Source of the DNA: a virus
Taxonomy: Duplodnaviria > Heunggongvirae > Uroviricota > Caudoviricetes
DNA length: 9,431 nt
IMG/VR virus record: IMGVR_UViG_2778261165_000011
Location: 1-9,431 of that record
Direction: 5' to 3' (one strand)
In this document: piece by piece, positions 1 through 9,431 of the stretch
How the letters are laid out: each line of letters begins with the position of its first letter
Numbering within the stretch: the first letter of the stretch is position 1
Position numbers and translations under genes: made by a program
The notes under the pieces: model-generated
The model's input: only the letters and a program-made list of their open reading frames with translations
Told to the model about the DNA's origin: nothing
Databases searched by the model: none

Positions 1-232
1 GCTTGCGGGCGTTCATGCTCAGAAACAAGGTTGGGACAAGCACTTCCAGGCTAACACAGTCAGAAATCGAAACGTACTCTCAACAGTTCGCTTAGGCATG
101 GAAGTTTTGCGGCATTCTGGCTACACAATAACAAGGGAAGACTCACTCGTGGCTGCAACCCTGCTTACTCAAAATCTATTCACACATGGTTACGTTTTGG
201 GGAAATTATGAGGGGATCTCTCAGCGCTAAAC

Positions 233-763
233 ATGAAAAAAGATTCGTATCCTTATTTGATTTGCATGACAGTTTCAGGCCTGATCTTTATTTTCCTTTT
301 CTTCTGGTGGCGGGCAGATATTTACAGGGTCACGTTTCTTAATCAGAGTATATCCCACTATTACATTCTGTTTAGCATGGGAATAGCTTTTCTGTTATCT
401 CTGTTTTGGGTTAAGAAGGGGATAGTAAAACAAAGCGGCTGGAAGAGTCTGTCAGCATACCTTAAGGTTTATGCAGGGATGTGCATATTTGCTGGATTTT
501 TTCTGATTATACCCCTTACAACACTAACTTATTTTTTGCCTGGAGAGACATCGTCTTATGTTGCACCGTATCGGTATACTTCCGGTAGTTCAAAAAGTTG
601 TTCTGGAGCTGAGGTGGATGACCCCGATCTACATGAGAATATTCGCATTTGCTATCCGTATGGCAATTATGAGTACGATAATATTATCTATGTTGAAAAG
701 AAAATTAATACATTAGGTGCGGTAGTAACATATGCACAGACCGCGCGTGATGATACTGAATGA
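233..763 (+). CDS. Hypothetical integral membrane protein: three predicted N-terminal TM helices plus a ~70-aa Cys-containing soluble tail
   Basis: 176-aa ORF in AT-rich DNA, on the opposite strand to the surrounding leftward operon. Hydrophobic stretches PYLICMTVSGLIFIFLFFWW, YYILFSMGIAFLLSLFWV and VYAGMCIFAGFFLIIPLTTLTYFL. Followed by a hairpin at 798-821. No strong Shine-Dalgarno before the ATG, which lowers confidence. No lambda counterpart recalled. Confidence 0.45.
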   Translation: MKKDSYPYLICMTVSGLIFIFLFFWWRADIYRVTFLNQSISHYYILFSMGIAFLLSLFWVKKGIVKQSGWKSLSAYLKVYAGMCIFAGFFLIIPLTTLTYFLPGETSSYVAPYRYTSGSSKSCSGAEVDDPDLHENIRICYPYGNYEYDNIIYVEKKINTLGAVVTYAQTARDDTE

Positions 764-797
764 GATAGTATATAGCGGGCAAGTTTTAGTTAATTTA

Positions 798-835
798 TCG
801 AGGTAATATAATTTACCTCGACTCGTTTATTCTGG
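798..835 (+). terminator. Candidate intrinsic terminator after the 233-763 gene
   Basis: 9-bp inverted repeat tcgaggtaa (798-806) / ttacctcga (813-821) with a 6-nt loop, followed by T-rich ctcgtttattctgg. Confidence 0.4.
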
Positions 836-973
836 TATTAATATTTCGCTTTACGATCGATTTTTATCTGATGATATCATGCGGTTTTCATATACTGACT
901 TACTGTCTTTTCTCCGTTAGCGATTTTCTCCTGCTCAGCGATGATTTTATCTTTGGCTTCTAGTTAATTTCGC

Positions 974-1195
974 TCACTTCGAACCTCTCTGTTTACTGAT
1001 AAGCTCCAGATCCTCCTGGCAACTTGCACAAGTCCGACAACCCTGAACGACCAGGCGTCTTCGTTCATCTATCGGATCGCCACACTCACAACAATGAGTG
1101 GCAGATATAGCCTGGTGGTTCAGGCGGCGCATTTTTATTGCTGTGTTGCGCTGTAATTCTTCAATTTCTGATGCTGAATCAATGATGTCTGCCAT
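974..1195 (-). CDS. TraR/DksA-family C4 zinc-finger protein (lambda orf73-like)
   Basis: 73-aa ORF with two CxxC pairs (CCECGDPIDERRR ... CRTCASC), the signature of TraR/DksA-type zinc fingers. Size and position (left of the orf61/63/60a cluster) match lambda orf73 from memory. Confidence 0.7.
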   Translation of the reverse strand: MADIIDSASEIEELQRNTAIKMRRLNHQAISATHCCECGDPIDERRRLVVQGCRTCASCQEDLELISKQRGSK

Positions 1196-1244
1196 CTTCC
1201 ATTAATCCCTGAATTGTTGGTTAATACGCTTGAGGGTGAATGCG

Positions 1245-1271
1245 AATAATAAAAAAGGAGCCTGTAGCTCC
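1245..1271 (-). terminator. Candidate intrinsic terminator between the 1294-1605 ORF and the TraR-like ORF
   Basis: Minus-strand sense: hairpin GGAGC-uacag-GCUCC (1271 down to 1257) followed directly by UUUUUUAUUAUU (1256 down to 1245). Confidence 0.5.
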
Positions 1272-1293
1272 CTGATGATTTTGCTTTTCATGT

Positions 1294-1605
1294 TCATCGT
1301 TCCTTAAAGACGCCGTTTAACATGCCGATTGCTAGGCTTAAATGAGTCGGTGTGAATCCCATCAGCGTTACCGTTTCGCGGTGCTTCTTCAGTACGCTAC
1401 GGCAAATGTCATCGACGTTTTTATCCGGAAACTGCTGTCTGGCTTTTTTGATTTCAGAATTAGCCTGACGGGCAATGCTGCGAAGGGCGTTTTCCTGCTG
1501 AGGTGTCACTGAACAAGTCCCATGTCGGCAAGCATAAGCACACAGAATATGAAGCCCGCTGCCAGAAAAATGCATTCCGTGGTTGTCATACCTGGTCTCT
1601 CTCAT
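1294..1605 (-). CDS. Hypothetical protein at the position of lambda orf61
   Basis: 103-aa ORF whose start overlaps the end of the orf63-like ORF by 20 nt, the arrangement recalled for lambda orf61/orf63. It is longer than the 61 aa expected from lambda. Confidence 0.45.
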   Translation of the reverse strand: MRETRYDNHGMHFSGSGLHILCAYACRHGTCSVTPQQENALRSIARQANSEIKKARQQFPDKNVDDICRSVLKKHRETVTLMGFTPTHLSLAIGMLNGVFKER

Positions 1606-1777
1606 CTGCTTCTGCTTTCGCCACCATCATTTCCAGCTTTTGTGAAAGGGATGCGGCTAACGTATGAAATTCTTCGTCTGTTTCTACTGGTATTGGCACA
1701 AACCTGACTCCAATTTGAGCGAGGCTATGTGCCATCTCGATACTCGTTCTTAACTCAACGGGAGATGCTTTGTGCAT
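1586..1777 (-). CDS. Small early protein, lambda orf63-like
   Basis: 63-aa ORF at the position and length expected for lambda orf63 relative to exo; overlaps both neighbours as in lambda. Confidence 0.5.
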   Translation of the reverse strand: MHKASPVELRTSIEMAHSLAQIGVRFVPIPVETDEEFHTLAASLSQKLEMMVAKAEADERDQV

Positions 1778-1938
1778 ACAGCTCCCCGTTTATTATTTAT
1801 CTCCTCAGCCAGCCGCTGTGCTTTCAGGGGATTTCGGATAACAGAAAGGCCGGGAAATACCCAGCCTCGCTTCGTAACGGAGTAGACGAAAGTGATCGTG
1901 CCTACGCGGATATTATCGTGAGGATGTTTCATCGCCAT
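1750..1938 (-). CDS. Small early protein, lambda orf60a-like
   Basis: 62-aa ORF immediately downstream of exo on the minus strand. Using the third codon (M at 1932) gives the 60-aa form with an ATGA-type overlap with the exo stop. Confidence 0.45.
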
Positions 1939-2609
1939 TGCTCCCCAAATACAAAACCAATTTCAGCCAGTGCCTCGTCCATTTTTTCGATGAACTCCGG
2001 CACCATCTCGTCAAAACTCGCTATATACTTTTCATTCCGCTCAATCACGACATAATGCAGGCCTTCACGCTTCATACGCGGGTCATAGTTGGCAAAGTAC
2101 CAGGCATCTTTTCGCGTCACCCACATGCTGTACTGCACCTGGGCCATGTAAGCCGACTTTATGGCCTCGAAACCACCGAGCCGGAATTTCATGAAATCCC
2201 GGGAGGTAAACGGGCATTTCAGCTCAAGGCCATTGCCGTCACTGCATAAACCATCGGGAGAGCAGGCGGTGCGCATACTTTCGTCGCGATAGATGATCGG
2301 GGATTCAATAACATTTACGCCGGAAGTGAACTCAAACAGGGTTCTGGCGTCGTTCTCGTACTGTTTTCCCCAGGCCAGCGCTTTAGCGTTAACTTCCGGA
2401 GCCACACCGGTGCAAACCTCAGCCAGCAGGGTGTGGAAGTAGGACATTTTCATGTCAGGCCACTTCTTTCCTGATCGGGGCTTTGCTATCACGTTGTGAA
2501 CTTCTGAAGCGGTGATGACGCCGAGCCGTAATTTGTGCCATGCATCATCCCCCTGTTCGACAGCTCTCACGTCGATCCCGGTACGCTGCAGGATAATGTC
2601 CGGTGTCAT
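1929..2609 (-). CDS. exo: Lambda exonuclease (Red alpha), 5'-3' dsDNA exonuclease
   Basis: 226-aa ORF, near-identical over its full length to recalled lambda Exo ([65 protein letters not shown]... FVFGEQWR). Start overlaps the bet stop. Confidence 0.95.
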
Positions 2610-3391
2610 GCTGCCACCTTCTGCTCAGTGGCTTTCTGTTTCAGGAATCCAAGAGCTTTCACTGCTTCGGCCTGTGTCAGTTCTGACGATGCGCGAATGT
2701 CGCGGCGAAATATCTGGGAACAGAGCGGCAATAAGTCGTCATCCCATGTTTTATCCAGGGCGATCAGCAGAGTGTTAATCTCCTGCATGGTTTCATCGTT
2801 AACCGGAGTGATGTCGCGTTCCGGCTGACGTTCTGCAGTGTATGCAGTATTTTCGACAATGCGCTCGGCTTCATCCTTGTCATAGATACCAGCAAATCCG
2901 AAGGCCAGACGGGCACACTGAATCATGGCTTTATGCCGTAACATCCGTTTGGGATGCGACTGCCACGGTCCGGTGATTTCTCTGCCTTCGCGGGTTTTGA
3001 ATGGTTCGCGGCGGCATTCATCCATCCACTCGGTAACGCAGATCGGATGATTACGGTCCTTGCGGTAAATCCGGCATGTACAGGATTCATTGTCCTGCTC
3101 AAAGTCCATGCCATCAAACTGCTGGTTTTCATTGATGATGCGGGACCAGCCATCAACGCCCACCACCGGAACGATGCCATTCTGCTTATCAGGAAAGGCG
3201 TAAATTTCTTTCGTCCACGGATTAAGGCCGTACTGGTTGGCAACGATCAGTAATGCGATGAACTGCGCATCGCTGGCATCACCTTTAAATGCCGTCTGGC
3301 GAAGAGTGGTGATCAGTTCCTGTGGGTCGACAGAATCCATGCCGACACGTTCAGCCAGCTTCCCAGCCAGCGTTGCGAGTGCTGTACTCAT
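2606..3391 (-). CDS. bet: Red beta single-strand annealing protein
   Basis: 261-aa ORF matching recalled lambda Bet ([86 protein letters not shown]...). Confidence 0.95.
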
Positions 3392-3396
3392 CCGTT

Positions 3397-3693
3397 TTAT
3401 ACCTCTGAATCAATATCAACCTGGTGGTGAGCAATGGTTTCAACCATGTACCGGATGTGTTCTGCCATGCGCTCCTGAAACTCAACATCGTCATCAAACG
3501 CACGGGTAATGGCTTTTTTGCTGGCCCCGTGGCGTTGCAAATGATCGATGCATAGCGATTCAAACAGGTGCTGGGGCAGGCCTTTTTCCATGTCGTCTGC
3601 CAGTTCTGCCTCTTTCTCTTCACGGGCGATCTGCTGGTAGTGACGCGCCCAGCTCTGAGCCTCAAGACGATCCTGAATGTAATAAGCGTTCAT
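3397..3693 (-). CDS. gam: Gam, RecBCD inhibitor (98-aa GamS form)
   Basis: 98-aa ORF matching recalled lambda GamS ([21 protein letters not shown]...[10 protein letters not shown]). The longer GamL frame is not intact here (see findings). Confidence 0.9.
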
Positions 3694-3768
3694 GGCTGAA
3701 CTCCTGAAAATGGCTGTGAAAATATCGCCCGCGAAATGCCAGGCTGATTAGGAAAACAGGAAAGGGGG

Positions 3769-3912
3769 TTAGTGAATGCTTTTGCTTGATCTCAGTTTCT
3801 GTATTAATATCCATTTTTTATAAGCGTCGACGGCCTCACGAAACATCTTTTCATCGCCAATAAAAGTGGCGATAGTGAATTTAGTCTGGATAGCCATAAT
3901 TGTTTGATCCAT
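3769..3912 (-). CDS. kil: Kil, host cell-division inhibitor
   Basis: 47-aa ORF from the ATG at 3912 ([47 protein letters not shown]), matching recalled lambda Kil. The 89-aa ORF in the supplied track is an upstream in-frame extension through cIII. Confidence 0.8.
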
Positions 3913-4045
3913 TTTTCGGGACTCCTGGCTGATTAAGTATGTCGATAAGGCGTTTCCATCCGTCACGTAATTTACGGGGGATTCGTTCAAGTAAAGATTC
4001 GGAAGGGCAGCCAGCAACAGGCCACCCTGCAATGGCATATTGCAT
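3881..4045 (-). CDS. cIII: cIII, inhibitor of FtsH-mediated cII degradation
   Basis: Hand translation of the minus strand from the ATG at 4045 gives MQYAIAGWPVAGCPSESLLERIPRKLRDG..., ending ...YGYPD* at 3881; 54 aa, matching recalled lambda cIII. Below the size cut-off of the supplied ORF track. Confidence 0.8.
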   Translation of the reverse strand: MQYAIAGWPVAGCPSESLLERIPRKLRDGWKRLIDILNQPGVPKNGSNNYGYPD

Positions 4046-4117
4046 GGTGTGCTCCTTATTTATACATAACGAAAAACGCCTCGAGTGAAGCGTAATTGGT
4101 ATGCGGTAACGCCGCGC

Positions 4118-4486
4118 TCAGGCGGCTTTGATAGTCATATCATCTGGATCAAATATTCCTGATGTATCGATATCGGTAATTCTTATTCCTTCGCTACCAT
4201 CCATTGGAGGCCATCCTTCCTGACCATTTCCATCATTCCAGTCGAACTCACACACAACACCATATGCATTTAAGTCGCTTGAAATTGCTATAAGCAGAGC
4301 ATGTTGCGCCAGCATGATTAATACAGCATTTAATACAGAGCCGTGTTTATTGAGTCGGTATTCAGAGTCTGACCAGAAATTATTAATCTGGTGAAGTTTT
4401 TCCTCTGTCATTACGTCATGGTCGATTTCAATTTCTATTGATGCTTTCCAGTCGTAATTAATGATGTATTTTTTGATGTTTGACAT
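4118..4486 (-). CDS. ea10: Ea10-like early protein
   Basis: 122-aa ORF at exactly the position and length of lambda ea10 relative to cIII/kil/gam/bet/exo. GAGGA Shine-Dalgarno upstream. Confidence 0.7.
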   Translation of the reverse strand: MSNIKKYIINYDWKASIEIEIDHDVMTEEKLHQINNFWSDSEYRLNKHGSVLNAVLIMLAQHALLIAISSDLNAYGVVCEFDWNDGNGQEGWPPMDGSEGIRITDIDTSGIFDPDDMTIKAA

Positions 4487-4503
4487 CTATTCATATCCTC
4501 ACA

Positions 4504-4532
4504 GATAAAAAATCGCCCTCACACTGGAGGGC
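4504..4532 (-). terminator. Intrinsic terminator upstream of ea10 (tL2-like)
   Basis: Minus-strand sense: stem GCCCUC-cagugu-GAGGGC (4532 down to 4515) followed by GAUUUUUUAU (4514 down to 4505). Position corresponds to the lambda tL2 region. Confidence 0.5.
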
Positions 4533-4668
4533 AAAGAAGATTTCCAATAATCAGAACAAGTCGGCTCCTGTTTAGTTACGAGCGACATTGCTCCGTGTAT
4601 TCACTCGTTGGAATGAATACACAGTGCAGTGTTTATTCTGTTATTTATGCCAAAAATAAAGGCCACTA

Positions 4669-4766
4669 TCAGGCAGCTTTGTTGTTCTGTTTACCAAGTT
4701 CTCTGACAATCATTGCCGTCGTTCGTATTGCCCACACCATTGATTCTTATCAATAGTCGCAGTCAT
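4669..4766 (-). pseudogene. ral: ral (restriction alleviation) remnant with internal frameshifting deletion
   Basis: From the ATG at 4766 the frame reads MTATIDKNQWCGQ then YERRQ*. A different frame reads (M)VWAIRTTAMIVRELGKQNNKAA* ending at 4669. These match the N- and C-termini of recalled lambda Ral (66 aa); ATG-to-stop is only 98 nt. Confidence 0.6.
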
Positions 4767-4836
4767 ACGGATAGTCCTGGTATTGTTCCATCACATCCTG
4801 AGGATGCTCTTCGAACTCTTCAAATTCTTCTTCCAT
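4750..4836 (-). CDS. 28-aa acidic peptide (lambda orf28-like)
   Basis: ATG at 4836 preceded by GAGGTGA Shine-Dalgarno; encodes MEEEFEEFEEHPQDVMEQYQDYPYDCDY*. Its 3' end overlaps the ral ATG, the same arrangement as lambda orf28/ral. Confidence 0.4.
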   Translation of the reverse strand: MEEEFEEFEEHPQDVMEQYQDYPYDCDY

Positions 4837-4894
4837 ATCTCACCTCAAATAAGTGGTTTGCTGCCTAATTTCATTTTCTGGCGACCAACACAAG

Positions 4895-5167
4895 TCATCT
4901 TGCTGTCAGCTGTTTGGATTTCCTGTAGCCTGCCGCGTAAATGGCTACATTTGGAAGACAAGTTGAGCCTTCATATTTTCTGGTCAACGTTGTCAGTGTT
5001 ATTACTTCTGCTCTCATTACTGGTTTGCGTTTGCATTGTAAGACCACTCGTGAAGGGGTTGGCCTGTGTAGTTTGTCAGAGCTGATCGCCTCCTGACTTT
5101 GCAGGTTTGCACGACGAGCTCTACGGCGAGAAGCTGCGGTGCCTTTAAATTCTGTTTTTCTGGACAT
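4895..5167 (-). CDS. N: N-like transcription antiterminator (non-lambda type)
   Basis: 90 aa from the internal ATG at 5167, preceded by GGAGG at ~6-nt spacing. N-terminal arginine-rich motif MSRKTEFKGTAASRRRARRANLQ. First gene downstream of the predicted PL and nutL. The supplied 114-aa ORF is an N-terminal over-extension. Confidence 0.65.
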   Translation of the reverse strand: MSRKTEFKGTAASRRRARRANLQSQEAISSDKLHRPTPSRVVLQCKRKPVMRAEVITLTTLTRKYEGSTCLPNVAIYAAGYRKSKQLTAR

Positions 5168-5265
5168 AGATTCCTCCCGAATAAACTTTGGCGATGCAAT
5201 CTCGAAGCTCCTCCTGAGCCGGTTGCTTCGGCATTGCATCCCACAGCTTATGTGGTTGGGTGGTC

Positions 5266-5311
5266 TGGCTTTTCAGCCACGTAGTCGAGTGTTCGACGTT
5301 GTTTAAAGAGC
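5266..5311 (-). promoter_or_regulatory. nutL candidate (boxA-like plus boxB-like hairpin)
   Basis: Minus-strand sense: GGCUCUUUAAA (boxA-like, 5311-5301), then hairpin GUCGA-acac-UCGAC, then UGGC-UGAAAA-GCCA (5279-5266). The last element parallels the hairpin in nutR. Confidence 0.5.
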
Positions 5312-5349
5312 CTGCCAGTCTGTTCCATTTGGCTTCCAGCGTCCTGCTG

Positions 5350-5386
5350 ATGATTAAATAGTACGATATGTACTTTATCTGGTCAA
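5350..5386 (-). promoter_or_regulatory. PL candidate promoter
   Basis: Minus-strand TTGACC (-35, 5386-5381), 17-nt spacer, TACTAT (-10, 5363-5358); about 40 nt upstream of nutL. Confidence 0.5.
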
Positions 5387-5570
5387 TACGATTTGTTCTA
5401 TTGAGGGGTGGTTTTTTACAACGCTTTGTATTTAATAGTGTTGTTTTTTAGCGTGGGTGTATTGCCTCGGCGATGTAGGGAGAGATCAGAATTGCGTTGT
5501 TTAGTGAGTTGTATCTATTAATTTTAAAATAAATACAATTGGTTATGTGTTTTTTTGGGGGCGTTAGGCA

Positions 5571-5595
5571 AAGAAAACCCGGCGCGGAAGCCGGG
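5571..5595 (-). terminator. Intrinsic terminator ending the cI-side leftward operon
   Basis: Stem cccggc (5578-5583) / gccggg (5590-5595) with loop gcggaa. On the minus strand the hairpin is followed by UUUUCUUU; it lies 5 nt after the stop of the 177-aa ORF. A T-run on the plus side (5606-5611) suggests weak bidirectional activity. Confidence 0.6.
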
Positions 5596-5600
5596 TTGTC

Positions 5601-6134
5601 TCATTTTTTAGTTTGCTTTGGATTCGGTTTGTCTCTTCTTCCAATTATAAACACGCTAGTTAAAGCAACTAACTCAGCACCAAGAAGCCCGGTAGCCCAG
5701 CCATAAGCCTCGTGCTGAATCATCTTGTAAGCAATTCCTGCGAAAACAAAGACAGAAGTCATCGCAAAGATCTGTCCGAGTCGATCTCGCCAAATTGCTC
5801 CCCTCTGTCCTGCTTTGTAATACTCGTGTCTGTGTTTTTGCTCAGCCTTAGCCATGTCCATTATTTCGCGAGCGAATCCTGGAGATATTCTTTCGTACTT
5901 AGCTAATTCGTCAGCGTCTGGGAGTGGCCCTGATCTAGTGTGAGTCACCTGCATCATGATGCCAGCTAGATCTGGCCTGTCCATGAGGCGCTCAAGAACT
6001 TGAGGGTTCTTTGCGACCTCATTTATAAGCAGTTCGGTTTTACCGTCTTGAACTCGCCCTAACGGAGTTGGTTGGTTAACAAGATTTCTCGGGGCGGCGG
6101 TTTGAAGCTTTCTTTGGGATTTTTTTCTGCTCAT
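5601..6134 (-). CDS. Hypothetical membrane protein with two C-terminal TM helices, at the position of lambda rex
   Basis: 177-aa ORF: basic N-terminus (MSRKKSQRKLQTAAPR), charged central region (ELAKYERISPGFAREIMDMAKAEQKHRHEYYKAGQ), then IFAMTSVFVFAGIAYKMI and WATGLLGAELVALTSVFIIG. No similarity to recalled RexA or RexB. Weak Shine-Dalgarno; possibly translationally coupled. Confidence 0.55.
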   Translation of the reverse strand: MSRKKSQRKLQTAAPRNLVNQPTPLGRVQDGKTELLINEVAKNPQVLERLMDRPDLAGIMMQVTHTRSGPLPDADELAKYERISPGFAREIMDMAKAEQKHRHEYYKAGQRGAIWRDRLGQIFAMTSVFVFAGIAYKMIQHEAYGWATGLLGAELVALTSVFIIGRRDKPNPKQTKK

Positions 6135-6297
6135 TATCAGTTACAGCGTCTCTAACGTAACTACCTACCTTAACCCAATCTGAGTTGATAAGGTCGATGT
6201 CTGTAGCATTTGAATGATACTCGCTGTAGCTACCTGCTGGGCAAAGGTCAAGGATAGAGCCCATAGCGCTGAAAAAGTGCTTTGCAGATTTTTTCAT
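6076..6297 (-). CDS. Hypothetical 73-aa soluble protein, first gene of the cassette downstream of cI
   Basis: ATG at 6297 preceded by AGGA about 8 nt upstream; MKKSAKHFFSAMGSILDLCPAGSYSEYHSNATDIDLINSDWVKVGSYVRDAVTDNEQKKIPKKASNRRPEKSC. Its 3' end overlaps the 177-aa ORF start by 59 nt in another frame. Confidence 0.4.
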   Translation of the reverse strand: MKKSAKHFFSAMGSILDLCPAGSYSEYHSNATDIDLINSDWVKVGSYVRDAVTDNEQKKIPKKASNRRPEKSC

Positions 6298-6485
6298 GTG
6301 GGGTGTCCTATATGTTGTTTACTCTAATTTGAGTAATTGAAGTTTACGCAAAACCTAGCTTTCAGCAAGCAATACAGCACAAAAAAATCATGTAAATTTG
6401 CGTCTATTTTTATCTAACGGAAAAATGCTCAACAACTTTAGAGAAAAAATAGCAATACCAAATCAAACCAATTGCTGCTTCGCCT

Positions 6486-7145
6486 CTACCCAAACGTCTC
6501 TTCAGGCCACTGACTAGCGATAACTTTCCCCACAACGGAACAACTCTCATTGCATGGGATCATTGGGTATTGTGGGTTTAGTGGCTGTAGAAACACCTGA
6601 CCGCTATCCCTGATCAGTTTCTTGAAGGTAAACTCATCACCACCAAGTCTGGCTATGCAGAAATCGCCGGGCTCAACAGCTTGCTCTGGGTCAACCAGAA
6701 TTAACATCCCGTCAGGAAAACTAGGTTTGGAACCTGTTGGTGCGGTCATTGAGTTACCTTCAACCTCAAGCCAGAATGCAGAGTCACTGGCTTTTTTGGT
6801 TGTGCTTACCAATCTCTCCGCATCGCCTTTGGTAAAGGTTCTGAGTTCTGGAGAGAACATCCCAGCCTGAACATGAGAAAAAACAGGGTACTCATATTGT
6901 TTTTTAACTGGGGCCGATGAGTATTCGCCAACAGGTGAAAATGTCCCGTCGTGGTTGAATGATATGTTATCAATACCAAGGTATTTAAACACCACACCAA
7001 TATCACTAAGAGATGGATGACGAGATCCGCGCAACCAGTGTCCAATTCCACCCTGCGTCATACCTAGCTCTTCGGCTAACTTCTCTTGAGTTATGCCGAG
7101 CTCTTTCATTCTGGATCTAGCCAGTTCATACCATTTCATTTTCAT
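6486..7145 (-). CDS. cI: cI-family prophage repressor: non-lambda HTH N-terminal domain fused to a lambda-type S24 autocleavage C-terminal domain
   Basis: C-terminal ~135 aa ([29 protein letters not shown]...[12 protein letters not shown]) nearly identical to recalled lambda cI. N-terminus ([40 protein letters not shown]...) is a different HTH. Start placed at ATG 7145 (or 7139); the 256-aa track ORF over-extends into the operator region. Confidence 0.9.
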
Positions 7146-7256
7146 GTCCTTATTATTACGCTCTGTACTGGAACCATCCATGCACAATGTGTATTTTTTG
7201 CTTGTGTTTAATGAGTACATATTGTATTTTTTATTTGTGGTTACTATGGAGGGCAT
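7146..7256. promoter_or_regulatory. OR region with divergent PRM/PR promoters and candidate operators
   Basis: 111-bp gap between divergent cI and cro. Contains two ~20-bp direct repeats, aatgtgtattttttgcttgtg (~7186-7206) and tattgtattttttatttgtgg (~7220-7240), plus TACTAT and a GGAGGG Shine-Dalgarno just before the cro ATG. Exact operator boundaries not resolved. Confidence 0.5.
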
Positions 7257-7472
7257 ATGAGCAACCTACGAAAATATCGAGAGTCACTGAATATCTCTCA
7301 AACAACACTTGCTAAGGCAGTTGGATGCACACAGGGAGCTATCGGACATTGGGAATCTGGTCGTCGCTTCCCAGACCTTAAAACATGCCGTGCTCTTGTT
7401 GCGTGTCTAAACAAGTTAGGCGCAAAAGTAAGTCTTGATGATGTGTTCCCGCCGGAGCACAAAGCTGCTTAA
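7257..7472 (+). CDS. cro: Cro-like HTH repressor
   Basis: 71-aa ORF divergent from cI with GGAGGG Shine-Dalgarno; [28 protein letters not shown]. Recognition-helix motif TQG.IGHW is shared with the cI N-terminal domain. Confidence 0.8.
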
Positions 7473-7482
7473 TAAGCGGAGC

Positions 7483-7528
7483 CGCTCTTTGTAATAACGG
7501 ACATTCGTCCTACGTCGCTGAAAAGCGA
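7483..7528 (+). promoter_or_regulatory. nutR candidate (boxA plus boxB-like hairpin)
   Basis: CGCTCTTTG (7483-7491, boxA consensus), then hairpin GGAC-attc-GTCC, then TCGC-TGAAAA-GCGA (7515-7528). Located between cro and cII as in lambda. Confidence 0.5.
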
Positions 7529-7613
7529 GTCCCAAGATATCTGACCAACTAAGGCCATATGCGTTTCCACGCATACCTTTCAACTAACTATTCACTATTG
7601 GAAATCTTAAGAA

Positions 7614-7910
7614 ATGGAACGAACAAGTTACAGCAAACTATCACAGCGTGACGTTGATCGCGCAGAAACAGATTTACTCATCAACCTATCAACGCTTACC
7701 CAGCGCGGTCTGGCAAAGATGATTGGCTGTCATGAATCGAAGATAAGCAGAACGGACTGGAGATTTATTGCTTCGGTCTTGTGTGCTTTCGGAATGGCAT
7801 CAGACATCAGTCCGATTAGCAGGGCTTTTAAGTATGCGCTTGCTGAAATCACAAAGAAAAAATCCCCGGCCGCCACCGAGGATTTTAAGCAAATTGATAT
7901 GCAATTCTGA
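7614..7910 (+). CDS. cII: cII transcriptional activator
   Basis: 98-aa ORF. C-terminal part (...ITKKKSPAATEDFKQIDMQF) resembles recalled lambda cII (...TNKKRPAATERSEQIQMEF). Positioned between cro and O, overlapped by the oop terminator. Confidence 0.8.
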   Translation: MERTSYSKLSQRDVDRAETDLLINLSTLTQRGLAKMIGCHESKISRTDWRFIASVLCAFGMASDISPISRAFKYALAEITKKKSPAATEDFKQIDMQF

Positions 7911-7932
7911 GGGAATTACTGGATCAATCTAC
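7857..7932 (-). ncRNA. oop: oop antisense RNA
   Basis: Minus-strand sense begins GUAGAUUGAUCCAGUAAUUCCCUCAGAA, close to recalled lambda oop 5' end GUUGAUAGAUCCAGUAAUGACCUCAGAA. Ends in hairpin CCUCGG-uggcgg-CCGGGG followed by AUUUUUU, overlapping the cII 3' end. Confidence 0.55.
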
Positions 7933-7942
7933 AGGGGGCATT

Positions 7943-8838
7943 ATGACAAATACAGCCAAAATACTCAACTTCTGCAGAGGTAACTTTGCCAAACAGGAGC
8001 GTAATGTGGCAGATCTCGATGATGGTTACGCCAGACTATCAAATATGCTGCTTGAGGCTTATTCAGGCGCAGATCTGACCAAGCGACAGTTTAAAGTGCT
8101 GCTTGCCATTCTGCGTAAAACCTATGGGTGGAATAAACCAATGGACAGAATCACCGATTCTCAACTTAGCGAGATTACAAAGTTACCTGTCAAACGGTGC
8201 AATGAAGCCAAGTTAGAACTCGTCAGAATGAATATTATCAAGCAGCAAGGCGGCATGTTTGGACCAAATAAAAACATCTCAGAATGGTGTATCCCTCAAA
8301 ACGAGGGAAAATCCCCTAAAACGAGGGATAAAACATCCCTCAAATTGGGGGATTGCTATCCCTCAAAACAGGGGGACACAAAAGACACTATTACAAAAGA
8401 AAAAAGAAAAGATTATTCGTCAGAGAATTCTGGCGAATCCTCTGACCAGCCAGAAAACGACCTTTCTGCGGTGAAACCGGATGCTGCAATTCAGAGCGGC
8501 AGCAAGTGGGGGACAGCAGAAGACCTGACCGCCGCAGAGTGGATGTTTGACATGGTGAAGACTATCGCACCATCAGCCAGAAAACCGAATTTTGCTGGGT
8601 GGGCTAACGATATCCGCCTGATGCGTGAACGTGACGGACGTAACCACCGCGATATGTGTGTGCTGTTCCGCTGGGCCTGCCAGGACAACTTCTGGTCCGG
8701 TAATGTGCTGAGCCCGGCCAAACTCCGCGACAAGTGGACCCAGCTCGAAATCAACCGTAACAAGCAACAGGCAGTCGTGACAGCCAGCAAACCAAAACTC
8801 GACCTGACAAACACAGACTGGATTTACGGGGTGGATTT

Positions 8839-8842
<4 letters not shown>
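7943..8842 (+). CDS. O: Replication initiator O
   Basis: 299-aa ORF near-identical to recalled lambda O (MTNTAKILNF...NTDWIYGVDL); contains the iteron origin internally. Confidence 0.95.
8291..8420. repeat. ori-lambda: four ~18-bp iterons plus adjacent AT-rich region
   Basis: tccctcaaaacgaggga (8292-8308), tcccctaaaacgaggga (8312-8328), tccctcaaattggggga (8337-8353), tccctcaaaacaggggga (8359-8376), then acaaaagacactattacaaaagaaaaaagaaaagattatt. Confidence 0.85.
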
Positions 8843-9425
<583 letters not shown>

Positions 9426-9431
9426 TAGCTT

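Follow-up and report, generated by a model that had tools for sequence, protein, structure and literature searches.

What kind of gene is the AT-rich reading frame that lies on the plus strand near the left edge of a prophage fragment, pointing against the genes to its right, and does the poor translation start in front of it cast doubt on its being a gene? The window analysed here is the whole 9,431-nucleotide stretch (positions 1 to 9,431 of IMG/VR record IMGVR_UViG_2778261165_000011, Caudoviricetes), and the frame had been singled out in a preliminary description made from the letters alone, which proposed an independently transcribed accessory gene encoding a membrane protein, possibly a superinfection-exclusion or other lysogenic-conversion factor. 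We find that 233-763 is the cargo of a conserved single-gene prophage cassette (a 'moron') and is intact; its features are located in Table 1.

Table 1. Positions of the features discussed in the text, numbered from the first letter of the window
Feature	Position	Strand	Basis and remarks
IS10/ISVsa5 terminal 224 bp (inside end, IS10 nt ~1106-1329)	1..224	+	identity to annotated copies
Putative IS10 target-site copy CGCTAAACA	225..233	+	matches 5/6 specified positions of NGCTNAGCN; any second copy of the duplication would lie outside the window
Retained part of the cassette	225..870	+	native cassette equals window-equivalent 96-870; its first ~129 bp not contiguous here
CDS, 176-aa membrane protein	233..763	+	equals phage 434 CPT_434_36 from the conserved start; annotated as ECs_0804 in O157 Sakai prophage Sp3
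TM helix 1 (residues ~8-26)	254..310	+	hydropathy, AlphaFold2, K/R distribution; N-terminal MKK cytoplasmic by the positive-inside rule
TM helix 2 (residues ~42-60)	356..412	+	hydropathy, AlphaFold2, K/R distribution; preceding loop 27-41 predicted periplasmic
TM helix 3 (residues ~79-102)	467..538	+	hydropathy, AlphaFold2, K/R distribution; preceding loop 61-78 K/R-rich, cytoplasmic
C-terminal domain, ~75 aa (residues 103-176), predicted periplasmic five-stranded small beta-barrel	539..760	+	models, alignment, fold comparison
Terminator-like hairpin, 9-bp stem (4 GC pairs), 6-nt loop	798..821	+	scan; 35 nt past the stop, inside the cassette
Second IS10 target site TGCTCAGCG, perfect consensus match	932..940	+	empty here; IS10-occupied in other E. 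coli strains
TraR/DksA-type zinc-finger protein, 73 aa, equivalent of lambda orf73	974..1195	-	Pfam zf-dskA_traR, E = 1.6e-8

Conservation of the reading frame and its start codon

The ORF list gives a plus-strand frame at 233-763, stop codon included, that opens with an ATG and encodes 176 aa. Its CDS shows 0 nucleotide differences from CPT_434_36 of phage 434 (UMO75300.1, 'putative membrane protein'; protein 100% identical) and likewise 0 from the copy in E. coli SLK172, and the protein is one residue away from ECs_0804 of O157:H7 Sakai and from the phage mEp332 copy. Among 5426 complete E. coli genomes the CDS is present in 911 (17%), always on the chromosome, almost always as a single copy and always annotated as hypothetical. 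Homologues at 17-78% identity (166-189 aa) come from Salmonella, Klebsiella, Enterobacter, Cedecea, Phytobacter, Citrobacter, Erwinia, Proteus, Providencia and Pseudomonas, and the preliminary description's proviso that the frame might prove unconserved in homologues is answered by the most distant of them (down to 17-45% identity), which still keep frame, length and start. The dN/dS of the 176-aa gene is 0.05-0.16 overall, which indicates strong purifying selection; comparisons with the Salmonella homologues gave a pN of 0.18-0.25 and a pS of about 0.7 (dN/dS 0.08-0.16), with synonymous sites saturated. By these comparisons, 233-763 is a real, intact and well-conserved gene, beyond a chance ORF.

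Where the gene begins has been annotated in several ways, since database forms of 188, 200, 207 and 223 aa start 12, 24 or 47 codons upstream of the ATG at 233. These N-terminal extensions are confined to near-identical E. coli DNA and show no conservation as protein, and the DNA 5' of the ATG is conserved as a non-coding footprint, out of frame. The divergent homologues, on the other side, all open with MKK-SY at the position that corresponds to M1, so the 176-aa form is full length and the gene is no fragment. The alignments thus mark the ATG at 233 as the conserved start and the 188-223-aa database versions as over-extended. That the frame is instead the 3' fragment of a longer 188-, 200- or 223-aa gene cut by IS10, a disrupted larger gene of the kind that the preliminary description had allowed for, is very improbable: phage 434, mEp332 and many E. 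coli annotations do begin 12, 24 or 47 codons earlier, and IS10 does fall within those annotated extensions, but homologues from several genera and genomic contexts begin where this frame begins, and what lies upstream of them behaves as non-coding DNA.

A cargo cassette, its genomic contexts and an IS10 insertion

From the frame rightward to the immunity region, every gene is encoded on the minus strand (orf73-like, DUF1382/orf63, orf60a, exo, bet and further genes); the orf73-like gene is the convergent right neighbour of the frame and closes the leftward exo-xis region ahead of the cassette. The frame had been described as running opposite to a surrounding operon, which holds for this right-hand side; the left flank (1-224), however, is IS10 sequence on the same strand as the frame, which the earlier reading had missed. 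In phages 434, 2B8 and mEp332, in E. coli SLK172 and in O157 Sp3, the gene is flanked on one side by xis, with one or two small ORFs, and on the other by the orf73-like gene; it converges on the leftward operon and occupies the place that ea22 and ea8.5 have in lambda. The copies of 434, O157 Sp3, 2B8 and mEp332 thus share with the present one the position between xis and the orf73-like gene, the convergent orientation and the downstream hairpin; they differ from it in that the starts in their records are set 12-24 codons too early and that they retain the native upstream region, whereas here IS10 stands at -8. Neither these records nor the 434 genome paper (PMC9119081) gives the gene a function.

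A second phage setting is provided by homologues at 55-78% identity in Salmonella, Klebsiella and E. coli, which belong to P2-like prophages and lie between the genes for the portal protein gpQ and the replication protein gpA, either standing alone or beside varied other cargo. The gpQ-gpA locus of P2 holds old and tin and has been described as a reservoir of anti-phage systems (Rousset et al. 2022; PMC9122126), and the homologues are found at exactly this locus. The present gene differs from the other cargo known there (old, tin and the systems of Rousset et al. 2022) in being a single small membrane protein without enzymatic domains and in being absent from the PADLOC-DB v2 models, and a search of the text of PMC9122126 did not turn it up among the systems tested there. 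For the P2-like homologues, the placement in a recognised defence hotspot is evidence of context only.

The gene is also found outside functional prophages. In a very widespread decayed remnant of E. coli, located between a LysR-family gene and a MASE4-GGDEF gene, all that is left is an IS fragment, the intact gene and a piece of exo; the differences within the gene are all synonymous (7/7), compared with 8 of 192 in the adjacent non-coding flank. In Cedecea neteri and Enterobacter mori, the homologues sit on the chromosome, and no phage gene lies within 6 kb of them. This retention outside functional prophages argues that the gene benefits the cell.

The extent of the mobile unit could be delimited by comparing related loci. 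The native cassette of about 0.78 kb comprises approximately 137 nt upstream of the ATG, the CDS and approximately 107 nt past the stop, including the hairpin. Between compared P2-like loci of E. coli, the one with the cassette (L033) has 712 bp where the one without it (strain H19, L035) has 258 bp, and in L033 the cassette truncates an ea22-like gene. The cassette region of L033 shares 75.8% DNA identity with that of phage 434 (L001, 3872-4646; 434 coordinates 27195-27969), from -137 nt of the ATG to +107 nt of the stop. The composition of the gene is deviant as well, the ORF having a GC content of 38.8% and a GC3 of 37%, versus 52% and 56-61% for exo and bet, a comparison that bears out the AT-richness noted earlier. 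The presence or absence of the cassette between colinear prophages, together with this deviant base composition, is what gives it moron status, and the earlier suggestion of an acquired accessory gene gains from the occurrence in both the lambdoid xis-exo and the P2 gpQ-gpA settings. As far as these sequence comparisons reach, the cassette moves between the lambda-like xis-exo region and the P2-like gpQ-gpA hotspot as self-contained cargo.

Native copies contain candidate control elements on both sides of the gene. Some 37-41 nt upstream of the ATG, five divergent copies (lambdoid, P2-like and chromosomal) have a TG-n-TAA(A/T)TT motif of extended -10 type, and a repeated TTGTGC...GTGCAG motif lies further upstream; a consensus promoter scan called no promoter at the conserved TG-n-TAA(A/T)TT motif. 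Downstream, the hairpin that the preliminary description had pointed out was recovered as terminator-like by the scan, and the fold of the segment that holds it (780-850) scored z = -2.5 against shuffles; it is followed by CTCGTTTATT, and its T-tail is weak. With these elements, the native unit looks like a classic promoter-gene-terminator moron. We also considered control by CII, to which the CII-binding-site annotation of the 434 record points, and set it aside: by chance, TTGY-N6-TTGY should turn up several times in a phage genome, and a similar repeat is retained in the P2-like copies as well. P2-like phages are not known to have a CII of the lambda type.

In the present copy, this native arrangement has been interrupted by IS10. 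Positions 1-224 share 96.7% identity with the IS10 transposase region in EF120459.1 (phage CL707) and are 100% identical to an annotated ISVsa5 end in E. coli strain 2e through base 224, after which the sequences diverge. The C-terminus of the transposase (...LLTQNLFTHGYVLGKL*) is read in frame 2 and stops at a TGA (209-211), the terminal repeat ...GAGGGGATCTCTCAG ends at 224, and homology to phages 434, 2B8 and mEp332 and to E. coli SLK172 begins at 225. The target consensus of IS10 is NGCTNAGCN, with a duplication of 9 bp (PMC4574204). The exact IS10-gene junction had no match in the genome contigs searched; the IS10 may be a simple insertion or may mark a rearrangement.

The end of IS10 lies 8 bp from the ATG, and the elements of the native upstream region all lie left of window position 225 and have therefore been displaced or lost in this copy. 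Native copies read ...TTTATGGACGCTAAACATG before the start, where the sole SD-like element is a GGA at -11..-9, the GG at -11/-10 being conserved in divergent homologues. The ribosome-binding site of this copy is weak because IS10 replaced that GGA; the weakness noted in the preliminary description is thus present, but it no longer counts as a doubt about the gene. Independent transcription, which had also been proposed, is plausible for the native cassette, given the motif about 40 nt upstream and the hairpin, but is ruled out for this copy because IS10 parts the CDS from its native upstream region. The outward promoters pIII and OUTIIp have been placed within IS10 nt 1000-1230 (PMC11481808; PMC4574204), an interval that corresponds to window positions up to ~125. 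Transcription of this copy would then come solely from read-through out of IS10 (the transposase transcript, pIII/OUTIIp) and would meet a poor initiation region. Because only such read-through would be available and the SD-like element is gone, we infer that this copy is probably weakly expressed or silent.

These observations lead to an alternative that we regard as plausible though not preferred, namely that the feature is, in this window, a functional relic silenced by IS10, whatever the family does elsewhere. The insertion 8 bp before the ATG not only replaces the GG at -11/-10 but also removes the promoter-like motif and the upstream repeat; the window itself is a prophage fragment between IS elements, with a truncated replication gene P; and a related strain shows complete loss of the gene in association with an IS10 in the neighbouring hotspot. 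However, the CDS is identical to that of the functional phage 434, which means that any silencing must be recent, IS10 reportedly carries outward-reading promoters near this end, and the transposase stop lies in frame and 21 nt upstream, so that read-through with some re-initiation may be possible.

Predicted architecture of the protein and family searches

The protein had been pictured as three N-terminal TM helices followed by a Cys-containing tail, and both hydropathy and structure prediction agree with this picture. Kyte-Doolittle analysis in 19-residue windows gave three hydrophobic segments at residues ~8-26, 42-60 and 77-102, and an AlphaFold2 model built with 18 homologues (pLDDT 87.1, pTM 0.74) has helices at 5-29, 38-61 and 70-101, followed by five beta strands. 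Lys and Arg residues are concentrated at the N-terminus and in loop 2 (61-78), for which the family mean is 4.4 K+R with a net charge of +3.6; by the positive-inside rule, this distribution assigns the N-terminus and loop 2 to the cytoplasm, with the C-terminal domain and loop 1 on the periplasmic side. The protein is thus predicted to be an inner-membrane protein with three TM helices and its N-terminus in the cytoplasm.

The C-terminal domain holds the most conserved positions of the family. Cys123 (599-601) and Cys140 (650-652) are invariant in 24/24 members, within the motif SCSGA-V-DP-L...I-IC-P, and this invariant pair would fit a periplasmic disulfide; Trp26, Gly125 and Gly162 are nearly invariant across the same 24 members. 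When modelled alone, the domain again forms a five-stranded small barrel (pLDDT 86.5). Its model superposes, over 57-66 aligned residues, on a DUF1093/YxeF-like structure (3npp) and on cold-shock and OB-fold domains, and the likeness to these small five-stranded beta-barrels consists in that superposition. The sole beta element of the model outside the C-terminal domain is a short strand (34-36) in loop 27-41, which may associate with the domain.

Profile searches, which the preliminary description had recommended along with structure prediction, returned one family. The sole PHROG match is phrog_1416 (PHROGs v4, annotated as unknown function), with E = 1.6e-50 and 170 bits, aligning residues 89-176 with positions 1-88 of the 90 in the profile, which spans TM3 and the C-terminal domain only. 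The profile is probably short because many phage records annotate 5'-shortened forms of the gene, such as a 112-aa form with a GTG start. An exhaustive profile search of 1.84 billion representatives yielded 61 proteins at E <= 0.001, about 30 of them full length. No Pfam or NCBIfam family was matched by the 176-aa protein, no known superinfection-exclusion family was matched in PHROGs, Pfam or NCBIfam, no holin or pore-forming-colicin immunity family of Pfam appeared at E <= 1, and no defence model of PADLOC-DB v2.0.0 was hit at E <= 1 with either the 176-aa or the 200-aa form. A sequence-profile search of the PDB gave chance matches only (E > 0.6), a structure search of the PDB with the whole AlphaFold2 model returned nothing meaningful, and Foldseek against BFVD returned nothing at E <= 0.001. 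Two further hits were discarded. The exhaustive profile search had listed the adhesin-like protein P0123 (3074 aa, E = 2.5e-5), which is spurious (hhalign probability 1%), and the Pfam hit to DUF6057 (E = 0.048, with 13 bits where the cut-off is 29.8) comes from hydrophobic segments that match by chance.

Possible function of the envelope protein

Databases already list the sequence as a hypothetical or putative membrane protein, and it is of a known kind, a prophage moron encoding an envelope protein. The cassette resembles the lambdoid morons (bor and lom of lambda, gp15 of HK97), which are likewise self-contained units of deviant composition with a promoter-like element and a terminator-like hairpin, likewise inserted in a phage operon in an orientation that would allow expression while the operon is repressed, and likewise encode envelope proteins. 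It differs from them in that no sequence or fold relationship to bor, lom or HK97 gp15 was detected and in that the present cassette also occurs in P2-like phages. A second likeness is to SieA of P22, Imm and Sp of T4 and Sim of P1, which, as is predicted here, are small phage inner-membrane proteins with a periplasm-exposed part and are non-essential cargo; the protein has no PHROG superinfection-exclusion or Pfam similarity to link it with them, and the resemblance is one of analogy only.

From this location and architecture, our best guess, with a probability of roughly 0.4, is that the gene encodes a lysogen-protecting envelope factor of the superinfection-exclusion type. In the native setting, the promoter of the cassette would drive the gene in the lysogen, in antisense orientation to the pL operon while that operon is repressed; in the lytic cycle, antiterminated transcription from pL would in turn pass antisense through the gene. 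The periplasmic and probably disulfide-bonded domain, anchored by three helices at the inner membrane, would act on the envelope, and its likeliest action may be a block of genome entry by other phages, which would protect the lysogen. The fully specified version, a single-gene exclusion determinant in which an anchored disulfide-bonded barrel blocks genome entry and whose 0.78-kb cassette shuttles between lambdoid and P2 phages and is kept after prophage decay, is proposed tentatively and may well not hold in every part.

An envelope or immunity role that is not directed at phages would be nearly as likely as exclusion. The protein might be a lysogenic-conversion or host-fitness factor; it could then be, for example, an orphan immunity protein against a contact-dependent toxin or a bacteriocin that acts on membrane or periplasm, or a modulator of some host protein of the inner membrane or periplasm, such as a transporter, a sensor kinase or a protease. 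Immunity proteins against pore-forming colicins are small and have multiple TM segments, and the combination of a small multi-TM protein and a periplasmic domain recalls them. The phage-free surroundings of the copies in Cedecea neteri and Enterobacter mori, the intact gene with synonymous changes only in the highly decayed E. coli remnant and the lack of a PADLOC match also agree with a role for the host. However, Pfam gave no hit to immunity families for colicins or toxins, no toxin gene or remnant of one adjoins the gene in any context inspected, and both of its phage locations are best known for anti-phage cargo.

A third reading, in which the protein is an abortive-infection effector or a toxic, holin-like membrane protein that kills or arrests the infected cell, appears unlikely. 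Three TM helices are the layout of class I holins, which the present protein shares. TM proteins in defence hotspots are also often suicide effectors (PMC9122126). On the other side, the cassette has a single gene, with no sensor partner and with variable neighbours, and it lies outside any lysis cassette; 17% of E. coli genomes, and decayed remnants too, stably carry the gene as one intact copy, which speaks against intrinsic toxicity; and what is conserved in the protein is predicted to be a folded domain in the periplasm with its Cys pair, and not a charged cytoplasmic tail.

The gene described here is an ordinary prophage cargo gene and a good candidate for experiments; a phage biologist would find neither it nor the IS10 insertion, which is ordinary too, surprising. 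The comparisons correct the start codon of many hundreds of annotations, and they identify the odd translation start in this window as the scar of an IS10 insertion and no property of the gene. A gene that occurs in the classical phage 434, in Sp3 of O157:H7 and in roughly a sixth of complete E. coli genomes is covered by no curated family or defence catalogue. Being a compact cassette common to two unrelated temperate-phage lineages at accessory or defence hotspots, under strong purifying selection and intact in decayed remnants, it makes a cheap and well-defined candidate where new envelope or exclusion functions of prophages are sought.

Boundaries and other elements of the prophage segment

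Homology to lambdoid phages ends at about position 9303, within replication gene P, leaving 9304-9431 as the remainder of the window. Since the homology stops inside this gene and an IS3-family element comes after the gene P junction in related strains, the window is a prophage segment bounded on both sides by IS elements. Among Rfam families, only the cIII thermoregulator element Lambda_thermo exceeded its gathering score in the window. An ORF annotated as DUF2335 in relatives, hydrophobic in its C-terminal part, separates the N-side region from the repressor gene, roughly the place taken by rexAB in lambda; it is a candidate for a further accessory membrane-protein gene.

Features located in the window and in related loci
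Feature	Record	Position	Strand	Remarks
ead/Ea22-like gene region, gpQ-gpA hotspot	L034 (E. coli P2-like prophage)	3664-4034
ead/Ea22-like gene region, gpQ-gpA hotspot	L035 (E. coli P2-like prophage, strain H19)	2990-3580
Repeated motif upstream of membrane gene	L001 (phage 434)	3905-3930		equivalent positions in L033 (P2-like locus) and L005
Membrane gene in minimal prophage remnant	L021-L029 (E. coli chromosomes)	4001-4531
Replication gene P ORF	window	8839-9327		162 aa in window; relatives annotated 'missing C-terminus'
Lambda_thermo (Rfam)	window	4000-4058	-	88.5 bits, E = 4e-21
DUF2335 ORF	window	5601-6134	-	177 aa

Start region and shorter form of the membrane protein

At the left-hand edge, the stop codon of the IS10 transposase (TGA, 209-211) lies 21 nt 5' of the membrane-gene ATG and shares the frame of that gene. 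If transcription reads through from the transposase gene, ribosomes that terminate at this codon could in principle re-initiate at 233. Proteins P0213 and P0215 of E. coli P2-like prophages show a 112-aa form, which has a GTG start equivalent to codon 65, comprises only TM3 and the periplasmic domain, and is recorded on at least 1000 contigs, compared with about 100 contigs for the full 176-aa version of that variant. The frequency of this form in the records is probably the reason why phrog_1416, the PHROGs family matched by residues 89-176, is limited to 90 positions. Such 112-aa forms may be 5'-disrupted pseudogenes or a true shorter variant.

Chromosomal remnants and a possible route of cassette transfer

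In E. coli chromosomes, the minimal remnant contains a xis-proximal ORF of the 434 type, a DDE_Tnp_1 fragment of an IS element and an intact copy of the membrane gene, with a 5' piece of exo fused immediately downstream of it. The remnant has a LysR-family regulator at one end and a MASE4-GGDEF gene at the other. A distant homologue in Enterobacter mori likewise has a LysR gene on one side and a GGDEF gene on the other, a shared neighbourhood that may be a coincidence.

A repeat, TTGTG(T/C)-N5/6-(T/C)GTGCAG, is present about 80-100 nt 5' of the membrane-gene ATG and is kept in the cassette of lambdoid phages as well as in its P2-like versions. The phage 434 record labels it as a CII-binding consensus. 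Because it is conserved in P2-like phages, the repeat suggests either a site for a regulator other than CII or merely the common ancestry of the cassette.

In the E. coli P2-like hotspot, the cassette replaces the 3' end of the ead/Ea22-like gene; ea22 is also replaced by the cassette in lambdoid phages, and lambda homology in the window starts again at 962, the 5' end of ea22. The ea22 sequence common to both phage types may have served as a recombination handle for moving the cassette between them.

Follow-up and report, generated by a model that had tools for sequence, protein, structure and literature searches.

The locus considered here raises the question of how a lambdoid prophage came to hold, in the place of the antirestriction gene ral, two pieces of that gene lying in different reading frames, and whether this happened once or many times. 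The window, i.e. the whole stretch of 9,431 nt that was analysed (IMG/VR record IMGVR_UViG_2778261165_000011, positions 1 to 9,431), is the early-left, immunity and replication region of such a prophage. Ral alleviates restriction by type IA systems (EcoKI and EcoBI) and boosts modification, as shown by Zabeau 1980 and Loenen & Murray 1986 (both cited in PMC12707154).

Genes on the minus strand of the window are exo (1929-2609), bet (2606-3391), gam (3397-3693), kil and cIII (about 3881-4045), ea10 (4118-4486, a DUF2528 gene), the orf28 homologue (4750-4836), the antiterminator gene N (4895-5167), a DUF2335 gene (5601-6134) and the gene for a LexA-like repressor (6486-7256). On the plus strand are cro (7257-7472), cII (7614-7910), O (7943-8842) and a truncated P (8839-9327). 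The order ea10, ral, orf28, N is common to the window, lambda and phage 21, with the window, which has no sieB, being closer to phage 21. Upstream in the pL operon, N is intact (a CDS of 273 nt, matching Pfam N_peptide, PF25694, with E=2e-32) and is presumably of the 933W type. The intact orf28 homologue encodes 28 aa (MEEEFEEFEEHPQDVMEQYQDYPYDCDY) and overlaps the start of ral by 17 nt, as in lambda, and the intact downstream neighbour, ea10, is separated from the ral remnant by a terminator-like stem-loop (4513-4534, minus strand) that is conserved in phage 21, whose annotation includes a terminator at this place. The genes orf28, N and ea10 and the hairpin are all untouched by the change in ral described below, and we would expect no polar effect on the neighbouring genes. 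The orf28 product is very acidic, and one of the base changes in ral, A7G, gives Y26C in it. Just past the N stop codon, positions 4845-4900 of the minus strand hold the 3′-terminal ~55 nt of an N gene of phage 21 type, ending in ...CVGRQKMKLGSKPLI-stop and near-identical to the corresponding sequence in phage 21 and phage E212. The 3′ end of N thus reads as a mosaic recombination joint, and this leftover tail explains a spurious 38 aa ORF at 4845-4961.

The ral remnant occupies 98 nt of the minus strand (4669-4766), and translations and alignments agree on how it is composed. The original prediction held that the start codon and the first 13 codons of ral are present, that the frame stops after 18 codons, that the C-terminus lies in another frame with 98 nt from the ATG to its stop, and that ~103 nt are missing relative to the 66 aa (201 nt) lambda gene, and all of this was borne out. 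Translation from 4766 gives MTATIDKNQWCGQYERRQ*, in which 13 Ral-like codons form part of an 18-codon ORF that ends at a premature TGA (4710-4712), codon 19 of the shifted frame, while the frame that begins two bases further on, at 4764, ends in ...WAIRTTAMIVRELGKQNNKAA*, with its stop codon at 4669-4671. In lambda and in phage 21 the intact gene is 201 nt long and encodes the same 66 aa protein, and base-by-base comparison with these two genes showed that exactly 103 nt, corresponding to nt 36-138 of lambda ral, are missing from the window. As 103 is not divisible by three, the frame opened by the ral ATG closes after 18 codons and no longer includes the final 21 codons of the gene.

Two parts of the gene are therefore retained, ral nt 1-35 (4732-4766; the ATG, codons 1-11 and the start of codon 12) being joined directly to nt 139-201 (4669-4731; codons 47-66 and the original TGA at 4669-4671). 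The 98 nt that remain are ~97 % identical to lambda ral (lambdap46, NP_040622; Pfam PF11058), which has the same locus, the same start and stop codons and the same sequence downstream. The 5′ part differs at nt 7 (A to G, giving T3A) and nt 21 (A to G, silent) and the 3′ part at nt 164 (C to T, giving A55V in the old frame). In a four-way DNA alignment of the window, lambda, phage 21 and phage E212, the loss appeared as a single clean gap of 103 nt with no further indel, and the sequence around the gap, starting upstream of orf28 and continuing into the region beyond ral, was collinear with that of lambda and phage 21 at ~97 % identity. When the N- and C-terminal pieces were joined they matched the Ral profile PF11058 (E=1e-14; score 54 bits, cut-off 25). 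By this score and by the shared gene order, the resemblance lies far beyond chance. The C-terminal piece covers profile positions 45-66, and positions ~14-44 are missing. We consider it very probable that 4669-4766 is a remnant of a lambda-type ral without function, left by loss of a repeat-flanked 103 nt segment, with the repeat pair most likely a recurrent hot spot for this loss. None of the observations speaks against a pseudogene, and the caveats given below bear on mechanism and recurrence.

The remnant is not a new annotation, as an identical 98 nt in an E. coli genome (WHU49_RS17075 in NZ_CP148483.1) already carries the PGAP label 'antirestriction Ral family protein, frameshifted', and in another genome the remnant is labelled partial Ral. 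The surroundings of WHU49_RS17075 are likewise identical over window positions 932-9399, the context differing only in the positions of IS elements. The 103 nt deletion is undescribed in the limited collection of full-text literature that was searched, which yielded general reviews on Ral and type I restriction-modification. The pseudogene having been flagged already by RefSeq/PGAP, the apparent recurrence of the 103 nt loss is the sole mildly new point.

In order to count deleted alleles, 5,426 complete E. coli genomes were searched using junction-centred queries that are unable to seed on an intact ral. The original prediction had proposed looking for the same deletion in related prophages, and the window junction (class GAGAA, including GAGGG) was found at 48 places in 43 of these genomes, as well as in the isolated phage ECP1 (KY979108). 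A second class (AAGAA), with its crossover in CAAT, accounts for 23 places in 22 further genomes, no isolated phage with it having been found, and a third (ATAGG), with its crossover ~12 nt further 3′, was present in four genomes and in the isolated phage E212 (MZ043897). Matches to the GAGAA-type and AAGAA queries in E. coli were all chromosomal. The intact lambda-type internal 103 nt was found at 886 places in 793 genomes and in many isolated phages. Hence, the 103 nt loss affects ~8 % of the ral copies of lambda type found in complete E. coli genomes and ~1.3 % of the genomes themselves. In IMG/VR, 15 viral contigs include a ral deletion junction, out of ~400 that encode a Ral relative.

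The two isolated phages have other backbones, ECP1 being a plaque-forming member of the Hendrixvirinae and E212 a Lederbergvirus, and in this they are unlike the IS-ridden prophage in the window. Both lack the same 103 nt in the same repeat register. ECP1 also shares the junction TGGGCAAT with the window, but its flanking haplotype is another one and two additional stop codons interrupt what was the C-terminal frame, a sign of decay, while E212 differs from the window in having its crossover ~12 nt further 3′ in the repeat.

Both borders of the missing stretch fall within an imperfect direct repeat (TGGRCAATWCRARCGA), of which the 5′ copy, TGGACAATTCAAGCGA, is ral nt 33-48 and the 3′ copy, TGGGCAATACGAACGA, is nt 136-151, an offset of 103 nt. 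The copies are identical at 12-14 of 16 positions, depending on the allele. The junction TGGGCAAT was mapped by position-by-position comparison to 4727-4734 (minus strand), the coordinates first proposed for it, and is a single hybrid copy of this repeat, with no inserted or filler DNA. As the hybrid copy in the window has the bases of the 3′ copy, the crossover must have occurred in or before TGG (4732-4734). The original prediction of a deletion at a short direct repeat was upheld, with one small correction. Alignment with lambda and phage 21 confirmed both the deletion and an imperfect repeat at its borders, but in the lambda reference allele the bases shared exactly with the window junction are only TGG (3 nt), followed by an A/G mismatch and then CAAT.

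The exact 8 nt repeat TGGGCAAT occurs only in natural ral alleles with G at position 36. Among 82 intact alleles (those of the 80 best-matching viral contigs, lambda and phage 21) there are 25 DNA variants. In lambda the pair is identical at 12 of 16 positions and is the best 16 nt imperfect repeat in the whole gene, alleles with 45A have 13 of 16, and one allele with both 36G and 45A has 14 of 16, with TGGGCAAT exact over 8 nt. When the sequences were shuffled, 119 of 300 shuffles reached the 12 of 16 of the lambda allele and 1 of 300 the 14 of 16 of the 36G/45A allele, though the parental allele of the window need not have been either of these.

Deletion between short, closely spaced direct repeats that is independent of RecA, by slippage or single-strand annealing, is well established in E. 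coli genetics. The ral scar bears the classical signature of such events, in that the segment was bordered by direct repeats ~100 nt apart and one hybrid copy without filler remains, and differs in that the repeat is imperfect (12-14 of 16), with exact homology of only 3-8 nt according to the allele. An ancestral 201 nt ral lost nt 36-138, and from the scar we infer that this took place between the repeat copies by replication slippage or single-strand annealing, possibly assisted by the phage-encoded Exo and Bet, and that the remnant then persisted neutrally, ral being a dispensable accessory gene. There was no support for a hairpin that would bring the repeats together, as the lambda ral segment spanning both copies folds as single-stranded DNA with -13.3 kcal/mol, which is unexceptional among shuffled sequences (z=0.23).

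Whether the deletion arose once and then spread across lambdoid phages via homologous recombination was considered with some care, as lambdoid genomes are mosaic and the deleted allele is found in lambda-like, HK97-like (ECP1) and P22-like (E212) backbones. The three junction classes (GAGAA/GAGGG, AAGAA and ATAGG) are all in register of the repeat, so that each removes exactly 103 nt, and no more than 1-4 diagnostic bases tell them apart, a difference that could have been produced by mismatch repair, gene conversion or point mutation. However, the class represented by E212 has three to four consecutive bases of the 5′ copy where the window has those of the 3′ copy. In addition, about eight haplotypes can be distinguished among the deleted alleles at the retained positions, and when distances were computed from 330 positions, flanking or retained, that lie beyond the repeat zone, each deleted haplotype had its nearest neighbour among the intact alleles and not among the other deleted ones. 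The window allele differs at 4 positions from the nearest intact allele but at 14 or more from any other deleted haplotype, and the corresponding values are 3 and 7 for the deleted allele at locus L013, 5 and 15 for that at L019, and 8 and 111 for that at L009. Site 21, a polymorphism just 15 nt away from the junction, is found in all four combinations with the deletion, which again speaks against a single event.

A single ancestral deletion, followed by very local recombination or gene conversion, is thus rather doubtful, and the differing crossovers, together with deleted haplotypes that lie closer to intact alleles than to one another, favour several independent deletions. The repeat pair is most likely a recurrent deletion hot spot with several origins, though recombination, gene conversion or point mutation after one old deletion may account for part of the variety of junctions and haplotypes. 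The broader proposition, that ral is a natural hot spot from which the same 103 nt was removed by several independent events, with at least three crossover classes and ~8 flanking haplotypes, in lambda-, HK97- and P22-like phages, and that this loss marks ~8 % of the E. coli copies, is one that we favour, though not firmly. Recurrent loss of ral, which extends to viable phages, is of modest interest to population genetics and would illustrate the repeated shedding of anti-defence genes that act on a narrow range of targets. If annealing by the Red proteins drives the loss, or if hosts without type IA systems select against Ral, the locus would offer a small natural case of convergent loss of an anti-defence gene.

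The original prediction also held that the deletion points to relaxed selection for restriction alleviation in this particular element, and the prophage in the window is indeed degraded. Window positions 1-228 are the terminus of an IS10/ISVsa5-type element (IS4 family), 97 % identical to the element beside the same prophage in NZ_CP148483.1, and this end severs the int/xis side of the prophage, whereas in related genomes the IS lies at window position ~932. At the other side P is broken at about 9307 by IS100 (IS21 family), the last 125 nt of the window matching the IS100 that splits P in related genomes. The truncated P is 162 aa, compared to 233 aa for lambda P, and because P is interrupted this copy of the prophage is probably replication-defective. 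However, the copy of this prophage that strain 24AR0357 carries at the lambda attachment site still has intact int, xis, O and P, and its ral is already a remnant. The ral alleles of the two copies have the same junction and are near-identical, the window having one extra change, C164T. As the remnant is present in the 24AR0357 copy, and also in isolated phages, the deletion is older than, and independent of, the local decay. Hence, relaxed selection specific to this element is plausible but weakly supported.

Loss of ral is tolerated because Ral is a non-essential accessory protein that is active only on type IA restriction-modification systems (e.g. EcoKI) and not on types IB or IC (PMC12707154). 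In the 80 best of the ~400 viral contigs that encode Ral relatives, the protein is the same as lambda Ral and the DNA changes are synonymous only, a sign that those copies of ral that persist are under purifying selection. Selection on ral thus seems to be all-or-none and to depend on the host.

It might also be supposed that loss of ral is positively selected, e.g. if Ral imposes a cost in lysogens or where the host has no type IA system. The frequency of deleted copies (48 and 23 places and four genomes, compared to 886 intact places) would be in keeping with this, as would the apparently multiple origins and the persistence of the deletion in viable phages, but a mutational hot spot combined with neutrality fits the same data. 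Moreover, more than 90 % of ral copies are intact, and the invariance of the protein in the 80 best viral-contig matches is also contrary to it. We therefore consider positive selection for the loss unlikely.

The segment missing from the window encoded Ral residues 12/13-46, including C17, C20 and C26, and of the four cysteines in the pattern C11-x5-C17-x2-C20-x5-C26 of lambda Ral the window keeps only C11. These three lost cysteines are assumed to be needed for function. Active Ral is not expected to be made from the remnant. The ORF list and a Pfam profile search revealed no second intact ral within the window that could compensate, and a search for a solved Ral structure onto which the loss could be mapped yielded no PDB entry at E≤1. 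The prophage is predicted to be unable to provide Ral-type protection from restriction by the EcoKI family, which should be useful to annotators.

A different, intact small ral homologue, which the original prediction had named as the finding that would speak against it, was ruled out, as there is no intact Ral-like ORF at the locus and both flanks of the gap are collinear with, and ~97 % identical to, lambda ral. Other products that might be made here are a 'mini-Ral' arising from programmed frameshifting or a peptide from a 23-codon ORF (MVWAIRTTAMIVRELGKQNNKAA; 4669-4740, minus strand) that is created by the junction, encodes the old Ral C-terminus and, with its ATG 10 nt past the orf28 stop codon, might be coupled to that stop. 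All three junction classes lose exactly 103 nt and so keep an ATG ORF for the C-terminal 21 residues of Ral, and in most deleted alleles this ORF is still open. However, the constant 103 nt follows from the register of the repeat alone, and ECP1-type alleles have two stop codons within their counterpart of this ORF. Frame translations revealed no uninterrupted ORF of Ral length (~66 codons) at the locus, reading of the sequence between the ral ATG and the stop showed no slippery heptamer of the form X XXY YYZ, and inspection of the sequence ahead of the internal ATG showed nothing resembling a Shine-Dalgarno sequence. The loss of three of the four cysteines likewise argues against a working product. 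Taken as a whole, survival of a Ral homologue or Ral-derived product at this locus is very improbable, and given the lack of an evident ribosome-binding site and the two stops in ECP1-type alleles, the 23-codon ORF is probably not functional and is regarded as a by-product of the deletion.

As small genes at times show short indels that are mere errors of sequencing or assembly, an artefact was also considered. It is refuted by independent occurrences, the identical junction being present in ECP1, in IMG/VR contigs and in 43 complete E. coli genomes, which come from many different hosts and laboratories. Over about 8.5-9 kb, several complete E. coli genomes match the window at 100 % identity. 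The chance of an artefact can be taken as negligible.

Some database entries for the relatives call for comment. In ECP1 a gene labelled 'antirestriction protein ral' (2768-3016; locus L101) lies ~220 nt downstream of the ral remnant. Its product has no match to the Pfam Ral profile and no similarity to lambda Ral detectable by BLASTP, and the label looks to be unsupported or to have been meant for another antirestriction family. The 48,361 bp entry MW057783.1, named 'Campylobacter phage CJLB-4', matches in the ea10-ral region with the identity and layout of lambda itself, which suggests a lambda contaminant under the name of a Campylobacter phage. In a scan of representative genomes (one per species, and hence of little bearing on prevalence) the junction pattern was found in one contig only. 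This contig (JAJXBQ010000280.1, 3347-3379; 3.5 kb) has the AAGAA junction and was binned to a Segatella copri MAG, but is almost certainly mis-binned enterobacterial phage DNA. Finally, the deleted allele in IMGVR_UViG_2563366831_000011 has lost a further 6 nt close to the start of ral (ATGACTATTGAT... compared to ATGACTACGACTATTGAT...), and the position of this second loss at an ACGACT/ACT repeat is consistent with continuing decay of the remnant.

Follow-up and report, generated by a model that had tools for sequence, protein, structure and literature searches.

Lambdoid nutL and nutR sites with a family-typical spacer hairpin and a GAAA boxB that corresponds to the arginine-rich motif of a predicted H-19B/HK97-family N protein

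Two RNA sites in the window (the whole stretch of 9,431 nucleotides analysed here) are very probably, at about 0.85, the nutL and nutR sites of a lambdoid phage with an N protein of the H-19B/HK97 family, each containing a reducer-type spacer hairpin and a GAAA boxB. The anatomy of the sites, the conservation of their pairing through covariation and the correspondence between the boxB loop and the N motif were read directly, while N binding, contact of NusA with the spacer and antitermination would follow by homology and from the H-19B, lambda and P22 literature. At the sequence level, what is new relative to H-19B is a boxB loop that is one base shorter and is paired with a distinct N motif. 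The closest records are Stx phages such as VT2-Sakai and 1717.

The list of open reading frames together with Pfam and Rfam matches identified the window as a lambdoid early region. From left to right it carries exo, bet and gam-type genes and the cIII thermoregulator, then minus-strand N, a pair of small accessory ORFs and cI (HTH plus S24 peptidase), and finally cro, cII and O. The closest records, at 94-97% identity, were Stx-converting and related E. coli phages (VT2-Sakai, 1717, 2851, the Stx1-converting phage of strain Morioka V526, 2B8 and E212). The features surrounding the two sites are as follows.

4000-4058, minus strand: lambda cIII thermoregulator (Rfam RF01804, Lambda_thermo; full-length match, 88.5 bits, E 4e-21)
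4895..5167, minus strand: predicted N antiterminator, 90 aa (Pfam PF25694, N_peptide; 112 bits, cut-off 27.9)
5181..5251, minus strand: long stem-loop in the N leader, from nutL to the N ribosome-binding site (predicted fold of -38.5 kcal/mol, z = -3.65)
5358..5386, minus strand: pL-like promoter, TTGACC, 17 nt, TACTAT (promoter scan), of the leftward transcript with nutL and N
7257..7472, plus strand: cro (ORF list, HTH_3 match)
7614..7910, plus strand: cII, downstream of nutR (Pfam Phage_CII, 109 bits)

Both sites have the genomic positions of nut sites. nutL lies downstream of the pL-like promoter by ~45 nt and upstream of N, and nutR starts 11 nt past the cro stop codon, before cII. Just 3' of the pL-like promoter, the leader atcagcaggacgc is similar to the pL leaders of P22 and VT1-Sakai. 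A search of Rfam at a permissive threshold returned no nut or boxB family in the window, only the cIII thermoregulator and two chance-level matches. Between cI and N, the accessory ORFs at 5601-6134 and 6076-6297 (minus strand; 177 and 73 aa) occupy the position of rexAB or other morons, and a G+C-rich bidirectional terminator-like hairpin follows them at 5576-5597. This block is absent from most close relatives, in which the query 4800-7700 was covered only to about 68%.

The elements of the two sites are listed below, first for nutL and then for nutR.

5312-5304, minus strand: nutL boxA-like GGCTCTTTA (RNA GGCUCUUUA), by direct reading
5303-5298, minus strand: unpaired 5' segment of the nutL spacer, AACAAC; ACAAY varies very little across the H-19B/HK97 family
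5297-5284, minus strand: nutL spacer hairpin GTCGA-acac-TCGAC, by folding and by covariation with other family members
5283-5280, minus strand: nutL UACG linker between spacer hairpin and boxB, kept in 228 of 229 family loci
5279-5266, minus strand: nutL boxB UGGCU-GAAA-AGCCA, with 5 bp, a U-A closing pair and a GNRA tetraloop
7483-7491, plus strand: nutR boxA CGCTCTTTG (RNA CGCUCUUUG), by direct reading
7492-7498, plus strand: nutR single-stranded 5' part of the spacer, UAAUAAC; AACAAC or CACAAU in most relatives
7499-7510, plus strand: nutR spacer hairpin GGAC-auuc-GUCC, identical in H-19B and HK97
7511-7514, plus strand: nutR UACG linker, conserved
7515-7528, plus strand: nutR boxB UCGCU-GAAA-AGCGA, by folding and by the count of the shared motif

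The original prediction, made from the sequence, had described two hairpins behind boxA at both sites, and this observation is real: direct reading agreed with RNA folding, in which the 46-nt segments of nutL and nutR each formed precisely these two hairpins. The 18-nt motif TACGTNGCTGAAAAGCNA common to nutL and nutR occurs exactly twice in the window and was never found in 200 shuffles. Some details needed adjustment. The start of nutL had been placed at 5311, one base short, as the G of GGCTCTTT sits at 5312. The TACGT noted before each second hairpin comprises UACG, the conserved linker, and a T that is instead the first base of the boxB stem and pairs with its last A; among relatives this first stem pair changes with compensation (U-A, A-U, C-G, G-C). 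Similarly, the UGAAAA loop was given with the right sequence but is better described as a tetraloop, GAAA, whose U-A closing pair belongs to a 5-bp stem, than as a hexaloop on 4 bp.

The boxA elements of nutL (GGCTCTTTA) and nutR (CGCTCTTTG) each match the P22 nutL boxA CGCTCTTTA at 8 of 9 positions, and a boxA near CGCUCUUUA is present upstream of each boxB. The nutL boxA GGCTCTTTAAC is also found in VT1-Sakai nutL, and the nutR boxA CGCUCUUUG corresponds to the H-19B nutR boxA CGCTATTTT (oligo RS662). Positions 7494-7498 of nutR read AUAAC, in contrast to ACAAC or ACAAU in nearly all relatives, and only three retrieved loci share the change.

The comparative set comprised about 265 loci encoding N relatives from phage records, IMG/VR contigs and GTDB genomes. 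It was supplied by the IMG/VR scans; the GTDB scan yielded only 16 loci, mostly with distant N proteins without this nut architecture. The hairpin test was anchored solely on ACAAY-N(11-17)-TACG upstream of N. This anchor was present in 228 of the 229 family loci; in every one of the 228 its interval was taken up by a hairpin with 4 bp or more, and 221 of them had a boxB of 5 bp with a loop of 4 or 5 nt. When 27 distinct nutL and nutR sequences were aligned (alignment A3), 99.2% of cells were paired, compared with 21-45% in slid controls, and changes on both sides were seen at seven of the ten pairs (4/5 in the spacer hairpin and 3/5 in boxB).

Spacer-hairpin stems in the family included GUCGA/UCGAC, GAUUC/GAAUC, GAUUC/GAGUC and GGAC/GUCC, together with the variants GGGC/GUCC, GGGC/GCCC, GGCC/GGCC and GGCA/UGCC found in nutR of relatives, and their loops spanned 3-6 nt. 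Among the 90-odd close relatives of the window, the nutL stem was fixed and only the loop varied (acac, ctc, actc, atc, gcac). As judged from these alignments, it is the pairing rather than the sequence of the spacer hairpin that is conserved, and both helices are under selection. Since G.U intermediates occur (GGGC/GUCC, GAUUC/GAGUC), the constraint acts on the RNA of this strand.

The G.U pairs also bear on a reading in which the inverted repeats either act in the DNA, as palindromic protein-binding sites, or are there by chance. GTCGA-N4-TCGAC is indeed a perfect DNA palindrome, and a scan marked 5284-5297 on the plus strand as terminator-like. However, pairing that is kept in relatives via G.U pairs corresponds to C.A mismatches on the other strand, and the motif shared by nutL and nutR was absent from all 200 shuffles, making this reading highly improbable. 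The plus-strand terminator-like match itself was rejected as being at chance level, with four such matches found and 2.4 expected.

The intervening hairpin had been regarded as an unexplained extra element. It is instead standard in the H-19B/HK97 N family, with 228 of 229 loci carrying it, and the alignment of nut sites showed that the boxA-boxB spacing is standard for this family as well. H-19B nutR has been divided by the Sen laboratory into oligonucleotides for boxA CGCTATTTT (RS662), spacer CACAATGGACATTCGTCCTACG and boxB TCGCTGACAAAGCGA (PMC3526286, supplement). In the same work, H-19B nutR has two hairpins, its spacer and boxB loop are protected by N plus NusA, and its spacer is also protected by Rho alone (PMC3526286). 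The hairpin and UACG of the window nutR are identical to the H-19B nutR 'spacer' at 16 of 16 positions. Because the nutR hairpin lies inside the 'nutR spacer' oligonucleotide, the presumed extra hairpin forms the core of the spacer published for H-19B. We therefore consider the intervening hairpin, on the sequence comparison, to be a known, family-typical element that needs no new explanation.

The linear distance between boxA and boxB is 23-24 nt in the window, which is not the short unstructured spacer of about 8-11 nt expected of a lambdoid nut site. After discounting the hairpin, the distance becomes 10 nt in nutL and 11 nt in nutR, as the 'reducer' idea predicts. Neely & Friedman 2000 (Mol Microbiol 38:1074) reportedly described dyad symmetries in the spacers of H-19B nut sites and named the structure 'reducer', which is said to loop out surplus spacer RNA. 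In their reported mutants, breaking one arm inactivated the H-19B site, compensatory changes restored it and deletion had little effect; the H-19B-type site is also said to have a reduced need for NusB, S10 and boxA. For the window, the 'reducer' mechanism would rest on these H-19B genetics.

The spacer hairpin might alternatively be a functional RNA element itself, acting as a NusA contact surface, as a Rho-loading modulator at an overlapping nutR/tR1 rut site, or as a stability or processing element. The protection of the H-19B spacer by N plus NusA, and also by Rho alone, points in this direction (PMC3526286). So does the nutR hairpin GGACAUUCGUCC, which is nearly invariant over many immunity types; its near-invariance in most loci could come from the sharing of a module or from a role of the sequence itself that has gone unrecognised. 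However, the spacer stems are wholly different between nutL and nutR of one phage, and the diversity of stems (GUCGA, GAUUC, GGAC, GGCC, GGCA, GGGC) and of loops, in both sequence and length (3-6 nt), argues against sequence-specific recognition. The H-19B mutants also count against it, as restored pairing with a new sequence reportedly works and deletion of the dyad reportedly has little effect. Taken together, we consider a functional role for the hairpin itself unlikely, and retain the reducer-type spacer hairpin.

A second structural question concerns nutL, in which boxA (GGCU-C-UUU) can pair with the loop and 3' arm of boxB (AAA-AGCC) in an alternative helix. This helix encloses the spacer hairpin and might serve as a switch, concealing boxA and boxB before N or the Nus factors bind. 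For nutL RNAs of 55-106 nt, of the window and of the VT2-Sakai type, folding gives this helix as the energy minimum, with a boxB probability of about 0.15, and the first base of boxA (G vs C) matches the second boxB stem pair at each of the two window sites. In contrast, close relatives with UGCUCUUU (locus L056) or with AAGCUCUUU and a GCAA loop (Shigella phage 75/02) adopt the two-hairpin fold, H-19B/HK97-type nutL has no boxA at all, and local hairpins would form first during transcription. The base-pair probability of boxB in the window nutR is 0.9-1.0 in a 106-nt context, unlike the 66-nt nutR fold, which paired boxA with the 3' arm of boxB. Covariation of boxA position 1 (G/C) with the boxB stem was considered and rejected, since relatives lose it and the phi21-type VT1-Sakai has the same boxA; the boxA G thus reflects module sharing, as GGCTCTTTAAC also occurs with a phi21-type boxB in VT1-Sakai. 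Because close relatives lose the alternative helix, we treat it as probably incidental, and a regulatory switch of this kind seems quite unlikely. Given the modelled probability of about 0.15, the nutL boxB would need either folding during transcription or the binding of N in order to form.

The assignment of the second hairpin as boxB has held up. Its GAAA loop and closing pair are the same in nutL and nutR and its stems are compensated, whereas the first hairpins of the two sites differ in both stem and loop sequence (GUCGA-acac vs GGAC-auuc). The first hairpin lies downstream of boxA at about the distance of the lambda boxB, and might on that account be taken for the N-binding element. However, nutL and nutR have to be recognised by one and the same N, which disfavours a hairpin that differs between them, and the H-19B footprints place N on the second hairpin (PMC3526286). 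With the loop of the second hairpin tracking the N motif in 214 of 214 loci, N binding to the first hairpin is scarcely credible.

This tracking was counted in the 214 loci that hold both N and nutR (site extraction needed TACG, and nutR variants without it would be missed). The arginine-rich motifs of the N proteins fall into two classes: RRRERLKA(K/Q)A, as in H-19B, HK97 and SPN9CC types, and RRR(A/E/D)(R/H)RA(N/A/E)(L/F/M/V)Q, as in the window, VT2-Sakai, Shigella phage 75/02, Salmonella SI8 and an Enterobacter phage. All 87 loci with the LKA-type motif have a GACAA loop in nutR and all 127 with the RRA-type motif have GAAA, with no mixed locus. The nutL loops agree with the motif class, with GCAA (also GNRA) in the 75/02 group. 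N and nutR are separated by 1.3-3.7 kb across the immunity region in these loci, 5 of the 19 sequence types of the cro 3' end were found with both motif classes, and there are locus pairs whose cro ends are 100% identical but whose boxB loops are opposite. Linkage alone is therefore insufficient to account for the correspondence, which offers strong though indirect evidence that boxB, the predicted target of N, is the second hairpin and that the one-base difference in its loop matters.

The requirement of the lambda boxB for a GNRNA loop and a U7-A13 closing pair has been summarized (PMC12027372). The GAAA/GCAA boxB and the RRRxRRAxLQ motif may constitute a separate N-specificity class within the H-19B/HK97 family, a proposal to which we give an even chance. 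It would have a natural, true 4-nt GNRA tetraloop without a flipped-out base, and would show no cross-action with H-19B N even though nutR differs by a single nucleotide. If this is true, assembly of the complex with NusA would proceed without an extruded loop base. A literature search of an incomplete collection found no paper on a natural 4-nt GNRA boxB or on the RRRxRRAxLQ subclass, which is weak evidence of novelty; the matches either concerned the lambda boxB or were articles citing Neely & Friedman 2000.

In Salmonella phage SPN9CC (locus L011, 4357-4420) and six similar loci, the N motif is of the H-19B type and the GACAA loop of nutR is closed by U.G. At the boxB position of nutL, these loci have GCUC-cgucaac-GAGC, with a 4-bp stem and a 7-nt loop, which belongs to neither loop class.

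The predicted N protein starts with the ATG at 5167, preceded by GGAGG. Its arginine-rich motif GTAASRRRARRANLQ (SRRRARRANLQ) is N-terminal and encoded next to nutL, as expected of a cognate N. The protein shares 97-100% identity with its counterparts in VT2-Sakai, phage 1717 and EC.P3, and its homology to N of the H-19B type was seen in a tblastn match to HK97 (40% identity over 90/90 residues, E 4e-12). A sequence search of PDB chains gave no match for N. The ORF (4895-5239, minus strand) reaches 24 codons further upstream to an ATG at 5239, and this 114-aa form is annotated both in the Stx1-converting phage and in VT2-Sakai. Its extra segment would overlap the long stem-loop of the leader, and the 90-aa form is favoured as the probable product by its homologues, by Pfam coverage and by the GGAGG ahead of the ATG at 5167. 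The very stable stem-loop at 5181-5251 resembles the structure in the lambda N leader that is sensitive to RNase III. Two loci (L013, JAJXBQ010000280.1, and L017) with an N gene and nutL identical to those of the window are binned in a metagenome-assembled genome labelled Segatella copri, most likely representing a mis-binned enterobacterial phage contig.

By analogy with characterized systems, transcription from pL or pR would produce a nascent RNA that folds into two local hairpins, the spacer hairpin and boxB. The arginine-rich helix of N (SRRRARRANLQ) would bind boxB through the GAAA loop and the U-A closing pair. The spacer hairpin would have no sequence-specific role and would fold away 12-14 surplus nucleotides, leaving ACAAY and UACG (together 10-11 unpaired nt) as the effective spacer, with a boxA-boxB distance as in P22 or lambda. 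This effective spacer of about 10 nt would be the region that NusA contacts in H-19B. N, NusA, NusG and, where boxA is used, NusB and S10 would then ride with RNA polymerase through downstream terminators.

The extra hairpin should accordingly not be pursued as a novelty. The two N subclasses, whose boxB hairpins are one loop nucleotide apart (GAAA vs GACAA), instead offer a natural experiment on RNA-peptide specificity. Many Stx2 phages of E. coli O157:H7 (VT2-Sakai, 1717, 2851) have the N type of the window, and in them N-dependent read-through precedes late-gene and toxin expression, so annotations should give the boxB RNA target of this N type correctly.

Among known systems, the sites most closely resemble those of H-19B and HK97. 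The H-19B nutR (AF034975) reads CGCUAUUUU CACAAU GGAC-auuc-GUCC UACG UCGCU-GACAA-AGCGA, its nutL (AF034975) reads ...ACAAC GAUUC-gaauau-GAAUC UACG GCGCU-GACAA-AGCGC, and the HK97 nut sites read the same as those of H-19B. The window shares with them the genomic positions and the order of elements, from boxA (or boxA-like) through ACAAY, hairpin and UACG to a 5-bp boxB closed by U-A. Its nutR differs from that of H-19B only in boxA-proximal bases and one loop nucleotide, such that the boxB loop is GAAA (4 nt) and not the GACAA (5 nt) of H-19B, HK97 and P22. In nutL, the hairpin stem is GUCGA/UCGAC rather than GAUUC/GAAUC, and the window has a good boxA-like element (GGCUCUUUA), whereas H-19B nutL has none. 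The N proteins share about 40% identity along their full length, and their final 24 residues agree except at two conservative positions (I/L, A/V). However, N of the window has 90 aa compared with 127 aa in H-19B, with about 29 central residues and seven in the arginine-rich motif missing (alignment A2), and its motif SRRRARRANLQ contrasts with SRRRERLKAKAL (RRRERLKAKAL type) in H-19B.

P22 resembles the family of the window in its boxB stem (GCGCU/AGCGC, with a U-A closing pair), in its boxA (CGCUCUUUA) and in the C-terminal end of N, where LPxVAxYAAGxRKSKQxTAR is common to P22 gp24 and the window family. According to Cai et al. 1998, the P22 boxB loop is reportedly a GACAA pentaloop with one base extruded. 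The sites of P22 and of the phi21-type VT1-Sakai have no spacer hairpin, and boxA and boxB are separated by 11 (P22 nutL) or about 11 (VT1-Sakai) unpaired nt. Lambda shares with the window the boxA-spacer-boxB logic, a GNRA-like loop closed by U-A (a closing pair also common to P22) and binding through the N arginine-rich motif. Its spacer, however, is 8-9 nt without a hairpin, its N shows no detectable similarity to that of the window outside the motif, and its boxB loop is a pentaloop (GAAGA or GAAAA) that adopts the GNRA fold with one base flipped out, whereas the loop of the window is a plain 4-nt GNRA.

Follow-up and report, generated by a model that had tools for sequence, protein, structure and literature searches.

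In phage lambda, the slot downstream of cI encodes RexA and RexB, a soluble sensor and a membrane effector expressed in the lysogen. RexAB, whose mechanism remains under debate, is the founding example of abortive infection encoded by a prophage. Two membrane helices are characteristic of class II holins, proteins of about 65-95 aa with an N-in/C-in topology and a charged C-terminus, which are encoded beside the endolysin. Among toxin-antitoxin systems, proteins containing the Panacea domain (DUF4065) are experimentally validated antitoxins. Several of the toxins paired with them (PanT) are small, carry charge at the N-terminus and membrane helices at the C-terminus, and act by depolarising the membrane (Kurata et al. 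2022, PMC8832971).

We analysed a 9,431-nt stretch of DNA from a tailed phage of the class Caudoviricetes, referred to here as the window. A preliminary description of its sequence had placed two ORFs, overlapping by 59 nt out of frame, in the rexA/rexB slot on the same strand as a cI-family repressor and downstream of it. The ORF listing and a domain search supported this arrangement, which comprises the following features:

6486-7181/7256, minus strand: cI-type repressor with HTH_3 and Peptidase_S24 domains (Pfam), upstream of ORF73
6298-6485, minus strand: spacer of 188 nt separating the stop codon of cI from the start codon of ORF73
6341-6380, minus strand: non-coding block conserved upstream of ORF73 and containing a candidate sigma-70 promoter
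6319-6336, minus strand: small hairpin in the predicted 5' leader, TTACTC-aaatta-GAGTAA
6076-6297, minus strand: ORF73, small soluble partner protein of 73 aa, assigned from selection, Shine-Dalgarno sequence and relatives; two-helix hairpin predicted
6076-6134, minus strand: out-of-frame overlap of ORF73 and ORF177, 59 nt, with the ORF177 start codon inside ORF73
5601-6134, minus strand: ORF177, DUF2335 membrane protein of 177 aa, assigned from Pfam, PHROG, hydropathy and selection
5566-5597, minus strand: intrinsic terminator, a homologue of lambda tIMM, with its stem at 5597-5576 and a T-run after it

The assignment to the rex slot turned out to be literally correct. The repressor has a lambda-type C-terminal domain (window 6490-6896, 94% nucleotide identity to the C-terminal domain of lambda cI) and an N-terminal DNA-binding domain that differs from that of lambda cI. 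On the other side, window 5475-5597 matched the lambda sequence immediately downstream of rexB, tIMM included, at 87%. Since both flanks are homologous to lambda, the cassette lies exactly at the rexA-rexB position. Judged from sequence, rexA-rexB is replaced in this E. coli prophage by an unrelated gene pair between cI and tIMM. One viral contig (L008) carried lambda's own cI (99%) followed by the ORF73/ORF177 cassette. The intrinsic terminator at which the pair had been said to end was also recovered (folding energy -18.7 kcal/mol, z = -3.0 against shuffles), but this tIMM homologue belongs to the lambda-type backbone flank and lies outside the cassette. It is predicted to stop cassette transcription before OL/PL. 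The G+C content of the cassette showed no anomaly relative to its neighbours, and an Rfam search gave no match in or beside it.

The cassette resembles RexAB in its identical position between the cI C-terminal domain and tIMM on the same strand, in the order of a gene for a soluble protein followed by one for a membrane protein, and in the presumed expression of both genes in the lysogen. In contrast, the proteins have no sequence relationship to RexAB: hhalign gave 0.1% for the small-partner alignment (A3) against RexA and 0.3% for the ORF177 alignment (A1) against RexB. They also differ in size (73 and 177 aa, against 279 and 144 aa for RexA and RexB) and in membrane architecture, ORF177 having a two-helix hairpin where RexB has four membrane helices. 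Unlike rexA and rexB, the cassette genes overlap by 59 nt and probably have their own upstream promoter. Alignment A1 likewise showed no homology to P22 SieA (hhalign probability 1.3%), and homology to SieA, RexA or RexB was rejected on these values (0.1-1.3%). SieB was compared by its Pfam model alone, which matched P22 SieB and neither ORF177 nor ORF73. The lack of likeness to RexA and RexB noted in the preliminary description was thus supported, as was that to SieB at the level of the Pfam model. Searches with PADLOC and Foldseek, both suggested there, gave no matches for either protein: no model in PADLOC-DB v2 matched, and Foldseek comparison of the two AF2 models with the PDB returned nothing with an E-value below 0.8. 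Sequence searches of the PDB with the cassette proteins produced chance-level matches only.

A resemblance of ORF177 to DUF2335-type proteins had been guessed, and the guess was right. ORF177 matched Pfam DUF2335 (PF10097) with an E-value of 1.4e-17 and 63.8 bits (cut-off 25), its residues 72-121 covering the whole 50-position model, and matched phrog_3996 (PHROG 3996, 'membrane protein', moron category) with an E-value of 9e-43. Hydropathy analysis bore out the basic N-terminus and the two C-terminal membrane helices described earlier (hydrophobic segments at about 119-140 and 144-166; pI 10.0). These segments are predicted to form a C-terminal membrane hairpin (about 119-166) with a very short loop, followed by a basic tail. 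The predicted topology is N-in/C-in, which would leave the helical region before the hairpin in the cytoplasm, and the basic N-terminus is probably disordered. The AF2 model was all-helical and of low confidence (pLDDT 57). Outside the overlap, the pN/pS of ORF177 was 0.24-0.29. A membrane-embedded glutamate, Glu154, was considered as a family-wide ion-conducting residue and rejected, being conserved in the enterobacterial subfamily only. By contrast, G69, P70, P72, Y80, P85 and R102 are invariant, or almost so, across the family. PF10097 and PHROG 3996 are families of unknown function, and neither entry records a small upstream partner. In the literature searched, we found no functional work on DUF2335 (PF10097, COG5346, WP_000087627), and no experiment on toxicity, partner binding or phage exclusion for any DUF2335 protein. 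The 'DUF2335 phospholipase' of type VI secretion papers was set aside as a likely misprint, which we take almost certainly to stand for DUF2235 (Tle1 lipases).

Several lines of evidence indicated that ORF73 is a gene. Across codons 1-54, pN/pS was 0.38 in its own frame and 1.03 and 1.15 in the two other frames; purifying selection thus acts on ORF73 and is confined to its own reading frame, as expected of a real gene. It was kept together with ORF177 in all 21 close loci checked (22 counting the window). The protein contains the motif F-x-A-M-G-S-I-L-D-L-C-P...Y...S-D-W-x-x-V-G-x-Y-x-R-x-A. Residues 55-73 form a basic, poorly constrained C-terminal tail within the overlap. Hydropathy analysis found no hydrophobic segment in ORF73, in agreement with its earlier description as soluble. 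Its AF2 model was of moderate confidence (pLDDT 70). ORF73 matched phrog_26284 (PHROG 26284, function unknown), and its relatives formed 83 clusters among 1.84 billion representatives, as stand-alone proteins of 54-88 aa. No Pfam domain, including those of antitoxin or DNA-binding type, was found in ORF73 or in 49 relatives. RefSeq/PGAP annotation does not include ORF73, and the record of Klebsiella phage RAH1 likewise leaves the small partner unannotated.

The geometry of the pair was strongly conserved. ORF177 lies in the +1 frame relative to ORF73, and in close homologues the two start codons were exactly 163 nt apart, with overlaps of 41-62 nt. Within the overlap, constraint was relaxed in both frames (pN/pS 0.72 in that of ORF73 and 0.56 in that of ORF177). 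The Shine-Dalgarno sequence of ORF73 was conserved, with a mean anti-SD duplex of -5.9 kcal/mol, against -2.3 kcal/mol for that of ORF177, which is weak and canonically spaced. A run of seven A residues (A7) in the overlap was absent from most homologues, so there is no conserved frameshift signal, and the separate ATG of ORF177 was invariant. Frameshifting or transcriptional slippage at A7, fusing ORF73 to ORF177, was rejected because A7 is not conserved and both starts are invariant.

Upstream of ORF73, the blocks GTGCTGT, CTTGCTG and TTTTGCGTAAACTTCAATTACTCAA were kept across loci with different repressors and 45-60% protein identity. The candidate promoter in this region has a -35 hexamer TTGCTG (6368-6363), a 16-nt spacer and a -10 hexamer TAAACT (6346-6341). 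Both hexamers are weak (3/6 and 4/6), and a consensus promoter scan of the window did not report them. Conservation of the upstream block suggests that the cassette has its own promoter. The spacer upstream of the small gene was 186-416 nt long in repressor-adjacent homologous loci. The 188-nt spacer of the window contained no convincing terminator (the candidate stem after cI had z = -0.32, no better than shuffles, and a scan found no minus-strand terminator-like site), and read-through from PRM is therefore possible.

Comparison of the slot in other phages, also proposed in the preliminary description, showed that the cassette follows at least 7 different repressor types, but also that it is not confined to this slot. 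In one locus (L019), the pair was located between the lambda-like tail genes K and I, with several more small ORFs after it. We defined the module as a DUF2335 gene immediately preceded, and usually overlapped, by an ORF of about 55-115 aa that carries the motif G-S-x-L-D-x-x-P...Y...D-W-x-x-V-G. A small ORF accompanied DUF2335 in 10 of 10 further phage records; nine of these ORFs overlapped the DUF2335 gene and eight were recognised by the small-protein profile. In these records the pair adjoined integrases, lysins or antirepressors, or lay within tail genes. Small ORFs beside DUF2335 genes were present in phages of Klebsiella, Pseudomonas, Alteromonas, Staphylococcus, Lacticaseibacillus and Arthrobacter, and a terminator-like hairpin followed the DUF2335 gene in related loci too. 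Six remote small-protein clusters were looked up. Four were just upstream of an intact DUF2335 gene (one of them the Panacea fusion described below), the fifth was a broken gene in which the small domain is fused in frame to the first part of a DUF2335 domain, and the sixth (L044) was an orphan with no DUF2335 ORF after it. On plasmids the module was rare (6 of 72,556 records), some of the occurrences being on phage-plasmids. ORF73/ORF177 thus appears to be a member of a widespread module of small partner and DUF2335 protein, found mainly in temperate phages and in several phyla. Together, these loci show what appears to be a DUF2335 family with an obligate small partner that is usually missed by automatic annotation.

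The pair also has the defining trait of a moron, since by sequence comparison it separates genes that stand next to each other in related phages, and it appears to be an autonomous, horizontally mobile unit that is not tied to the cI slot. With the morons HK97 gp15 and P22 sieA it shares variable insert positions, including between tail genes, a membrane protein as product and carriage by temperate phages. It may also have a promoter of its own, as the conserved upstream block suggests, and in the window it ends at the backbone tIMM. It differs from these morons in having two genes instead of one and in that the bulk of ORF177 is predicted to be cytoplasmic, not periplasmic.

A link to known antitoxins was found on a cyanobacterial chromosome, where one protein (P0068) joins an ORF73-like domain to a SocA_Panacea antitoxin domain (PF13274, E-value 1.3e-21). 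The fusion gene lies directly upstream of a DUF2335 gene, overlapping it by 8 nt, in a chromosomal, non-prophage context. This fusion was seen in one cyanobacterial lineage only; a search for further Panacea fusions in species-representative genomes gave a single further locus, in which the small gene stands alone and is not followed by a DUF2335 ORF. The fusion points to a toxin-antitoxin-like logic. Like PanAT, the cassette is bicistronic with overlapping genes and the presumed neutraliser first, and its effector combines a charged N-terminal part with C-terminal membrane helices; unlike PanAT, ORF73 of the window has no Panacea domain. The layout of type II toxin-antitoxin systems, a bicistronic unit with a small neighbour gene that recurs across taxa, is thus present, whereas a neutraliser with a known antitoxin or DNA-binding domain is not. 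In the accessible portions of the text and supplements of PMC8832971, DUF2335 is not named among the PanT toxins. Gp16 of Salmonella phage Emek, a Panacea partner with a 62-nt overlap, was reported not to be toxic (PMC8832971). This protein (cluster T1) was considered as a DUF2335 protein and rejected, being soluble and without a DUF2335 match; its negative toxicity result therefore has no bearing on the DUF2335 family.

On the evidence of these comparisons, the locus appears to be a self-contained, horizontally mobile two-gene moron encoding a small cytoplasmic protein and a DUF2335 membrane-hairpin protein. Our best guess, to which we assign a probability of about 0.4, is that the small partner restrains a membrane-acting effector and that the pair causes exclusion in the lysogen. 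The cassette would be transcribed in the lysogen from its own conserved promoter, with a predicted start near 6334, and probably also by read-through from PRM; transcription would stop at tIMM, at about 5570. ORF73 would be made in excess from its good ribosome-binding site. ORF177, starting inside ORF73 with a weak Shine-Dalgarno sequence, would be produced sparingly, and its translation may be coupled to that of ORF73. The C-terminal hairpin would insert ORF177 into the inner membrane and leave almost the whole protein in the cytoplasm, where ORF73 could bind and restrain it in the manner of an antitoxin. An upset of this balance, as when an infecting phage inactivates ORF73 or shuts down gene expression of host and prophage, would let ORF177 assemble and permeabilise or depolarise the membrane. 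Infection would then presumably be aborted, by the same logic as in RexAB or the membrane-acting PanAT systems, with proteins unrelated to either.

Temperate phages of several bacterial phyla repeatedly carry the two genes together, which makes the pair a good candidate for a toxin-antitoxin-like or phage-exclusion module. More tentatively, the small partner and DUF2335 may form an unrecognised two-component family of membrane-acting abortive-infection or toxin-antitoxin systems. Temperate phages infecting Proteobacteria, Firmicutes and Actinobacteria would carry it, comparable pairs would occur in Bacteroidetes phages and on cyanobacterial chromosomes, and in natural relatives of lambda it would be a functional substitute for RexAB. 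One observation that sits awkwardly with a toxin-antitoxin model is that typical type II antitoxins bind DNA through a recognisable domain, which ORF73 lacks. The restriction of the Panacea fusion to one lineage, the poor ORF177 structure model, the negative PADLOC-DB v2 and Foldseek searches, the subfamily-level conservation of Glu154 and the weak promoter hexamers also count against the favoured mechanism.

Other readings of the same data were considered. One is that the pair is a toxin-antitoxin or addiction module, or some other factor in lysogen fitness, that plays no part in phage defence and serves, for instance, prophage stabilisation or host membrane physiology; this is credible but unlikely. 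Its operon layout, the chromosomal, non-prophage version fused to Panacea, the other chromosomal copies and the occurrence on phage-plasmids, which need stabilisation, all fit such a role, but the rarity of the module on plasmids does not, nor does its strong association with temperate phages at the usual positions of exclusion genes, including the direct replacement of rexAB. Those positions also bear on non-suicidal superinfection exclusion, in which ORF177 in the inner membrane would block DNA entry, like P22 SieA, T4 Imm and HK97 gp15, with ORF73 as a chaperone or regulator. We consider this distinctly unlikely. The module does place a membrane protein in lysogen-expressed moron positions, and rexAB- and sieA-type positions are the classical homes of exclusion genes. 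However, ORF177 is predicted to be almost wholly cytoplasmic, and its periplasmic loop of a few residues would offer little surface for meeting an incoming ejection apparatus. The presence of the module in phages of both Gram-negative and Gram-positive hosts argues against a host-specific entry factor; ORF177 is unrelated to SieA, and the Panacea link fits a toxin better.

That the pair serves the lytic cycle or decision circuit of the phage itself, as a holin-like timer of lysis or a membrane-anchored regulator of induction, seems very unlikely. ORF177 shares the two-helix hairpin and basic C-terminal tail of class II holins, the pair directly follows the lysin in Gram-positive phages, and it lies beside antirepressor genes in Klebsiella phage RAH1 and Uetakeviruses. 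At 177 aa, however, ORF177 is twice the size of a class II holin and has a 118-aa N-terminal cytoplasmic part, and positions after the lysin are also classical moron sites at prophage ends. The window locus is an immunity region and not a lysis cassette: the pair is far from the lysis genes, between cI and tIMM and upstream of PL, and in this position neither the early-left nor the late operon would transcribe it. That ORF73 is not a gene, or that the two ORFs encode one protein by programmed frameshifting at A7, is largely refuted and almost certainly wrong. PGAP does omit ORF73, the A7 run is located in the overlap, and in one distant cluster the small domain runs in frame into the beginning of DUF2335, but that fusion gene is itself broken. 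Selection confined to the ORF73 frame, the conserved start codon and Shine-Dalgarno sequence, the 83 clusters of stand-alone relatives and the invariant ATG of ORF177 in homologues that mostly lack A7 all argue for two separate proteins.

The natural replacement of RexAB by an unrelated pair of soluble and membrane proteins, even behind lambda's own cI, provides a clean comparative system in which one cassette could be exchanged for the other in lysogens that are otherwise the same, and gives PF10097, a widespread DUF family, a testable context for the first time. If the module acts in defence or as a toxin-antitoxin system, it would add a family spanning several phyla that is absent from PADLOC-DB v2; if it is neither toxic nor protective, the rex slot would house other kinds of cargo too. 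Within the leader that would precede ORF73, the small hairpin had a folding energy of -6.1 kcal/mol (z = -2.9). An alignment-based covariation test of its 4 pairs found none to be compensatory, and by eye the hairpin could be formed in each homologue.

The window represents the early region of a lambdoid E. coli prophage, and several complete genomes, such as that of strain SLK172, were 100% identical to it over the query. Its genes and signals were organised as follows:

Left arm, minus strand: exo, bet, gam, kil, cIII, a DUF2528 gene, ral and N.
After N, minus strand: a PL/OL-like site (~5358-5386), a terminator, ORF177 and ORF73, then a cI-type repressor.
Right arm, plus strand: cro, cII, O and P.
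6076-6297, minus strand: ORF73, encoding a small soluble protein of 73 aa.
5601-6134, minus strand: ORF177, encoding a membrane protein of 177 aa.
Stem 5597-5576, then a T-run, minus strand: terminator (-18.7 kcal/mol, z = -3.0).

ORF listing and folding (z = -3.0) confirmed the layout previously reported for the cassette, two minus-strand ORFs overlapping by 59 nt and ending at a strong terminator; ORF177 is in the +1 frame. Lambda-matching sequences were found on both sides of the pair. Positions 6490-6896 showed 94% nucleotide identity to the C-terminal domain of lambda cI, and positions 5475-5597 showed 87% identity to the lambda sequence directly downstream of rexB, tIMM terminator included. 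The intervening 892 bp (5598-6489) therefore stand in place of the 1404 bp that carry rexA and rexB in lambda, and the assignment of the cassette to the rex slot in the preliminary description was right. In a viral contig (L008), the repressor followed by the cassette was lambda cI itself (235/237 residues identical). Comparisons with hhalign revealed no relatedness of ORF73 or ORF177 to RexA, RexB or P22 SieA (probabilities of 0.1-1.3%), which upholds the earlier claim of no likeness to RexA and RexB.

ORF177 matched the Pfam family DUF2335 (E 1.4e-17), as had been guessed, and phrog_3996, a 'membrane protein' of the moron category. Its sequence contains two hydrophobic segments near the C-terminus, and both the N-terminus and the C-terminal tail are basic; the AlphaFold2 model was all-helical and of low confidence (pLDDT 57). 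The sole family match of ORF73 was phrog_26284 (unknown function), with no match in Pfam, NCBIfam or PADLOC, and its predicted fold is a two-helix hairpin (pLDDT 70). ORF73 is absent from RefSeq annotation, though the identical protein was recorded from 815 contigs. PADLOC-DB v2 held no matching model for either protein, and a literature search found no functional work on DUF2335. The 'DUF2335 phospholipase' of two type VI secretion papers is probably misprinted, DUF2235 being meant, and could lead text-mining of the DUF2335 family astray. Both papers list it as an effector toxin domain (PMC6267618; bioRxiv 10.1101/2023.07.16.549128).

Homologues of ORF73 and ORF177 co-occurred in Enterobacter, Citrobacter, Kluyvera, Cronobacter, Pectobacterium and viral contigs. 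The two start codons, that of ORF73 upstream, were exactly 163 nt apart in each of the 21 loci fetched and checked, and the overlap measured 41-62 nt. Across ten non-redundant loci, pN/pS was 0.38 for ORF73 codons 1-54 versus 1.03 and 1.15 for the same DNA read in the other two frames; ORF177 values were 0.27 (residues 21-60), 0.24 (DUF2335 core) and 0.29 (membrane hairpin), and constraint was relaxed in both frames of the overlap (0.72 and 0.56). A Shine-Dalgarno sequence precedes ORF73 at normal spacing and is conserved (mean duplex energy -5.9 kcal/mol). No comparable conserved sequence was found for ORF177 (-2.3 kcal/mol), the sole Shine-Dalgarno-like element of which lies unusually far upstream.

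The cassette is a mobile unit. Among the comparison loci, the HTH + S24 repressors preceding it were of at least seven kinds. No repressor preceded it in a lineage of 55% identity (L019-L021), where the L019 copy was found between tail genes resembling lambda K and I. A non-coding block, GTGCTGT...CTTGCTG-(16 nt)-TAAACTTCAATTACTCAA, was conserved ~70 nt upstream of ORF73 among loci with 45-60% protein identity and different repressors. Judged by this conservation, the block fits a weak candidate sigma-70 promoter (-35 TTGCTG, -10 TAAACT), a site that a consensus promoter scan did not report. A predicted small leader hairpin follows, for which a covariation test covered 4 pairs, none of them compensatory. 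Folding identified no convincing terminator between cI and ORF73, so that read-through from PRM is also plausible. Since the cassette is upstream of the predicted PL, it would be absent from the early-left transcript.

Searching with ORF177 (tblastn) identified DUF2335 genes in 24 phage records, ten of which were examined for their neighbourhood (Klebsiella phage RAH1, Uetakeviruses ZX5 and BUCT711, Pseudomonas phage MD8, Alteromonas phage P24, Staphylococcus phage E72, Streptococcus phage Javan433, Lacticaseibacillus phage P2.4, Arthrobacter phage Gusanita and a Porphyromonas phage). All ten carried a 65-116 aa ORF directly upstream of the DUF2335 gene, overlapping it by 8-80 nt in nine; the two genes of Alteromonas P24 do not overlap as annotated. 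The RAH1 small ORF (65 aa, L025 3784-3981) belongs to the ORF73 family and has no GenBank annotation (vB_Kpn_RAH1). Missed in this record and by PGAP in E. coli, the small partner seems systematically under-annotated. The module was located beside integrases, after the lysin at a prophage end, beside antirepressors or within tail genes, which are typical moron sites, and most of the ten records had temperate marks (integrases, antirepressors or prophage origin).

Among 1.84 billion representative proteins, the ORF73 profile retrieved 83 clusters, nearly all of 54-88 aa, with the consensus M...FL.G.GS.LDI.P...Y...SD...I..DW..VG..L..A. A profile built from these clusters, leaving the phage sequences out, recognised 8 of the 10 phage upstream ORFs (20.8-71.5 bits). 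When six small-protein clusters were looked up, four were encoded immediately ahead of an intact DUF2335 gene and one corresponded to a broken gene, in which the small domain continues in the same frame into the beginning of a DUF2335 domain. The sixth, from an uncultured cyanobacterium MAG (L044 2504-2734), stands alone, and no DUF2335 ORF follows; it shares its neighbourhood with the Panacea fusion described below, with a McrB-like ORF on the opposite strand instead, and may be an orphan partner left after effector loss. The module was rare on plasmids (6/72,556 records), and the one plasmid record examined was a phage-plasmid.

A clue to function came from the small-protein cluster P0068, a cyanobacterial chromosome gene next to kaiA. 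It encodes an ORF73-like domain preceded by a SocA_Panacea domain (PF13274, E 1.3e-21), and shares an 8-nt overlap with a DUF2335 gene. Experiments have validated proteins with a Panacea domain as antitoxins against dozens of toxin families, among them small membrane-depolarising proteins that are charged in their N-terminal part and carry membrane helices at the C-terminus (PMC8832971). This fusion, in a single lineage, suggests that the small partner is the neutralising or specificity part and DUF2335 the effector. A species-representative genome scan for more Panacea fusions returned only one related locus, a stand-alone small gene with no DUF2335 ORF after it, and DUF2335 was not found among the toxins named in the searched text and supplements of the Panacea papers. 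In Salmonella phage Emek (L043 14764-15637), a Panacea (DUF4065) gene at the P22 sieA position overlaps its partner gp16 by 62 nt; gp16 is soluble and was ruled out as a DUF2335 protein, and is reported to be non-toxic in E. coli (PMC8832971).

Collectively, the data indicated that the locus is a lysogen-associated two-gene module with a predicted membrane effector, an uncharacterised pair conserved across several phyla. The slot and the family proposed in the preliminary description both stood; its proposed defence role is plausible. We propose the following mechanism, with a probability of about 0.4 for the whole. In the lysogen, ORF73 would be made in excess and ORF177 sparingly, the start codon of ORF177 being buried inside ORF73; ORF177 would be anchored in the membrane by its hairpin, both ends cytoplasmic, and restrained by ORF73. 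Loss or titration of ORF73, for example on infection by a phage that shuts down gene expression, would free ORF177 to permeabilise the membrane and abort infection.

Less likely, and the reading we would consider next, is that the pair acts as a toxin-antitoxin or fitness module and plays no part in defence; entry exclusion without cell death is somewhat less likely still. It appears improbable that the pair serves lysis or regulation of the phage itself. A single-gene or frameshift locus is largely refuted, and we give it very little credence: a frameshift fusion of ORF73 to ORF177 at the A7 run of the overlap was unsupported because this run is not conserved.

Several further features of the window were recorded. 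The lambda cIII thermoregulator RNA (Lambda_thermo, Rfam RF01804) was detected at 4000-4058 on the minus strand (88.5 bits versus a gathering score of 50). A promoter-like site, TTGACC-17-TACTAT (5386-5358, minus strand), overlaps the palindrome AGTACGATATGTACT (5360-5374), and the half-site AGTACATAT recurs at 7214 (7214-7222), between cI and cro; the sites probably correspond to PL/OL and to an OR operator of the window's immunity type. A 176-aa ORF with several hydrophobic segments (233-763, plus strand), opposite to the early-left operon, lies between the int/xis end and a TraR/DksA-like gene. It had no match in NCBIfam or PADLOC, is annotated by PGAP as a 200-aa 'hypothetical protein' and may be another moron. 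The otherwise identical SLK172 prophage carries an IS3-family element between cro and cII (L001 8074-9287), missing from the window, and an IS100 further right. The repressor (6486-7256, minus strand) is a mosaic, its C-terminal domain sharing 94% DNA identity with lambda cI and its N-terminal DNA-binding domain being different. PGAP places its start at 7181 (231 aa) and the longest ORF begins at 7256, immediately beside the start codon of cro (7257); translation may in fact initiate further downstream, near MKMKWYEL.

Follow-up and report, generated by a model that had tools for sequence, protein, structure and literature searches.

How should we read a phage repressor that carries the C-terminal domain of lambda cI on a DNA-binding domain that is not that of lambda? 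The question is raised by positions 6486-7472 (987 bp) of a stretch of 9431 nucleotides, which we refer to as the window. An earlier note, made from the sequence alone, saw here a new, heteroimmune specificity created by recombination between repressor domains. We are confident that the region is instead an intact copy of the lambdoid immunity module of the VT2-Sakai (Sp5) type, which combines CI2c with Cro4 in the typing of Smith et al. (2012; PMC3430580).

The open reading frames and Pfam matches identify the window as the early region of a lambdoid prophage, with the following genes.

1929-2609, minus strand: exo
2606-3391, minus strand: bet
3397-3693, minus strand: gam
4895-5170, minus strand: N (Pfam N_peptide)
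5601-6134, minus strand: gene for a DUF2335 membrane protein, homologous to VT2-Sap23
6076-6297, minus strand: open reading frame of 73 aa that overlaps the DUF2335 gene
6486-7145, minus strand: cI repressor gene (open-reading-frame list; Pfam HTH_3 and Peptidase_S24; 100% amino-acid identity to cI of AP005153)
7257-7472, plus strand: cro, encoding an all-alpha HTH_3 protein of 71 aa (Pfam HTH_3, E = 4e-12)
7614-7910, plus strand: cII
7943-8842, plus strand: lambda-like O
from 8839, plus strand: P

Overall the window is closest, at about 97%, to lambdoid coliphages without Stx, among them 2B8, PhiR11_1 and ev017. The DUF2335 gene and the overlapping 73-aa frame sit downstream of cI, in the place of rexAB in lambda, and are followed by a GC-rich hairpin (5576-5597) with T-runs on both strands. 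A DUF2335 gene likewise follows cI in Salmonella phage Oslo.

Over its 987 bp the region is 98.1-98.2% identical to Stx2 phage 1717, YYZ-2008, the Stx1-converting phage AP005153, Stx2 phage II and the PA-series O157:H7 phages. Both of its proteins, cI and Cro, match their AP005153 counterparts at 100% of residues, and a leucine at lambda position 129 is among the shared residues; the two phages are separated by nine changes in cI, all of them synonymous, and by seven intergenic differences. The proposal of a newly created specificity therefore has to be given up, as both proteins are those of the known type shared by VT2-Sakai and the Stx1 phage. VT2-Sakai, VT1-Sakai, AP005153, Stx2 II and 1717 resemble the window in having six operators in the same places, the same type of cII and DUF2335 in the rexAB position, and Cro4 is common to 1717, Stx2 II and VT2-Sakai (Smith et al., 2012; PMC3430580). 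Unlike the Sakai-type Stx phages, the phage around the module is a lambdoid without Stx whose Red, O and P genes are lambda-like. The type is widespread: of 5426 complete E. coli genomes, 776, about one in seven, contain 80% or more of the 987 bp.

The module is also already known from the literature, where the chimeric nature of the repressor has been noted since 2000. According to the summary in PMC10742460, Fattah et al. (2000) found the homology between the CI proteins of VT2-Sakai and lambda to be high in the C-terminal and low in the N-terminal part, and a lambda-like C-terminus on a unique N-terminus is described in print by Smith et al. (2012; PMC3430580). The module does not belong to imm-lambda, having no lambda-type N-terminal domain with its arm, no lambda operators and no lambda Cro.

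The prophage around the module is damaged. At 9304-9431 the P protein departs from lambda P after '...SNAHYWL': the end of an IS100/IS21-family element interrupts the gene at about 9304, and matching sequence occurs in thousands of E. coli records. Given this interruption the prophage is probably replication-defective, and the immunity switch may now control a defective prophage. An identical 987 bp is found in the chicken E. coli O80:H26 isolate EC-107 (NZ_CP043217.1, 4594056-4609042), in a different copy of this prophage type that has decayed further: IS100 has inserted between cro and cII, and O/P contains IS3-family elements.

It is possible, although we think it rather unlikely, that the module is itself a relic in a defective prophage, with cI and cro kept as a superinfection-immunity or regulatory cassette and no working lysis-lysogeny switch. 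The truncation of the lambda-like P would be in keeping with such a fate, as would the multiple IS elements found in this part of the prophage in the genome with the identical 987 bp, and the VT2-Sakai prophage is a precedent, being non-inducible and carrying a stop codon in its own cI (Smith et al., 2012; PMC3430580). Here, however, cI, cro, cII, N, PL and the six operators are all intact and nine of the nine differences from the cI of AP005153 are synonymous, which argues for continued purifying selection or recent function. A relic would in any case be compatible with our main explanation of how the module works, as a lambda-like switch with the specificity of the VT2-Sakai type.

The extent of cI needs some comment. 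The earlier note placed the left end correctly. An open reading frame of 256 aa reaches 7256, but this frame overlaps OR; its first 37 codons span OR1-OR3 and it is unannotated in most records, and we rejected it as cI. Translation would start at ATG 7139, giving 217 aa, or at ATG 7145, giving 219 aa. A Shine-Dalgarno sequence, AAGGA (7147-7151), lies 7 nt upstream of ATG 7139 and is well spaced for this codon, which would serve longer transcripts of the PRE type; the corresponding 654-nt version of cI is the one annotated in FJ188381 and in RefSeq. In EC-107 the PGAP annotation starts cI at an upstream ATG equivalent to window position 7181 (231 aa). The gene is built in two parts.

6489-6896, minus strand: lambda-type linker and C-terminal domain (CTD), 136 codons, corresponding to mature lambda residues 101-236
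6897-7139, minus strand: non-lambda N-terminal HTH_3 DNA-binding domain and proximal linker (NTD), 81 aa

That the CTD is essentially that of lambda is borne out by alignment with NC_001416, in which 135 of the last 136 residues are identical. The sole amino-acid change is W129L (mature lambda numbering; codon 6810-6812). At the DNA level 383 of 408 nucleotides agree, and 24 of the 25 differences are synonymous. Since so few of the differences change the protein, the segment is, by its pattern of substitution, a lambda-type allele under strong purifying selection and not lambda's own copy. Its PDB matches are 3BDN, 8GMU, 2HNF and 1F39, and the Pfam match to Peptidase_S24 has E = 1.1e-28. Lambda A111-G112, S149 and K192 have their counterparts in A92-G93, S130 and K173, in invariant columns of the alignment. 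The protein is a member of the LexA/lambda CI family, combining HTH_3 with a Peptidase_S24 domain that has the Ser/Lys dyad and the Ala-Gly site. The identity of 135 of 136 residues to lambda 101-236, which takes in all of the cleavage determinants, suggests that it would undergo RecA-stimulated self-cleavage. The leucine that takes the place of lambda Trp129, in the hinge that leads into the CTD, occurs in the window and in AP005153; the tryptophan is kept in the related alleles 720R6 and phi458 and in Salmonella phage Oslo.

The N-terminal part is a different HTH, as the earlier note had it: an 81-aa domain of the HTH_3 family (Pfam, residues 9-56, E = 1.9e-10) that lacks the N-terminal arm of lambda cI and is 17 residues shorter at this end. 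It is weakly similar to the lambda domain (phmmer E = 4.5e-4 to 1LLI; about 12 of 26 residues identical across helices 2-3). The domain is 100% identical in 56 phage records, and its next distinct relatives are the cI proteins of Salmonella phages, at about 51%.

Cro, preceded by the Shine-Dalgarno sequence GGAGG (7248-7252), is 100% identical to the 'putative cro' of AP005153. It is not lambda Cro: Pfam assigns it to HTH_3, its PDB matches are 28TN and the P22 C2 N-terminal domain, the alignment with lambda Cro is poor, and the all-alpha HTH_3 protein differs from the fold of lambda Cro. The cI NTD and the HTH of Cro are 35% identical over 62 aa (BLASTP E = 1e-12) and, judged by this similarity, are paralogous domains. 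The recognition helix reads TQGGIGHW in cI and TQGAIGHW in Cro, so that both forms of the shared motif recognized earlier are present; the shared helix is consistent with the suggestion that the two proteins read the same operators. The arrangement has well-known counterparts in 434 and P22, in which the repressor NTD and Cro, likewise paralogues built on an all-alpha HTH and having recognition helices that resemble each other, compete for one set of two-fold symmetric operators. The 434 and P22 pairs have low sequence similarity to that of the window (E ~0.01) and different operator sequences.

How the two parts of cI came together can be read from the edges of the similarity to lambda. The left end is the stop codon (TAG in the window, TGA in lambda). 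The right end, located by alignment of the two cI genes, is the codon boundary 6896/6897, equivalent to lambda residues 100/101; this point is inside the linker between the domains, and the Ala111-Gly112 cleavage site follows ten residues later. Past each of the two ends, an identity of about 94% at the nucleotide level gives way to sequence that cannot be aligned. The NTD is nearest to cI of the Salmonella phages epsilon34, g341c and Oslo (51%) and the CTD is nearest to lambda (99%, against 80% for these phages). A lambda-like patch with sharp edges at the stop codon and in the linker, together with an NTD that groups with Salmonella phages and a CTD that groups with lambda, supports recombination, homologous or illegitimate, at the domain boundary, as the earlier note had proposed. 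The Salmonella repressors (epsilon34, g341c and vB_SosS_Oslo) are colinear with the 217-aa cI of the window, with 51% identity in the NTD, 80% in the CTD and an alignable linker; over the whole protein the cI of Oslo is 68% identical. The Cro proteins of these phages are 45% identical to that of the window, and the Salmonella modules likewise have operators of the TAC-N5-GTA type, centred 26 and 33 bp apart, and a DUF2335 gene downstream of cI. Their recognition helix, TKGAVSHWLNG, differs from that of the window, and their CTD is not lambda-identical.

The CTD has a history of its own. Two sub-lineages of the Sakai type, one represented by the window and the other by 720R6 and phi458, differ at 35-38 of 408 nucleotides in the CTD and at 12-13 of 243 in the NTD. 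The lambda CTD is 23-28 of 408 nucleotides from either sub-lineage, shares variant sites with them patchwise and lies inside the nucleotide diversity of the Sakai-type CTDs, with 25-27 of 408 differences to either sub-lineage set against 38 between the two. The CTD coding sequence thus looks like a pool that has been repeatedly exchanged between repressors of the lambda and Sakai types. The CTD distances do not polarize the event, and neither type is marked by them as 'the hybrid'. Among the phage records inspected, a sample of those with a CTD identity of 95% or more, 720R6 and phi458 are of the Sakai type and Berryhill of the lambda type, and a third class of NTD on a lambda-type CTD was not found.

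A history without recombination is very improbable. In it the NTD of a lambda-like ancestor would have changed where it stood, driven by selection for a new specificity, with the CTD held constant. Such a history would account for NTDs that are still detectably homologous (the phmmer match and helices 2-3 noted above) and for the conservation of lambda Q44. This history does not fit the change, within a few bases, from about 94% nucleotide identity with nearly all differences synonymous to unalignable sequence, nor the mirror image of this change at the stop codon. The NTD and CTD trees also disagree, the Salmonella relatives with 51% identity in the NTD having a CTD at 80%, and, as the nucleotide distances show, lambda and the Sakai-type alleles have stretches of the CTD in common in a patchwork. 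We therefore retain recombination at the linker.

The operators were placed by reference to the VT2-Sakai list in Table S1 of PMC10742460 and to the annotation of AP005153, both of which give 17-bp sites with a TAC-N5-GTA core; OR1-3 and OL1-3 have also been tabulated for the VT2-Sakai phage type by Yin et al. (2015; PMC4587872). The set below is thus a prediction carried over from database annotation.

5359-5375: predicted OL1, TAGTACGATATGTACTT, same as the published VT2-Sakai OL1
5384-5400: predicted OL2, CAATACGATTTGTTCTA, one substitution (position 7) relative to the published VT2-Sakai OL2
5417-5433: predicted OL3, TACAACGCTTTGTATTT, same as the published VT2-Sakai OL3
7154-7170: predicted OR3, TATTACGCTCTGTACTG, same as the published VT2-Sakai OR3 and the AP005153 annotation, invariant in four alleles
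7180-7196: predicted OR2, ATGCACAATGTGTATTT, same as the published VT2-Sakai OR2, with the central positions alone varying among alleles
7213-7229: predicted OR1, GAGTACATATTGTATTT, same as the published VT2-Sakai OR1 except for G in place of A at position 1

All six published VT2-Sakai operators have a counterpart at the syntenic position in the window, four of them identical and two, OR1 and OL2, one base apart. The window holds six exact TAC-N5-GTA cores where 0.95 would be expected, and seven matches to the extended operator motif against 0.58 expected; five of the seven are in OR and OL, and none of 200 shuffles reaches seven. When four allelic intergenic regions are aligned, variation is found in one of 30 half-site columns and in 11 of 31 spacer columns (Fisher p = 0.0026). 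The predicted half-site is n-A-(G/A)-T-A-C. The centres are 26 bp (OR2-OR3), 33 bp (OR1-OR2), 25 bp (OL1-OL2) and 33 bp (OL2-OL3) apart, in contrast to spacings of 23/24 and 24/20 bp in lambda; Salmonella phage Oslo has TAC-N5-GTA operators with exactly the 26/33-bp spacing.

The absence of lambda-type operators noted earlier held in both searches of the window: there is no match with three or fewer mismatches to 17-mers of the TATCACCGC type, which is that of the lambda operators, and matches to the lambda half-site are not enriched, with none inside OR or OL. In EMSA, lambda CI bound VT2-Sakai operators only at 3.7-6.4 uM, whereas 0.2-0.35 uM sufficed with OR1 and OL1 of lambda (PMC10742460), values that fit a distinct operator specificity.

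The T-rich direct repeat to which the earlier note drew attention exists, as two 21-nt copies on the plus strand (7190-7210 and 7223-7243, 33 nt apart) that are identical at 18 of 21 positions; it corresponds to the right half-sites of OR2 and OR1 with their downstream flank. That flank, including TTGTG, is unconserved in allelic phages with the same or a near-identical recognition helix. It is scarcely credible that cI and Cro read direct repeats of the form TGTATTTTTT-N-TTGTG as their operators, for, real as the 21-nt repeat is, its two copies are the only ones, both being in OR and none in OL, its conserved portion is just the right half-site of OR2 and OR1, the TTGTG element varies as described, and dimeric HTH_3/S24 repressors bind two-fold symmetric sites, of which TAC-N5-GTA provides one at each of the six expected places. 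The operators are, on our reading, the TAC-N5-GTA pseudo-palindromes.

Three promoters can be proposed in relation to these sites.

5358-5386, minus strand: candidate PL, TTGACC-17-TACTAT, directed toward N (4895-5170), from a consensus scan with 9 of 12 matches
7153-7180, minus strand: putative PRM, TGGATG (7180-7175)-16-TAATAA (7158-7153), placed by hand and coinciding with the maintenance promoter of AP005153
7202-7230, plus strand: putative PR, TTGTGT (7202-7207)-17-TATTTT (7225-7230), assigned by hand and equivalent to the 'major rightward promoter' of AP005153

In the consensus scan of the window PL was detected, and PR and PRM scored too low to pass; for PRM this is what one would expect of a weak, activator-dependent promoter. 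OL1 covers the -10 element and spacer of PL, and OL2 overlaps its -35 element. OR1 overlaps the -10 element of the putative PR, OR3 lies over that of PRM, and the centre of OR2 is at -43 of the putative PRM start (-42 in lambda). With PRM placed in this way, the predicted start is at or near A7145, which would make the cI mRNA leaderless, as it is in lambda. The intergenic differences from AP005153 are unevenly spread, six of the seven falling at 7194-7213, in the -35 region of the putative PR between OR2 and OR1; with the cI and Cro proteins unchanged, the cluster may represent a promoter-strength variant.

The layout resembles that of lambda in the divergent order cI-OR-cro, in the three operators each at OR and OL, in a near-identical linker and CTD from residue 101 with the cleavage site and catalytic dyad, and in a probably leaderless PRM with OR2 at about -42/-43. 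The analysis shows the gene structure, the identities, the domains, the operator motif with its enrichment and conservation, and PL; we infer operator occupancy, the positions of PR and PRM, cooperativity and induction. The module would act as a lambda-like bistable switch, in which CI dimers use the arm-less HTH to occupy OR and OL and so repress PR and PL. From OR2, CI probably also activates PRM: acidic residues of helix 2 are kept at the positions of lambda E34 and D38 (lambda 'SQESVADKMG'), which makes positive autoregulation likely. The lambda-type linker and CTD would supply dimerization, dimer-dimer cooperativity, the Ala-Gly site and the Ser/Lys dyad. Pairwise cooperativity of the lambda kind through the identical CTD is not guaranteed at OR1-OR2, where the centres are 33 bp apart rather than the 24 bp of lambda, and we regard it as uncertain. 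Since the CTD retains the cleavage site and the dyad, SOS-activated RecA should trigger self-cleavage at Ala-Gly and induction should work as in lambda. Cro would then occupy the same operators, presumably with a different order of preference.

Whether the type deserves to be called heteroimmune is uncertain, as PMC10742460, in its summary of Fattah et al. (2000), reports cross-immunity between VT2-Sakai and lambda. One speculative explanation, which we consider doubtful, is that in cells with both prophages the repressors of the lambda and Sakai types form mixed dimers or tetramers, and that this cross-talk underlies the cross-immunity rather than shared operators. Mixed oligomers are possible because the dimerization and cooperativity domain is essentially identical in the two types.

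As a discovery the module carries little weight. Its immunity type belongs to the commonest found in prophages of E. coli, the Shiga-toxin phages of O157:H7 Sakai among them. It is nevertheless a clean textbook example of modular exchange at the inter-domain linker of a repressor. Mixed oligomers, if they do form, could couple the induction of otherwise independent prophages.
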